A program made the position numbers and the translations under genes. A DNA stretch of 64,000 bases from Candidatus Latescibacterota bacterium. Its GTDB lineage: Bacteria; Latescibacterota; UBA2968; GCA-2709665. The stretch covers positions 672,001-736,000 of the forward strand of contig CBDDDZ010000004.1 in assembly GCA_965226795.1 (NCBI GenBank), given 5' to 3'. Position 1 is the first letter of the stretch. The number at the start of each line of letters is the position of its first letter. The notes under the pieces are model-generated. The model was not told where the DNA came from, searched no databases, and saw only the letters and a list, made by a program, of their open reading frames with translations. This document shows, piece by piece, positions 1 through 64,000 of this stretch.

Positions 1-495
1 AGGATCGTGGATATTTTGCGCCGTATGAACGTATCCATGGATATGGAGCAATACCGGACGGATTCCGGTTTTTCCGTGCGTCGAGTTCGGATCAGGGGGT
101 CCGAATTGCGTGGAATAAGAATCGCTGGCGCAAATGCCAGACTCTTCAGCGACGTGCTCCCACTCCTGGCGGTCGCGGGCGCGGTTTCGCGGGGTGAAAC
201 GATCATACGGGATGCCGAGGCGTTGAGAGACGGACCCGTAGACTGCATTTCGGTTTTGGTGGAAAACCTCAGGAAGATGCAGATTCAAGTCGGGGAGATG
301 CCGGATGGGATGGTTGTGAAGGGCGGGCAACTGCAGGGTGCCGAACTGGATGCCGGCGGCGACATCCGTGTGTCAATGGCACTCGCACTGGCGGCGCTGG
401 CGAGCGAAGGGGAAACACTTGTAATGAACGCCGGGCCCGTGGACCGGAATTTTCCGGGGATCACAAATCGACTGGCTACGGTATTGGAGACGTAA
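1..495 (+). CDS. aroA: EPSP synthase (AroA)-like protein, C-terminal part (5' end outside window); several catalytic motifs degenerate
   Basis: AroA C-terminal pattern (D-x-LP-x-LAV...GET-x-I...LR...GD-x-R-x-x-MA...NFP) next to aroE/aroK/aroB; RVKESDR reads RDGPVDC and DHR reads DIR. Confidence 0.75.
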   Translation, partial: RIVDILRRMNVSMDMEQYRTDSGFSVRRVRIRGSELRGIRIAGANARLFSDVLPLLAVAGAVSRGETIIRDAEALRDGPVDCISVLVENLRKMQIQVGEMPDGMVVKGGQLQGAELDAGGDIRVSMALALAALASEGETLVMNAGPVDRNFPGITNRLATVLET

Positions 496-587
496 GTCGT
501 TTGAATCGTTCAGGTGCCCGCCGCTTATGTTGGCGGCAGGGGCTGCACGAGACCACGTGGGTCAATCATCGGTACGAGGAGAGTCTT

Positions 588-728
588 ATGAGACTGGTTG
601 TCAGGTTGTTCCTTCTGGCGTTGCTCGTGTTCCTGGGAGGCGTGGTTTTTATTCGGTACACCTACAACTGTTCCTGGAAGGAGAGTTTTGCAATTGCCGA
701 CCAGTTTGTGTCGGACCTGACCCGTTGA
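588..728 (+). CDS. small (46 aa) single-TM hypothetical protein
   Basis: GAGGAG SD about 6 nt before ATG 588; hydrophobic helix LFLLALLVFLGGVVFI. Confidence 0.6.
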   Translation: MRLVVRLFLLALLVFLGGVVFIRYTYNCSWKESFAIADQFVSDLTR

Positions 729-976
729 GCAACGCGTTGCCCGTTGCGGTGCGGGGAATCTCAATCGGCCAGACGTAAAATCGGGTATCGCCGTGTTCTG
801 TCCCGGAAATAGATTGCCAGAATTCGGCAGCCGAGTCGCCCGGCTGGCAAGGCGCCTGAGCGAGGCGACCTGGGCAAGGTCGGCGAGCGATGGCAACGCA
901 GCGAGGCGGGATGAATCGGCGGATGAATGGTAACATATTTCTGGGACGGGACACTGATAGGTCAGGGGAGTCTGTT

Positions 977-1843
977 TTGAGTATTGTCTCAACCACGCGG
1001 TTGCTTGGGGTAATCGGGGATCCCATTGCCCATTCGTTATCGCCGGACATGCACAATGCGGCCATAAGGAATCTTGAAATAGACTACTGTTACGTAGCCT
1101 TTCACGTATTGCCGGATGGGGTTGAATCGGCGCTTCAGGGTATGCGCGCCCTGCAGATCCGGGGTTTGAACGTAACCCTTCCACACAAGACTGCGGTGAT
1201 GGCGCACCTGGACCGGATTTCGGTAGAAGCGCTGGCCGTGGGCGCGGTGAATACGATTTCTTTCAGGGACGGCGAACTGGTCGGGTACAATACCGACGTG
1301 TACGGGTTGGCTACCGCGCTGGAGCGGACCGCGGGCCTCGCCGTGCTGCCGGAGCATTGCGTGATTCTCGGCGCGGGCGGCGTGGCGCGGGCTGCTGCTT
1401 ATGCGCTGGCTACGCAAAACGAGGTGCGGCGGGTGAGCATTCTCAATCGAACCGTTGCCCGGGCGGAGGCGCTCGCGCGTGATATGGAACGGACCACCGG
1501 CAAGTCCATCGACGCCGGCGATCTGACGACAGACACCCAGACGAGGCGGTTCGCGGATGCCGGCCTCGTCGTAAATTGTAATTCGCTGGGGATGTATCCG
1601 AACGTGGAGCGGACCCCCCTGGCGGATACAGACCCGATACACTCCCAACTGGTACTCTACGATACGGTTTTCAACCCGCTGGATACGCTGCTGATGCGGC
1701 AGTTTCGATCGGCGGGCGCGCCGGCTTTCGGAGGGCTGGACATGCTGGTGCACCAGGGTGCGAGTTCGTTTACCATCTGGACGGGAATCGAGCCGCCCGT
1801 CGACGTCATGAAGCAGGCGGTAATCGGCCGGTTTCGAGCGTAG
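977..1843 (+). CDS. aroE: shikimate dehydrogenase
   Basis: GDPIAHSLSP, GLNVTLPHK, AVNT, NTD, GAGG and GLDMLVHQG motifs; TTG start after GGGGAG is inferred. Confidence 0.93.
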   Translation: MSIVSTTRLLGVIGDPIAHSLSPDMHNAAIRNLEIDYCYVAFHVLPDGVESALQGMRALQIRGLNVTLPHKTAVMAHLDRISVEALAVGAVNTISFRDGELVGYNTDVYGLATALERTAGLAVLPEHCVILGAGGVARAAAYALATQNEVRRVSILNRTVARAEALARDMERTTGKSIDAGDLTTDTQTRRFADAGLVVNCNSLGMYPNVERTPLADTDPIHSQLVLYDTVFNPLDTLLMRQFRSAGAPAFGGLDMLVHQGASSFTIWTGIEPPVDVMKQAVIGRFRA

Positions 1844-1845
1844 CG

Positions 1846-2565
1846 GTGGCGCGGTCCAATCTGCAGGAACGCCGGGAAAAGCGGACCCTTGTGCGTCAGA
1901 TGTTCGACGGCATAGCCGGTACGTACGATCTGTTGAACCATCTGTTGAGCGCCGGCATGGATATTCTCTGGAGACGATGGACAGTCGACGCACTGGAATT
2001 GCAGGCAGGCTGGTGGATCCTGGACCTTGCAACGGGAACGGGGGATCTGGGCCTCGAAGCGGCGGCGCGTGATCCGGGAGTGCGGGTTGTGGGTGCGGAC
2101 CTGTCCCTGCCGATGCTTCGGCTTGGAAACAAAAAACTGAATAGAAGATCCGGCCAACAGTTTCTCTTATGTGGAGACGCGGAGCGGCTGCCGTTTCCCG
2201 ATGAGCGGTTTCATGCCGTAACGATTGGTTTCGGCGTACGGAACTTTTCGGAACTGTCCGTTGGCCTTCGGGAAATACAACGGGTTTTGCGCCCCGGAGG
2301 CCGGTTGGCAATTCTGGAGTTTTCCCGGCCCAGGGCGTTTCTATTGCGCAGGGTCTACTTTTTTTATTTTAAATTCATCCTGCCCGGGATCGGCCGGCTT
2401 GTTTCCCGGAATCCTCTGGCGTATCGGTATCTTTATGAGTCTGTTATGGATTTTCCTGAGGGAGAGGCATTCCGAAGCCGGCTGACGCAGGCCGGTTTTC
2501 TAGATCCGGTGGAACGTCGGTTGACCTTTGGGATTGCGACCATCTATTTGGCTTCAAAACCGTAA
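1846..2565 (+). CDS. menG: demethylmenaquinone/ubiquinone C-methyltransferase (UbiE/MenG)
   Basis: MFD-x-IA-x-x-YDLLN, LDLATGTGD, FGVRN, LEFS and AYRYL-x-ES motifs. Confidence 0.9.
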   Translation: MARSNLQERREKRTLVRQMFDGIAGTYDLLNHLLSAGMDILWRRWTVDALELQAGWWILDLATGTGDLGLEAAARDPGVRVVGADLSLPMLRLGNKKLNRRSGQQFLLCGDAERLPFPDERFHAVTIGFGVRNFSELSVGLREIQRVLRPGGRLAILEFSRPRAFLLRRVYFFYFKFILPGIGRLVSRNPLAYRYLYESVMDFPEGEAFRSRLTQAGFLDPVERRLTFGIATIYLASKP

Positions 2566-2583
2566 CGACTCTTTGCCCGTCAT

Positions 2584-2928
2584 ATGGTCGTTATTAATTC
2601 TTGCCCCAGTTTTATTGGGCGCATCGCTTGTGGCCTTTTGGCGGTTGCGGCAGAACGTGCCTGGCAACACCTGCGTGCGCATCGGTTTGATGGCTTTTAC
2701 TTTCGACGGCAACAAATCATCGACAGCTTTATTGTCGATTTCTACTGTCATTCAGTCGGATTGGCAATTGAAGTCGATGGCGAGGTTCGCCAGAATCAGG
2801 TTGCTTATGGTGCAAAACGAGACGGCATTCTCAAAGCGCGAGGATTCCAAGTTTTACGCATTGCAAATGTTGAAATTCGCACGAATTCAGATGGCGTTCT
2901 CCAATCAATCAGAGCTTATATAAAATAG
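2584..2928 (+). pseudogene. DUF559 (Vsr-like) endonuclease, probably decayed
   Basis: W-x-x-LR...FRRQ-x-x-I-x-x-FIVDFYC...IEVDG...RD-x-x-L...G-x-x-VLR; conserved His after EVDG missing; N-terminus eroded; visibly AT-richer than neighbours. Confidence 0.7.
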
Positions 2929-2951
2929 TGTATACTCAACACTTAGTTCAA

Positions 2952-2992
2952 CTCCCCCTTTCCTTGTAGGAGGGGAAACTGGGGGAGAGGTC
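2952..2992 (+). repeat. REP-like C-rich/G-rich element
   Basis: ctccccctttccttgtaggaggggaaactgggggagaggtc; a related 41-nt copy lies at 51679-51719. Confidence 0.65.
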
Positions 2993-2999
2993 ATCCTTT

Positions 3000-4703
3000 A
3001 TGGTCAATCCTTTTATTGAAGAAATCGTATCGCTTGTGTCAAAAGCGACTGACATGCGCCCCGATGAGGTGAGGGCGCTGATCGAGGTCCCTCCAAAACC
3101 CACTATGGGGGATTACACCCTTCCGTGTTTCAGGCTTGCAAAAACGCTGCGAAAGGCGCCGAATCAGATCGCCGCGGATCTTGGGGAGCGGGTACGGACG
3201 GGCGGACGCATCGCCCGGGTCAGGGCTGAGGGCCCATATCTCAACATTTTCGTTAGCCAGACCGAATTTGTGCGGGAGACGCTTTCGGAAATTCTCGCAA
3301 GGGGCGAGCAATTCGGACGGAGCGAGGCAGGCGCGGGGAAAACGATCGTGGTCGATTTTTCGTCACCGAATATCTCCAAGCCATTCACTATAGCCCACAT
3401 CCGTTCGACAGCGATCGGAAATTCGCTCTGCAGGATATACAGGGCCCTCGGTTGGAACGTGCTCGGTATCAATCACCTTGGTGACTGGGGCGCCCCACAC
3501 GGGATGAATATCGCGGCGTACAAACGCTGGGGAGACGAGAACGCGGTTCGCAGGAATCCGGCCTATGAGCTATTTAATTTGTACGTAAAATTCAATACCG
3601 AGATGGAACGGGATCCGTCTCTCAGAGACGACGTGAAGGACTGGACCAGGAAGCTGGAGGCGGGCGATGCCGAGGCGCTCAGACTCTGGAATTGGTTCAG
3701 GGACGAGACCATAAAGGACTTCAAGCGAATTTATGAATTAATGGACGTGGAATTTAGCGAATATACAGGAGAGAGTTTTTTTCACGATAAGGTGGGGCCG
3801 GTTGTCGACGAACTCAAGGCGAAGGGGCTGGCCGTGGAGAGTGAGGGCGCCCTCGTGGTGATGCTGGACGATGAAGATATGCCTCCGGCCATCATCCAGA
3901 CCGGACACGATACCAGCGTCTATCTCACGCGGGATCTGGCCGCTGCGATTTACCGCAAGCAAACCTACGACTTCGATAAGTTGATCTATGCGACCGACGC
4001 CGGGCAGTCCCTGCATTTTCGGCAGCTTTTCAAGGTGTTGGAACGGATGGGCTATGAGTGGGCGAAAGACTGTGTGCACGTCCCGTTCGGTATCATTTCC
4101 TTCAAAGACGGAAGGATGTCTACGCGCAGGGGCAACGTGATTTTCCTGGAGGATGTGCTGAACCGTGCGATAGAGCTGACACGGGATATTATAGAGGACA
4201 AGAATCCGGATCTTCCCAATAAAGACGGGATCGCCCGGGATGTGGGCATCGGCGCGGTGGTCTACGCGGATCTCGATTCCCGCCGGACGCGGGACGTGGT
4301 GTTCGACTGGGATGAGATCCTTAACTTTAACGGCGAGACCGGCCCCTACGTCCAATATACCCATGCGCGTTATCGCAGTGTCCTACGTAAATACGGAGGC
4401 GCCGTGCCGCCGCCCGATGCAGACCTTTCTCTGTTAACCGAACCCGAGACGGTGGCGGTGGTCAAGTGCCTGGAACGGTATCCGGCGCGAATCCGGAACG
4501 CGGCCGAGGCCTGCGAGCCGTCTCTGATTGCCGGGTTCCTGATCGAACTCTGTACAGAGGCGAACCGGTTTTACAACGCCCACCGGGTCATTTCGGATGA
4601 CCTGACCCTGACGCGGGCGCGCATCGCCCTGGTTTATTCCATCACTGTCGTGCTGTCGGCCGGCCTTCATCTGCTCGGGTTGCGGGCCCCCGAGGAGATG
4701 TGA
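3000..4703 (+). CDS. argS: arginine--tRNA ligase
   Basis: DFSSPN, AHIRS (HIGH variant), NHLGDWG, MSTRRGN and GPYVQYTHAR motifs. Confidence 0.97.
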   Translation: MVNPFIEEIVSLVSKATDMRPDEVRALIEVPPKPTMGDYTLPCFRLAKTLRKAPNQIAADLGERVRTGGRIARVRAEGPYLNIFVSQTEFVRETLSEILARGEQFGRSEAGAGKTIVVDFSSPNISKPFTIAHIRSTAIGNSLCRIYRALGWNVLGINHLGDWGAPHGMNIAAYKRWGDENAVRRNPAYELFNLYVKFNTEMERDPSLRDDVKDWTRKLEAGDAEALRLWNWFRDETIKDFKRIYELMDVEFSEYTGESFFHDKVGPVVDELKAKGLAVESEGALVVMLDDEDMPPAIIQTGHDTSVYLTRDLAAAIYRKQTYDFDKLIYATDAGQSLHFRQLFKVLERMGYEWAKDCVHVPFGIISFKDGRMSTRRGNVIFLEDVLNRAIELTRDIIEDKNPDLPNKDGIARDVGIGAVVYADLDSRRTRDVVFDWDEILNFNGETGPYVQYTHARYRSVLRKYGGAVPPPDADLSLLTEPETVAVVKCLERYPARIRNAAEACEPSLIAGFLIELCTEANRFYNAHRVISDDLTLTRARIALVYSITVVLSAGLHLLGLRAPEEM

Positions 4704-4972
4704 GTCACGGATAGCCGTACCACCCTTCCGAAAACGGCGCTGAACGCCATCGGAATCCTGATTTCGTCATTATTGAAGGCACCCTGGAGATATTTTTCTC
4801 AGAGGTGGTTGTGAATGGAAACCGGACTGGCTGCGCTTGATTCTGTTACCCCGTTAATGAAGGGGCGACACGCACGCCATTGTACTTCATCCAGAAAGAA
4901 TTCCGCGCCGATCGTAGCCGCTCAGATCAATTGTACAGATCGCCACGCGCGGGCATGGCGGGGGCCCGTGCC

Positions 4973-5518
4973 GTGAACCGGTTGCAGGGCAGACAGATTT
5001 TCCTGACGGGGTTCATGGCGACCGGCAAGAGCAAGATCGGGCGGATTCTGGCGCAGCGCCTGGGTCGGATATTTGTAGATACCGATGCGTTGATCGTGGA
5101 GACGGCCGGGAAGTCGATACCCCGGATCTTTGCGGAAGACGGAGAGACCGCCTTCCGTCGTATCGAGCGCAGTTGCGTGGTGCGGGCGGCCGGGATGAGG
5201 GAGGCCGTGATTGCTCTGGGTGGCGGCGCGGTCACACACGAGGAGAACCGGGATACGATTCGCGCATCCGGTGTGTGCCTGTGTCTGCGGGCATCTGCTG
5301 AGACCATCTTCACGCGCCTGCGCAGGACAGAAGGAGAACGGCCGCTGATGGCTGGATTGAACGATGAAGACCGGATGGCAAAGATCCGGTCGATGCTGGC
5401 CGCCCGGGCGCCGTTTTACGACCGTGCGGATGTATTCGTGGAGTCGACGGAGTGTCGCACGCTGGAAGAGACCGTTGAACTGGCAGTGTCGGCTTTGGAA
5501 GGTCTTGAATTGCAATAA
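4973..5518 (+). CDS. aroK: shikimate kinase
   Basis: GFMATGKS P-loop, DTD, GE-x-x-FR-x-x-E, GGG and RPL; start at GTG 4973 is inferred. Confidence 0.93.
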   Translation: MNRLQGRQIFLTGFMATGKSKIGRILAQRLGRIFVDTDALIVETAGKSIPRIFAEDGETAFRRIERSCVVRAAGMREAVIALGGGAVTHEENRDTIRASGVCLCLRASAETIFTRLRRTEGERPLMAGLNDEDRMAKIRSMLAARAPFYDRADVFVESTECRTLEETVELAVSALEGLELQ

Positions 5519-5567
5519 GGATGTTGGAAGACCACTGCCTATGGGATCTCAAGTCGTACAGAGCAGT

Positions 5568-6671
5568 ATGCAGACCGTGCAGGTCGACCTGGGCAGTCGC
5601 AGTTATCCGATCCTGATTGGATACGGGATCCTGTCTGAATTCGGCGAGGCGTACGCGGCGGCCGGATTGGGTTCGACTGCGGCGATCGTGACCAACCCGA
5701 CAGTGGCGCCGCTCTACCTGGATCCGGTCAGGGCCGGACTGGTGGCGCGGGGTGTGGCTGTGACGGTGGTGGAGATTCCGGATGGAGAGGAATTCAAGAC
5801 ACTGGAGACGGCAGGGCGGATATATGGCGAACTGATTCAGGCCGGCCTGGATCGGCGGAGTTGTATCGTAACGCTGGGGGGCGGTGTTGTGGGAGATACG
5901 GCCGGATTCGTGGCGGCGACGTATCTGCGCGGAATCGATTTCGTACAGGTCCCCACCACCCTGGAGGCGCAGGTCGATGCCAGCGTCGGCGGGAAAACAG
6001 GGGTGGATCACCCGCTGGGAAAGAATATGATCGGAGCATTTTATCAGCCGAAGCTGGTCTATGTTGACACGGAAACGCTGATGACCCTACCCAGGAGGGA
6101 GGTGGCTGCCGGGATGGCTGAGGTAATCAAACACGGATTGATCCGCGACGTGGGACTCGTGGAAGTCCTGGAAAATTCGATCGAGATGGTGGCGGATCTG
6201 GCGATCGAACCGGAACAGTTGGTCAGGTTAATCGCGCGAAACTGCCGCATTAAGGCCGATGTCGTGGCGGCGGATGAGACCGAGGCGGGATTACGGGAAA
6301 TCCTCAACTATGGTCACACGGTGGGACACGCCATAGAGGCGGTAACGAATTACACGGTTTACAAACACGGAGAGGCCGTATTGCTGGGCATGCTCGCCGC
6401 GGGTAGAATCGGGGTCATCAAGGGGTTCTGGGAACACGCGGAACTGGAACGGCAGAACGCGTTAATCGGAAGACTCGGGATTCCGTCCGGCGCCGGCATA
6501 CTCGTAGCAGACGAACTGATCGGACGAATGGCGAGCGACAAGAAAGCGCGGGATGGGGTGATCCGGTTTGTCCTGCCGGAGGCGATCGGCCGTGGGGTGT
6601 CGTGCGACACCGTGAATAGACAGGAGATCGAGGACGGGATTCGGTATATGCAGGACCGTTCAGACCGATAG
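5568..6671 (+). CDS. aroB: 3-dehydroquinate synthase
   Basis: GGGVVGD, VPTTL, DASVGGKTG, KNMIGAFYQP, LNYGHT and HGEAV; start inferred. Confidence 0.96.
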   Translation: MQTVQVDLGSRSYPILIGYGILSEFGEAYAAAGLGSTAAIVTNPTVAPLYLDPVRAGLVARGVAVTVVEIPDGEEFKTLETAGRIYGELIQAGLDRRSCIVTLGGGVVGDTAGFVAATYLRGIDFVQVPTTLEAQVDASVGGKTGVDHPLGKNMIGAFYQPKLVYVDTETLMTLPRREVAAGMAEVIKHGLIRDVGLVEVLENSIEMVADLAIEPEQLVRLIARNCRIKADVVAADETEAGLREILNYGHTVGHAIEAVTNYTVYKHGEAVLLGMLAAGRIGVIKGFWEHAELERQNALIGRLGIPSGAGILVADELIGRMASDKKARDGVIRFVLPEAIGRGVSCDTVNRQEIEDGIRYMQDRSDR

Positions 6672-6792
6672 GTCTACAGGTTGCGATCAGGAGATCGGAC
6701 GGCGCCGTGTTTCGTCTCCCCGAGGAACGGACGCGGTCGATCTGCACCGCCTCAATCTGGCTCGGCCCACTGACCCGTTGAAACGTTCCTCT

Positions 6793-7296
6793 TCAACGGG
6801 TCAGTTGTTTGATAACCGCGCTGTGTTCGGGAAAGCTCCGAATCAGATCGGCCCGGTTCGCCAGTTCAAAGTCTTTAAATTCGAAACCGGGGGCAACCGT
6901 GCCGCCCACCAGCGCGTATGAGCCGGGCTCATTCAGCGTAGCTCCGTACCAGCAGCGGGGGTTGATGACCGCCGTGAACGATTCATCGTCTTCGGGGTTG
7001 TTGCCTAGCAGGATTCGGTTGTATTCGCCGCTTTGATCGATTGTATGGATGGTGATGGACGATCCCGCATAGAAGTGCCAGACTTCGTCGGATTGAATGC
7101 GGTGAAGGGTGGAAAAGTCGTCGCCCTCAAGCAGGAAGTAGATGGCGGTTGAAAACGATCGGGGGCCGTTGAACCGCTCCGGGAGGGCCTGAGCCGCAAT
7201 GGTCTCCTCCGAACGGTATATTTCCCGATAAAAGCCGCCTTCGGGATGCTTTCTGAGTTTCAACTTTGAGATCCAGTAATCGGCACTCTGGCTCAT
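6793..7296 (-). CDS. DUF985 cupin superfamily protein
   Basis: HPEGGFYRE, TAIYFLL, HRI-x-SDEVWHFY and VAPGFEF. Confidence 0.9.
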   Translation of the reverse strand: MSQSADYWISKLKLRKHPEGGFYREIYRSEETIAAQALPERFNGPRSFSTAIYFLLEGDDFSTLHRIQSDEVWHFYAGSSITIHTIDQSGEYNRILLGNNPEDDESFTAVINPRCWYGATLNEPGSYALVGGTVAPGFEFKDFELANRADLIRSFPEHSAVIKQLTR

Positions 7297-7416
7297 GGCT
7301 ATTGGAAAAACCTGCGGAACGCGGGCGAGACAATCTCACCTCTTTTGCTTTCTTTTAGAGGCGATCAGATGACAATCTCAGCTCCGGGGATGGCAACAAA
7401 ACGTGGCGATATGCGC

Positions 7417-8469
7417 CTATGCTATAACACCTCCCCCCAGACAAATGTCGCCATCGTAGAAGACGGCCGATTGTCCGGCGGCCACACCCGGATCCGTTTC
7501 CGACATTTGCACGTTCAGCCGGGTACCGCCGGCGGGCGCAATGCGACACGGGACGGTCCGGGGGCCGTGTCGGATTTTGACGTGAACGTCGCGCCGATCG
7601 GGGGCGCCGGAGATCCAGTTCGGGTTTGATACCGTGAAACGACTGGACGCCCGGTCCGCCAGGTGTGTCCTGTGGGACACGTAGATGACGTTTCCATGGG
7701 TGTCTTTCCTGACCACGTACCAGGGGCCGGCGGCAAGGCCCAGGCCTTCGCGCTGGCCGATGGTGTAAAACCAGTAACCCCGGTGGCGACCGAGCCGGGC
7801 GCCCGATTCCAGTTCGATGATGTCACCGGGCCTTTCTCCAAGATGCACCCTGACAAAGTCGGTGTAACTGATTTTCCCCAGAAAACAGATGCCCTGGCTG
7901 TCCTTGCGGTTGTGGTTGGGCAGACCGAAGTTCCGTGCGTGTTGCCGGACCTGCGGTTTGGTGAGATGCCCGATGGGGAAACATGCGCGTTTGAGCTGCG
8001 CCTGGCTGAGTGCGGAAAGAAAGTATGTCTGGTCCTTGACGGGGTCCGGCGCCCGCCTCAGGTAACAGGTACCGTCTAATTCGTCGATTCGGGCATAATG
8101 CCCCGAAGCGACTTTGTGGTAGCTGCTGTCGATTCGTTTGGCGAACTCACCGAATTTGATGCGCCGATTGCAGACGATGTCCGGGCTCGGCGTGCGTCCG
8201 GCTCTGAGTTCGGACACGGCGTGGGAGACCACCCGGTCCAGGTATTCGGCCTGAAGGGACACAATACGGAGCGGAACACCGGCCTGTTCGGAGACAGCGC
8301 GCACGTACTTGAGGTCTTCCTCCCAGGGGCAGTCGCCCAGGAAGGCCAGTTCGTCTTCAAGCCAGACCTTGAGGTAGAATGCGGTGATCTCGTGGCGCCG
8401 CTCTCTGCACAACAGGTTGAGGGCCACGGAACTGTCGACGCCGCCGGAGAGCAGGAGGGCGATTTTCAT
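7417..8469 (-). CDS. mnmA: tRNA 2-thiouridine(34) synthase
   Basis: SGGVDSSV, PD-x-x-CN, GHYA, KDQTYFL, DSQGICF, YTIGQR and GQSAVFY. Confidence 0.96.
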   Translation of the reverse strand: MKIALLLSGGVDSSVALNLLCRERRHEITAFYLKVWLEDELAFLGDCPWEEDLKYVRAVSEQAGVPLRIVSLQAEYLDRVVSHAVSELRAGRTPSPDIVCNRRIKFGEFAKRIDSSYHKVASGHYARIDELDGTCYLRRAPDPVKDQTYFLSALSQAQLKRACFPIGHLTKPQVRQHARNFGLPNHNRKDSQGICFLGKISYTDFVRVHLGERPGDIIELESGARLGRHRGYWFYTIGQREGLGLAAGPWYVVRKDTHGNVIYVSHRTHLADRASSRFTVSNPNWISGAPDRRDVHVKIRHGPRTVPCRIAPAGGTRLNVQMSETDPGVAAGQSAVFYDGDICLGGGVIA

Positions 8470-8604
8470 GGCTGGCTTCAAGATGCACCATCCGCGCAAA
8501 GCGAATTTTTCGAATATCAGGGAACGCGCCCGCTGTTACGCACCGGCTTCCGTAGTGTCCGTTCGAATATCGGCGATGAAGGCATCACAGGCAATATCCA
8601 CACC

Positions 8605-9954
8605 TTACTTCCCGCTCGTCGACCCGCCGCCGCTTCCGCAACGCGCGAGGCATTCGGCCAGCGGCTCTATTGTCCTCAAATCCGCGCAACGCAATACGGT
8701 CTCTACCAGGTGTTCAGCGCGGCATCCGTCCGTGACCTGATCGATGAGACGATGGGCCTTCGAGACGAGGTCGTTTAAGGTGACGCCGCTGTCCGGATCC
8801 CCGGGTGCGGGCAGCGGTCCTATGCTGTGTGTCCGCCCTCCCGAAGTAGTGACGATCACCCTTGCCAGGGCTTCCCCCGGGAATCGGGCCTCGATGTCCG
8901 GGTCGACGGACATTTCAACGCGGTCCGACAGGGCGAGGACCTCTTCATCGTTCATGCCGCGGCCGGCTATTTCGGGAACGCCAACCCGGCCGTGAACAAA
9001 GGCGCAGGCAACCGGATAGGGCAGGCTGTATTGGGCCTCTTCGGTGTTGGCCGGCCGGCGAGTCCCCAGATGGGTCGCGGCCTCAAAGGTTTCGATTCTG
9101 ACCGAGGCGATGTTGTCGGGTGTCAGATCGTGCCTGGTGCGGAGTTCGAGAGCGCCTGCGATGGCAGGTTGGGCCCAACGGCAGCACGGATAAAACTTGT
9201 AATAGACCCTTTCGATCCACCAGTCGGTCCCGAGAGTTTGCATCGATCCGCGGTACTCGTCCGCATATGGAGTCGCGCTCGTGCCCGTGAAACCGCGGGC
9301 CGCGAGCTGAGCGGCAGTGACGCCCACAAAGGCGCCCCAGTGGATACCGTCTTTCACCATGGCCGGATGACGCACGCAAATCATAATGGGCGCGAGGGGC
9401 GCGTGATATTCGGCAATGGCGAGCGCGTGTTCCACCTCTTGAGGTCCGAGTTTCAGCAGACGGGCGCAGGCGGCCGCGGCGCCGAGACTGCCCCACGATC
9501 CGGAACCGTGGTAACTGGGTCCCCTTTGGGGATGGCAGTGCCAGATCGTGCCGGCGCGCATGCCAACTTCGTAACCGATGGCCACCGCCGCAAGAAAATC
9601 GGCCCCCGAAGCGTTTTCGGCCTGTGCCATCGCAAGCGCCGCGGGGATGATGACCTCGCCCGGATGTCCCTTGGCCCCCCGGAACCCGTCGTCGACATCC
9701 AGCGCATTGGCGGCACAGGCGTTTGCCAGGGCGGCGCCTGTGCCGCTGCCTATCCTTCCTCGACCTGCGATCGTGGCTTCGTCGCCCGGGAAGGCCGTTG
9801 CGGCGTAGTCCGCCATAATATTCGCGGCGGGCGTGGCCGTGCCTGCAATGGTTGCGGCGAATAGGTCCAGAAGGTTCTTGCTCAGTAGCTTCCGAACCTC
9901 ATTCGGAAGATCGCCGTATCGGACGTGTGTGATGAAATCGTTTATCGGGTGCAA
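8605..9954 (-). CDS. MmgE/PrpD family protein, in frame with the upstream ORF to 10791
   Basis: AAL-x-NA..ALD-x-DD, GHPG, GYE, YYK-x-YPCC and AQYSLPY; about 450 codons from candidate TTG 9954. Confidence 0.85.
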   Translation of the reverse strand: MHPINDFITHVRYGDLPNEVRKLLSKNLLDLFAATIAGTATPAANIMADYAATAFPGDEATIAGRGRIGSGTGAALANACAANALDVDDGFRGAKGHPGEVIIPAALAMAQAENASGADFLAAVAIGYEVGMRAGTIWHCHPQRGPSYHGSGSWGSLGAAAACARLLKLGPQEVEHALAIAEYHAPLAPIMICVRHPAMVKDGIHWGAFVGVTAAQLAARGFTGTSATPYADEYRGSMQTLGTDWWIERVYYKFYPCCRWAQPAIAGALELRTRHDLTPDNIASVRIETFEAATHLGTRRPANTEEAQYSLPYPVACAFVHGRVGVPEIAGRGMNDEEVLALSDRVEMSVDPDIEARFPGEALARVIVTTSGGRTHSIGPLPAPGDPDSGVTLNDLVSKAHRLIDQVTDGCRAEHLVETVLRCADLRTIEPLAECLARCGSGGGSTSGK

Positions 9955-10061
9955 GTTGGTGAGGCGAATCCAAGAAGGTGATCGTGGACATGAGGCACGA
10001 AGACGGACTTTCAAGGTTCGACCGGGCTGATAGTACATTTGGAACGGTCCAGACGGGGCGC

Positions 10062-10791
10062 GCACCACCGACGCGGTCAAGGCGCCTTCCATGGCGCATT
10101 TTGCCGTCTCCAAGAGCGTCGCGTGAAAGGCGTTGCTCCTCAGGACCCGCTGCGCCGCTTCCAGTTCCCTCGGCGCCATATGATCGCTGCCCCGAGCACG
10201 ATTCAGGGACGCGTCCTCAAACAGACCGTTGGACGCTAGTTGACTGCCGCCCTCGCTATGTGGGTGGATATGACTCCAGTCCTTACCCTCCAGATACTTC
10301 GCCGTGGACTCGGGTCCCGCCGCCCGGATCGATTCGGGGATCGCCTCCCAGACCTTCTGTGCCTCGGGCAAGCCGCGTGAGGCGCCTCGTGTCCCGGCGT
10401 ACAGGTACTTTGTCGGCTCCACGTTCGCCCAGTCGAGGTTGAGCGAAAAGCGGGAAAGCTGACCGTAAGCATCCCAGAACGGCATCGGGTCGCGCATCAC
10501 CTCCAACATCTTCTGGAAGGAAGCTGTTGTCCGCACCTTCTCTGAGACGACCAGGACACCCGCCGTCACTCCGGTGATGACCGGCGCGCCATGAGACCGG
10601 GTAACGGACACGACTGCGGCGACGCCCTGGCGAGCCTTATCGGCGGACCAAGCTGCTGAGTCCTTGATTCCGTCCATGGCCTGCGCCGCCCCCTCACGGG
10701 CACTTTCGGCGAATCGTTTCGATTTCTCACCCTGATTCAGTCGCGCCCGGATGGCATGTTTGACCGCGTCAGTCAATGACTTGTCGGTCAT
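10062..10791 (-). CDS. hypothetical protein with HNH-like motif; appears 3'-truncated and reads through into mmgE/prpD
   Basis: DWSHIHPHSEGG...NG-x-FE...NRARG motif; no stop before the PrpD region. Confidence 0.55.
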
Positions 10792-10988
10792 CTAGGCAAG
10801 CCTTCTGGCCGTGGCATGGGTTTGTGCATCATCTACTGTTAGCGCCATGCCTATATCCTCCGCGTCCAGATCAAAAAAAGTGGCATAAACAACCTGAAGT
10901 AGCAACTCTAACCTTGATTCGACATATTTCGGCAGCTTTAGCCGACGACTTGGTCTGAATTATCCGGGTTAGATCCGGTTTTCCCGCT

Positions 10989-11903
10989 TCATTCCATGAG
11001 AATCTGTCTCTGGATGTCCAGTCCGACCCGGTTGCACCACGCAGCCAGCATATCCCGAAACAATGGGCCGGGCTCACCGCTGCCAACTGGTATATTGTTG
11101 AATTTCGTACAGGGGGCGATGCAATATGGCGTAGTGGTCAGCCAGGCCTCGTCGGCATTCGCGACGTCGTATGGCTGAAGATCCTTTTCGATCCAGTTGA
11201 GACCGAGGTCGGCTGACAGTTCCTTGACGGTGAGGAGGCTGACGCCCTGAAGTATGTTGCGTGTGGTGGGGGAGTAGATTGTGCGGTCCACAACGATGAC
11301 AAAGTTGGATCCGGCACATTCCGTGACGTTACCGTCCAGGTCGAGAAGCAGCGTAATCGCTTCCGGGTCTACCGCGTGGGTTTGCTGGTCGGCCAGCCAC
11401 CAGTGCAGGCGGGACCGGTTCTTGGTCTTCGGATCCAGGCATTGGGGCGGCACGTGCCGCACGGCGGGTGTGACAACGTGGGCGCCGACCTCGAAGAGAT
11501 GACGCCAGACGCGGAAGGGCAGCGGAAAGGAATGAATACAGACGGTTGGCGTGAGGCGCGCGCTGCCGGCGGCGCTACCGGCGTAGATTTCGTTTTCGCC
11601 CGGGGTGATGAAGTGTACAATGCCAAGGTCGGCCCCCGGCTCGATCAATTCCCGGTTCGTCTGGATGAGTTCGAGGGTTTTCTCCCGCATCCGGTTCCAC
11701 GTGAGCGGTGGTTGAATGCCGGCGTATTTGCACGATCGGTAGAGCCTGTCCAGGTGATCGTCCAGGCGAAACGGCGCGTGGGCGAAGGTACGGGTCATTT
11801 CGGTGAGCGTGGCGCCCAGAATGATGCCCAAGTCGTAAATCTTGATTGCGGCCTGAGAGGCAGGCACGAAATCTCCATTGAGGTAGACGATGGGTTCCTT
11901 CAT
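10989..11903 (-). CDS. class IV PLP aminotransferase (IlvE/D-amino-acid aminotransferase-like)
   Basis: YLNG-x-F, D-x-G, E-x-x-RT, HLDRL, catalytic Lys region DPKTKNRS, TE-x-x-GSN, ILQGVS and ADEAW. Confidence 0.88.
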   Translation of the reverse strand: MKEPIVYLNGDFVPASQAAIKIYDLGIILGATLTEMTRTFAHAPFRLDDHLDRLYRSCKYAGIQPPLTWNRMREKTLELIQTNRELIEPGADLGIVHFITPGENEIYAGSAAGSARLTPTVCIHSFPLPFRVWRHLFEVGAHVVTPAVRHVPPQCLDPKTKNRSRLHWWLADQQTHAVDPEAITLLLDLDGNVTECAGSNFVIVVDRTIYSPTTRNILQGVSLLTVKELSADLGLNWIEKDLQPYDVANADEAWLTTTPYCIAPCTKFNNIPVGSGEPGPLFRDMLAAWCNRVGLDIQRQILME

Positions 11904-11950
11904 ATACTTGCTCTAACCACCGGATTACTGGTGAGACGCCGAAATACGTT

Positions 11951-13264
11951 CTATGTGATCCCCCGGGCCTTGAAGGACTCGAGCGTCCTGTTGACGATTT
12001 CCTCCATGCCGGGCGCCAGCCGTGCCGGATAGCTATATTCCGGGTAGGCGACAACTTCGTAGCCGCCTTCAGGGAGCTGCCGAGACACGGGCAGGTACAT
12101 GGCTTCACCGTTTGAATAACCCAATGGGAACGTGACCCCTTCGCCGTAGAAGACAAGAATGTTGAGACCATGTTCGGCCACGGGTTCCCCCTCGATGGCG
12201 GCGATTCGCAGGCCGTCTCCCAGCCGGATACCCTGAATAAGTACGGAGGCGGCTCCGGGCAGGTTGCGACCCCGGTCGAGCAGGTCCAGTTGCCGGGCGC
12301 CCCAGAGTTCGTAGATACCTTGGTCGTTGACGGGTGCGCCGGGTTTCAGGCCGGCGGCGCGTTCTTCGAATTCGTTCCGGTCGTATGCTTCCAGAGGCCA
12401 ATGGGTTTCGGCCAGGGCTGACTTAAGGCCGGGTTCAATCCGTTTCAGACCGGCGTCCAGAAGGGCGATGACTTCGTCGCCAAGCTTCCTCCCCACCCGT
12501 TCCACAACGTCCCAGTCGTCGCTGAGCCAAGTGTCCCTTTCTTTCCCGGCGACGCTGGTTTTGCCATCTCCGCCGCAGCCCTGGAGAAACATGCTGCATT
12601 CGGCGCCCAGGTGGGAATCCACCCGATCCGTGGCGACGCCTGGATATTCGGCCGAGATCGCTGTGCCGCTGACTATGGAAGGGTGCGCGGAGATGGAGAA
12701 CAGGCAGGCGACCGGCCTGCCATCGCAACCCGTGAAGAGGCAGACGGGCAGGGCATCGCAGACGATGCCCTCGGGAAAGGGCCGATTCTCGATCGACCCG
12801 TTCGGCATGGGTCTGCGCCGGGACATGGGCACCTGGGAACGTCCCATCCCTGCCGTGAGCACGACCTCACGCGCCCGCGCTTTCGCTTCGTTTTCCGCCT
12901 GCACCACCGCGGTTTCCAGTTCCTGGAGGTAGAGCCGGTCATGAGGCATATAGTCACCATAAGCCCAGTAACCCGAAGCCGGACCGACATGGCTGTGGGA
13001 GGCAATCAGAAGAATCTGGCGGGGCTTGAGATCCAGAAGGCGGCCGATTACACCTTTGAAACGATCCGAATCCTCCCGGCCGATAAAACACATATCGAAC
13101 GCAACCACAACCGCCTCCTCGCCGTTGTGGGCGAGATAGAGCGCACGCGTGTAAATGTCGTCTCGAATGGATTCACTGCCCGGGCCTCGGTCCCGGCTGC
13201 CGAAACCCATCATTCGGGTGCCCCTGGGCGGATTCATGCTGACTCTGGAGAAACCCGCTCTCAT
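11951..13264 (-). CDS. neutral/alkaline ceramidase N-terminal-like hydrolase
   Basis: M-x-GF...D-x-x-Y-x-RA, SHSH-x-GP, HP, SAEYPG, QGCGGD, GEP and GGYE; paralogs at 48427 and 49808. Confidence 0.7.
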   Translation of the reverse strand: MRAGFSRVSMNPPRGTRMMGFGSRDRGPGSESIRDDIYTRALYLAHNGEEAVVVAFDMCFIGREDSDRFKGVIGRLLDLKPRQILLIASHSHVGPASGYWAYGDYMPHDRLYLQELETAVVQAENEAKARAREVVLTAGMGRSQVPMSRRRPMPNGSIENRPFPEGIVCDALPVCLFTGCDGRPVACLFSISAHPSIVSGTAISAEYPGVATDRVDSHLGAECSMFLQGCGGDGKTSVAGKERDTWLSDDWDVVERVGRKLGDEVIALLDAGLKRIEPGLKSALAETHWPLEAYDRNEFEERAAGLKPGAPVNDQGIYELWGARQLDLLDRGRNLPGAASVLIQGIRLGDGLRIAAIEGEPVAEHGLNILVFYGEGVTFPLGYSNGEAMYLPVSRQLPEGGYEVVAYPEYSYPARLAPGMEEIVNRTLESFKARGIT

Positions 13265-13808
13265 CCGTCTTGACCCCTTACACTGTGTCTGATGAAGACG
13301 ATCGTCACGATAGGTGTTGGTCCTGTCGTACCCCGCGTGATGTTGACTCGGAAATGTAAATGCGGCCGGCACACAACAGCGCACGAGTAGGATGTCTCGG
13401 CCTGTCGAAGGAGCGTGTTGCACGGAAAGGCGCCGGCTCCTGAATTCGACGAATTTGCCATTCGAAGCGGCGGGAAAGAAGGAGCAGAAGCAAGATTCAC
13501 CGCAAGTCTTGCATTGGAAACAGGAGGCCTGGCACTGAGCAATACGGAGTGCCAAACAATCCGTACCTAATATACCGATTGTGCGATCTCAAGACAAATT
13601 GAAAGGGAATTCGCGGCGTTGAGAGGGAGAAACTCCGCTTGACTGCGGAGAGGCGGGTGCTTCCGTGCGGTAAACAGTCGACGACATCCTCTGGGTCTTG
13701 CTTGATTCTTTCGAGACGTGTCGAGCTGGATGTCCTGTCGTTTGGTTTTTTTTACCTGGTCAAGAACACTGACAGGTGTCACGCGGGTATGTCCCAGCCT
13801 GTTCGGCG

Positions 13809-15344
13809 CTACATCCACAGATTCCGGTCCAAACTGCGGTACTGAATGGCCTCCCCGACATGCTGAGGTTTAATTTCGGATTCTTCTTCCAGATCCGCAA
13901 TGGTGCGGCTCACTTTCAAGATACGGTCGTAGGCGCGTGCGGACAGGCCGAGTTTTGTGATTGCCAATTTGAGGAGTTCTTCACCTTTGCCATCGATTCG
14001 GCAATATTCCCGAATTTCCGCGGAACCCATGTGCGCATTGCAGAACAGGTGTTTTTTCTCCTGGAAGCGATGAAGTTGTACCTGACGGGCCGCATTGACC
14101 CCTTCGCGAATGGCGTGGGATGATTCTCCGCCGGGTTCACCGGCAAGTTCAGTGTAGTCGACTCCTGGTACTTCAATGTGAATGTCGATGCGGTCAAGGA
14201 GTGGACCGGAAATTCGGGCCATATACCTCTGAATGCTCGGCGGGGAACACGTGCATTCGTTCTTGGGATCGCCGAAGTATCCGCAGGGGCACGGGTTCAG
14301 GGCGCAGGCAAGCATGAATTGTGCCGGGTAGGTCAGAGAGACCATTGCACGGGCAATGGTGACGAATCCGTCCTCAAGAGGTTGCCGCAGCACTTCGAGG
14401 ACATGCTTCTTGAACTCGGGAAGCTCGTCCAGAAAGAGAACCCCGTGGTGCGCAAGGGAGACCTCGCCCGGTCGCGGGTGAGGTCCGCCACCGATCAGGC
14501 CGGCGTCCGAGATGGTGTGGTGAGGGGAACGGAAGGGCCGGACGGCCACCAGGGTGGTATCCGGAGGCAGCAGTCCGGCGACAGAGTGTATTTTTGTGGC
14601 TTCGAGGGCTTCATCCAGGGTCAGGTCCGGCAGGATGGTGGGAAGGCGGCGGGTGAGCATCGTTTTTCCGGAACCGGGCGGACCGATCATAATAATGTTA
14701 TGGCCGCCGCTGGCCGCCACCTCCAGCGCGCGCTTGGCATGCACCTGGCCCCGGACATCGCGAAAATCAATACGGTAGTCCAGGGCCTGGCTGAGGATTT
14801 GGTCGATATCGACCTGGAGTGGCGGTACGGCACGATAGCCCTCGAGGAAGTCCAGCGTCTCCAACAGATCGCCGACCGGATGGACATCGATGCCGCCCAC
14901 AATGGCTGCTTCGCGGGCATTTTCGCGAGGGAGGATCATACCCTTGAGACCTGCCCGGCGGGTCTCGACAGCCATCGGCAGGACGCCCCGGAACGGCCGG
15001 ACGGCCCCGTCGAGAGCAAGTTCGCCGAGAATCGTGTATTGGGAGAGAATTTCAGGCGAGATATCTCCGGCGGCGGCCAGGATGCCCACCGCAATGGGCA
15101 GGTCGAAGGCCGATCCTTCCTTACGGATGTCCGCGGGAGCGAGATTGACGGTTACACGACGATTCGGAAAAGCCCGACCGGTGTTCTTGATGGCGGCGGT
15201 CACGCGATCCCGGCTCTCCTTGACGGCGTTGTCCGGCAGGCCTACGACCGAGAATGCGGGAACCTGATAGTCCAGATCGGTCTCTATGTGTACGATATAG
15301 GCGTCAATACCCAGAGTGGCGCAGCTCAACACGCGGGACATCAT
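13809..15344 (-). CDS. comM: YifB/ComM family Mg-chelatase-like AAA+ ATPase
   Basis: [36 protein letters not shown] and LDRID; GGAGG SD. Confidence 0.93.
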
Positions 15345-15609
15345 ATGGGCCTCCTCGGAGCCTGCGAGGAATGCAACTGAACTCCGTGGAAGCGTTTTGT
15401 TCCGCAAGGAGTCCGGTGTTGGCGAAGCGAATCCCCGACAAGGCCTGAAAACGCAAAGGGCGTGCCAGAGAAATCGGATACATCTAACTTGCTGTCCGGA
15501 AAAGAGATGGGGCTGACGACAGGAGCAATGGAAGGAAAGGAGGGAAAGGGATTTTCAACGATCGGCGAAGGGATTGAACAATATGTTGATGGACCGGACC
15601 GGCTGACCC

Positions 15610-16835
15610 CTAGAGGAGCTGGTCCGGGTTTACGTCGGCCGCATAGTCGACCGCAGGAAGGCCGAAGCCGAAGAGCTTGAGGAATTCCTTGCGATAGCCC
15701 TGCAGATCCGCAATCGCCTCCAGATTTTCGGTCGTTACGGAATCCCAGAGGGATGAGATGCACGACTGCACGTCTTCTCTGAACTCGAGGTCATCGATGC
15801 GAATGCGCACGACTGCACGTCTTCTCTGAACTCGAGGTCATCGATGCGAATGCGCCCGCTCCCGTCGGTGGGAACGGGCGGACCGGCGTAGACTCTATCC
15901 TTAAGGAGCCGGTACATCTGTTGAATGCATCCTTCGTGAATGCCTTTCTCTTTCATGATTTTATATAGCAGGGAAATGTATAGCGGCACCACCGGAATCG
16001 CCGCACTGGATTGGGTGACCACGGCCTTGTTTGCGGAGACGTAGGCGCTCCCGTTTCTTTTCTTCATCCGGGCGTCCAATTTCTGAGCCGTGGCCTCAAG
16101 GTGAGTTTTCGCCTTCCCGATCGTACCCTCTCCGTAGATGGGCTGGGTCAGACGAGGTCCAATATAGGTGAAGGCGACCGTGCGTACCCCCTCGGAAAGT
16201 ACGTCTGCTGCTTCGAGGGCCCGAATCCACATCTCCCAATCTTCTCCGCCCATTACGGCAACGGTATTGTCGATCTCGTCGTCGCTCGCCGGTTCTATGG
16301 TCACTTGCGAGACGACGCCCGTGTGGACATCCACCGTTTTGCCCGTGTAGGGTTCGCCCACAGGTTTCAATACGGAGTTGTATTGCACTCCTGTTTGGGG
16401 ATGGCGTCGCCGCGGCGACGCCAGGCTATAGACCACGAGATCGACGTTTCCCAGATCTTTTTTGATGACTGAAATGGTCTGTTCCTTGACATCGTCGGAA
16501 AACGCGTCGCCGTTGATGCTACCTGCAAAATAGGCCGCGTCCCGTGCGGCGCGTTCGAAGGCGACCGAATTGTACCATCCCGCCGTGGCCGTGCGATTCC
16601 TCACAGCCGGTTTTTCAAAGAAAACGCCCACGGTCCTGGCCCCCCCACCGAAGCAGGCCGCAATTCGAGAGGCCAGCCCGTAACCCGTCGACGCACCGAC
16701 AACCAGTACGTTCCGGAAGCCTTTCAGGGGCGGCTGTTTTTTTACCCAGTCGATCTGTTCGTGGACACCGTGTGCGCATCCGACGGGGTGCGCCGTCGTA
16801 CATATGAATCCTCGAATTCTGGATTTGATGATCAT
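15610..16835 (-). pseudogene. fabV: enoyl-ACP/trans-2-enoyl-CoA reductase FabV, frameshifted by a 47-bp tandem duplication (real or assembly artefact)
   Basis: GASTGYGLASR, AGWYN, YSLASP, MGGEDW and G-x-HEGCI; removing one repeat copy gives 393 codons ending LFGF...DV-x-P. Confidence 0.88.
15760..15853. repeat. perfect 2 x 47-bp tandem direct repeat
   Basis: gcacgactgcacgtcttctctgaactcgaggtcatcgatgcgaatgc at 15760-15806 and 15807-15853. Confidence 0.97.
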
Positions 16836-16956
16836 TGGACCGTCCTATCCGAAAATCGGGCCTTATATGGCGGGTTCGGTTTCACATTTTCGCCTGTTGC
16901 GGATTACAGGTTTCACGAGATCCTGCACTTGCCGCCGCCGCGAAATCGTTGTGGAA

Positions 16957-18375
16957 TCACGTTTTTCCCTCCGGTTCGGCAGCGGGTCGTGTTTCCCTCC
17001 AGGGCGAGAGCGATTCAAAGGCGGCGGAGGCGCGCAACACACCCACGTCGTCGCGCCAACGCCCGACAATCTGAAGGCCAACCGGCAATCCGTTCCCTGC
17101 AAAACCGGCCGGAACGGTGGCCGCCGGCTGGCCCGTGATATTGAACGGATACGTAAAAGCGGTCCAGCCGAGATAACTGGTCGGATGGCCCGCGATGTCA
17201 CCCGGATGGTCGTGCCCGGCGGTAAAGGCCGTAACCGGAAGTGTCGGGCTGAGAAACAGGTCGAATGCGCTCATGAACTCGCGCCAGCCGTGGTAGTAGT
17301 CATTGCGCCGCCCATAGGCGGTTGACAGTTCGGCGCCGGAGACGCATTTTCCCGTTTCAATCACGGACACAAGGCCGGCGTCCAGCAGGTGCCGGACGTC
17401 GTTCAGATTGTCCTTGAACACGCCCGCGAACGAGGCGGACCAGATCGTGTCTGCAATATCCCAGGGGTCGGACAGTCCGGGATGGGCTTCTTCGACATGA
17501 CAGCCGAGTTCCTGGAACCGCGCGGCCGCCGCGGCCGCGATCGTTCGGACCTCGGGGTCGGTCCGGGCGTACCCGAGATCGGGAGACCACGCAATGCGCA
17601 GGCCGGCAATATCACCGTCCATTTCGTTGAGGTAATCGGTGGAATCGGGCAGCGAGAGGCGGTCCATGGGGTGGGCGCCGGCCATGGCCGTGAGCATCAT
17701 CGCGGCATCCTTCACCGTGCGGGTAATGGGACCGGCGTGGGAAAGCAATTCGACCACACTGGCCGGGTACTGTGGAACGCGCCCCCAGGACGGTTTGAGT
17801 CCGTAGAGGCCGCAGAAACTGCACGGGATGCGGATGGAGCCGGCGCCGTCCGTTCCCTGGGCGATGGGTCCCATACCCAGGGCGACGGCGGCTGCCGCGC
17901 CTCCGCTGGATCCGCCAGCCGTACGGCCGTACATCCAGGGATTGTGCACCGGACCGTTGACGCGGTTTCCGGAGTCTCCCTTCCAGCCCAGTTCCGGGGT
18001 GGTGGTTTTGCCAAGAAGGACCATCCCGGCGTTGGAGAGGCGCTCCGCAAGCGGTGCGTCGTAATCCGGCACCCAATTGTTGTAGAGCAGGGAGCCCCTG
18101 GCGGTGCGAATACCTTTTGTGGGGGTGAGATCCTTGAGCGAACCGGGGATACCGGCCAGAATCCCGGCTTCTCCCCTGATATAGGCACTTTCGGCGCACT
18201 TTGCCTGTTCGAGGGCGCGTTCGCAGGTGACGGTAACGTAGGGGTTGAACGCAGGGTTGAGCCGTTCAATCCGGTGCAGCAGCGTTTTCGTGACTTCGAC
18301 GGGCGAGAGTTCACGCTTCCGATACAGGTTGCGCAGTTCGAATGCCGAAAGATAACAGAGATCGGCTGAATTCAT
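16957..18375 (-). CDS. amidase signature family protein
   Basis: KD, GKT, GGSSGG and GTDGAGSIRIP; GLPVGLQ. Confidence 0.93.
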   Translation of the reverse strand: MNSADLCYLSAFELRNLYRKRELSPVEVTKTLLHRIERLNPAFNPYVTVTCERALEQAKCAESAYIRGEAGILAGIPGSLKDLTPTKGIRTARGSLLYNNWVPDYDAPLAERLSNAGMVLLGKTTTPELGWKGDSGNRVNGPVHNPWMYGRTAGGSSGGAAAAVALGMGPIAQGTDGAGSIRIPCSFCGLYGLKPSWGRVPQYPASVVELLSHAGPITRTVKDAAMMLTAMAGAHPMDRLSLPDSTDYLNEMDGDIAGLRIAWSPDLGYARTDPEVRTIAAAAAARFQELGCHVEEAHPGLSDPWDIADTIWSASFAGVFKDNLNDVRHLLDAGLVSVIETGKCVSGAELSTAYGRRNDYYHGWREFMSAFDLFLSPTLPVTAFTAGHDHPGDIAGHPTSYLGWTAFTYPFNITGQPAATVPAGFAGNGLPVGLQIVGRWRDDVGVLRASAAFESLSPWRETRPAAEPEGKT

Positions 18376-19001
18376 CCTATCGCTCCGGGTTGGGAACAAC
18401 GCACGTCCGGGGTTGACCACGCCGAAGGGACGGGGTGGCCCACTAGCGCCAGCAACTGCGCGACCAGGCGATATGAAATTCCCCAGAGGACACGCCCGCC
18501 GGGACCCGGCAGATCGATGGCTTTGAAGCGACGTTCCTCGTTGTCGATCCGGAAACTGCGCTCACATTGGCGTCCAGCGTCGGCGAGTACGTTCAACCGG
18601 ATCCAGAAGGCATCTTTCACTTCGTCGTTTGGATGAAGCCGACCGCCAGTTCCGACGTTGTAGACGAAACCCGACACCAGGATGGGCAGCGCGGCGCCGG
18701 TGACGTCGTCCAGGCGACCGAGATACTCGCCGGTTCCGAGATCAAGGCCGATCTCTTCCCGTGTCTCGCGCTCGGCCGCCAGGCGCGCGTTCCCGTCGAG
18801 GGGGTCTATCCTGCCTCCCGGGAACGCGATGTGGCCCGACCACGGATCGTCATCACGCTGCGACCGCTCAATAAAGAGCAGTTGAACTGCTTCCTCCTGT
18901 TGATGCAGAACCATTGCAACCGCAGCGCGGGTTCTATCTCCGGAGGCCAGATGCGGCTGATATCCAGCCAGAACCCGGCGGATGTCTGCAATCGAGGTCA
19001 T
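18372..19001 (-). CDS. Nudix hydrolase (CoA pyrophosphatase-like)
   Basis: AAV, WSGHIAFPGG, A-x-RET-x-EE-x-G Nudix box and LWGIS. Confidence 0.88.
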   Translation of the reverse strand: MTSIADIRRVLAGYQPHLASGDRTRAAVAMVLHQQEEAVQLLFIERSQRDDDPWSGHIAFPGGRIDPLDGNARLAAERETREEIGLDLGTGEYLGRLDDVTGAALPILVSGFVYNVGTGGRLHPNDEVKDAFWIRLNVLADAGRQCERSFRIDNEERRFKAIDLPGPGGRVLWGISYRLVAQLLALVGHPVPSAWSTPDVRCSQPGAIG

Positions 19002-19096
19002 AAAGGCCTGGACGGGAAACAATTTCTGGGCCGGCGCCGGTTAGGCCGCGTTTTTGTCGAATCCGCTTAAGCCATTTTATATCAGCGGTTTGGTTA

Positions 19097-19534
19097 TCAC
19101 CTTGCTGGCTTGTATTTCCGATATTGGTTGTAAATGAGATATCCGATGCCGAGACCCGCATTGATCAGCACCGGCATGCGGTATATGCTGACCACTTCGT
19201 ACCTGAACACGGCTCCCGAGGCGCCTGCGGAAACGATCAGAAACGACAGGACGATAAGCGGTTTACAGATTACCGTCGGTACAAACGGCGCCGTTACGAT
19301 TGACAGAAGCGCAGCGTGAAAGATGAAGAACCCGGCGTATCCGTTTCGGACGGCCATCGCGATCTGCCAATCGTACCGGCAGGCCCAGACCAGGTAAACG
19401 TGGGCGACGACAACGAGCGCAACCAGGGCGATGGCCGGACGCTTGCATGTACCTCTGGAGACGAGCACCATATTCACCGAAAGTCCCAGATAGCCCAGAA
19501 AAGCCAGAAGAAACGTGAAGTTTTCGAGCGTCAA
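19097..19534 (-). CDS. hypothetical multi-pass membrane protein
   Basis: about 5 hydrophobic helices; start inferred (TTG). Confidence 0.65.
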   Translation of the reverse strand: MTLENFTFLLAFLGYLGLSVNMVLVSRGTCKRPAIALVALVVVAHVYLVWACRYDWQIAMAVRNGYAGFFIFHAALLSIVTAPFVPTVICKPLIVLSFLIVSAGASGAVFRYEVVSIYRMPVLINAGLGIGYLIYNQYRKYKPAR

Positions 19535-19986
19535 GACGAGGTCGTTATCGGCGACGTTGAAACTTGCCGTGAATGCACAAACCGGTGGACAGCGGGCCGG
19601 AAAGGTGCGCAAAAACCCTGAACGGGAATTTGCCCGTGAAGGCGTTCAGCATCCCGGTAGCCGGAGGCTGTGTGCCGTGCCTGGAGCGGACCATCGAGAC
19701 AGGAAATGGAAACTTCAGGGAATGGGATAGAACTTGGACGCGCGCCGGTTGATGGCTGGCGGGTAAAGGATGTTTCCGGATGAATGCTTGTCCTGAAACC
19801 GGCTCTGGCGAGGTCCGACGACATGAAAACTCTGGCAGGAACGGGGTATACGGGGTATTTGTGAACCTAGCCGATGAAACTCCTCGATTCCCGGCGGGTT
19901 TGCAAGCGCCGGACGCGTCTATTCCGGAGGGCGCCGCATCACCCGCCGCCGGAATCACCGGCGGATGTTTTTTCGCCGGACATTTC

Positions 19987-21198
19987 TTATTCTGTGTCCA
20001 TCGGGTTTTTGATCCGATCGATCTTATCCTCGCAATACTTCTTGAATTTTCGGTCTCTGAGTCCCTTCTGGTAGTTCTGTATCGCTTTTCCCTTCCAGCC
20101 CTGGGGCCGCCAGGCGTCGTATACATCGCCAATTATGACGTATGCCGGAACCCCGTACTTTCGGCTCGAGACGACTCTTCTGGCATGATTAAGGGCGTTT
20201 TGATATTGTTTGAGTTCGAAATAGGCGACCGCCGCCCGGTACTGGGCTTCGCTGTCTCTGGAGTTCAGTGCAAGCGCCTGCCGGTACGCGGAGACCGCGC
20301 TCTGGTAGTTTTTCCCCTGTGCATGGGAGTGTCCCAGCGCCGCGTAGACCTTGACTTTGTCTTTCTTGGTTGGAGCCACGGCAACGGCATTTCGGAGCGT
20401 AGCGACGGCCTTTGAGTGTTGTTTTGTTCGATTGTATACAAGAGCAAGGCTGCGGTAGGCGTTGATATTCTTCTTGTCCTTGCAATTCGGATCGCTATCG
20501 ATCGCCCGTTTGTAACTGCGGATTGCACGGCTGTTTCTCTTGGTGACCCGATACAGGTCCCCCAATTGTCTATGGGCCTTGGCGTACCTCGGGTTGAGCT
20601 CTACGGCCGTTGCAAAGGCCTCCTCGGCCTGTTTGATTTTGCGCGCGAATCTGGCGGCCAGCCCCAGATTGTAGAAATTGGTGCCATCGGTCGGATCGAG
20701 TTGCGTGGCATTTTCGTATTCCCCGATCGCCTTTCTGTAGTTCTTGCGAGAAAGATAGTCGCTGCCCTGCCTTGCATAGGCTGCTTTCAGGAGTTTCCGG
20801 GCACCGCCGTCCTGAAAATCGGCGTCCAGATTCAGGACTGCCTTAAACGACGTCTGTGCGTCTTTGTATTTTTTCAGGTTGTAGTACAGGTTTCCAAGTT
20901 CATAGTGGGCTTCTACGTAATCAGGTTTCACCACAGTGGCCATCTTGAAATTGCTTATTGCTTTGTCGGTATCTTTGAGCTTCTGGTAGGTCTTGGCCAT
21001 GCCGCGAAACGCCTGGGCGTTGTTGCCATCCAGTTTAACGGCGTCTTCGAACGCCTGAAGGGCCTGCTGATAACGCCTTTTCTCGAAAAGCGCCTGACCG
21101 TCGTTGTATTTTTCCGCCGATTCGGGAGCCACTTGAGCCCACGCCGGCTGGAAGACCAGAAAACACAAAAGCAGGGTTAAAGGCTGTCGACAACGCAT
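19987..21198 (-). CDS. exported TPR-repeat protein
   Basis: signal peptide ending AWA-Q; many TPR units (A-x-x-x-LG...A...A-x-x-x-x-P). Confidence 0.85.
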   Translation of the reverse strand: MRCRQPLTLLLCFLVFQPAWAQVAPESAEKYNDGQALFEKRRYQQALQAFEDAVKLDGNNAQAFRGMAKTYQKLKDTDKAISNFKMATVVKPDYVEAHYELGNLYYNLKKYKDAQTSFKAVLNLDADFQDGGARKLLKAAYARQGSDYLSRKNYRKAIGEYENATQLDPTDGTNFYNLGLAARFARKIKQAEEAFATAVELNPRYAKAHRQLGDLYRVTKRNSRAIRSYKRAIDSDPNCKDKKNINAYRSLALVYNRTKQHSKAVATLRNAVAVAPTKKDKVKVYAALGHSHAQGKNYQSAVSAYRQALALNSRDSEAQYRAAVAYFELKQYQNALNHARRVVSSRKYGVPAYVIIGDVYDAWRPQGWKGKAIQNYQKGLRDRKFKKYCEDKIDRIKNPMDTE

Positions 21199-21253
21199 AT
21201 CAGGTGGTCCTCTCAAAGATGCTGGTTGACATGAACGCGATTTACAGACGCAC

Positions 21254-21282
21254 AGTATTGCCGATTTCTGAGTTGATGTCAA
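21254..21282 (-). promoter_or_regulatory. putative sigma70 promoter of the TPR gene
   Basis: TTGACA-17 nt-AATACT. Confidence 0.45.
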
Positions 21283-21299
21283 CCGTTTTGGACATGCGG

Positions 21300-21330
21300 A
21301 AAGGCCACCACCGGTTGTGTGATGGCCTCC
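21300..21330 (-). terminator. putative terminator hairpin after tonB
   Basis: aggccaccac/gtgatggcct stem with a short T-run on the minus strand. Confidence 0.45.
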
Positions 21331-21357
21331 GCGGAGTTGAAACTGCCTGGCTCGGGT

Positions 21358-22029
21358 TCAATTGTGCAGCTTGAAGGCGATACGCTGGGTCATCCAGACA
21401 TTCACGGGTTTGTCGTTCTGTATGGCCGGTTTGAATACGAACTGTCTCACTGCATCGACGGCCGACTGCCTGAAGATTTCCTGGCCCTTCAACACTCGAA
21501 CCTTGTCCGTCCGCCCATCTCTGCGCACCATAAACTTGACGAAGACATTTCCCTCCAGGCCCGCCTTGCGCGCAATTTCGGGGTAGGTGGGGTTGACCTG
21601 CTTGATTATCTCCGGTTTTTCCTCCACGCTCCAGAATTCCATCACTTCTTCTTCCATCGGAGCTTCGGTAGCGCCCGGCGGAGGGGGCGGAAGATCTACG
21701 GGCGCCTGATCCAGGTTGAGGTCGGTCGTTTCGATGGTCACGTCGTCGGGTACGTCGTCGCTCTCGGTTTCAACCGGCATGGCGGGCCTTGGCGGAGGGG
21801 GCGGGCGCTGAATCTGGCGCGTCTCCGGAATCTCCTCCATCTGGATGATGATCTGGTCTTTCCTGCCCGCCGAGGCCCGTATATCGAACGTGGGGAAAAG
21901 GATAGCCATAAAGATGTGCAGGGCGCAGGAGATGCCGACCGAAGACCAGAAGACTTTGGGATAACGCCTTCTGAGGTCGTATTCAGGGTGTTTCCCGCGG
22001 ACAATATCCTTCCCTTTGATATAGGCCAT
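21358..22029 (-). CDS. tonB: energy transducer TonB
   Basis: N-terminal TM, Pro-rich linker and C-terminal YP-x-x-A...EG-x-V-x-V-x-F...F-x-PA domain. Confidence 0.9.
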   Translation of the reverse strand: MAYIKGKDIVRGKHPEYDLRRRYPKVFWSSVGISCALHIFMAILFPTFDIRASAGRKDQIIIQMEEIPETRQIQRPPPPPRPAMPVETESDDVPDDVTIETTDLNLDQAPVDLPPPPPGATEAPMEEEVMEFWSVEEKPEIIKQVNPTYPEIARKAGLEGNVFVKFMVRRDGRTDKVRVLKGQEIFRQSAVDAVRQFVFKPAIQNDKPVNVWMTQRIAFKLHN

Positions 22030-22034
22030 ATGCG

Positions 22035-22445
22035 TTACCTCTCTCGATCGGTGGCGAAGTTGACGCGAAGGGCGTCGGCTTTGCGAAGTTCCTCGATCAC
22101 TTCGGATACCAGCCCGTAGGGCGCCCGCGTATCGCACTTCAGGGAAACGATCAGGCGCGGGTTCTGGACCCGGCGTTCGTAAAAGATTGACGCAACCTGT
22201 TTGACCTGGGCGATTTTGTCGTCTATGTAGACCTTCCGGTCTGCTGAAATCCAGATATAGGACACGTGACGGCGTGTCTTGATTTCCTCGATTTTTTCAG
22301 CTCTGGGCAGAACAATGCCCGTGACCCGATAGCGGACGAAAACCGTCGTGACCATGAAAAAGATCAGGAGGAGAAAGGCGATATCCGCCATCGAACCGGT
22401 CGGAATGGACGTATGTACCCCTGATTTTTTTGAAAAATCTGCCAT
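22035..22445 (-). CDS. exbD: biopolymer transport ExbD/TolR
   Basis: SMADIAFLLLIFFMVTT. Confidence 0.9.
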   Translation of the reverse strand: MADFSKKSGVHTSIPTGSMADIAFLLLIFFMVTTVFVRYRVTGIVLPRAEKIEEIKTRRHVSYIWISADRKVYIDDKIAQVKQVASIFYERRVQNPRLIVSLKCDTRAPYGLVSEVIEELRKADALRVNFATDRER

Positions 22446-22473
22446 GCTGAGGGTCTCCTGTTGCCGAACGGGC

Positions 22474-22890
22474 TTACTTTTCGGGGGATGCTAGAGAGAT
22501 CCGTGTTGCGCCCGCAAGCTTGATCTCATCCAGAACGTTTATGAATGCGTTATAGGCCGTCTCCTGGTCCGCCTTGAGAGAAACGATCAGCTTATCGTTT
22601 TCGCTCAGACGCCGCTCGATGTCGGTGCGGAGTTGCTCTAGAGCAATTTCCTGTTCCAGGTTGATAAGAATATCACCGGAGGCATTTACCCAAATGTTGC
22701 AGATATTCTTCTTCTGGATCTTTTTGTTTTCTCCGGCGGGCGGAAGCTGCATACCAATGCCCTTGTCCTGGTTCATTGTGGTGGTCACCAGGAAAAAGAC
22801 AATGAGCAGAAAGGCGATATCCGCCATGGACGAAGTCGGGATTTCGGGGTTGGATTTGTTCCGCCTTGACAACGCTGGCTTGTTAGCCAT
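22474..22890 (-). CDS. exbD: biopolymer transport ExbD/TolR
   Basis: SMADIAFLLIVFFLVTT. Confidence 0.9.
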   Translation of the reverse strand: MANKPALSRRNKSNPEIPTSSMADIAFLLIVFFLVTTTMNQDKGIGMQLPPAGENKKIQKKNICNIWVNASGDILINLEQEIALEQLRTDIERRLSENDKLIVSLKADQETAYNAFINVLDEIKLAGATRISLASPEK

Positions 22891-22893
22891 GGC

Positions 22894-23520
22894 TTATTCT
22901 CCCGCAGGCGTATCGTAGCCGGCCTGGATCAGTTCATCTACGAATTGAGAGGAACTTTCCTGCATATCGATGATGATTTTATCGATTTTGGAAACGAAAA
23001 GGTTGTGAAATGCCTGAATTGGAATGGCGATCACCAGGCCGGAGGCCGTGGTAATAAGCGCCTCGGAAATACCCGAAGCCACAATACTGGGCTCTACGTC
23101 GCCGGCTTTTGCAATGGCGTCGAAGGCGCCGATCATACCGCTCACGGTCCCGAGGAATCCGAGCAGCGGGGCGATATTGGCCACGGTGGATAGCCAAACC
23201 ATGCCTTTTTCAAGGAAAGCCATTTCGATGGCGCCGGATTCTTCGATGGCCTTTTCTACGTGTTCAATCCCTCGATCGAGACGGAGAAGGCCGGCATGGA
23301 GAACCGAGGCGACCGGGCCGCGGTGGCTTGCGCAGACTTCGGCGACGCCTTCCGGCCCTCGCTGCTTCAGCGCCTCTTGAACCGCAGCGAAAAACTCCCT
23401 GGTGTCAATTGAAGACCGCCACAGCGACCAGAAACGTTCTATACTAACCGCAATACCGAAAAGCAACATCAGCAGGAGCGGGTGCATAAAGGGCCCGCCG
23501 TTAACATAGAGTTCAACCAT
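22894..23520 (-). CDS. exbB: MotA/TolQ/ExbB proton channel
   Basis: APLLGFLGTV-x-GMI-x-AF...GISEALITTA-x-GL-x-x-AIP. Confidence 0.92.
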   Translation of the reverse strand: MVELYVNGGPFMHPLLLMLLFGIAVSIERFWSLWRSSIDTREFFAAVQEALKQRGPEGVAEVCASHRGPVASVLHAGLLRLDRGIEHVEKAIEESGAIEMAFLEKGMVWLSTVANIAPLLGFLGTVSGMIGAFDAIAKAGDVEPSIVASGISEALITTASGLVIAIPIQAFHNLFVSKIDKIIIDMQESSSQFVDELIQAGYDTPAGE

Positions 23521-23706
23521 GCTTCAATCCCCCAGATAACGTTGTGAATGTTCGCTGCGATGGAATAACGCGTGCAAGAAGCGCAGGCAGCCGACAATCG
23601 TCCACGGTTCAATTATGGACCCGGACGATCCGCGAGCCTCGGGATTCGGAATTGTGTCGCGACGGAAGAACGGAGTGTTCGTCGCATTTCCAGAGACCAG
23701 CATGCC

Positions 23707-24909
23707 CTATTTTTTGCCTTCGATATCTACCTCCTCCTCTTTCTTCTTTTTGAAAAATTCCAGTCTCTTTTTTTCTTCGTCGGACATGGGAGGGTCGATT
23801 TCATCGATCATCCGCCTGGCGTTTCCGGCCCAAAGAGGATCCTTGCGGGCTTTCTTGAACCAATTCAGCGCGTCGATGGAATCGCGCGCGGCATTGGATT
23901 TCTTCCACTTCCTGTAATGGAACTCTCCCCTCATGTAATTGAATTTCCCGTTTCCCGGATCCAATCTGAGCCCTCTGTCGACCAGGTTAATATCACCGGT
24001 TAAATCGGCCAACTGTTCGACGACGCTCAGGTTATTGGACTGAAGTCTCATCATTTTTCTCAAAAGGCCAATCTGAAACCGCCTGGGCTTGTTGAGCTGC
24101 TTTCCCAGCACAAGCAACTGGTCCACATAAAGGAAATCTTCCGGGTTGTGGGCGTGGAGTTTCTCATACGCGTTGAATGCCTTCTGGTCCATTCCGAACC
24201 GCCGGTACATTCTGGCGAGATTGTCCAGCGTGCCGTAATCTTCGGGGTTTATTTCCAGAAGCCGCTCCGTCTCTCTCAGGGCTTCCTCTTCGTCGCCCAT
24301 ATGCAGGGTGAGCTTGGCAATCGCATCCTGGACTTCGGGATTGTCCGGCTCCAATTCGCTCCAGCTGCGCGTATGCTTCAGCGCCGATTCATAATCTTTT
24401 ATTTCGATGTAGAGCGTGACCAAATGATGCAGATACTGAATCTGCTGTTCCGGTTTCTTGGAAATGCTGAGAAGCTTTTCGTAAACCTCGATGGCTTTTT
24501 CCGGCATGGCTTCCATTGTGTAGAGCTGGCCGAGATAGTATAGAGCGTTTCGCGCGTTGGGACCTGCGGGATTCATTTCGATTGCTTTAGTGAACCAGGC
24601 AATGGCGTCCCGGGGTTTTTCCGTCTCATTGTATAACTTACCCAGATAGTAGGCGGTTTGGGCATTCCGGGAATTGAAGTCCCACGACTTGTTCAATTGC
24701 ACAAGGGCGTCTTCGTATTGTTTGTTATCCAGATACTTTTTGCCAAAGTAGACGTGTTTCTTTGACATTGCCACCGAATCCACGGGCACCTCCCGTGGCT
24801 TGTGCTCGTCCTTTTTCGACTTGCTTCCGGCCTTGTCGGGCGACAACAGACCCAGGATCAGGAAGCCGCAGAGAAAAATGATGACGCCATCCGAAAGCCT
24901 GGACTTCAT
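23707..24909 (-). CDS. exported TPR-repeat protein
   Basis: N-terminal hydrophobic segment followed by TPR repeats. Confidence 0.8.
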   Translation of the reverse strand: MKSRLSDGVIIFLCGFLILGLLSPDKAGSKSKKDEHKPREVPVDSVAMSKKHVYFGKKYLDNKQYEDALVQLNKSWDFNSRNAQTAYYLGKLYNETEKPRDAIAWFTKAIEMNPAGPNARNALYYLGQLYTMEAMPEKAIEVYEKLLSISKKPEQQIQYLHHLVTLYIEIKDYESALKHTRSWSELEPDNPEVQDAIAKLTLHMGDEEEALRETERLLEINPEDYGTLDNLARMYRRFGMDQKAFNAYEKLHAHNPEDFLYVDQLLVLGKQLNKPRRFQIGLLRKMMRLQSNNLSVVEQLADLTGDINLVDRGLRLDPGNGKFNYMRGEFHYRKWKKSNAARDSIDALNWFKKARKDPLWAGNARRMIDEIDPPMSDEEKKRLEFFKKKKEEEVDIEGKK

Positions 24910-25010
24910 GACAACCACTCCTCGACGAGACAACCCCGCCATACTGCCGATTCCACGTAAATCGCTGGTATCAAGACGCATAGATGTTGTGTAACCCTTA
25001 GAAACATAGA

Positions 25011-25039
25011 AATTTAACGAATAGGAAATTGGATGTCAA
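25011..25039 (-). promoter_or_regulatory. putative sigma70 promoter of the TPR-exbBD-tonB operon
   Basis: TTGACA-17 nt-TAAATT. Confidence 0.55.
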
Positions 25040-25157
25040 GGCAAAATCCATACCTGTCCTCAAGGAATTGAAGACGCGACGAGGCGGGAAGATTGACCCG
25101 GAGCGACACGACGGATGAACCGAAAGCTTCTTCCAACCAATCCGCACCAAATGCCTG

Positions 25158-25186
25158 TTGACACAACCTGGCAAATCCGGTAATTT
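25158..25186 (+). promoter_or_regulatory. putative sigma70 promoter upstream of the guaB leader
   Basis: TTGACA-17 nt-TAATTT. Confidence 0.55.
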
Positions 25187-25352
25187 GGGACACTATTTTT
25201 AGGACGGCTGTACGATCATAGCAGGCGCACCCGGGAGTTTCAAATGTGCAAAAGAATCTGGGCACCCGACCTTGCCGTTAAGGACAGGTCTTCTCCGCCC
25301 GTGCTCACCTGCGCGCGGAGGAGGTGTCCGGCCTTGTAACGGGCAACTATGC

Positions 25353-25387
25353 AAACCCCTTGACCCGTGTGTCAAGGGGTTTCTTGT
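25353..25387 (+). terminator. terminator-like hairpin within the guaB 5' leader
   Basis: perfect 12-bp stem aaaccccttgac/gtcaaggggttt ending in tttcttg. Confidence 0.55.
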
Positions 25388-25449
25388 ATCCGGATAGGCC
25401 GTGGTGGCTGAGTGTGAATGCGCCGCAATACTAAACGAGGGAGACACTT

Positions 25450-26922
25450 ATGGACAGATCCACGGAAAAAATCGCCAAAGAGGGACTGACTTATGACGAT
25501 GTGTTGTTGATTCCTGGAAAATCCGAAGTATTGCCCAACCAGGTGGATCTGACCACGCAACTCACCCGCAGAATCAGGCTGAATATCCCTCTGGTGAGTG
25601 CCGCCATGGATACGGTTACCGAAGCCCGGCTGGCCATCGCGCTTGCCCAGGAGGGCGGTATCGGAATTGTCCACAGGAATCTGTCCATCGAAGAGCAGGC
25701 CGAAGAAGTGGCCAAGGTGAAGCGGTCGGAAAGCGGGATGATCGTCGATCCGTTGACGCTTTCACCGGACAACTATATTCGAGAAGCGCTTGAGATGATG
25801 TCCAAGTATCGAATTTCCGGTGTGCCGATCGTAGATGGCGTTAAAAGGCTGGTGGGCATCCTGACCAACCGGGACCTCAGGTTCGAGAAAAACGTCCATC
25901 GGAAGGTGTCCGAGGTGATGACACACAAGGGGCTGGTGACGGCCCGGTTGGGGATCTCTCTGGAGGACGCGCAGGAAATCCTGCAGGAACATCGAATCGA
26001 GAAGCTGCCCGTCGTCGATGATAACGGTGTGTTAAAGGGCTTGATCACTGTAAAGGATATAGAGAAAAAAATCCAGTATCCGCACGCGTGCAAAGACAAA
26101 CTCGGAAGGCTTCGCGTCGGTGCCGCGGTGGGGGTGGGGAACGATCTGGAAGCCCGTATCGGAACGCTGGTCGACAGGGATGTGGACGTGATTGTGGTGG
26201 ATACTGCGCACGGACATTCCAGGGGTGTGCTCGAAGCCGTCGAACGCATCAAGAATGCCGTTCCGGGAACCGAAGTGATTGCCGGAAACATCGTAACGGC
26301 CGAAGCGGCACAGGACTTGATTCTGGCTGGAACGGATGCCGTCAAGGTGGGTATGGGGCCTTCGGCAAGTTGCACCACCCGGGTGATCGCCGGAGCCGGC
26401 GTGCCCCAGATATCCGCGATTATGGACTGCGCCGAGGTTGCGGAGAAGGCTGGCATCCCGGTGATCGCGGACGGCGGAATTACCCAGTCGGGAGATATCA
26501 CCAAAGCCGTCGCGGCCGGCGCCAATTCCGTGATGATAGGATTCCTGTTCGCGGGGACGGACGAGAGTCCCGGAGAGACGGTGATTTACCAGGGACGGAC
26601 GTTCAAGGTCTATCGGGGTATGGGTTCGCTCGGGGCAATGCAGCGTGGAAGCAAGGACAGATATTTCCAGGGAGATGTCGAAACCAACAAGCTGGTGCCC
26701 GAGGGAATTGAAGGGCAGGTCCCGTACAAAGGGTCAATTTCAGGATTCATCTATCAACTCACTGGCGGGTTACGAGCAGGCATGGGCTATTGCGGAACGA
26801 GAACCATTGCGGACCTCCGGAGGAACGGCCGATTCGTGAAAGTATCGCCGGCCGGAGTTCGGGAAAGCCACGCACACGACGTGTCGGTTACGAAAGAGGC
26901 GCCAAACTACCGGCTTGAGTAG
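25450..26922 (+). CDS. guaB: IMP dehydrogenase
   Basis: [12 protein letters not shown] pair, [11 protein letters not shown] active-site loop, YRGMGS and VPEGIEG. Confidence 0.98.
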
Positions 26923-27007
26923 AACGCGGGCGGCGGGACGGCACACGGCAGATGGTACGTTACATCTGCCGTTTCACATGGATATCCGAGGGGCCCGGGA
27001 GGCGAGC

Positions 27008-28135
27008 GTGCAGATCGATATCGAGGAAATTCGGACCGAGTTCCCGGTTGCGCGGAATTGGATTTATATGAATCACGCCGGTATAGCACCCATCTCACAG
27101 TGCGTCTACAGGGCAATGGACGGCATGCTGCGGGACCTGACCCGCAACGGCATGGCAAACCTGCCCGAATGGGACGAGGTATGTTTGCAGACGCGGGAAT
27201 CGGCCGCCCGTCTGATTGGCGCAAACGCGGCGGAAATTGCCTTTGTCAAGAATACGACCGAAGGTATCTTGATGGTCGCCAACGGATTGACTTGGCGGGA
27301 GGGCGACAACGTCGTGATCCCAGATCGGGGATTTCCAGCCAATGTCTACCCGTGGTTGAACCTGCGTTCGGAAGGCGTCGAGGTCCGGCGCGTTCCCGAG
27401 GTTGACGGCCGTATTCCGCTGCAGGGCTTATTGAATGCCGTCGACGAACGGACGCGGGTGCTATCCGTGAGTTCGGTGGAGTTCGCAAGCGGATTCCGGC
27501 ACAACCTACGGGAAATCGGCAGATTCTGCAGAACGCGGGGCGTTCTTTTTTTTGTAGATGTTATTCAGAGCCTCGGGGTGCTGACCCTGGACGTGGCGGA
27601 AGCCGAAATCGATTTTGTTTCGGCCGACGCTCACAAATGGCTCCTGGGTCCGGAGGGAATCGGCGTCTTCTATTGCTCACGCCGCGCCCGGCCACACCTC
27701 CGTGTGGTGAACCTGGGTTGGGCGAACGTTGTGGAACCGAGGGATTTTCTTTCCTACGATACCACGCTGTTGTCCAATGCGCAGCGGTTTGAATGCGGTA
27801 CATTGAATACCGTTGGCATCCATGGGTTGAAGGCCGGTCTCGAACTCCTTCATCGCGTCGGCATCGAACGGATCGAAGCCAGGGTTTTGTCATTGACCGA
27901 TCAACTCTGCGCCGGGCTCCAGGAAAAAGGCTATCGGGTGGTCAGCTCGAGAGCCAGCGGCGAAAAGTCGGGCATTGTCGTCTTCCACCATTCCCGGATC
28001 GACACGGAAGCCATTTATCGGAAGCTGTGTGAGGCGCGCGTTGTGTGCGCGATACGGGGGGGACGTATCCGACTGTCGCCGCATTTCTACAATACCGAAG
28101 AGGAAGTCGATCGTGTGCTGGAAATCATTCCGTAG
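27008..28135 (+). CDS. class V PLP aminotransferase (cysteine desulfurase/CefD-like)
   Basis: Y-x-NHAG, NTTEG, VD-x-x-QS-x-G, HKWLLGP-x-G, RFE-x-GT and R-x-SPHFYN; start inferred. Confidence 0.88.
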   Translation: MQIDIEEIRTEFPVARNWIYMNHAGIAPISQCVYRAMDGMLRDLTRNGMANLPEWDEVCLQTRESAARLIGANAAEIAFVKNTTEGILMVANGLTWREGDNVVIPDRGFPANVYPWLNLRSEGVEVRRVPEVDGRIPLQGLLNAVDERTRVLSVSSVEFASGFRHNLREIGRFCRTRGVLFFVDVIQSLGVLTLDVAEAEIDFVSADAHKWLLGPEGIGVFYCSRRARPHLRVVNLGWANVVEPRDFLSYDTTLLSNAQRFECGTLNTVGIHGLKAGLELLHRVGIERIEARVLSLTDQLCAGLQEKGYRVVSSRASGEKSGIVVFHHSRIDTEAIYRKLCEARVVCAIRGGRIRLSPHFYNTEEEVDRVLEIIP

Positions 28136-28180
28136 AATTTTTCGCCGCGTGGAAGGCGGCGAAACCCACTCACGGTGCAA

Positions 28181-28600
28181 ATGATGACGGAGAATGTCGC
28201 CGGCGGGATCGAGGATCTACTGGCCTCACTTGAAAATGCCGTAATCGAGCGCGATTCCGAAGCATTGGAAGAGGTCCTTGCGGAGGGTGTCTGCGCGTTT
28301 TTTTCGGGAGGAGACGCACCGGTACGCGGCAGGAAGACGGTGCTGGCGACATGGATACGACACTTCGAGCGCTGGTCTGACGTGCGAATCGTGCGAAGGA
28401 CTACCGGGGTGGAAACTCGCGGAAATGTGGCCTGGGTGCACTTTCTGTGGGACGGCGAAGGCAGGATGGGGGCGCAACGTTACAGGTTGGAAGGCGAGCG
28501 GTGGACCGCGGTTCTGCAATTCGAAAACGGACGCTGGCGGTTCGTACAGATGCATTCGTCCATGCCATACCGGGATTGGGAAGCGCACCGCACGGCGTGA
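28181..28600 (+). CDS. SnoaL/NTF2-like (DUF4440) protein
   Basis: C-terminal R-x-T-x-V...G-x-WRFVQMH-x-S. Confidence 0.75.
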   Translation: MMTENVAGGIEDLLASLENAVIERDSEALEEVLAEGVCAFFSGGDAPVRGRKTVLATWIRHFERWSDVRIVRRTTGVETRGNVAWVHFLWDGEGRMGAQRYRLEGERWTAVLQFENGRWRFVQMHSSMPYRDWEAHRTA

Positions 28601-28765
28601 TGTTCCGTAGATAACGTCCGGAGGCGGCATACCGGATTCAGGGCGTTGGGAATCCATGTATCCTTTCAGAGCGGGAGGATGCATTTACGCCTCACGATGC
28701 GGATTCCGTACTCCTGGACAACAGGGAAAAACGTCGGAGAAGACGGATTTCGAAAGAGGATCGTG

Positions 28766-29878
28766 ATGGTGGAATTGCCCGAGACGATTCTGCAATTTGG
28801 CGGCGGCGGTTTTCTCCGGGCGTTCGCCGATGTGTTCGTACACGAGGCGAATGCCGGCGGTGAAGCCGTGGGGCGCGTCGTGGTTGTGCAGTCCACCGAA
28901 GGCAATCGCGCGGCTTTGCTGAACGCGCAGAGCGGGCGGTATCACGTGGTCTTCAGGGGGTTGTCGGAAGGGGAAAAAATCGACAGAACACTCGCGGTTC
29001 GAAGTATCAGCCGGGCGGTGCTCGCGAAATCCGAGTGGGCGAAGGTGATGGAGGTCGCCCGGTCGCCGGCGTTACACATGGTCATTTCCAATGCGACCGA
29101 AGCGGGGTACTCGCTCGTTGACAAAGATAATCCCGAAACGCCCCGATCATTCCCCGCCCGACTGCTTTGTGTTCTTCACGCCCGCTACGAAGCCGGCCTG
29201 CCGGGTCTTTCGGTGTTGCCCTGTGAGCTTGTAGAGCCGAATGGCGAGTTGCTTCGGGAACTGGTGCTTGCCCAGGCCGAGGCCTGGCGTCTGGATTCGG
29301 GGTTTCTGGACTGGATCCGCCGGGACGTGCGATGGGTGAACACGCTGGTGGACCGAATCGTAAGCGGCAGGCCGCATGCGCATCCGCTTCTGGCGTCGGA
29401 CGGTTTGCTGACGGTAGCGGAGCCGTTCGCCCTTTGGGTGGTCGAGGCGGGAGCGGGGGATCTTTTCGCGCATCCGTGTGTCCGGTTCGTTGACGACGTT
29501 CGACCGTATGCATTGCGGAAGGTGCGCATCCTGAACGGGGCGCATACGGCACTGGTGTGCAGGGCGCTTCCGTCGGGATTGAAGACGGTTCGGGAGGCGG
29601 TCGAGGATCCGGTGGTCGGGCCGTGGCTGAGGCGCCTGGTTTTCGATGAAATCGTGCCGACGCTTCAAGATGTCGTGGAAGGCGCCGGTCGGTTTGCCGA
29701 ACAGGTTCTGGAGCGATTCGCCAATCCCTTCCTGGATCACCGGCTCGAGGATATCGCGCTGCATCACGAAGAGAAAATAAAAGTCCGTCTGATGCCCACC
29801 TATGAGGCGTTTCTGAAGGCATTTGGCCAGCCACCGGACTTGCTGGGGAACATACTCGCTCGGGAAGCCGGGCGATGA
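28766..29878 (+). CDS. uxaB: altronate (tagaturonate) oxidoreductase, mannitol dehydrogenase family
   Basis: LQFG-x-G-x-FLRAF, SN-x-TEAG, PCEL, NTLVDRIV, K-x-RILNGAH and ERF-x-NPF. Confidence 0.85.
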   Translation: MVELPETILQFGGGGFLRAFADVFVHEANAGGEAVGRVVVVQSTEGNRAALLNAQSGRYHVVFRGLSEGEKIDRTLAVRSISRAVLAKSEWAKVMEVARSPALHMVISNATEAGYSLVDKDNPETPRSFPARLLCVLHARYEAGLPGLSVLPCELVEPNGELLRELVLAQAEAWRLDSGFLDWIRRDVRWVNTLVDRIVSGRPHAHPLLASDGLLTVAEPFALWVVEAGAGDLFAHPCVRFVDDVRPYALRKVRILNGAHTALVCRALPSGLKTVREAVEDPVVGPWLRRLVFDEIVPTLQDVVEGAGRFAEQVLERFANPFLDHRLEDIALHHEEKIKVRLMPTYEAFLKAFGQPPDLLGNILAREAGR

Positions 29879-30525
29879 CGTCTTCCGAAAATCGCCGATA
29901 TGCGATTCCGGCGGGAGTTTGCCGGAACGAAGAAGAGATTGAACGCAGCCGGTTCATCGCAACTTTAACACACGCGCAGACGGTGGATGCGGCAAGATCG
30001 GTCGTGGAGCGGATGCGCGCGGAGTTCCCGGACGCGAGCCACAATTGCTGGGCTTATCTGATCGGACCGCCGGGCACGACGGGTACGGTGGGAATGAGCG
30101 ACGACGGGGAACCCCGGGGCACGGCGGGACGGCCCATGTTGACGACGTTACAGCATAGCGGCGTGGGCGACGCCGCGGTGGTGGTGACGCGTTTTTTTGG
30201 CGGCAGGAAGCTGGGCAGGGGTGGGCTGGTTCGCGCGTATTCGGGCTCGGTGAAAGCCGTGCTGGAAAAACTCAAACTTGCTGAAAGGGTGGTTTGCCGG
30301 ACGCTGCAGGTCAATATCGATTATGCAGCGGTAACGGCTTTCAAGCGTTTGCTCGCGCGTTACGAGGCAGACGTGGAAGCCGAGACCTTCGCAGGGAAGG
30401 TGGAATATACCCTCCGATTGCCCGCCGAATACGAGAAAGCTTTCAGGGCTGAACTCTTCAATCTGACCCGCGGGGAGGCGATTATCGAGACAATGGCTCA
30501 GGTCAGGGGAGGTGTTGATGGATAA
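29875..30525 (+). CDS. yigZ: YigZ/IMPACT family protein
   Basis: SRFIA, ASHNCWAY, SDDGEP-x-GTAG-x-P and GGLVRAYS. Confidence 0.92.
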   Translation: MTSSENRRYAIPAGVCRNEEEIERSRFIATLTHAQTVDAARSVVERMRAEFPDASHNCWAYLIGPPGTTGTVGMSDDGEPRGTAGRPMLTTLQHSGVGDAAVVVTRFFGGRKLGRGGLVRAYSGSVKAVLEKLKLAERVVCRTLQVNIDYAAVTAFKRLLARYEADVEAETFAGKVEYTLRLPAEYEKAFRAELFNLTRGEAIIETMAQVRGGVDG

Positions 30526-31747
30526 AGCAGCACTTTTGGGCGGAACCCCGGTCCGGTCCGAACCGTTTCCGTCCTGGCCGCAATCGGACGGGCGCGACCT
30601 GGATTATTTGCGCGAAGTACTGGATACCAGCCTCTGGGGAGGTACAATTCACGGCCCGAGGGTGTCGGCGTTCTGCGATGCATTCGCCCGGTATTCGGAT
30701 GCGCGGCACGGCGTGGGGATGGGCAGCTGTACGGCCGGGCTGGAGTTGTCCCTCCGGGCATTTGGCGTCGGACCGGGAGACGAAGTGATCGTCCCCGCCT
30801 ACACGTTCATTGCAACGGCGCTGGCGCCGCTTACGATCGGCGCGGATGTTGTTTTCGTGGACATCGACCCCCGGACGTTCTGCGTAACGCCGGAGACGAT
30901 AGAAAGGGCGATATCCTCGCGCACGAAAGCGGTGATTCCCGTTCATTTTGCCGGGCACGCGGCGGACGTGGAAGGAATTCGGGCATTGGGGGACGAGCAC
31001 GGGCTGAAAGTCGTATGGGACGCGGCCCATGCACACACATCCGGGTGGCGGGGCAGGACGCTGGGCGGTCTGGGCGACGTGGCGGTCTACAGTTTCAACC
31101 ACGCAAAGAATCTGACGTGCGGCGAGGGTGGGATCGTGACCACGAACGACGAAGCGCTCGCGGATTTTCTGAAGTTTACACTTTCTACGTTCGGAAGGAA
31201 AAAGGGCCGGCCCTGGTACGAACATCACCATCTGGGCTTTTCGGATCCGTTGACGGAGTTTCAGGGCGCGATTCTGCAGGCGCAATTCGAGCGGTTGGAG
31301 GAGCAGAGCCTTAGGCGCGAGGAGAATGCCAGGTTGCTGATTCGCGGGCTGACGGAGGTTGAAGGGATCGAACCGCCGTACGTCGCTCCGGACGTCACAC
31401 GCCATGGCTGGCACGTCTTTGTCATGACCTATAACGCAGACGCGTTCAAGGGGCTTCCCAAGGAGACGTTTCACAGGGCGCTCGAAGCGGAGGGAATCCC
31501 GAACGGCGGGTATACCTATCCACTGTATGACAATCCCATGTTCAACAAAGGAACCGGCGAGGTTGCCGGAGCGCAGGGCAGGTGTCGCGTGATGCCGTGT
31601 CCGGTGAGCGAATGGGCATGCGGGGACGGCGTATTCAATATAGCGCAATCAGTGCTGCTGGATGACGCCGACGGCATGAACGATATTGTCACCGCCATGG
31701 AGAAGGTGAAAGCGAATGCCGACGCGCTTCTGGAGTGGAAGGAGTAA
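30518..31747 (+). CDS. DegT/DnrJ/EryC1/StrS sugar or cyclitol aminotransferase
   Basis: GDEVIVP-x-x-TF-x-AT, D-x-AH and SF-x-x-x-KN-x-T-x-GEGG. Confidence 0.92.
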   Translation: MDKAALLGGTPVRSEPFPSWPQSDGRDLDYLREVLDTSLWGGTIHGPRVSAFCDAFARYSDARHGVGMGSCTAGLELSLRAFGVGPGDEVIVPAYTFIATALAPLTIGADVVFVDIDPRTFCVTPETIERAISSRTKAVIPVHFAGHAADVEGIRALGDEHGLKVVWDAAHAHTSGWRGRTLGGLGDVAVYSFNHAKNLTCGEGGIVTTNDEALADFLKFTLSTFGRKKGRPWYEHHHLGFSDPLTEFQGAILQAQFERLEEQSLRREENARLLIRGLTEVEGIEPPYVAPDVTRHGWHVFVMTYNADAFKGLPKETFHRALEAEGIPNGGYTYPLYDNPMFNKGTGEVAGAQGRCRVMPCPVSEWACGDGVFNIAQSVLLDDADGMNDIVTAMEKVKANADALLEWKE

Positions 31748-31750
31748 GGA

Positions 31751-32569
31751 ATGGCCGAGACGGTTGCACTGACACTGTCCCAGCGGTATCATTTCGACAC
31801 ATACGGGTACGTATTGCTGGAAGACGCGTTGACGCCGGACGAGGTGGGACGCATGAAGGCGGCGCTTTACCGGCTGAAAGCCGATCCCGAATCGGCGGCA
31901 CCGCGCGTGTACGTGCGCCCGAGGGGCGACCACCATGTGCTGTTTGGAAATCTGGTGGAGTACGACCCTGCTTTGCTGAAATATGCGGCCCATCCCGGGC
32001 TGGTTCCTCTGGTGGAAGAGGTGGTGGGCGGGGCGGTTCGTCTGGAGGAGACGGAAGCGATTATCAATCGGCGGGATTCGAAGGCGGATCTGGATCAACT
32101 TCGGAAACGCCGGACCAATCCTACGGGTTTTCACAGGGGTACTACGGCGACCTGGGGTTGTTATACGGAGCAGGATCGGTTTCACTGCATCTTTGTAAAA
32201 ACGCTCGCCTATCTGACGGACGTGGAGCCGGATGACGGAGGCACCTGCCTGATTCCCGGCAGCCACCGGTTGACGTGGCCCCGCGAAGAGATGATCCGGG
32301 CGGCCATGGACGACGAGAGGCTGATCCATCAGGTCGAGGCCAGGGCCGGTTCGGTACTCTTGTTCGGGGAGTCGCTGATTCACAGCACCACGGCCATCCG
32401 GAGCGATAGGGAGCGGGTGATTCTGGTTGCGGGATACACGCCGCCGATGCTCCGGGAGTGGATGGGCAACGAAGTGAGCCCCGCATTTGTCGCGACCCTT
32501 CCCGAAAAGATGCGGCCGCTGATTTCGGGCAGCGACAGCTGGAACTGGCGGCGGAACTATACACAGTAG
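31751..32569 (+). CDS. phytanoyl-CoA dioxygenase (PhyH) family Fe(II)/2OG enzyme with HxG motif
   Basis: F-x-x-x-GY-x-x-x-ED, YLTDV-x-x-x-x-GG-x-x-x-IPGSH, AG-x-V-x-x-F...H and R motifs. Confidence 0.85.
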   Translation: MAETVALTLSQRYHFDTYGYVLLEDALTPDEVGRMKAALYRLKADPESAAPRVYVRPRGDHHVLFGNLVEYDPALLKYAAHPGLVPLVEEVVGGAVRLEETEAIINRRDSKADLDQLRKRRTNPTGFHRGTTATWGCYTEQDRFHCIFVKTLAYLTDVEPDDGGTCLIPGSHRLTWPREEMIRAAMDDERLIHQVEARAGSVLLFGESLIHSTTAIRSDRERVILVAGYTPPMLREWMGNEVSPAFVATLPEKMRPLISGSDSWNWRRNYTQ

Positions 32570-32596
32570 CATCGATTCTTTCGAGGAGTTCTCTCA

Positions 32597-33340
32597 ATGT
32601 CTGACTTGCGTGTGTTTGTCGGGGACCTGACCCGGACGGAATTTCGGAAGCGGATGGAGTCGGGTATGATTGAGGCGGGGATTGTGCCTGTCGGCGCCAC
32701 GGAGCAACACAACGAACATCTGGAGATGATTCACGATGCGTTTCACGTGAGTCACGTCGCGGAACAGGCCGCCAAACGGCTTCATCCGCGGATCGTGGTG
32801 GCGTCTCCCATATGCATCGGCGTGTCGGAGCACTGGATGGAACATATCGGAACGCTGACGGTGCGTGCGGAGATTTTTTGCGAGTACGTTTACGACGTGT
32901 GCGATTCACTCAGGCGGGCGGGTATTCGGAATATTCTTATTCTGAATGGCCATGGAGGAAACGTGAAACCGCTTATGGGCCGCATTGACGAGTACCGGGA
33001 ACGGCTGGGTCTGAATCTCCGGTTTCAGTCTTACTGGGACGTGTACGATCCCGCGCTGGTTTTTTCGAGCATGGAGACCAACCGTCTTCCCGGACACGCC
33101 TGTGAATTCGAAACCTCCACGATGCTGGCGCTCGCGCCGGAACGGGTCCACGCTGCGGATATGGTCAACGAGGCTGCGGCGCTGGCAACGAGAGAAAAAG
33201 GGGAGCGGCTGATCGGGCCGGCGGTTGCGGGTGTGGCGGACGTGTTGAGCAGAATGATCGCCGGCGAAGCCGTGAATAAGCCTCCGGTCACGTTTGTGGA
33301 TGGACAGCGCATTCATATGGTAACCGGCGACCCGGTTTAG
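32597..33340 (+). CDS. creatininase family amidohydrolase
   Basis: P-x-G-x-x-EQH-x-x-HL, NGHGGN and HA-x-x-x-ETS. Confidence 0.9.
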   Translation: MSDLRVFVGDLTRTEFRKRMESGMIEAGIVPVGATEQHNEHLEMIHDAFHVSHVAEQAAKRLHPRIVVASPICIGVSEHWMEHIGTLTVRAEIFCEYVYDVCDSLRRAGIRNILILNGHGGNVKPLMGRIDEYRERLGLNLRFQSYWDVYDPALVFSSMETNRLPGHACEFETSTMLALAPERVHAADMVNEAAALATREKGERLIGPAVAGVADVLSRMIAGEAVNKPPVTFVDGQRIHMVTGDPV

Positions 33341-33354
33341 ACCACTGCAAAAAA

Positions 33355-33430
33355 TGGAGCCGCCCGGGGGACTCGAACCCCCGACCTACGGATTACAAAT
33401 CCGTTGCTCTACCAGCTGAGCTAGGGCGGC
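33355..33430 (-). tRNA. tRNA-Thr(UGU)
   Basis: 76-nt cloverleaf GCCGCCC...TAGCTCAGCTGGTAGAGC...TGT anticodon...GTTCGAGTC...GGGCGGC-TCCA. Confidence 0.97.
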
Positions 33431-33675
33431 TTGAATTCAGCGATTAACCACGATTCGGTATAAATCCGATGCCGAAGGACATCCGGAAAGCACCAACTTT
33501 CCGGATGTCGCGCCGAACTGGCGACTCCTCTTCAAACCCACTGCGAATGAACCGTCGATGGGAGTGCAGAACACCGTGCCCCTCCCGAGGATTGCCGGAT
33601 TACGCTCTCCGTCACGAGAACGGTAGACAGACGAAGCCGGGGCACTCATGCGGCCCGGAAGGCGCTCCCGATCCG

Positions 33676-35088
33676 TCAGGACCGCTTCCAGACCGTCCCT
33701 TCCGGTGTGTCCTCCAGCGTGTAGCCCAATTCCGTGAACCGATCCCGAATCTCGTCCGCCCGCGCCCAATTCCTCTCCTTCCTCGCCTGGTCGCGTTCCG
33801 TGATCAACGCCGCAAGATCATCTGGAAGTTCGTCCTCCCGGGCATCCTCTTTTGGCGAATGAAAAACCCCGAGCACCTGATCGATCTCATCCAGAAAGCC
33901 GTCAATCCTGTCGGCACCGTCCCGGTCCAACTGTTCCTCAAGAAGCAGATCGTCCACGGCATTCACCATCTCAAAGACGACGCTCATCGCACGCGGTGTG
34001 TTCAGATCGTCATCCATGTGCCGGATAAACCCCTCCCGCGCCTTTTCCAATAGCGACGCGGGTTCGTCCCCGCCGTCTCTCCGCGTAATCTCGCTCAGCC
34101 TGCGCCTGAAATTGTCCAGCCTCCGCATTGTATTCCGTGCGGCGTCGAGCACCTCCGCGGAGAAATTGAACGCGGTACGATAATGGTTGCTCACCACCAG
34201 GTAGCGGAAGGCACGTGCGTCATTGGGCGTATGCACGATATCCCGCACCGTCAGAAAATTGCCCAGGCTCTTGGACATCTTTTCGTCGTCTACGTTGATA
34301 TGCGCGCCGTGCAGCCAGTAATTGACAAAGCGCTTGCCCGTTACCGCCTCGCTTTGCGCGATCTCATTCTGGTGGTGCGGAAAAATCAGATCCACGGCTC
34401 CGGCGTGGATGTCGATGGTTTCCCCCAGATATTTGATTGACATGCAGGAGCACTCCATGTGCCAGCCCGGCCTTCCCTTGCCCAGGTCCGTCTTCCAGAA
34501 TATATTTCCGTCTTCCGGTTTCCACGCCTTCCACAACACGAAATCCCGCGCGTCTTCCTTGTCGTATTTGTCCGTATCCACACCGCTGGCGCCTGCCTGC
34601 AATCCGGAAACATCCAGTTGCGCCAGTTCCCCGTACGAGGGAAAGCTCCGTATCGAAAAATATACGGATCCTTCGTGTACGTATGCATGACCTTCTTCTT
34701 TCATCCGCGCGATCATTTCCACGATTTCGGATATGTGATCCGTTGCACGCGGATAGTGATCGGCAGGGAGCAGATTCAACGTTGCCATATCCTCGAAAAA
34801 GGCCGCCGTATACCGATCGGTGAGTTCCTTTAGCGTTGTCTCTTCGTCGCGCACTTTCCCGATAATATTGTCGTCCACGTCCGTGATGTTCATGACGTGG
34901 AAAACCTGATAACCCCGAAATGTCAGATAGCGTTTAATCAGGTCAAAGACGACAAATGTCTTGAAATTTCCGATATGGGAATAGTCGTGAACCGTCGGCC
35001 CGCAACTGTAGAACGTGACCTTGCCCGGCTCAATCTCCCTGAATTCCTCTTTTTCCCGGGTCAGACTATTGTAAAAACAAATGGCCAT
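33676..35088 (-). CDS. cysS: cysteine--tRNA ligase
   Basis: CGPTV, HIGN, GRPGWHMEC, FPHHQNE and KMSKS. Confidence 0.98.
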   Translation of the reverse strand: MAICFYNSLTREKEEFREIEPGKVTFYSCGPTVHDYSHIGNFKTFVVFDLIKRYLTFRGYQVFHVMNITDVDDNIIGKVRDEETTLKELTDRYTAAFFEDMATLNLLPADHYPRATDHISEIVEMIARMKEEGHAYVHEGSVYFSIRSFPSYGELAQLDVSGLQAGASGVDTDKYDKEDARDFVLWKAWKPEDGNIFWKTDLGKGRPGWHMECSCMSIKYLGETIDIHAGAVDLIFPHHQNEIAQSEAVTGKRFVNYWLHGAHINVDDEKMSKSLGNFLTVRDIVHTPNDARAFRYLVVSNHYRTAFNFSAEVLDAARNTMRRLDNFRRRLSEITRRDGGDEPASLLEKAREGFIRHMDDDLNTPRAMSVVFEMVNAVDDLLLEEQLDRDGADRIDGFLDEIDQVLGVFHSPKEDAREDELPDDLAALITERDQARKERNWARADEIRDRFTELGYTLEDTPEGTVWKRS

Positions 35089-35133
35089 TGACAGTTCCCT
35101 CGTTGCCGCGTTCCAGAACCCCCTCGCACGCGG

Positions 35134-36237
35134 CTATACGGATGTCTTCAACCGCCGCTCCCGACCGTGTCGTTCAAACGCGAACTGAATCAGGCGGTCG
35201 ACCAGTTCCGTACAGGATATCCCGCTCGCCTCCCACAGCTTCGGATACATACTGATCCGCGTAAAGCCGGGAATGGTATTGATTTCGTTGATAAGTACCT
35301 CGTCTTCTCCGCGCAAAAAGCAATCCACGCGAGCCATGCCCTCACAGCATAGCACCCTGTAGGCCTGAATTGCCAACGCCTGAACCGTGTGTACAGTCGC
35401 CTGGGGAAGGTCTGCCGGAATCGCCAGTCCGGCTCCGTGTTCGTCGATATATTTCGCTTCGTACGTGTAGAACTCGTGATGCGGTATGATCTCACCAGGA
35501 ACGGATGCGATAGGATCGTCGTTGCCCAGGACCGAAACCTCGATTTCGCGGCCGCCCGCGTCAGCCTCGATCAGAATCTTGTGGTCGTACTGAAACGCAA
35601 ATTCGAGCGCGTCGACAAACATCGCCCGCCCGTCCACCCGGCTCACGCCCACCGACGAACCCAGATTGGCCGGCTTTACAAATACGGGCAATCCGAGCCG
35701 TTTCACAACCGCATCGAAATCAATTCTCGCACAGGACCGGAAAAATGCCAGAAAATCAGGGGTCGGAATGCCGGCTTCCCGCAGCAGGCGCTTCATGACG
35801 TCTTTATCCATCGCCACCGCCGAACCCAGGACACCGGCGCCCACGAAAGGAATATCGGCCAGTTTCAACATCCCCTGAATGGTGCCGTCCTCTCCGAATG
35901 GCCCGTGCAGAACGGGAAACACGACATCCAGCGCCTCCATCCGCTGATAATCGGAAGAACGGACGAGATGCGCACCACCGGTGTCCTGCGGCACCAGCGT
36001 CACGCCGACATCCGTGTCCTCTACCATCAGCTCCGGGAGTTCCGACCCCGCGGCCTCGACATAGAGACGAGAGGGAGCACTCAGGTGCCACTGCCCTCCA
36101 CGGTCGATTCCTATCAATACCACATCGTATTTGCTCTTGTCAATTGCCTCGACGACATTTCTTGCTGACTCCAGCGACACTTCGTGCTCGGCTGACTTTC
36201 CGCCGAAAAGCACGCCGACGCGGATCTTTTCGCCCAT
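35134..36237 (-). CDS. ddl: D-alanine--D-alanine ligase
   Basis: GG-x-S-x-EHEVS, HG-x-x-GEDG, GSSVG and NEINT-x-PG. Confidence 0.97.
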   Translation of the reverse strand: MGEKIRVGVLFGGKSAEHEVSLESARNVVEAIDKSKYDVVLIGIDRGGQWHLSAPSRLYVEAAGSELPELMVEDTDVGVTLVPQDTGGAHLVRSSDYQRMEALDVVFPVLHGPFGEDGTIQGMLKLADIPFVGAGVLGSAVAMDKDVMKRLLREAGIPTPDFLAFFRSCARIDFDAVVKRLGLPVFVKPANLGSSVGVSRVDGRAMFVDALEFAFQYDHKILIEADAGGREIEVSVLGNDDPIASVPGEIIPHHEFYTYEAKYIDEHGAGLAIPADLPQATVHTVQALAIQAYRVLCCEGMARVDCFLRGEDEVLINEINTIPGFTRISMYPKLWEASGISCTELVDRLIQFAFERHGRERRLKTSV

Positions 36238-36293
36238 CGACGTTTCCCCTGGTGAAAATTGGAGCCTGTCGCGCCTTTATTCGGTGAGTCCAT

Positions 36294-36995
36294 TCAATGC
36301 GGGGGGCCGTCAGGACGCCCGATATCAGGTGGTGTTGAATCCCCGGAATCGTCTGAATCTCTCCGGCCCTTCTTTCTCCACCACAGCCAGTACCCGATTC
36401 CGCCGGCCACCATCAGTACGAGAATCACCCGATTATAAGCCCGCAGTACATCGACCACCAGCCCCCAGTTTTCGCCCACCTTCAGCCCGAAATACACCAG
36501 CAGGCTGTTCCACAGAAGCGTGCTCAGGACGACATAGCCCAACATCCGAAGCGGATGAATGCGGCTGATCCCGGCCCCGATCCCGACAAATGCCCGCACG
36601 GTAGGCAAAAACCGGTTGAAGATCACAATCCGATCGCCATACCGCAAAAAACCCGCCTCCACGCGGTTCAGATTTTTCTCTGAAAAAATCCGGGAATTGA
36701 AACTCAGGATAAATGCACGCCCTTTCCAGTACGCCACCGCGTAAACCAGCAGACATCCCATTGTGCTGCCCAGCCACATTGCCACATATGCCGGCACCAA
36801 CCGGACAATGCCCACCCCGGCCAGATATGCGCCAAAGACGATTAGGGTATCTCCCGGAAGGGGCGGTACCAAATTCTCCATAAAGGCGCCGAGAAACAAA
36901 AAAAAACAGATCAATTCCGGTGGCTGATCGCCCAGAAACAGCAGAAACTGCTCCCATGCCCGCGACAAGAACACAAGATCGAACGAAAAATCCAA
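36294..36995 (-). CDS. DedA family membrane protein
   Basis: EN-x-x-PPLPGD, RFLP-x-x-R-x-F and TM pattern. Confidence 0.9.
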   Translation of the reverse strand: MDFSFDLVFLSRAWEQFLLFLGDQPPELICFFLFLGAFMENLVPPLPGDTLIVFGAYLAGVGIVRLVPAYVAMWLGSTMGCLLVYAVAYWKGRAFILSFNSRIFSEKNLNRVEAGFLRYGDRIVIFNRFLPTVRAFVGIGAGISRIHPLRMLGYVVLSTLLWNSLLVYFGLKVGENWGLVVDVLRAYNRVILVLMVAGGIGYWLWWRKKGRRDSDDSGDSTPPDIGRPDGPPH

Positions 36996-37004
36996 CCGCC
37001 CCCC

Positions 37005-38210
37005 TTAATCCCGGTTTCCGTTTACCGGGTCATGGACTGCTGCCCTTAGCGCAACCAGCGCGACGGCCTGTGCGGCGATTCCCTCTTCCGTCCCTACAAA
37101 TCCCAGGCCCTCGGTGGTCGTTGCCTTTATCGACATCCGTTCCGCCGCGATTCCAAGCGACCCTGCCATTTTTGCCCGCATATCTGAAATATACGGCGCA
37201 AGCTTCGGGCGCTGCGCAATCACTGTCGCATCCACGTTTATGATTTCGGCGGCGGTTTCGCGGGCCAGCCCCGATACCCGCTCCAGCAGAATCAGACTGG
37301 AAATACCGGCATAGGCCGGATCGGCATCGGGAAAATGCCTGCCGATATCGCCCTGACCCATCGCACCGAGAATGGCATCCGCGACCGCATGGGAAAGCAC
37401 ATCGGCGTCGGAGTGCCCCTGTAGACCCCGGTCGAACGGAACAGTCACCCCGCCCAGAATCAACGGCCGCCCCGAAACCAGCCGGTGTACGTCATAACCC
37501 TGCCCTGATCGTAATTCTGATGGCATGCCCTCCGCTCTGGATCTCAAGATCGATTCAGCCATCGCCAGATCCTCCGGCGCCGTGATTTTCAGATTGTCCT
37601 CACGGCCCGTCACGACGTATACCGGCGCCTTCAGTTGCTCAACGAGCGATGTGTCGTCCGTACCCACGTACCCGCTTCGGGCGGCTGCTCCATGCGCCCG
37701 ACGTAATAATGGCGCGCCGAACGCCTGGGGGGTCTGGACGCGCCACAACCGTGACCGGTCCAACGTGCGCAACACACGCCCGTTTTCGATCTCCTTGACC
37801 GTATCCGTTACGGGAGTACCCAGCACCGCCGAGCCCTTCTCACGCGCCAGATCGATGACAGCGTCGATCTGATCGGGCAGAATCAACGGCCGCGCCCCAT
37901 CATGGATCGCAATGAGCGTGGCGTCGGCCTGTACCGCCCGAAGTCCCTCCGCAACAGAATCCTGGCGCCGCACCCCTCCCGTCACCACGGCGGTTACCTT
38001 CCGTATTCCCCACCCGCGAACAATCTCCCTGCATCGATCCACGCAATCCGACAGCGTGACAAGCACAACGCGGTCGACCTGTTTTGCGCGCTCGAAGGCC
38101 GTCAATGTATGAACAAGCATCGGACGCCCTGCCAGGCAGATAAATTGCTTGGGCAGGTCGCCCCCCATCCGCCGGCCGGAGCCGGCGGCAAGCAGAATTG
38201 CGTAAACCAT
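37005..38210 (-). CDS. ispDF: bifunctional IspD/IspF
   Basis: AAGSG-x-RMG, HDGARP, QTPQ and KIT (IspD); GYDVH, HSDADV and KATT-x-E-x-LG (IspF). Confidence 0.96.
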
Positions 38211-38236
38211 AGAGACTGACGAATCCAGAACACCAC

Positions 38237-39274
38237 CTATAGAATCAACATCGCGTCGCCGTAGCTGTAAAACCTATATCGTTTCCGCACCGCTTCCTTG
38301 TACGCCTCCAATATGAATCCTCGATCCGAGAATGCAGAAACAAGCATCAGCAGTGTCGAACGGGGCAGGTGAAAATTGGTGACCAGCGTGTCTATGAGCT
38401 TGAACCGGTACGGAGGATACACGAATAACCGTGTCCAACCCGACCCGGGATTCAGAATCCAGCCATAGGACGTTCGCGACGCCGATGCCTCGATCGCACG
38501 CACGGTGGTTGTGCCCACCGCAACAACGCGCCCTCCATTCCGCCGGCATGCGTTCACCTTCTCAGCGGCTTCGGAATCAATCTCGAAGTACTCTGCATCC
38601 ATTTGGTGCCGCCGGGGATCTTCCACTTCCACGGGCTTGAACGTGCCCGGACCCACGTGGAGCAGCACCGGGACGATCTCCACGCCGGACGCCCGGATCC
38701 GATCAAGGAGACCCGACGTAAAGTGCAGGCCTGCGGTAGGGGCCGCCACCGCCCCCAGGGTTCGCGCGTACACCGCCTGGTACCGGTCTCGATCCGTCGG
38801 ATGCTCCTCCCGTCTGATGTATGGCGGCAGGGGGATGCGTCCATGGCTTTCCAGAACCACTTCCAGAGATGCGCCGCCCTTGAACCGAACCATCCGACGT
38901 CCGGAGGGCAGAACCGCGGTCACTTCCGCAACAAGATCCACGTCCGGGAAGGCCACCTCCGCGCCCTCCCGCAGCCGGCGGCCCGGACGCGCGAGTACTT
39001 CCCAGCAATCCCCGTCGCAACGAACCAGCAGAAGCTCCACGGCCCCCCGGGTGCCGGGCCGGTACCCGTTGAGGCGGGCCGGAAAAACGCGCGTTTCGTT
39101 GACGACCAGGCAATCTCCGGGACCCAGGAAATCCGGAAACGACCTGAACACCGCATGATCAATACGCCCGGTTTTCCGATCCAGAACCATCAACCGGGCG
39201 CCGTCCCGTTCGGAGGCGGGGTACTGGGCGATCAATTCCTGGGGAAGCTCGTAATCGTAGTCGGCAAGGTTCAT
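38237..39274 (-). CDS. queA: S-adenosylmethionine:tRNA ribosyltransferase-isomerase
   Basis: [19 protein letters not shown]-x-GTF, TNFHLP-x-STL and YRFYSYGD. Confidence 0.98.
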
Positions 39275-39465
39275 GGAACCCGATGTGCGAAATCACGACG
39301 ACACGTACATTGTTGCCGGCGTTTCGACCCGTATGGCGGGTTACCACGTCTGCTGGTTCCCGCAGGTAGATCGGCGAGCCCTTCACCCTCCGCGCCTGGC
39401 CGTCGGGACGGCCCTGAGGTCCACCTCAGGCCAACGCCGCCGCTGGCGGATTCGCCCGATTTACG

Positions 39466-39690
39466 TTACCGCCGGGAAATCAGGTTCAGGACCACGGTCA
39501 GGACGATGCTAATCACAATACACGTTACAATCGGAAAATAAAGCCTGAAGCCCTCCCGGCGAACGACAATATCCCCCGGCAGCCGCCATGACAAAGGAAA
39601 TTTATCTCCGACCCAGAGCAAAAAGCCCACCGAAAACACCAGAATCCCTACAATCATCAGGACTCTGGCAAAGCCGGAAAACTCGTTCAC
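39466..39690 (-). CDS. DUF2905 family small membrane protein
   Basis: LPGDI...YFPIVTCIVIS motif, located upstream of queA. Confidence 0.85.
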   Translation of the reverse strand: MNEFSGFARVLMIVGILVFSVGFLLWVGDKFPLSWRLPGDIVVRREGFRLYFPIVTCIVISIVLTVVLNLISRR

Positions 39691-39944
39691 GACAACAACC
39701 CTTCGGAGAAGCCGAAACTTACAGAATTCTCGAACCGACGTCAAGGTATTGCGTTCCGAAATGAGGTTTCGGAACAAGCGGGCGAGAAGCTGACGCCGGG
39801 CGAATCCGGCTTTCCTGAACACCCAGGATGCTCGATCGAATCCGTAGCGACTCTCGCCGTGGTCCCACAAAAACAACAAACGTGAAACACGCCACACCGC
39901 AGCGGCGGGCCGTTTCACGTTTGGCATCTCGCGCGGGGCGGCCT

Positions 39945-40979
39945 TTACGGCGTAAACACGACCTTCAACGCCTCCATATTCTCCGCGGCCGTGAACCCTT
40001 TCTCCCAATCTGTAAGGGGCAACCGGTGTGTAATTATCGGATCCACCTCGATCTTGCCGTCGGCAATCATCCAGATGGTTTTGTCCCAACTCGCGTATTC
40101 TGTCGACATGTTGAAAAAGAGTGTCACGACCTTGGTCATTGCCGCATCCCAGTCCAGTTGCACGGGACGCTTGCCTGTAAGGCCAATGGCGCATATCCGA
40201 CCCCATTTGCAAACCAGATCGACCGCCTGGGCGATGGCCGGCGGCGCGCCCGAGCACTCAATCACCAGGTCCGCCCCCTTGCCGTCCGTCAGCTCCATGC
40301 AGCGCTCCACCGGATCCGCCTCCGCGAAATTCACAACGTGTTCGACGCCCAACCTGCGCGCCGTCGCAAGACGCAGTTCCTCGTCTGCCGGTGCGCCTAC
40401 GATCATCACTTCCCGCGCCCCCGCCACACGCGCCACCTGGGCCGCCAGCAGACCGATAGGCCCCGGCCCCAGCACCACCACAAAATCGCCCACCTCAATC
40501 GCTTGCCGATCGATGATATCCGTCACCGTATTGGCCGCTGGTTCAACCAGCGCACCCTGCTCAAAACTCATATGGTCCGGTATCCGGTGCAACAGGTTGG
40601 TAGGATATTTCATATATCTGGTGAACGCGCCATCGATACCCCAGCCAGGAGATCTCTTCTCCAGGCAGTTCTGTATATGCCCTTTCCGACAAAGGAAACA
40701 CTTGCCGCAGTGCAATGTATGGGGCTCGCCAACCACGCGGGCGCCGACCTTCCAATCCGTTACCGAATTTCCAACTTCGACGATCTCACCCGAGAACTCA
40801 TGGCCCAGGATCACGGGCGGCCAGTACGGAAACGTATCGTGTTTAACGTGTACATCCGTACCGCAGATTCCTGCTGCCTTTACTTCAATCAAAACCTCGT
40901 CGTCCGTAATTTCGGGCTCCGGCACGTCGCGCAGTTCCAGAAACCCAACGCCTCGTTTGGTCTTGACAACCGCCTCCAT
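39945..40979 (-). CDS. Zn-dependent alcohol/sugar dehydrogenase (MDR family)
   Basis: GICGTD, GHE, C-x-x-C-x-x-C...C structural Zn site and GPGPIG. Confidence 0.92.
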   Translation of the reverse strand: MEAVVKTKRGVGFLELRDVPEPEITDDEVLIEVKAAGICGTDVHVKHDTFPYWPPVILGHEFSGEIVEVGNSVTDWKVGARVVGEPHTLHCGKCFLCRKGHIQNCLEKRSPGWGIDGAFTRYMKYPTNLLHRIPDHMSFEQGALVEPAANTVTDIIDRQAIEVGDFVVVLGPGPIGLLAAQVARVAGAREVMIVGAPADEELRLATARRLGVEHVVNFAEADPVERCMELTDGKGADLVIECSGAPPAIAQAVDLVCKWGRICAIGLTGKRPVQLDWDAAMTKVVTLFFNMSTEYASWDKTIWMIADGKIEVDPIITHRLPLTDWEKGFTAAENMEALKVVFTP

Positions 40980-41142
40980 AATCTGCTCCTTTTATGTTGG
41001 ATCGTCGCAATTACGCTTTGGTGGCCGGCGTAAAGCAAACTCGACGCTGCGCAACGTATACCTCAGGATCGCGGGTCCCCCGCTGAGCCCTGCACGACGG
41101 TGAAATCTCGCGAATACGGCACGCACAAGACACGAATTCCCC

Positions 41143-41171
41143 TTGAAATTCGGGGTTGGATAATGTATAAT
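41143..41171 (+). promoter_or_regulatory. near-consensus sigma70 promoter, antisense to the 63-aa gene
   Basis: TTGAAA-17 nt-TATAAT. Confidence 0.55.
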
Positions 41172-41231
41172 CAACTTTATAATGCGGTCGACCGGCGTTT
41201 AACCGGTCGGCTGATCCGATTGTAACCTGAA

Positions 41232-41423
41232 TCAACCGCAATCCAGACAACGCACTTCGTCGAAAATCCGATCCTGTTCATCCGGCTCGTCAATTGAAAA
41301 ATTAACGAGGCACCTTACGGCCTTGGAAGGGTCCTCCAGACGGTATCGGGCGGCGATCTCTTCCAGAAACGCCATCTGGTGTGTTTCCAGCAAGATCTCG
41401 AAAGTCTTCTTTTCCTTGAACAC
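41232..41423 (-). CDS. small (63 aa) hypothetical protein, possibly ribbon-helix-helix-like, with C-terminal CxxC
   Basis: AAGGGAGG SD before GTG; own promoter; ends RCLDCG. Confidence 0.75.
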   Translation of the reverse strand: MFKEKKTFEILLETHQMAFLEEIAARYRLEDPSKAVRCLVNFSIDEPDEQDRIFDEVRCLDCG

Positions 41424-41491
41424 GCCAGCACCTCCCTTTAGAGTCGGATTCCACGGTGTAGCCGATAATATTCCCGCGTTTCCGCAGATTC

Positions 41492-41520
41492 ATGATAGGG
41501 TTTCGGCAGTGTATTGTCAA
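41492..41520 (-). promoter_or_regulatory. putative sigma70 promoter of the 63-aa gene
   Basis: TTGACA-17 nt-TATCAT. Confidence 0.6.
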
Positions 41521-41619
41521 TGGGGATTCGTCTCCCCGCACCCGCATTATCCGGACCGGCCCGTACCCGATCCGGCAAATCGACAACAGGGCCTTTACTG
41601 ATCGCTGGCTCCCTAATTT

Positions 41620-44478
41620 ATGTCCATACTTGAATCCTTCATCGCCATTGACCTCGAAACCACCGGTCTGGAACCCCCGGGTGCCGAAATCCTGGAAATC
41701 GGCGCGGTACGGGTGGAAAACGGTCGAATAGTCGACCGTTTCCAGACCTACGTCAAGCCCAGGGGCGTCATTCCGGACGAAACCGTCCGTCTCGCCGGGA
41801 TCACGGCAGCGACGGTCCGGGATGCGCCGCCGGTCGAAGCGGCTTTCGGTGATTTTCGGAGTTTCCTGGCCGATCTGCCCCTCGTTGCCCACCACGGGCG
41901 CTTTGAATCCCGTTTCCTTACCGCCTTTGCCGATTTCCCCATCGAGAATTCGGTGCACAGCGTCAGGGAACTCGCCCGCGCCGCCCTCCCAACCCTCCAC
42001 GATCACCGCGTGGAAACCCTTGCCGGACACTTCTCCGTTCAGTGCGACGCGCCGTACAAGGCCCTGGCCGACGCGGAAACCCTGGCGGGGATCTACCTCA
42101 ATCTGGTAGAACTGCTCCGGTCCGTGTCCCTTCACCTGAAACAGCAAATGCTTCGTTTGCTGCAGGGCTCCAGGTCAGGGTTGCTTCCCATCCTGGTCGA
42201 CCTGGCCAGCGAAGGCGCCAGGAAAGAGTTCCTGAGCTCGAAGCCGGGCGGCCGGCTACCTGACACCCCGCTATTCAATGCAGGAGGGGAGACGCCTCAG
42301 AATCAGGGCGACCCATCCGATCAGCCGCTGGACGCAAAGGCGGTCTGCGACATGTTGGAACCCGGCGGATGCTTTGATGAGGGGATCTCCGGGTACGAAT
42401 ATCGTCCCCAGCAGGTCGAAATGGCGCGGGCCGTGACCGAAGCCATCAATAATGGGCGGCACCTGGCCGTGGAAGCCGGCACTGGCGTGGGAAAATCGAT
42501 CGCCTACCTCGCGCCGTCCATACTCTATGCCGTACAGAACAACGTACGATTCATCGTTTCGACCAACACCAAAAACCTCCAGGAACAACTCTTTTTTAAA
42601 GACATGCCCGTGCTGGCGTCGATCCTGGGCGTGCCATTCCGCTACGCGCTGCTCAAGGGGCGAAACAATTATATATGTCTGAACAGGTGGGATTCCGCTC
42701 TGACCAATCCGGACGCCAGCTTCACGCCGAACGAACGCATCGGTGCGTTGCCCCTGGTGCTGTGGGCGGAAACAACCGGCACGGGGGACATCACCGAGAA
42801 TACAGGATTCGACCCGGGACGAAATGCAAGCCTGTGGGCAAAAATCTGCTCAGACTCGGGCTTCTGCCGCAGCCAGCGTTGCCGTAACAACGGACGGTGT
42901 TTTGCCAACAACATTCGCAGAACCGCCGCAAAAGCGCATCTGGTGGTGATCAATCATTCATTGCTCTTCTCCGATCTTGTCACCGAAAACGCCATCCTTG
43001 GCGAGTACTCCCACCTGGTTTTGGACGAAGCGCACAATCTCGAGAAAGTCGCCGCGCACTACCTGGGCAAGGAACTCAGTATATGGCGGGTCAAGAACAT
43101 CACCGATCAGCTTTGCGGCCCGGGTTCGTCGGACGCGGGTACTCTGCCTGCCCTGAGACGCTGGATCGCCGTTGCGGATCCGGAACCGGCCACCGTCAAA
43201 GCCTTTGACGCCGGCATCAAATCGGCGACGCTTGCGGCACAGGACCTCTGGCTCCGGGCACAGACATTTTTTGAGGACCTTTCCCAACAACTTCTGCAAC
43301 GGGTGGGCGGGCCGGGAAATGCGTACATAGAAAAGATCCGCTATCGACCTGGGGAGTCCACCTTCGATACCCTGGCCGAATCGCTGATGCCGTTTTCGCT
43401 ATCCCTGGACGCGCTCTGCAGCCGCCTTAAAGACCTCTCAGACTGGCTTCGAGACCTGCCCGGGCACACCTTTGTCAACCAGGATGAGATCAGCAACGAA
43501 CTGGTCGGTTGCATCGAGACCACCCAGACAATTGTGGACGACCTGAACGACCTCGTCGCCGCCAACGATGAGAACGCCGTCTACTGGCTGGAATTGCCGG
43601 GGACGGAAAAAAGCGCCGACACCCGGCTTTTTTCCGCTCCTCTGGATGTATCAGAGATGCTGAACGGTGGGCTCTACGAAGGTAAATCCTCCATCGTTTT
43701 TACGTCCGCCACGCTGGGTATCCGCGGCAGGCTTACCTATTTCCTCCGGCGCATGGGCCTCGAAACCATGCCCGAGACCCGCCTGCAGACCCTGTGCCTG
43801 GGCTCCCCGTTCGACTACCGGAAACAGGCTCTCGTATGCACGCCACGCTTTATGCCGTCGCCCAAATCCGCCGAATTTCAGCAAGCCGTGGACACGCTGC
43901 TGCACGAACTCATGCTCAAGACAAAACGGGGCATGCTGGCACTCTTCACCTCGTACGGTATGTTGAACCGCACGTACGACGCCATTAAGCCAGACCTGCG
44001 CTCTAACGGCGTTCTCGTGCTGGGACAGGGCATCGACGGATCCCGCACGAATATCACGAACCGGTTCAAACTCGAAGAAACCGCCATGCTCCTGGGCACC
44101 GACAGCTTCTGGGAAGGCATCGACGTTCCCGGTAACGCGCTCCAGGTTCTAGGCATTGTACGTCTGCCATTCGCCGTGCCCTCGGAACCGCTTGTAGCCG
44201 CTCATATCGAAGAACTGGAAAAACAGGGCAAAGATCCGTTCCTGAATTACTCGGTACCCGAAGCCATCCTGAAGTTCCGGCAGGGATTTGGAAGACTGAT
44301 CCGCAACAAGACCGACCGGGGCGCGGTCGTCGTGCTGGACAGCAGGGTACTCAGCACCCGATACGGTCGGGCCTTTCTGCAGGCCCTGCCGGTGGGCCAT
44401 CACACTTTCAATACCCGGGAAGAGATGATCGGCGCCATCGCCGCCTGGTTTGAAGACACAAACGGAACAAACCATTGA
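41620..44478 (+). CDS. dinG: DinG family helicase with N-terminal DEDDh-type exonuclease domain
   Basis: DLETTG; YEYRPQQ, EAGTGVGKS, LKGR-x-NY-x-C, DEAH, SATL, SPF, EGIDVPG and QG-x-GRLIR. Confidence 0.93.
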   Translation: MSILESFIAIDLETTGLEPPGAEILEIGAVRVENGRIVDRFQTYVKPRGVIPDETVRLAGITAATVRDAPPVEAAFGDFRSFLADLPLVAHHGRFESRFLTAFADFPIENSVHSVRELARAALPTLHDHRVETLAGHFSVQCDAPYKALADAETLAGIYLNLVELLRSVSLHLKQQMLRLLQGSRSGLLPILVDLASEGARKEFLSSKPGGRLPDTPLFNAGGETPQNQGDPSDQPLDAKAVCDMLEPGGCFDEGISGYEYRPQQVEMARAVTEAINNGRHLAVEAGTGVGKSIAYLAPSILYAVQNNVRFIVSTNTKNLQEQLFFKDMPVLASILGVPFRYALLKGRNNYICLNRWDSALTNPDASFTPNERIGALPLVLWAETTGTGDITENTGFDPGRNASLWAKICSDSGFCRSQRCRNNGRCFANNIRRTAAKAHLVVINHSLLFSDLVTENAILGEYSHLVLDEAHNLEKVAAHYLGKELSIWRVKNITDQLCGPGSSDAGTLPALRRWIAVADPEPATVKAFDAGIKSATLAAQDLWLRAQTFFEDLSQQLLQRVGGPGNAYIEKIRYRPGESTFDTLAESLMPFSLSLDALCSRLKDLSDWLRDLPGHTFVNQDEISNELVGCIETTQTIVDDLNDLVAANDENAVYWLELPGTEKSADTRLFSAPLDVSEMLNGGLYEGKSSIVFTSATLGIRGRLTYFLRRMGLETMPETRLQTLCLGSPFDYRKQALVCTPRFMPSPKSAEFQQAVDTLLHELMLKTKRGMLALFTSYGMLNRTYDAIKPDLRSNGVLVLGQGIDGSRTNITNRFKLEETAMLLGTDSFWEGIDVPGNALQVLGIVRLPFAVPSEPLVAAHIEELEKQGKDPFLNYSVPEAILKFRQGFGRLIRNKTDRGAVVVLDSRVLSTRYGRAFLQALPVGHHTFNTREEMIGAIAAWFEDTNGTNH

Positions 44479-45947
44479 ATCCCCAGGGCGTGACATCCAT
44501 CAAGGAGCCCCTGGCGAAACTGCTCGCGCAGGTGCCCCAGGTGAACCATCCGCTGATCGGCCAGGCGTATCACCTCGCCAACGCGAGCCACGAAGGACAA
44601 CACCGGGATGAGGGGCAGCCGTTTATTACCCATCCCATCGCCGTGGCGCTCATCCTGGCATCCGAACTCGGCTTCGCCAGAGATACGGATATGATTTCCG
44701 CCGCCCTGCTCCACGACGCCGCGGAAGATTCCGTGCTGACCCCGGACGAGGACATCCTGCCCACGTTCGGCGCCCGGGTCACCGAACTGGTGAAGGGCGT
44801 AACCAAAGTGGACGAACCCGGCACCCGCAGCCGGTCGGCCCGCCGGTCCGCGACGCTCCAAAGGCTGTTCACGGCCGCACGCCGCGACCCGCGGGTACTC
44901 ATTCTGAAACTCGCTGACCGGATGCATAACATGCGCAGCATCGCGGGCATCAAGGAAGCCAAACGCCAACATCGAATTGCACAGGAAACCATCGACGTCT
45001 ACGCGCCGCTTTCCCGCCTGCTGGGCATGGACCGCATACGCAGGGAACTGGAAGACCGCAGCTTCGGCTGCCTCCACCCCAGGGTCTACGACCAGCTTGT
45101 CCGCCTGATGCAAGATGGTCCGCCACAATCCTATCTCGACTTTCAGACCGGGATGCGCGATATTTTCGCGGACCACGGAATCCGCACACGCACCCGGCTC
45201 CAGACCAAGACGCTGAGGAGTATCTACCGAAAAACCACTGGCACCCGATCCGGCGGTACGCCCCTGCCTGTAGACAGCGTCCACGACCGATACACCGTCA
45301 TCGTTATCGCCTCCAATCGTTACGCGTGCTACAGGACCCTGGGAATTATCCATCACCGGTTCACCCCTCTGGTGGATGGAATAAAGGATTTTATCGCCTC
45401 GCCCAAACGGAACGGTTACCAGGCGCTTCAGACGACCGTCATCGACAAAGGGCAGCGCTTTGAAGTCGTCATTCAGACCCCTTCCATGTACAGAATGGGT
45501 GAACTGGGCGTGGCGACCCTTCGCGGCGGAGAATTTCAGGAAGAGCGGCGGACCCGATGGCTTCAGGAACTGGCCGAATGGCATGAACACGGCGGTTCGG
45601 GCGTTCAATTCCTGGATGAGGTCAAACGCATGCTCTTTGTCCATGAAATGGCCGTATTCACACCCAACGGCGATCCCATTATTCTGCCCGAAGGCGCCAC
45701 TCTCACGGACTTTGCGTTTGCCGTCCACACAGACCTCGGCCTCCACTGCATCGGCGGGCGCATCAACGGCAAACCCGCATCGCGTTTTTCGGTTCTGAAC
45801 TGGGGCGACACGATCGAAATAGAAACCGCGCCCCACCAGCAACTTAAACGCAACTGGCTGCGTTATGTAAAGACCTACCGCGCCCGCCGCCTCATCCGGC
45901 GGCACATCACTCGCGCGGAATCGTCCGGCGAACAGATTATCGAGTAA
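44475..45947 (+). CDS. RelA/SpoT homologue: intact HD hydrolase, degenerate synthetase, TGS domain, no ZFD/ACT
   Basis: H-x-GQ-x-R...HP, LHDAAED and KLADRMHN intact; synthetase motifs altered; TGS (FTP-x-G...DFAFAVHT). Confidence 0.85.
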   Translation: MNPQGVTSIKEPLAKLLAQVPQVNHPLIGQAYHLANASHEGQHRDEGQPFITHPIAVALILASELGFARDTDMISAALLHDAAEDSVLTPDEDILPTFGARVTELVKGVTKVDEPGTRSRSARRSATLQRLFTAARRDPRVLILKLADRMHNMRSIAGIKEAKRQHRIAQETIDVYAPLSRLLGMDRIRRELEDRSFGCLHPRVYDQLVRLMQDGPPQSYLDFQTGMRDIFADHGIRTRTRLQTKTLRSIYRKTTGTRSGGTPLPVDSVHDRYTVIVIASNRYACYRTLGIIHHRFTPLVDGIKDFIASPKRNGYQALQTTVIDKGQRFEVVIQTPSMYRMGELGVATLRGGEFQEERRTRWLQELAEWHEHGGSGVQFLDEVKRMLFVHEMAVFTPNGDPIILPEGATLTDFAFAVHTDLGLHCIGGRINGKPASRFSVLNWGDTIEIETAPHQQLKRNWLRYVKTYRARRLIRRHITRAESSGEQIIE

Positions 45948-46048
45948 CCGGGAATCCACGTGCGAATCGCCGATGTCACACCCGGGTCGGTGTTTTCTTT
46001 CGACAATCCATCATTTGCATTTTCCGTAAATCACTGAGGAGTCAAGGT

Positions 46049-46390
46049 TTGAAATCCCACTTTTCCCTCTTAGCTGTCTTCCTGTTCCTCGTAGCCTGTG
46101 GCCAGGACGCCGGACGCGTACAGGCTGAAATCGCGGCGCAGGAAAAGAAGATCGTCCACGCAAAGACAGTTTTTGCACTCGAACAAAAGCGCCAGGTAGA
46201 GTTGCAGGACAGCCTCGAAATCAATATCCGGCAGAATATCGCCCTGAATATGGACACAACCGCTGCCATGTCGATCGAAAAAGACCGCCTGAAACTCCAG
46301 GAAACAATTGTCGAAACATCGAAACGCAACCTCGACAGCCAGGAGGAATTTCAGGCCCTCCTGAAAAAGCGCCTTCAAGCCCTCAGATAA
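46049..46390 (+). CDS. putative coiled-coil lipoprotein
   Basis: lipobox LVAC after a hydrophobic signal; GAGGAG SD. Confidence 0.7.
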   Translation: MKSHFSLLAVFLFLVACGQDAGRVQAEIAAQEKKIVHAKTVFALEQKRQVELQDSLEINIRQNIALNMDTTAAMSIEKDRLKLQETIVETSKRNLDSQEEFQALLKKRLQALR

Positions 46391-46791
46391 CCCCTGTCAG
46401 CCCCCGGATCGATCAATCCGCTGCACAGGAGTATGGTCCCGCTCGGCGGAAAAGCCCGATCTGCCGTTCCCATGCCGCTGCGGAGCCATACGATCCGAAG
46501 ACGCTGACCGGGAGGCAACGCGACTGGCTTAAACAGATCAAGAGATACGCCCTTAGGGGAACCGAACCGGCATTGACTGCTGGCGGTACAAGCCCCACTT
46601 TCTTGTATTATAGTCACCCTGGACAATGCGAGCATTAAATGGGTCCGGGGCTACCACGCACTAATGTTCGACAACCCGCCTTTTGAATTTTTCCGCGTCC
46701 GGGCGCAGTTTCCGGCCCTTCATGCGATGCGCGGAAGCGGGGCCGCCCGGTCCGACAGTGCGGCCTCACGCGCCACTGGCAGGAGATCCCG

Positions 46792-48357
46792 ATGAACGAT
46801 GACTCAGCATTGATCGCACACTGGAAGTTGAACGGCGACTGCCGTGATCGTGCAGGCGTCAACCACGGAGAGAATCACGGCGTAGCCTTTTCCACTGACG
46901 GCGCCGGATTCGACGGTCGCGGCGCCCACGTCCTGGTGCCCTCCACCCGCTCGCTCAACTTCGGCACCGATGATTTCTCCATTTCCGTCCACGTTCATAC
47001 CGACGAAATCCTGGACGACGTGCCCGGAGACATTCTCAGCAAATACGACCCCGCCACCCGCACCGGCTTTAACTTTGGACTGGCGAACAGCGCGGGCGTC
47101 ACAGCAGCCCAATCCAACTACCGCCACCTCCATTTCGGTATCGACAGCGGCAGTACGTGTGAGTGGATGGACTGCGGTCGCCCCGGTAACAACCTGCGCG
47201 TCTACTCTCTGTGCGTTTACGATGGCGATCTCTACGCGGGTACGTTCGAAACCGGCGCGGACGAGTCGGGCGGCGTCTACCGGTACGACGGAGACGCCGG
47301 ATGGATCGACTGCGGGCACCCGGACAGGTGCAATACCATGGCATCGCTCTGTGTTTTCAGCGGAACTTTATACGCGGGATCCTCCCGCTACAAGGCCGGC
47401 GGTTCCGCCCTTCCCGAATCCGAAAACCAGAACCCGGGCGGCAACATGTTCAGGTACGAAGGCGGTTCCGACTGGACACCCATCGGCCACCTGGAAGGCG
47501 CGGATTCCTGTGCCGGAATGGCCGTCTACAGGGGCCGCCTCTACGCAATCCCCCTCTACAGCCAGGGCGTTTTCCGCTACGGCGGCGGTGACGTCTGGAG
47601 TCACTGCGGCACCCCGGGGCGACGCATGATGTCCCTGGGGGTATTCAACGGCCATCTGTACGGCGCAGGAAACGAAGGAGATGCAGACGGCGGCGTGTTC
47701 CGCTACGACGGCGGAACCGGGTGGGCGCACGCCGGCGGCCAGGAGGGCGTGAACCAGGTCTATTCGTTTGCCGCCCACAACGGCAGACTCCACGTGGGCA
47801 CCTGGCCGGAGGGCAAGGTCTTCCGGGACGACGGCGACGACACATGGACGTGCGCCGGACGCCTGGGCGAGGAACTGGAAGTCATGGCGATGGCCGTCTA
47901 CAACGGCAAACTCTACGCCGGTACCCTGCCTCTTGGCCAGGTCTACCGGTACGACGGGGGTGACACCTGGACCCTCACGGGCCAACTCGACACAACCCCG
48001 GACGCGAAATACCGCCGCGTCTGGTCCATGGCCGTTTACCGGGGGAAACTCTTTGGCGGCACGTTGCCATCCGGCCACGTCTACGCAATGGAGGCCGGCG
48101 CGAACGTGAGCCACGACCGCGAACTCGCGGCCGGATGGCGGCATCTCGTGGCGGTCCGCCAACGCAACCGGCTCCTTCTCTACGTCGACGGCAAACATGT
48201 TTCCACGTCGTCGACCTTCGATCCCTCGGTATTCGACCTCACGAACGACATGCCCCTCAGGATCGGCGCCGGTGGCGCTGACACCTTCAACGGGCGGCTC
48301 AGGGATCTTCGTCTCTATGGCCGCGCCCTCACCGGGGCGGAAATCGCGAATCGGTAA
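46792..48357 (+). CDS. LamG-like jellyroll protein with inserted beta-propeller repeats
   Basis: LamG halves at N- and C-termini; repeated (Y/F)RYDG-x-x-x-W...G-x-LYAG blades between them. Confidence 0.75.
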   Translation: MNDDSALIAHWKLNGDCRDRAGVNHGENHGVAFSTDGAGFDGRGAHVLVPSTRSLNFGTDDFSISVHVHTDEILDDVPGDILSKYDPATRTGFNFGLANSAGVTAAQSNYRHLHFGIDSGSTCEWMDCGRPGNNLRVYSLCVYDGDLYAGTFETGADESGGVYRYDGDAGWIDCGHPDRCNTMASLCVFSGTLYAGSSRYKAGGSALPESENQNPGGNMFRYEGGSDWTPIGHLEGADSCAGMAVYRGRLYAIPLYSQGVFRYGGGDVWSHCGTPGRRMMSLGVFNGHLYGAGNEGDADGGVFRYDGGTGWAHAGGQEGVNQVYSFAAHNGRLHVGTWPEGKVFRDDGDDTWTCAGRLGEELEVMAMAVYNGKLYAGTLPLGQVYRYDGGDTWTLTGQLDTTPDAKYRRVWSMAVYRGKLFGGTLPSGHVYAMEAGANVSHDRELAAGWRHLVAVRQRNRLLLYVDGKHVSTSSTFDPSVFDLTNDMPLRIGAGGADTFNGRLRDLRLYGRALTGAEIANR

Positions 48358-48426
48358 AATCCGCGGGCCGTCCCGCCGCAGGGACAGGAGCGGAACCCGG
48401 ATACCAACACCTATTGGAGGACCGAG

Positions 48427-49752
48427 ATGTTAAAAGCAGGCGCATCCAGGGTCAACATTACCCCGTTTCTGGGCGGGCCGATGGCGGGTTACTCGGCGCG
48501 CAACCGGGGCAGCGAGAGTATCCACGACGAACTCCATGCCAAGGCGCTGGTGCTGGATGACGGCAGTACCGGCGTCGCGCTGGTTACCACCGACCTCATT
48601 GGCATAGATCGGGAGTTCGCGGAGAACGTCCGCGGCCTTGTCGAAGAGCGGGTCGGACTTCCGCCGGACCGGGTCTGGATGTGCGGGTCCCACACCCATT
48701 TCGGACCGGCCGTAAGCACAAGCCGGACGAACGACGGTAACGTCGATCCCTTTGACCGGGCCTACGGGGACGTCCTGGCGGCAAAGCTGGCCACCGCCGT
48801 ACAGTTGGCCCATAGCCGGTTGTGCCCTGCCCGCCTGGGGGCCGGCGCCACCCGCGCCGAAGGCATCAGCTACAACCGCCGGCTCATTCGCGACGACGGC
48901 AAGGTGGAAATGAGCCTCACGCTGCCGCTACCATATGAGGGCCTCAAGTTCGGTCCCGTGGACCCGGAAGTGGGCCTCCTCAAAATAGAAGGCGAAGACG
49001 ACGGCGACACCATCGCCTCGCTCGTCAACTTTGCCTGTCATCCCGTCTCCAGCACCGACCGCATGTATGAATTCACCGCCGACTATCCGGGTTACGCCAT
49101 GGACCTTATCGAGTCCGCAGAAGGCGGCATCTGCCTGTTCGCCCTCGGCTGCGCGGGCAATATAGTTCCCATACAGCGGCAGGGCCGGTCCAAACGCCAG
49201 GTGGGTCTGTCGCTTGGCGGATGCGCATTGAACGCACTCCAGTGGATTCGGACCACCGGTCAGGTACGCATCCGCGCCGCCAGAAAGTCGATCGAATTGC
49301 CCCTGCGCAAATTTCCGCCAGCCGCGCGAATGGAGCGGCAAATTGCAGACGCGGAGGCCGCGCTGAACAGTGCGATGAAAAGGAAAGCGCCGTCACGAGA
49401 AATAACCGAATGCCGGGAAGCACTGGGTCTTGCCAGAAGTCTACCCCGCTGGTCGGAACGTTTCGGCGGAAGGAAGACCCGTTCCACGGAAATCCAGGTC
49501 TTCTGGATCGGCGACGTCCCGATTATCGGGCTGCCGGGAGAAGTCTTTGTCGAACTCGGGCTCCGGATCAAGAAAGCCCTGGATGCCTACCCGGTTCTGG
49601 TTGTAAGTCTCAGCAACGACAGTGCGGGGTACATTCCGGTCCGCCATGCATACCGGCAGGGCGGTTATGAATCCAATGTGTCGGCCTTCGCTCCCGGCTG
49701 CGGCGAACACCTCGTGAAAGAAGCCCTCGACCTGGCCGAATCGATACGATAG
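48427..49752 (+). CDS. neutral/alkaline ceramidase N-terminal-like hydrolase
   Basis: NITP, HD-x-L, SHTH-x-GP, NRR, NFACHP, ADYPG, PGEVF and GGYE. Confidence 0.75.
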   Translation: MLKAGASRVNITPFLGGPMAGYSARNRGSESIHDELHAKALVLDDGSTGVALVTTDLIGIDREFAENVRGLVEERVGLPPDRVWMCGSHTHFGPAVSTSRTNDGNVDPFDRAYGDVLAAKLATAVQLAHSRLCPARLGAGATRAEGISYNRRLIRDDGKVEMSLTLPLPYEGLKFGPVDPEVGLLKIEGEDDGDTIASLVNFACHPVSSTDRMYEFTADYPGYAMDLIESAEGGICLFALGCAGNIVPIQRQGRSKRQVGLSLGGCALNALQWIRTTGQVRIRAARKSIELPLRKFPPAARMERQIADAEAALNSAMKRKAPSREITECREALGLARSLPRWSERFGGRKTRSTEIQVFWIGDVPIIGLPGEVFVELGLRIKKALDAYPVLVVSLSNDSAGYIPVRHAYRQGGYESNVSAFAPGCGEHLVKEALDLAESIR

Positions 49753-49807
49753 GCCATCGATCCACCAACCCGCGCCTCCGGGCGCGGCCCATGACAAGGA
49801 AACGCTT

Positions 49808-51112
49808 ATGTCGATACTCACGTGTCTGTTTCTCTTCGTTGTGGTCCTTCACTTCACCAGAACACGTGCGGCTGCCGCCGAAATCACACTCGCAGCCGGC
49901 GTGGCCAGAACCGACATCACACCCGATCCCGCGATGGTGAACTGGGTGGATGGCAGGCCCTATGACGGCGTTCTGGACCAGCTCACTCTGCGAGGACTCG
50001 TTCTTTCGGACGGTAACACCGAGTTCGCTTTGATCTGCTGGGATCTCATCGACGCGACGGAGGAATGTGTCATCGACGTCCGCAGGGCGGTTCGCGGCGC
50101 AACAGGCATCCCGGAAACGCACATCCTCGTGGCCGCCTCGCACACCCACTCGTCGCCCCGGTCCCCATTTGCCGGATCCACGTTTCCCGGCCGCGGGAGC
50201 GAACGCCTGAGAGCCATTCTGGACGATCCCGTCTTCCAGGCCTGGGGCCGGCGTCTCCCCGGACGATGCGCGGATGTCCTGAAACGAGCGCAGGACCGCC
50301 GGCAACCCGTCACCTTGAACATCGGCCGCGCGAATGTCTCGGAATGGTTATTCAATCGGCGGCCCCTCGATCCCGATGGCAACGTTGTTACGATGTTTCA
50401 ACCCAGAGATCCGCACACGCTGCCTGACGGACTGCGTTTCGGCTCGCTGGATCCCACCCTGACCGTCCTCGCCCTCCAAAACGCAGACAACACCAACGTT
50501 GCGACTGTCTACAGCGCGCCATGCCACCCCGTCTCCATCTATCCCTACCACCGCGGCGTTTCGGCAGACTGGCCCGGGCCGGCCAATGAGCGGATTTCCG
50601 AAGTCCTGGGAGGCGAAACCTTTTTTTTGCAAGGCTGCGCCGGAGATATCGTCCCCGCCACCCGAGGGGAAGCGGCGCGCACGGAAATGGCCCGTTTCTT
50701 TGCGGAACGGGCCATCGCGGCCGCGCGGAGTTCCCACCGCCTGCCTTCGTCGCCTCTGAAGGTCACGACCGGGGTTGTCGGCCTGCCGCTCGTATCCGAA
50801 GCACGAAAGGAAGCCGGCGCCGACATCCGACCGGTCGAGCTTCAGGTGTTTGTTTGCGGACCCTTGGGCCTCGCCGTGCTGCCCGGCGAACCCCTCAACG
50901 GACTCGCGCGTGAGATTCAGGCGCGTTCACCCCTCCCGCACACGCTTGTTATCGGCTACGCCAATGGCCGCGGGGTGAGTTACGTTGGCCTTCCCGGAGA
51001 AAAGGCCAGAGGCGGATACGAAGCGGGCGCCGGCCCGGGTACCGAAGAAGCCGGCGACTTTCTCGTCCAGACCGCTATTCGGCTGCTTCGGGAAGCGGTT
51101 GAAGATATCTAA
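49808..51112 (+). CDS. exported neutral/alkaline ceramidase N-terminal-like hydrolase
   Basis: signal peptide; DITP, SHTHS, NRR, CHP, SADWPG, QGCAGD, PGEP and GGYE. Confidence 0.75.
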   Translation: MSILTCLFLFVVVLHFTRTRAAAAEITLAAGVARTDITPDPAMVNWVDGRPYDGVLDQLTLRGLVLSDGNTEFALICWDLIDATEECVIDVRRAVRGATGIPETHILVAASHTHSSPRSPFAGSTFPGRGSERLRAILDDPVFQAWGRRLPGRCADVLKRAQDRRQPVTLNIGRANVSEWLFNRRPLDPDGNVVTMFQPRDPHTLPDGLRFGSLDPTLTVLALQNADNTNVATVYSAPCHPVSIYPYHRGVSADWPGPANERISEVLGGETFFLQGCAGDIVPATRGEAARTEMARFFAERAIAAARSSHRLPSSPLKVTTGVVGLPLVSEARKEAGADIRPVELQVFVCGPLGLAVLPGEPLNGLAREIQARSPLPHTLVIGYANGRGVSYVGLPGEKARGGYEAGAGPGTEEAGDFLVQTAIRLLREAVEDI

Positions 51113-51231
51113 CGGGAACGGCGAATCCTGTTTAAATACGGCCCACGCGTTTTTGTTTGATCACCTGTCGGGGGACAACGGCTCCGTTGAACCTCGTTCC
51201 GGTGCGACGATAGCCTTTACCTCCCACCTCG

Positions 51232-51430
51232 TTTTTTTCCTCTTCGTCCTTTTTCTTGTGCGCTGGGAAAAAGGACCAAAGAAAAGCCCGCCGGAGACAT
51301 GATTTTCAAAAAAAGATGGGCCGTTCGCCGGGCCCATCGAATTCTTTTCCTTCTTTCTCTTTGTTTTTTATTATTTTACGCCCTTTTTCTTTCTCGCAAA
51401 GGAAAAGGGCCAAAAAGAACGGCGCCGCTC
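51232..51430 (+). repeat. two related T-rich/A-rich hairpin elements flanking a terminator-like hairpin
   Basis: gtcctttttc/gaaaaaggac (51246-51276) and gccctttttc/ggaaaagggc (51380-51410), each followed by caaa-r-a-r-aa; gatgggcc/ggcccatc hairpin between them. Confidence 0.55.
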
Positions 51431-51678
51431 GGCGCGGTGCCGGTTTTTCCGTGAATCACCTCAGTGGCACAAATGGAAATCGGGTGGCCTACAAGCCCTC
51501 CTTGAACTCCCGACCTACGGAGTTTTACGGAATGACACGGAAAAACCCCCATCCCACCTCCGGCCGGTCGTGAGTATTCGAGGCAAGGACCCCGGTCTGG
51601 ATTTGGGGTTATACCGGCTTTTTCTGAACACTGCTTTTCCCTTTGTGCCTTCGTGTGAGGCCGGCTTTTCTGGTTTTT

Positions 51679-51719
51679 CTCCCCCTCTCCCCTGGGAGAG
51701 GGGGCCGGGGGGAGAGGTC
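51679..51719 (+). repeat. REP-like element of the same family as 2952-2992
   Basis: ctccccctctcccctgggagagggggccggggggagaggtc; degenerate partial copy near 51804-51833. Confidence 0.7.
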
Positions 51720-51974
51720 TGCGCCCTTCGCGGTCGTCCACATAATAGCGCTGACGTCAACTGATTCGGTTTTTGGTTTTGGCTGACAGCTGACCACTGA
51801 TAGCTCTTTCTACGGGGGCCAGGAGGAGAGGTCCCGCGCGTCGTTGAGCGACTGTGTCGCGACGATGGCGATGGTTTTCCCGTATTTGTGCAGCAGTGAT
51901 ATCATCGGTCGTCTCGAAAAAAAAGACCGCGAACAACAGGCCCGCGGTCTCTGAAAGTCATAAAAAAGCCAGCA

Positions 51975-52937
51975 TCATGTCCCCGAGATGGCGTCGATCA
52001 TCTCCATCGTCTTCACCGCGTCGTCCAGACTACAGGCCGGGAACGGAAGTGCGCCTCCATTCTGGACCCATCTCAAGAACGTGCGATCCTGCTGATAAAA
52101 TCCTGGTTTGTAGCGGCGATCAATGTCATTCCCTTCGACGTTCTCCGGCTGTCCGCCTCTGCGTCTCAAGGTTGCGGCTTGCCCAAGAGCGGACGTGAAG
52201 GTAACCCCATTGCCGCGCACTTCCACGCGGTGCCCTCCCGGAGCGAACCAGTCCATAGAGGCACGCCCGACAGCCCCGCCTGTGAAGGTCAACAGCGCCG
52301 AACAGCAGTCCGGCATGGGACCTTCCACAGTATGGTGCATCGGCTGGACGCTCATCACGTCACCGCCGAAGAATCGCAACAGGTCCAAGGCGTGGATGCC
52401 GTTTGCTACGCTCCAGCGTTTCAGGACCTTTTCAGGAAATTTCGGGTTTTCCCGGACCCGCTGGATATCTTCGTGGGCGTCCACAGTGACGCTTTGTACC
52501 GGCCCGGATTCGAGGATCAGCTCCCTGCCCTTGAGAAGCGTGGAATAGAACCGCCGATTTACGCCCACCATCGCCGGCGTACCCACCGCTCGCGCCAGAT
52601 CGGCCAGCGCACGGGTCTGGCACGTATAGAGGCCAGGAGGCTTTTCCAGAAAGGTCGGGATACCGGACCGAATGAAGTCTGCGGCGACCGCAGCGACCTG
52701 GAGGACACTCACGAGAACGAAAACGGCGTCGGGCCGATCCCCTTCCAGCAGGCTCTCGTGCAAGTTCAGGCGATTCGACACGCCGAACCGCGCTCCTGTC
52801 TCTTCCAGAACGCGGGGGTTGCTGTCCACAAGCGTCGTCACACACCCCTCGCGAAGGTCGGTGAGTACTTTCAGGTGCCTCTGCGCTATGTTTCCGGCTC
52901 CGACTACCGCAATGTTCAGCATTTCGTCCTGTTCCAT
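51975..52937 (-). CDS. Gfo/Idh/MocA oxidoreductase
   Basis: VVGAGNIA, EKP, G-x-NRRF and IH-x-x-D. Confidence 0.9.
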   Translation of the reverse strand: MEQDEMLNIAVVGAGNIAQRHLKVLTDLREGCVTTLVDSNPRVLEETGARFGVSNRLNLHESLLEGDRPDAVFVLVSVLQVAAVAADFIRSGIPTFLEKPPGLYTCQTRALADLARAVGTPAMVGVNRRFYSTLLKGRELILESGPVQSVTVDAHEDIQRVRENPKFPEKVLKRWSVANGIHALDLLRFFGGDVMSVQPMHHTVEGPMPDCCSALLTFTGGAVGRASMDWFAPGGHRVEVRGNGVTFTSALGQAATLRRRGGQPENVEGNDIDRRYKPGFYQQDRTFLRWVQNGGALPFPACSLDDAVKTMEMIDAISGT

Positions 52938-52981
52938 GTAAGCATTGCACGCCTTGAAGTAACGAATCTGTTCCTCTGGGC

Positions 52982-53390
52982 TCAGATCTCTCGTTTTGAG
53001 CCCGTCGGCAAGGGGTGATACTTCACCTCAACTTCCACATCTGTGACTCTCAGCGGTCTCACCAAATCGTCCGGTCGCTCCACCAGCGGATCTCCAAACG
53101 GTTCGCCCCCTGATGTGGCCGCACCCGCTGCAAGTCAAATATCAGCCACATGCTCTGGTACGGAGCGACCTTATAGCCGTATTCCCGGCGGCATATCTCC
53201 CCTTGCAGCGACTGGCCGTTGAGCGCGATTTCCAAGCGGTCGTCCGAGACCAGATCGACGATCTTGATCCGCAAGAGCACCTGACTGACGCGGCCTTCTT
53301 GCGCGTCGTCGACCAAGTAAAAGGGAATGGTATGCTGTGCCCGGTCGTCGGCTGCGATCTCCTCCGGCAGCGGGTGACCTGTTGTTCCAT
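52982..53390 (-). pseudogene. C-terminal gene remnant, 5'-truncated, with a 1-bp frameshift
   Basis: HPLP...IPFYLVDD...LNG...GANRLEI continues in another frame as LVERPDDLVRPLRVTDVEVEVKY; no start upstream. Confidence 0.6.
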
Positions 53391-53630
53391 TGGTTTATCG
53401 GAACAACAGGGGACGCCTGTTTCTGACGTCCGAGGCTGCTGGTGAGCGGCGCGTCTTCTGCCGCGAACAAACCCCCAGCCCCCAGACCGGACGCGCCGTC
53501 GTTGCATTATTCGGGGCGACCGCCGCGCGCCCCTACGAAGAACAGGCATTCGCGAATCGAAATCCGATGGGCGAAGGGGGGTCTTCTTACGTCTCCCGTC
53601 TCCCCTCTCCCCGCTCTTTGCTGATTGCTT

Positions 53631-53790
53631 TTATTCCTTTTCATCTTCGATTCGATGTTGTCGATCGATGGATTCGAAGAGGGATCTGACGTCGAAAAAG
53701 CCGCCGATGCCGACGATAACGGTGACCACTGCGAAGATTAGCAGTCCGATGAGGAGCACGGCGCCCGCACAATGGCTTGTCGAGCTATTG
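53631..53790 (-). pseudogene. small membrane-protein remnant
   Basis: hydrophobic VLLIGLLIFAVVTVIVGIGGFFD with a charged tail and no clear start; abuts the REP. Confidence 0.4.
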
Positions 53791-53807
53791 AGGAAGCGTG
53801 TCTGAAG

Positions 53808-54109
53808 GTGGGGCAGACATTCCTGTCTGCCCTTCTCATCGTCCTTCTGTCGTAATACAGACAGAAAAACGGCTTGCACCGCCTTTATGGAGCCAATAGC
53901 CCTGGCGGTTCTTGATCCGCAGCATACGCGCATTCTGTAAGCCGCGGCGTTTGCCCCGGGGGATTGCGTCATCGAGACGAAAGGTGATCCAATAGATAGC
54001 GCCGTCCTTTTTCCAGTGTGGGAGACGGCGGCGAATCGTTGGGTTCCCGGAGACAGGATTCAGAGATTTTGGTCTAAAATACGTGAGCAGACAGGAATGT
54101 CTGCTCCAC
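53808..54109 (-). mobile_element. internally deleted RAYT (REP-associated Y1 tyrosine transposase) remnant flanked by inverted GTGG-REPs
   Basis: REPs gtggggcagacattcctgtctgccc (53808-53832) and inverted gtggagcagacattcctgtctgctc (54085-54109); between them RRRLPHW...GAIYWITFRL-x-D-x-x-P. Confidence 0.7.
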
Positions 54110-54178
54110 CCTTTCAAGCTTTTGCGTAACCATAATAAAGCGAGTTGAATAAAGAAACGACCGTATGGATCATTCAGA

Positions 54179-54796
54179 TTACGGCCATGTAGGGCGTTCC
54201 ATCGAAAAAGATCCGGTGACGCACGCATAGTCCAGGTACCCGAGACGCCCCACCGGTTTCAGGGCTACGGTGTCGACAAGGCCATCCTTTATAGCCCGGT
54301 CGGCAATATGGATGCCAACCACCTGACCGAAAACAACCGTGTTCGGATCGTCCTGATTGTCCGTTGGCAGATCCACGGTGCGGGTATGGATACACTCCAG
54401 ATGCACCGGGCTTTCCGCCACACGGGGAGGCTTTACAAGCATTGAAGGCGCCTGTGTGACGCCCGCGTATTCGAACTCGTTGACGTTTCCGGGTGCAGGT
54501 ACAGCGGTCGCGTTCATCTGTGTTCGAAGCTCCCAGGTGGCGAGGTTTACCACGAATTCGCCCGTTTCCTGCGCGTTCTTTATGGAATCCTTCAATCCTC
54601 CGTGGGTGTGTGTGGTTGTGGCGGCGAACATGACCTGCGGCGGGGTATAGGCCACGGCGTTAAAGAACGAGTACGGGGCCAGGTTGAGCGTTCCCTGCGC
54701 GTCTATCGACGAAATCCATCCTATCGGTCTCGGCACAACGATGGCGTTGAAGGGATCGCGACGCAGGCCGTGGTGTTCGGACGTCCTGTAAAACAT
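54179..54796 (-). CDS. flavin reductase family protein (DIM6/NTAB)
   Basis: PRPIGWIS, NLAPYSFF, KDS-x-x-N, EFVVN and RLG-x-x-x-Y. Confidence 0.9.
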   Translation of the reverse strand: MFYRTSEHHGLRRDPFNAIVVPRPIGWISSIDAQGTLNLAPYSFFNAVAYTPPQVMFAATTTHTHGGLKDSIKNAQETGEFVVNLATWELRTQMNATAVPAPGNVNEFEYAGVTQAPSMLVKPPRVAESPVHLECIHTRTVDLPTDNQDDPNTVVFGQVVGIHIADRAIKDGLVDTVALKPVGRLGYLDYACVTGSFSMERPTWP

Positions 54797-54928
54797 GCTC
54801 GGGGCCTCCCTTTCCGGAGGTTATGCCGCGTTCTCTGTAGATTGTACCGTGGATGTGCAGTCAACAGCCACCGCGAGGTCCATATTCCGTTACGAACCCA
54901 CCCGATCCTCCGGGGCAGGACACCAGGC

Positions 54929-55930
54929 CTATTTCCACTTGAACACAACACCCAGTGCATCACTCGGATCGTCGGCGAGCATCGTATAGATTTCCTCGCA
55001 CTGTTCCGGCTCCGCCACGTGGGTGATGAGGTCTTCAACGGGTAATTTGCCCTCTCCCATCAGGCGCATCACCAGCCGGCGGTCCCGTTCCTTTGCCCAT
55101 CGGTAGTAGATGTGATCGGCCTCCGGCGTTTTGGGCTGGTGGGCGCCCAGGATGCTGACTTCCCTAAGATGCACATCGGCCAGGAAATCCATATCGACGG
55201 TGCCGCGCGGGGAACCCAGCGCAACCACACGGCCAGCCGTGCACGCAAGCCGGACGGCGGTGGGATATACCGAGGGCTTTCCCGTCGCTTCGATAACGAC
55301 GTTGGCGCCGTCATCCACGCAGTGTCGGCCAACCGCCTCCCGGATGTCGTCCACATCGCCGGGATTGATGCAAAGGTCGATGCCGCGGCTTCGCGCCTTG
55401 TCCAGACGAAAGTCGTCGAGATCGATAGCGATTGCCGGCAGGGCGCCGGAGAGTCCCGCAAGCGTCGACGCGAGTTGGCCTACAATCCCCAGGCCGATAA
55501 CGACGACAACCTCGCCCAATTCGATGCGCGCCACCCGGATTCCGTGGATGGCGATAGCGCCCATGACCATGAAAGCGGCGGCTTCGGACGACACGGAATC
55601 CGGAACTCTCTGGTGGAAGGACCTGGGGCCGGAGAGGACGCAGTGGCTGGCGTGGTTTCCCTGTCCGGCTACGCGATCGCCAGGACGGATGCCCTCAACG
55701 TCCTTGCCGACTTCCAGGACCGTTCCGACGTTGCAATAGCCGGTGGCGCGTGGAAAACGAACAGGGTTTCCGGGTTCGCCTCCGTGGGTCCAGCCGTGGA
55801 TCTCCGTTCCGACGCTGACGGCGGTGTACTGGTTTTCGATAAGGATACCGTCATCTGGTACTGACCCCGTCTCGAAGGACGCCAGTTCCATCCGACGGAT
55901 ACCGGGAATGAGGAAACGTGTGGCTTTCAT
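54929..55930 (-). CDS. MDR-family dehydrogenase lacking the canonical Zn-binding Cys
   Basis: S-x-GTE, GY-x-x-VG, G-x-G-x-VG and VIEATG. Confidence 0.85.
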   Translation of the reverse strand: MKATRFLIPGIRRMELASFETGSVPDDGILIENQYTAVSVGTEIHGWTHGGEPGNPVRFPRATGYCNVGTVLEVGKDVEGIRPGDRVAGQGNHASHCVLSGPRSFHQRVPDSVSSEAAAFMVMGAIAIHGIRVARIELGEVVVVIGLGIVGQLASTLAGLSGALPAIAIDLDDFRLDKARSRGIDLCINPGDVDDIREAVGRHCVDDGANVVIEATGKPSVYPTAVRLACTAGRVVALGSPRGTVDMDFLADVHLREVSILGAHQPKTPEADHIYYRWAKERDRRLVMRLMGEGKLPVEDLITHVAEPEQCEEIYTMLADDPSDALGVVFKWK

Positions 55931-56000
55931 CGGGAAGACCTTTCAGGTTGTTCGACGGCGGAATGGAGCGGGTAATCGAGACAGACGCCGGGCGTGGTCT

Positions 56001-57038
56001 CTACGCCTGCCCAAGGTCCAGGGTCTCCCGGAAGAGTCGAAGGAAGTTGCCGCCCCAGACTTTCCGGATTTCGTTTTCGGAAAGGCCGCGCGCGAGCATG
56101 GCGCGGGTGAGATGCACGAGCTTTGAGACGTTCTTGACGACGGGTGTGAGCGAACCCATGCCGTCGTAGTCGGACCCGATGGCGACGTGGTCGATACCGA
56201 CCAGGTCCGCCACGTAACAGATATGGTCGACCAGCCGGTCGACGGACGGATTCCCCGGATCGATGAAACCTGGCACGAAGGCGATGCCCATCACCCCGCC
56301 TCCGCCGGCCAGGGCCTTAAGTTGATCGTCAGTAAGGCAGCGCCAGTGGTTGCAGACGGAAAAAACCGCGGTGTGGGTCATCGTCACCGGGAGCGAAGAT
56401 CGTTCAAGAACCTGGAAGAAAGCCCTGTCGTTAACGTGGGCCAGGTCGGTGATGATACCCAGCCGGTTGCTCTCCCGGAGCACGGCTTTGCCGAAGTCCG
56501 TCAGACCGCTGGCGTTCCTGCGTTCACGGTCACGGTCGTCAGGCGTGCACGGTCCAAATGGACTCCTGCTGCCCTGAAGGTAGGCCGGGGCGTCCCCGCC
56601 TTCGCCGTGGGTAATCCCCACGCAGCGCACACCCAGGCGGAAATAGAGACGTAATACATCCATCTCCCCTTCCAGCCAACGACCCGCGCCTTCGATTGTG
56701 AGAAGGATGCCGACTCTGCCGGATTCTTTCGCCCGTTCAACGTCCTGTGATGAGAGCACCAGCATCAGGTCGTCGGGATAACGATCCACCGAAGCCAGGG
56801 TTTGCTCGAGGGTAACCCGAACATTTGCCGTGGGACCGTTGCCGACCACGAAGAAACCGGCGTCGAATCCGCCTTCCCCCATCCGGAGAATGTCGATATG
56901 ATACGCATCGTCCGGTTTTTTCAGGTCCATCGGGCGCTCGCCGCGGTGCACATGTTCCACGGGCGTGTCGTTGTGTCCGTCGACGATAAGGCAGCGATGG
57001 TGGACTGCCTGCGCTTCTTCAAGGGTGATGTCCGGCAT
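56001..57038 (-). CDS. membrane dipeptidase family (M19)
   Basis: DGHND, EG, D-x-AH, TH and HV-x-IGSDYDG. Confidence 0.9.
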   Translation of the reverse strand: MPDITLEEAQAVHHRCLIVDGHNDTPVEHVHRGERPMDLKKPDDAYHIDILRMGEGGFDAGFFVVGNGPTANVRVTLEQTLASVDRYPDDLMLVLSSQDVERAKESGRVGILLTIEGAGRWLEGEMDVLRLYFRLGVRCVGITHGEGGDAPAYLQGSRSPFGPCTPDDRDRERRNASGLTDFGKAVLRESNRLGIITDLAHVNDRAFFQVLERSSLPVTMTHTAVFSVCNHWRCLTDDQLKALAGGGGVMGIAFVPGFIDPGNPSVDRLVDHICYVADLVGIDHVAIGSDYDGMGSLTPVVKNVSKLVHLTRAMLARGLSENEIRKVWGGNFLRLFRETLDLGQA

Positions 57039-57109
57039 GGGAATTGGGTCCTCTGCTGTGGGATAACGGTGTGCCCTTGCGGGTAGGTATGATGCGCTCT
57101 CAGGTCGGT

Positions 57110-58432
57110 CTACGGAGGGTCGACCGGTACGTTCTGGTTCTTGCGGACCAGGGGATCGTATGTAAATCCGTCGGACCGTTTTTCGAACTCGGCGCGCACC
57201 TGTTTCATGTTCTCCGGGCTCCGGCAGAGGTCAACTGCGGTTCCTGCGAAGACTTTGGCGGTCTGCTGGATCGCATGCTCGGCGAAAGGCAGGGCGGCCT
57301 GCGCGGCCATTTCCCGGTGATGGCCAGGCGTTCCCTTTGCATAACAGACCATCTGGAAGCGTCCCAGAGGGGCCAGCCAGGAAACGTTGTCTTCGTCGGA
57401 GGAGCCCCGGCCCTGCGAGCCGCCGCCCTTGCCGATCTTCGTATTGAACCCCTTTTTGTAGCCCAGGGCTTCCACGCGCTTCACGTCAGCTTCCGTCGGT
57501 TCGGGCGGTCCGAAGAGTTTCAGATTTTTTCGAACAATCTCACACATTGACTTGTTGGGCAGACGCGGGTACACGGCGGTGATACGCGACCATTTCATCC
57601 TCGTGTCCGTGGCTCCGGCGGCGCCCCGGGCGCAGGCGGTGAGGCGTTCACGCACTTCGTCTACCTGCGCGCGGTCCTTGCCCCGTACGAAGTACCAGAT
57701 TTTGGCATAGGCCGGCACCACGTTGGGGGCGTCGCCTCCGTTGCGAATGACGGAATGAATCCTGACGTTTTCGGGTACATGCTCCCGGAGGTAGTTGGCG
57801 GCAATATCCGTGAGCATCACCCCGTCCAGGGCGCTGCGGCCCCGGTGAGCCCACGCGCCGTGGGCGGTACGGCCGAAGAATTCGTAAACGACGGAGTCCA
57901 GCGACGATCCCCCGAAATTGTTGACGCCGGAAGAACTCCCCGGATGCCAGGCGAGGCAGGCGTCCAGGTCCCGAAACGCGCCGTCGCGAGCCATATACAC
58001 TTTGCCCGCCAGGGTTTCCTCCGCCGGACAGCCGTAGTAGACGATTTTGCCCGATGTTCCGGTTGATTCGAGGATTTTTGCAGCGGCGACCGCACCCACG
58101 GCCGGGGCAACGCCCAGCAGATTGTGGCCTCAGCCATGCCCCCAGTCACCTTCCTCGGGACCGCAGTTCGGGAGCGCGTCGTATTCCCCCAGCATCCCGA
58201 TCGCCGGTTCTCCGTTGCCCCGGGTCGCTCGAAATGCCGTGGGGATTTTCTTGAAAGAGAATTCGACCTCGAAGCCGTGCGAAGCCAGGTAGTCCGCGAC
58301 CGCTCCCGAGGATTTGACCTCCCGGAAGGGCCGTTCCGCCCAGGCGTGCACCCGCCTGGAAAGGTCCACGGCGCGTTTCGACTCATCCGCTACGGTGCGA
58401 TCGATGAGGTCCTTTTTTTCTTTCGAGGTCAT
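57110..58432 (-). CDS. M20 amidohydrolase (AbgB-like) with in-frame UGA at codon 101; candidate selenoprotein
   Basis: ORFs 58130-58432 and 57110-58099 are in the same frame: EYDALP...GHG*GHNLLG...GCPAEE...WHP...GRSALD; TGA at 58130-58132 replaces the motif Cys. Confidence 0.85.
58096..58127 (-). promoter_or_regulatory. candidate bacterial SECIS element
   Basis: 11 nt after the UGA: GCUGGGC-GUU-GCCC(C)GGC stem-loop with apical G at +19; lower CCAC/GUGG stem. Confidence 0.55.
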
Positions 58433-58704
58433 GACATATCCCTTCTGTAAAAAAACGCCGGTCCACGGTTACTGGAATTGCCGCGTTGGATCGTCAACTG
58501 TTCCGGATCGATCTTCGCCCCGAGTTTTCGAACGGTACATCTTGCAGTCCGTTGATAAAGTCGCTCTGCAGGCGGGACCGAGTCATTGTGGCCGAAGACA
58601 AGGCGCGCGACCGAGGCGAATCGGGGGATTCGAGGAGCGAGCGCAACGCCGTAAGTCGGCCACAAGGGCCGGACGCAGCCCGGATGGACTTTTCCAACGG
58701 GCTG

Positions 58705-59793
58705 CTAGGGATTAACGATGGCATCAACGACCGCGTCGGCCACCTCCGGAGTCGCAGCTGCCCCACCCAGGTCCGCCGGATGGTTTGCCGGATGGACAAG
58801 CGTTCGATCGACGGCGCGGTCAATGGTCTGCGAGGCGGCGGCGGCTTCCGGATCGTTATGGCGGCTGCCCAGCCAGGACAGCATCATCCCCGCGGAGAGG
58901 ATCTGGGCTATGGGGTTGGCGATGCCCTTCCCGGCTATATCGGGGGCGGTACCGTGGGAAGGCTGGAAGACGCCGTAACGATCGCCTACGTCGGCCGAGG
59001 GCGCCATACCCATCCCGCCGATAGTAGCTGCGGCCAGGTCCGAAATGATGTCCCCGAACATATTTTCGGCAACGACAACGTCGTACCACGCGGGGTTGCG
59101 TAACTGGTACACGGTGAAGGCGTCCACGTAGGCATAATCCCGTTCGATGTCGGGATAGGATTCTGCAACCTCGTCGTAGATCTGCCTGAAAAAGGCCATG
59201 CTTTTCAGAATGTTGGCCTTGTCCACCGAGGTGACGCGACTCTTACCGTCGGCGGGCGCCCCCTTCCGTTGCTTCGCGATTTCAAAGGCGTACCGTACAA
59301 TCCGCTCGGTACCGGCGCGGGTGATGACCATATTGTCGACGGCGAGACTGTCGCCGAGGCGAACCCCGGCGCCGCGGGAGGCGTAAAGGCCTTCGGTATT
59401 CTCGCGCATAATGACGTAGTCGAGCGGCGGATTCCCTTCGAGAAGCGGAGGCACGCCGCGATATTTTTTGATGGGCCGGATCCCGGCGTAAAGGTCGAGT
59501 ACGAAGCGCAGTGTCAGTTGCGGAGCGATTTCCGTGCCGTCCGGAAATCGGATATCGGGATCGCCCGCGGAACCGAAAAGGACGGCATCGGCCTGCTTGC
59601 ATGCATCGAGCGTGGGATCGGGCAGGTCATTACCGGTTTCGGCGTAACACCTGGCGCCCACCGGGTGTTCCGAAAAGGCGAATCGGAGATCTGGAAGCGG
59701 CTCCTCGAGCGCCAGAAGGACTTTGAGTGCTTCCGCGACCACTTCCGGGCCGACGCCGTCTCCGGGGAGTACGGCGATGTTGTACGTTGGCAT
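58705..59793 (-). CDS. isocitrate/isopropylmalate/tartrate dehydrogenase family
   Basis: GDG-x-GPE, RENTEG-x-Y, DKAN, NMFGDI-x-SD and HGTAPDIAGKG-x-ANP. Confidence 0.92.
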   Translation of the reverse strand: MPTYNIAVLPGDGVGPEVVAEALKVLLALEEPLPDLRFAFSEHPVGARCYAETGNDLPDPTLDACKQADAVLFGSAGDPDIRFPDGTEIAPQLTLRFVLDLYAGIRPIKKYRGVPPLLEGNPPLDYVIMRENTEGLYASRGAGVRLGDSLAVDNMVITRAGTERIVRYAFEIAKQRKGAPADGKSRVTSVDKANILKSMAFFRQIYDEVAESYPDIERDYAYVDAFTVYQLRNPAWYDVVVAENMFGDIISDLAAATIGGMGMAPSADVGDRYGVFQPSHGTAPDIAGKGIANPIAQILSAGMMLSWLGSRHNDPEAAAASQTIDRAVDRTLVHPANHPADLGGAAATPEVADAVVDAIVNP

Positions 59794-59844
59794 GCACGCC
59801 CTCTCAAGGTATGTTGAACGTTGAAAACAGCGAAACGCGGGCAT

Positions 59845-59915
59845 TTCGACAAGCTTGCTTCGACAAGCTCAGCACAGGCAATGACCACGCTTCGACAGGC
59901 TCGTTTCGACAGGCC
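59845..59915 (+). repeat. four copies of TTCGACA(A/G)GC
   Basis: copies at 59845, 59859, 59891 and 59905, forming two pairs with 14-bp spacing. Confidence 0.75.
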
Positions 59916-59976
59916 GTTTCAACCGTTGCCAAACTGACAGTTTGCGCAACCTGATCGAGCGCCTTCACCTCCCCAT

Positions 59977-60022
59977 CACCCCCGCCTCCGGGGGAGTCAC
60001 CGCCAAGGGTGGCGGTGGAGGG
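59977..60022 (+). repeat. double-hairpin REP-like element
   Basis: ccccc/ggggg and caccgcca/tggcggtg stems. Confidence 0.45.
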
Positions 60023-60051
60023 CCTCCATATCGTCAGCGGCGGCGGGTAAC

Positions 60052-61194
60052 CTAGCGATCGTGGATCCCGATACGGAATCCACCTTCGGATTTCACGCAA
60101 CGTTCCAGCATGTCCGGCTCGACGTCTAATCCCGCGCCGGGCGTATCGGGTACGATCAGCTTGCCGTTTCGCATCTGCCATCCGTCCAGGACGATGCCCG
60201 GCATTTCCGCGGGAGCCGCTTCCAGGAGGCTGAAGTTGGGAATGGCGGCGGCGAAGTGGGCGTGCGCGTAGCGTTCGATGATACTCCCCCAGCTATGTGG
60301 CGCACACTTCGCGCCCCATAGCTGGATACGATCCGCGGTGGCTTTCCACCAGGTCAGTCCCATGTATCGGAAGTCGTGTTGCACAACGTCGATCCATCCA
60401 TTTTCGACCATATCGAAGAAGTATGGCGGAGGCGGCCCGGATTCACCGTCGGCCACGAGCGTGTTGTAGCCTCTCTGTTCGATGGCTTCCTTGAAGGCCG
60501 GGTTGAACGCCCGGTCTTCGGGAAACGGTTCTTCGAACCAATAGACCCCCACGCCGCGGCAGCGTTCGAGAATATCCAGAGCGATATTGAGCGTGGTTCC
60601 GTTGTTGGCGTCAACGAGGATCTTCGCGTCCGGTCCCGCTGCTTCCCGGACGGCGTGGATCACCAGCACGTCCCTGTCCGTTCCTTCCCGGACGGGCATC
60701 CAACGCGCGCCACGGCCGATTTTAATTTTGAAATTGCGATAGCCGTGGTTGTATCCGGTACGGACCTCTTCGTGAAAGATGCGCCGGGCCTGGTCGTCGG
60801 TTGCTCCCAAATCGTCGATATAGATGGAGCCGTCATAGAGTTCCACTTCGCGGGAGCCACGCCCTCCCAGGAGTTGATAAAGAGGCGCCCGTTCACATCT
60901 GGCGGCCAGATCCCACAGGGGCAGGTCGATGGCCGCACCGGCCCCCTTTGACCCGTGGGGAAATTCAAACAGGTCCGCGGGTCGCATTCCGAGTAGCGAT
61001 TCGGCGCGCTCCCTGTCAAGGGAAGACCAGCCGATACCGACAGCGCCGCCCTCGGTACAGATGCGCACAACCGGGTCGGTGACGGCCTGGCCATGCGCTC
61101 CGATACGGGCATTCAAGCCGATACTGCGCGGACGTTTCCCCCGGAGGACAACCTTTTCGATCTTGACGATGGGGTCGGAAAAAGTGCTGGACAT
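60052..61194 (-). CDS. mandelate racemase/muconate lactonizing enzyme (enolase superfamily)
   Basis: D-x-x-LWDL-x-AR, K-x-K, DAN, EEP, GE and PH motifs. Confidence 0.88.
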   Translation of the reverse strand: MSSTFSDPIVKIEKVVLRGKRPRSIGLNARIGAHGQAVTDPVVRICTEGGAVGIGWSSLDRERAESLLGMRPADLFEFPHGSKGAGAAIDLPLWDLAARCERAPLYQLLGGRGSREVELYDGSIYIDDLGATDDQARRIFHEEVRTGYNHGYRNFKIKIGRGARWMPVREGTDRDVLVIHAVREAAGPDAKILVDANNGTTLNIALDILERCRGVGVYWFEEPFPEDRAFNPAFKEAIEQRGYNTLVADGESGPPPPYFFDMVENGWIDVVQHDFRYMGLTWWKATADRIQLWGAKCAPHSWGSIIERYAHAHFAAAIPNFSLLEAAPAEMPGIVLDGWQMRNGKLIVPDTPGAGLDVEPDMLERCVKSEGGFRIGIHDR

Positions 61195-61315
61195 CGTGGG
61201 AACCCAGAAGCCAGGATGGATGCGCGGGGAGGTAAAGTAAACCAAAAATCGACGATTGGAAATCAAAAAAGCCGGTGTCGCAATGCCCTCCGTTTTTGCA
61301 CGCTGGTATTAGGTC

Positions 61316-61344
61316 TTGACCGACGGTACAAGATGTGGTATTTT
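61316..61344 (+). promoter_or_regulatory. putative promoter upstream of smc
   Basis: TTGACC-17 nt-TATTTT with a TGn extension. Confidence 0.4.
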
Positions 61345-61570
61345 TCAGGCATTGCAACGGATTTTCCCCCAATTTGTTGCGTTATCCGCACCTCCCGAAC
61401 CTTCCCCGATTCTATTTATACTCGCTATTCCGGACCAATAGCGAACGTCCGCACAGTCCGGATGACGACACGACGGATCGCAACGCCTGTCGTTCCCTCG
61501 CGACCAGGGTGTCGGTCACGTGTATCCGTACTGACATGCCGGATGTTTGTGTATTTCAGGAGGCGATGCT

Positions 61571-64000
61571 TTGCATCTTTCCCGACTGACGGCACTGGGC
61601 TTCAAATCCTTCGTACAACAGCTGGATCTTTCACTTCAGAAGGGCATCACATGCGTTGTGGGCCCCAACGGTTGTGGCAAATCGAACGTGGTGGATGCGT
61701 TGCGCTGGGCGCTGGGAGAGCAGCGGGTACGGTCGTTGCGCAGCACCAATATGGAAGATGTGATTTTTTCAGGCACGCGGAACCGGAAACCGCTCGGGAT
61801 GGCGGAAGTTTCGATTACCATTGACAATGCGGAACGGATTCTGCCGGTTGACTATACCGAAGTGACCGTTACCCGCCGGCTGTTTCGATCCGGAGACAGC
61901 GACTATCTGCTGAACAGGGTCCCCTGCCGGTTGAAGGATATCCAGAATCTGCTCATGGATACGGGACTGGGCGCTCACGCATATTCCGTAATAGAGCAGG
62001 GGATGATGGATGAAATCATCAGCGACAAACCCGAGGAACGCCGTCGGCTCTTCGAAGAGGCCGCCGGCGTAACCCGGTATAAGGTACAACGGCGGGCGGC
62101 GTGGAACCGTCTGGAGTCTGTCCAGAGGGATCTGGTGACCTTAGACGCTGTCATGGGTCAAATCGAACGCCAGGTGAACACGCTCGCACGGCAGGAGCGG
62201 AAGGCACGGCTTTACAGACAGCTTTCAGACCAGATGAAGGACCTCGAGGTCCGGCTTGGTCGCTACCGGTTCTTTCAGATGTCCGAAAGATCCCGGCCGG
62301 TTGCGGATGAGGTGGCCTTTCTCAAAGAGGACGTGGAGTTGGCCTCGGGAGATATCGCTCGCCTGGAGGCTCGTCTGGAGGCGGTTCGAACGGAACTGAC
62401 CGAACGGGATCATGCACTCACGGAAGCCAATGCGGCAGTGAGCAGGCAGAGTGGACTGGTGCATCGGAAGCAGACAGAAATCGCGGTAGCGCAGGAGAGA
62501 GTCCGTTCAACCGACGCATTCCTCGAACAGGCGGACCGGCGTCAAGAGGAACTGGCCAGACGGCGGGATATGGCAAGGGAGGAAGCGGCGGCTGTTGCGA
62601 GGCGCGGGACCCAGGCCCAGGAGGCATTGCAACGCGCGGAAGCCGCATTGGAGACGGAACGCAGCGCACTGGAAGCGACGAACCGGGCGCTCGACGAACG
62701 GCGGACCCGCGCCGATGAACAGAAGACGCAATTGTTCCATGCCCTGGGAGAAATCAATCAGCGAAACGGCCGGTTGGAACGCGGACGGGAAAGGCTTGAA
62801 GGAATATCCCAACGCCAGGCCCGGCTGGAAGCCGATGCAAAACAGTCGACGCTCCGTAAAGAGGAGGCTGACGACACCGGTCGGGACGCCGAACGGCAGA
62901 TTGATCGCCTGGTACGGGAGGTTGCCGAACAAAGCGGGCTGAGGGAGACTTACGCGGCTGAATACAGGCGGCTGCACGAAGAACAGGAAAGCATGACGGA
63001 AAAGCGCAGCCTGCTACGGGCTCAACGGGAGGCCGACGGTGCGCGGGTTGGCCTTCTGAAAAAGCTTCGGGAAGGATTCGAAGGGTATTCGGGCGGTGTA
63101 CGCGCGCTGGCGGTCGATTCTCCGTTTGGGGATCGTGTGCGCGGCGTGGTTGCGGACCGGATTGAAGTGGATGTGCGGTATGCGACCGCCATTGAAGCGG
63201 CTCTTGGACGCGCGCTGGAATGTCTGTTAGTGGACGAACCCGCCGATGCGGTGAAGGCTATGGACTACCTGAGATCGGGCGACCGGGGATCGGCGGCGTT
63301 TCTGCCTCTGGATTCCGCTTTCAACGGTAACGGCGTCTCCTGGACGCCGCCGGACGCCGAAGGCGTGGTGGGTAGAGCGTCGGATCTCCTGCGCGGCGAA
63401 GATTCACCCGTTCACGCACTGCTTCACCGGACGCTCGTGGTGGACAACTCGGATAACGCGCTTCCACTTCTTAAAAGAATGCGGCCGCTGGGCGTGGACC
63501 TGGTTACCGAGAAAGGCGAACTGTTTTCGGCCGACGGTACGATATACGGCGGGACGACGGCCGATGGCGGCACGGGACTGATCGGACGCAGGCAGGAGAT
63601 CGAAACGCTGGAAATAAATCTGAACGCCGCCGGCGTCGAACTGGCAACGTTGGATACGGGACTCGAGAACGTCGCCGCATCGATACACGAATTGCAGACC
63701 CGGATCGACGACACGGACGGTATTCTGGCGGACCTGAACAATCGTCTGGCCCAGCATCGCCGGGATCTTCAGGTCGCGCAGGCCGAAGAACAGCGACAGG
63801 TGCGTTTCGAGGCGGAACTACGCGGTGAAATTGCGACGTTGATGGCCGACGAAACCGGACTGAGGGAATCGAACGCTTCCGAGGCCGCGGAATTGGACGT
63901 ACTGGAAAAACGTCGGGAACATTTGGAAACGGCTACGCGTGAGGCGGATGTGGCGCTGCGGGACCGTGATTATCGGCAGCGGGCGGAACAGGACGCGGTC
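61571..64000 (+). CDS. smc: chromosome segregation protein SMC (3' end beyond window; absent from the ORF track)
   Basis: AGGAGG SD then TTG; GFKSF, VGPNGCGKSNVVDA-x-RW-x-LGEQ, VIF-x-G, IEQG and FEEAAG; coiled coil and hinge. Confidence 0.96.
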   Translation, partial: MHLSRLTALGFKSFVQQLDLSLQKGITCVVGPNGCGKSNVVDALRWALGEQRVRSLRSTNMEDVIFSGTRNRKPLGMAEVSITIDNAERILPVDYTEVTVTRRLFRSGDSDYLLNRVPCRLKDIQNLLMDTGLGAHAYSVIEQGMMDEIISDKPEERRRLFEEAAGVTRYKVQRRAAWNRLESVQRDLVTLDAVMGQIERQVNTLARQERKARLYRQLSDQMKDLEVRLGRYRFFQMSERSRPVADEVAFLKEDVELASGDIARLEARLEAVRTELTERDHALTEANAAVSRQSGLVHRKQTEIAVAQERVRSTDAFLEQADRRQEELARRRDMAREEAAAVARRGTQAQEALQRAEAALETERSALEATNRALDERRTRADEQKTQLFHALGEINQRNGRLERGRERLEGISQRQARLEADAKQSTLRKEEADDTGRDAERQIDRLVREVAEQSGLRETYAAEYRRLHEEQESMTEKRSLLRAQREADGARVGLLKKLREGFEGYSGGVRALAVDSPFGDRVRGVVADRIEVDVRYATAIEAALGRALECLLVDEPADAVKAMDYLRSGDRGSAAFLPLDSAFNGNGVSWTPPDAEGVVGRASDLLRGEDSPVHALLHRTLVVDNSDNALPLLKRMRPLGVDLVTEKGELFSADGTIYGGTTADGGTGLIGRRQEIETLEINLNAAGVELATLDTGLENVAASIHELQTRIDDTDGILADLNNRLAQHRRDLQVAQAEEQRQVRFEAELRGEIATLMADETGLRESNASEAAELDVLEKRREHLETATREADVALRDRDYRQRAEQDAV

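Follow-up and report, generated by a model that had tools for sequence, protein, structure and literature searches.

Two open reading frames on the minus strand of a Candidatus Latescibacterota genome, 58130-58432 (100 aa) and 57110-58099 (329 aa), raise the question of whether the UGA at their junction ends a protein or is read as selenocysteine (Sec). Positions refer to the window, the whole stretch of 64,000 nucleotides that was analysed. The original prediction held that the two frames are one, and translation bears this out: the minus-strand frame 58432-57110 runs for 440 codons, lies in phase with both pieces and closes with TAG, and codon 101 (TGA, 58132-58130) is the one stop inside it. 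The peptide around codon 101 reads D-W-G-H-G-*-G-H-N-L. A purine-rich stretch resembling a ribosome binding site, GAAGGGA (58439..58445, minus strand), lies 6 nt 5' of the ATG. It is highly probable that the gene encodes a full-length 440-aa M20D amidohydrolase in which UGA 101 specifies Sec, a residue predicted to bridge two catalytic metal ions. If so, a metallo-amidohydrolase joins the selenoproteome, with Sec at the predicted bridging position of a non-redox two-metal site.

The read-through protein and its predicted metal site

Domain models and fold assign the read-through coding sequence (57110..58432, minus strand) to the M20D amidohydrolases of the HmrA/PM20D2/AbgB-like type. TIGR01891 scores 184.3 bits against a cut-off of 153.75, and the M20 catalytic and dimerisation domains are both recognised (PF01546, 25.7 with a cut-off of 24.6; PF07687, 30.4 with a cut-off of 21). 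The AlphaFold model, built with Cys at 101 and no metals, reaches a pLDDT of 96.3. Its best Foldseek match is HmrA (3RAM; E 5e-36, TM 0.82), and other matches include PM20D2 (7YH4, TM 0.79) and CsAga (6SLF, TM 0.69). All three share the fold and the H-x-C-G-H, PAEE, HP and C-terminal His motifs with our protein, which differs from them in the UGA at the Cys position, in an extra cysteine, Cys90, and in a structural-alignment identity of 18-26%. When HmrA and human PM20D2 are aligned with the frame, the stop falls on the Cys of GHACGHN, placing the putative Sec (58130..58132, minus strand) at the Cys of H-x-C-G-H. At JGI, several Cys homologues of 56-72% identity carry the automatic label 'aminobenzoyl-glutamate utilization protein B' (AbgB-like); neither abgA nor abgT occurs among the neighbours scanned, where dehydrogenases and an M19 dipeptidase are found instead.

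The original prediction described the other M20D motifs of the read-through product as intact, and they are: with codon 101 of the query read as C, position 101 and His103, Glu138, Glu139, His163 and His371 are invariant among 117 aligned homologues. The predicted metal ligands, all on the minus strand, are His103 (58124..58126, aligned to HmrA GHACGHN), His163 of the WHP motif (57944..57946) and His371 (57320..57322, which matches the C-terminal His of HmrA and PM20D2 in the alignment). Glu138-Glu139 of PAEE (58016..58021, aligned to HmrA and PM20D2) are the predicted general base and metal ligand. These roles are presumably those of M20/HmrA enzymology in general, from which we carry them over. 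A pair of Zn or Mn ions would be held by the selenolate at 101 together with His103, Glu139, His163 and His371. Glu138 would activate a water molecule that cleaves the amide bond of the substrate, likely an N-acyl-amino acid or a dipeptide. A general catalytic mechanism for M20-type enzymes has been set out alongside CsAga, in which two zinc ions are joined by a bridging Cys (PMC11511702). After this model, the Sec101 selenolate quite probably bridges the two metals as well. Sec has a lower pKa and resists irreversible oxidation (PMC13188914), and the most likely benefit of Sec101 is predicted to be an oxidation-resistant, always-anionic bridging ligand.

A different use of selenium could involve Cys90 (58163..58165, minus strand), an additional cysteine that is specific to the subfamily and precedes the UGA by 11 residues. 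It is present in 60/60 TGA rows and 20/20 close Cys homologues, and in 0/30 distant ones. Its occurrence in all 80 close homologues and the redox nature of most selenoproteins (PMC13188914) would both fit a redox switch acting instead of, or besides, the static bridge, for example a selenenylsulfide with Cys90 that releases the metal and turns the enzyme off. We consider such a switch improbable: Cys90 also accompanies Cys101 in the 20 close Cys forms and so predates Sec, every other predicted metal ligand is intact, and C-x10-U is absent among the motifs in the catalogue (PMC13188914). Cys90 itself sits in the loop after EYDALP and marks an uncharacterised M20D subfamily of Latescibacterota, Planctomycetota, Armatimonadota and Lentisphaerota.

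Selenocysteine machinery and the reading of UGA

The source genome contains selA, selB, selC and selD. The genes for SelA (486 bits), SelB (370 bits) and tRNA-Sec (73.6 bits, UCA anticodon) are adjacent on contig C5, while selD (362 bits) lies on contig C4 and carries an in-frame TGA of its own. The usual Sec signature is also seen in fdhA, a SelW/Rdx protein gene and a thioredoxin-like U-x-x-C gene. UGA is normally a stop in this genome, since RF2 is present (512 bits) and TGA, the commonest stop, terminates 431 of the 861 ORFs of at least 500 aa. Among relatives, every one of the 55 genomes with the TGA orthologue has at least one sel gene; selB was found in 47 of the 49 TGA genomes of the order and in 5/5 others tested, and the remaining three have selA or selD. 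This co-occurrence discriminates little, because selB is present in 56 of 61 relatives overall, regardless of codon 101. The searches did not find selA or selB in the TGA-bearing genome G032 (91% complete), where a TGA-bearing selD is present, nor selA, selB or selD in G059 (86% complete), which has a TGC orthologue of 67% identity.

Some bacteria have routes that insert Cys or Trp at UGA, and Cys at this position is functional in thousands of homologues. A UCA-reading tRNA-Cys, sulfur in the Sec pathway or near-cognate suppression could each give a product without selenium. We regard this as very unlikely, given that tRNA-Sec is the only UCA tRNA found, that selA and selD are intact, that Trp occupies column 101 in none of the homologues examined, and that a UGA with a constrained RNA element, described below, would bring no evident benefit if it served merely to insert Cys. 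The proposal that the UGA is decoded as Sec is instead supported by three observations: TGA is conserved where homologues have Cys, the Sec genes are present, and the sequence downstream is frozen. SelB-dependent insertion of Sec at codon 101 is, on this comparative evidence, very likely.

Codon 101 and the downstream RNA in related genomes

A search of 168 genomes of the phylum recovered an orthologue with one TGA in 55 genomes, all of the same class, and among the 53 genomes of the order all 49 full-length orthologues have TGA at codon 101. In the other six of the 55, from another family, codon 101 was confirmed as the position. Those close relatives that carry a name belong to Ca. Latescibacterota, although some bear the label Gemmatimonadota; the TGA orthologues of the 55 genomes are 68-100% identical. 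Planctomycetota, Kiritimatiellota and Armatimonadota are among the sources of the Cys forms. A first tally of codon 101 gave 46 TGA, 47 TGC and 14 TGT in 107 loci, a set with duplicates, for which reason the later counts use the genome set only. In the tree, all 50 non-TGA rows have Cys at 101, versus 60 TGA rows. A metagenome pattern scan covering half of the collection returned at least 119 loci; among the matches listed, 16 are M20 genes, with 69-78% identity to the query and a hairpin region that differs from it only in minor loop variants. The other 103 shared just the motif, and no Sec form from outside the TGA clade was among the matches listed. An H-A-U-G-H-D variant of the motif was sought in the 168 phylum genomes as well; its 5 pattern matches, set against 3 in the control, include none similar to the query, and the variant is unconfirmed.

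Public annotations assume that the UGA is a true stop, leaving a 100-aa piece and a 329-aa piece that starts from GTG at 58099. Indeed, 15 of the 120 database matches listed are pieces of 294-336 aa that begin after the UGA, and NCBI labels some of them 'peptidase dimerization domain-containing protein'. The 10 codons between UGA and GTG, however, hold the invariant His103 and the conserved G-H-N-L-L-G, missing from both pieces, and none of the 55 genomes has a second stop or an indel in the gene. There is next to no probability left for a true stop, and the truncated pieces in public databases imply wrong annotation of the family throughout a bacterial class. A private nonsense mutation, an assembly error or a genome-wide recoding of UGA, conceivable for an assembly from an uncultured source, is effectively refuted by the same codon in 55 separately assembled genomes and 16 metagenome loci, by the conservation of both halves of the protein (mean identity 0.67 and 0.79), and by RF2 and the prevalence of TGA stops.

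The history of the Sec form was followed on a tree in which residue 101 was set to Cys in all rows. With the genome set, the 60 TGA sequences fall on one side of a branch with an SH-aLRT of 99, within the Cys forms. When 50 database proteins are added, four full-length Cys forms (P0004, P0006, P0009 and P0013) nest in the TGA clade. A clean single origin of the Sec form thus holds for the genome set and fails for the larger one. The nested proteins point either to Sec-to-Cys reversions, a possible explanation for all four, or to several gains; they also indicate that Sec is not essential. Judging from the sequences, Sec seems to have been derived from Cys within this lineage and to exchange with it.

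The original prediction also drew a single SECIS-like hairpin (+12..+29; 58101..58118, minus strand) beginning 11 nt after the UGA, where the sequence reads GCUGGGC-GUU-GCCCCGGC. The sequence, the 11-nt spacing and the loop G at +19 (58111) stand. The conserved core of this hairpin 1, GGGC-GUU-GCCC (58105-58115, minus strand), pairs in 60/60 TGA sequences, and its loop is GUU in 53 of them, GUA in 6 and ACA in 1. What does not stand is the completeness of the element: the outer G12-C29 pair forms in just 9 of 60, and a second hairpin at +26..+43 (58087..58104, minus strand) equals or exceeds hairpin 1 in conservation and is more stable. Hairpin 2 has 7 bp, of which six pair in 60/60 sequences and one in 59/60, and a median energy of -9.4 kcal/mol; its loop, RGGU (58094-58097), lies at +33. 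RNAalifold chooses hairpin 2 over hairpin 1, and its pair C30-G39 links two frozen synonymous sites. The sole orthologue of the 60 that lacks a G in the loop of hairpin 1, L046 of G050 (codon 108; loop ACA), has an intact hairpin 2 and offers a natural test of the two loops.

Synonymous changes were counted on a tree from which codons 98-118 had been left out; its 60 sequences come from 55 genomes and 5 metagenome contigs. The seven four-fold sites in codons 107-114 show 0, 5, 0, 4, 0, 1 and 0 changes, 10 in total. The median is 12 changes per four-fold site (117 sites), and not one of the 107 four-fold sites outside codons 100-115 has three or fewer. The sequence is frozen at +15..+42, and the conserved element reaches +43. 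A functional RNA element 3' of the UGA is strongly indicated by these frozen synonymous sites, and close orthologues retain both the TGA and the sequence behind it. Hairpin 1 accounts for a part of the constraint.

The shape of the element is less sharply defined by folding. A two-hairpin model is 99.7% paired in TGA rows versus 55.0% in 20 Cys rows, with both structures derived from the same sequences on which pairing was scored. For +12..+48, 44 of the 60 sequences have the joint two-hairpin structure as their minimum-energy fold. The source genome is not among them; its own minimum-energy fold of this stretch lacks hairpin 1. Covariation is weak: two-sided change is confined to one pair, in 3 of 32 distinct rows, a level reached in 21 of 500 shuffles. 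Folding energy was dropped as evidence for a SECIS, the z-scores of four windows (0.73, -0.03, -0.23 and 0.95) being not significant. Also set aside was a single long hairpin joining +1..+11 with +33..+42: it is 99.1% paired in the order set but has zero two-sided changes, and 10 of 60 sequences break its pair 3-40. It represents a possible alternative fold.

The published bSECIS consensus describes a loop of 3-9 nt with a G in its first two positions, 16-37 nt from the UGA, and an energy of -7.5 or lower (PMC13188914). In our own implementation, all 60 TGA rows pass this rule, but so do half of the Cys orthologues (10/20), together with 88 of 600 random Cys codons. If the loop is confined to +21 or nearer, 24 of the 60 TGA rows pass. 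The loops of other genes in the source genome lie at +19/20 (FdhA), +18/19 (SelD) and +22 (the thioredoxin-like gene). Hairpin 1 resembles the E. coli fdhF-type SECIS in its 11-14 nt spacer and in the G-U of its small loop at +19, features shared by the fdhA and selD of the source genome. The M20D element is unlike that type in that a second conserved hairpin, with a G-G-U loop, directly follows, and both may form together. SelB with Sec-tRNA would bind a G-U loop shortly after the UGA and outcompete RF2; the loop bound could be that of hairpin 1 (+19, the register of the genome's other selenoprotein genes) or that of hairpin 2 (+33).

Known selenoproteins, gene neighbourhood and further candidates

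The original prediction knew of no selenoproteins in the M20D family, and the sources covered agree. The terms M20, amidohydrolase, peptidase, hydrolase and AbgB are absent from the text of a 2026 review, including its table of 119 prokaryotic selenoprotein families (PMC13188914). Neither the main text of the BSepDB paper (PMC13326102) nor the text and four supplements of the deep-Sep paper (PMC12013277) mentions an M20 selenoprotein. No seleno model is among the NCBIfam matches of the read-through protein, and no report of a Sec-containing M20 enzyme appeared in the open-access literature searched. The gene is a well-supported candidate for a new selenoprotein family, combining a known fold with a known recoding route in a way absent from the lists checked.

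UshA is a metallophosphoesterase, which makes its family a possible precedent for Sec in a hydrolase fold. UshA-like and glutamine-amidotransferase-like proteins and SaoX/SaoB/SaoP are predicted selenoproteins with no obvious redox label, and are unrelated to M20 (PMC13188914). The expectation that selenoproteins are mostly redox enzymes agrees with the catalogue, but the M20D enzyme is not the sole apparent exception, since the entries also include ABC-transporter subunits besides the UshA-like and glutamine-amidotransferase-like families (PMC13188914). Parallels at the metal are FdhA (Mo/W) and the [NiFeSe] hydrogenases, where Sec takes the place of a metal-binding Cys (PMC13188914). These share with the M20D gene the SelA/B/C/D route and a SECIS inside the coding region. 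They are redox enzymes, whereas the prediction for the M20D site is a dinuclear centre for hydrolysis, bridged by Sec.

Why Sec persists although Cys homologues abound has been described as an open question (PMC13188914). Here there are Sec and Cys forms that share 67-76% identity, which makes the question testable on a hydrolase with simple assays; the natural Cys twins, about 70% identical, allow a direct comparison of what selenium contributes outside redox chemistry. Tentatively, and with somewhat less confidence than doubt, we suggest that the selenolate-bridged two-metal hydrolytic centre may be a novelty in enzymology. Selenium may have been retained throughout a bacterial class for its effect on catalysis or on resistance to oxidants, Cys90 perhaps acting as partner, and a tandem two-hairpin SECIS may serve to decode it.

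Flanks of 1-4 kb were compared for the genes around the M20D locus, at 53 TGA and 20 Cys loci; clusters were named from the members scanned, and the counts are lower bounds. The most conserved neighbour is a Zn-dependent (MDR) dehydrogenase (54929..55930, minus strand; PF00107 and PF08240), present at no fewer than 41 of the 53 TGA loci. An isocitrate/isopropylmalate dehydrogenase family gene lies upstream (58705..59844, minus strand; PF00180; at least 25/53) and an M19 dipeptidase family gene downstream (56001..57038, minus strand; PF01244; at least 16/53). None of the three was found at the 20 Cys loci or at the six loci of the third family, and the 20 Cys loci offered no conserved neighbours as a clue to the substrate. 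The gene content suggests a catabolic pathway without naming its substrate, and the enzyme would probably act in small-molecule catabolism together with the neighbouring dehydrogenases. In the window itself, 51975-61266 (minus strand) forms a catabolic-type run: a Gfo/Idh/MocA oxidoreductase, a flavin reductase-like protein, the Zn dehydrogenase, the M19 dipeptidase, the M20D gene, the isocitrate/isopropylmalate-family dehydrogenase and an enolase-superfamily enzyme.

A de novo scan of the source genome for selenoproteins gave 410 candidates, of which 21 remained after a hairpin filter; the scan is noisy and its results are leads only. One lead, outside the window at G000:C2:254496-255725 (plus strand; loci L292 and L300), is a 410-aa read-through with G-N-P-L-G-C-V-U-N-N-G at codon 82, for which Pfam and NCBIfam gave no match. 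Across the order it was matched 44 times, in 40 of the 53 genomes, and 43 of these matches have a TGA inside; in 12/12 loci checked the TGA is at codon 82 and is followed by a conserved hairpin with the loop CGUGA at +19. From these sequences, its product is a probable second uncatalogued selenoprotein. Two shorter genes lie on contig C5. The one at G000:C5:1421522 (plus strand; L290:386-1057) has an in-frame TGA in L-L-S-P-T-U-P-V-C, a U-x-x-C motif that makes it thioredoxin-like, and a hairpin loop AGUUG at +22, with no match in Pfam or NCBIfam. The other, at G000:C5:46475 (minus strand; L293:376-609), encodes a SelW/Rdx-family protein with a C-A-A-U motif (TIGR02174, PF10262).
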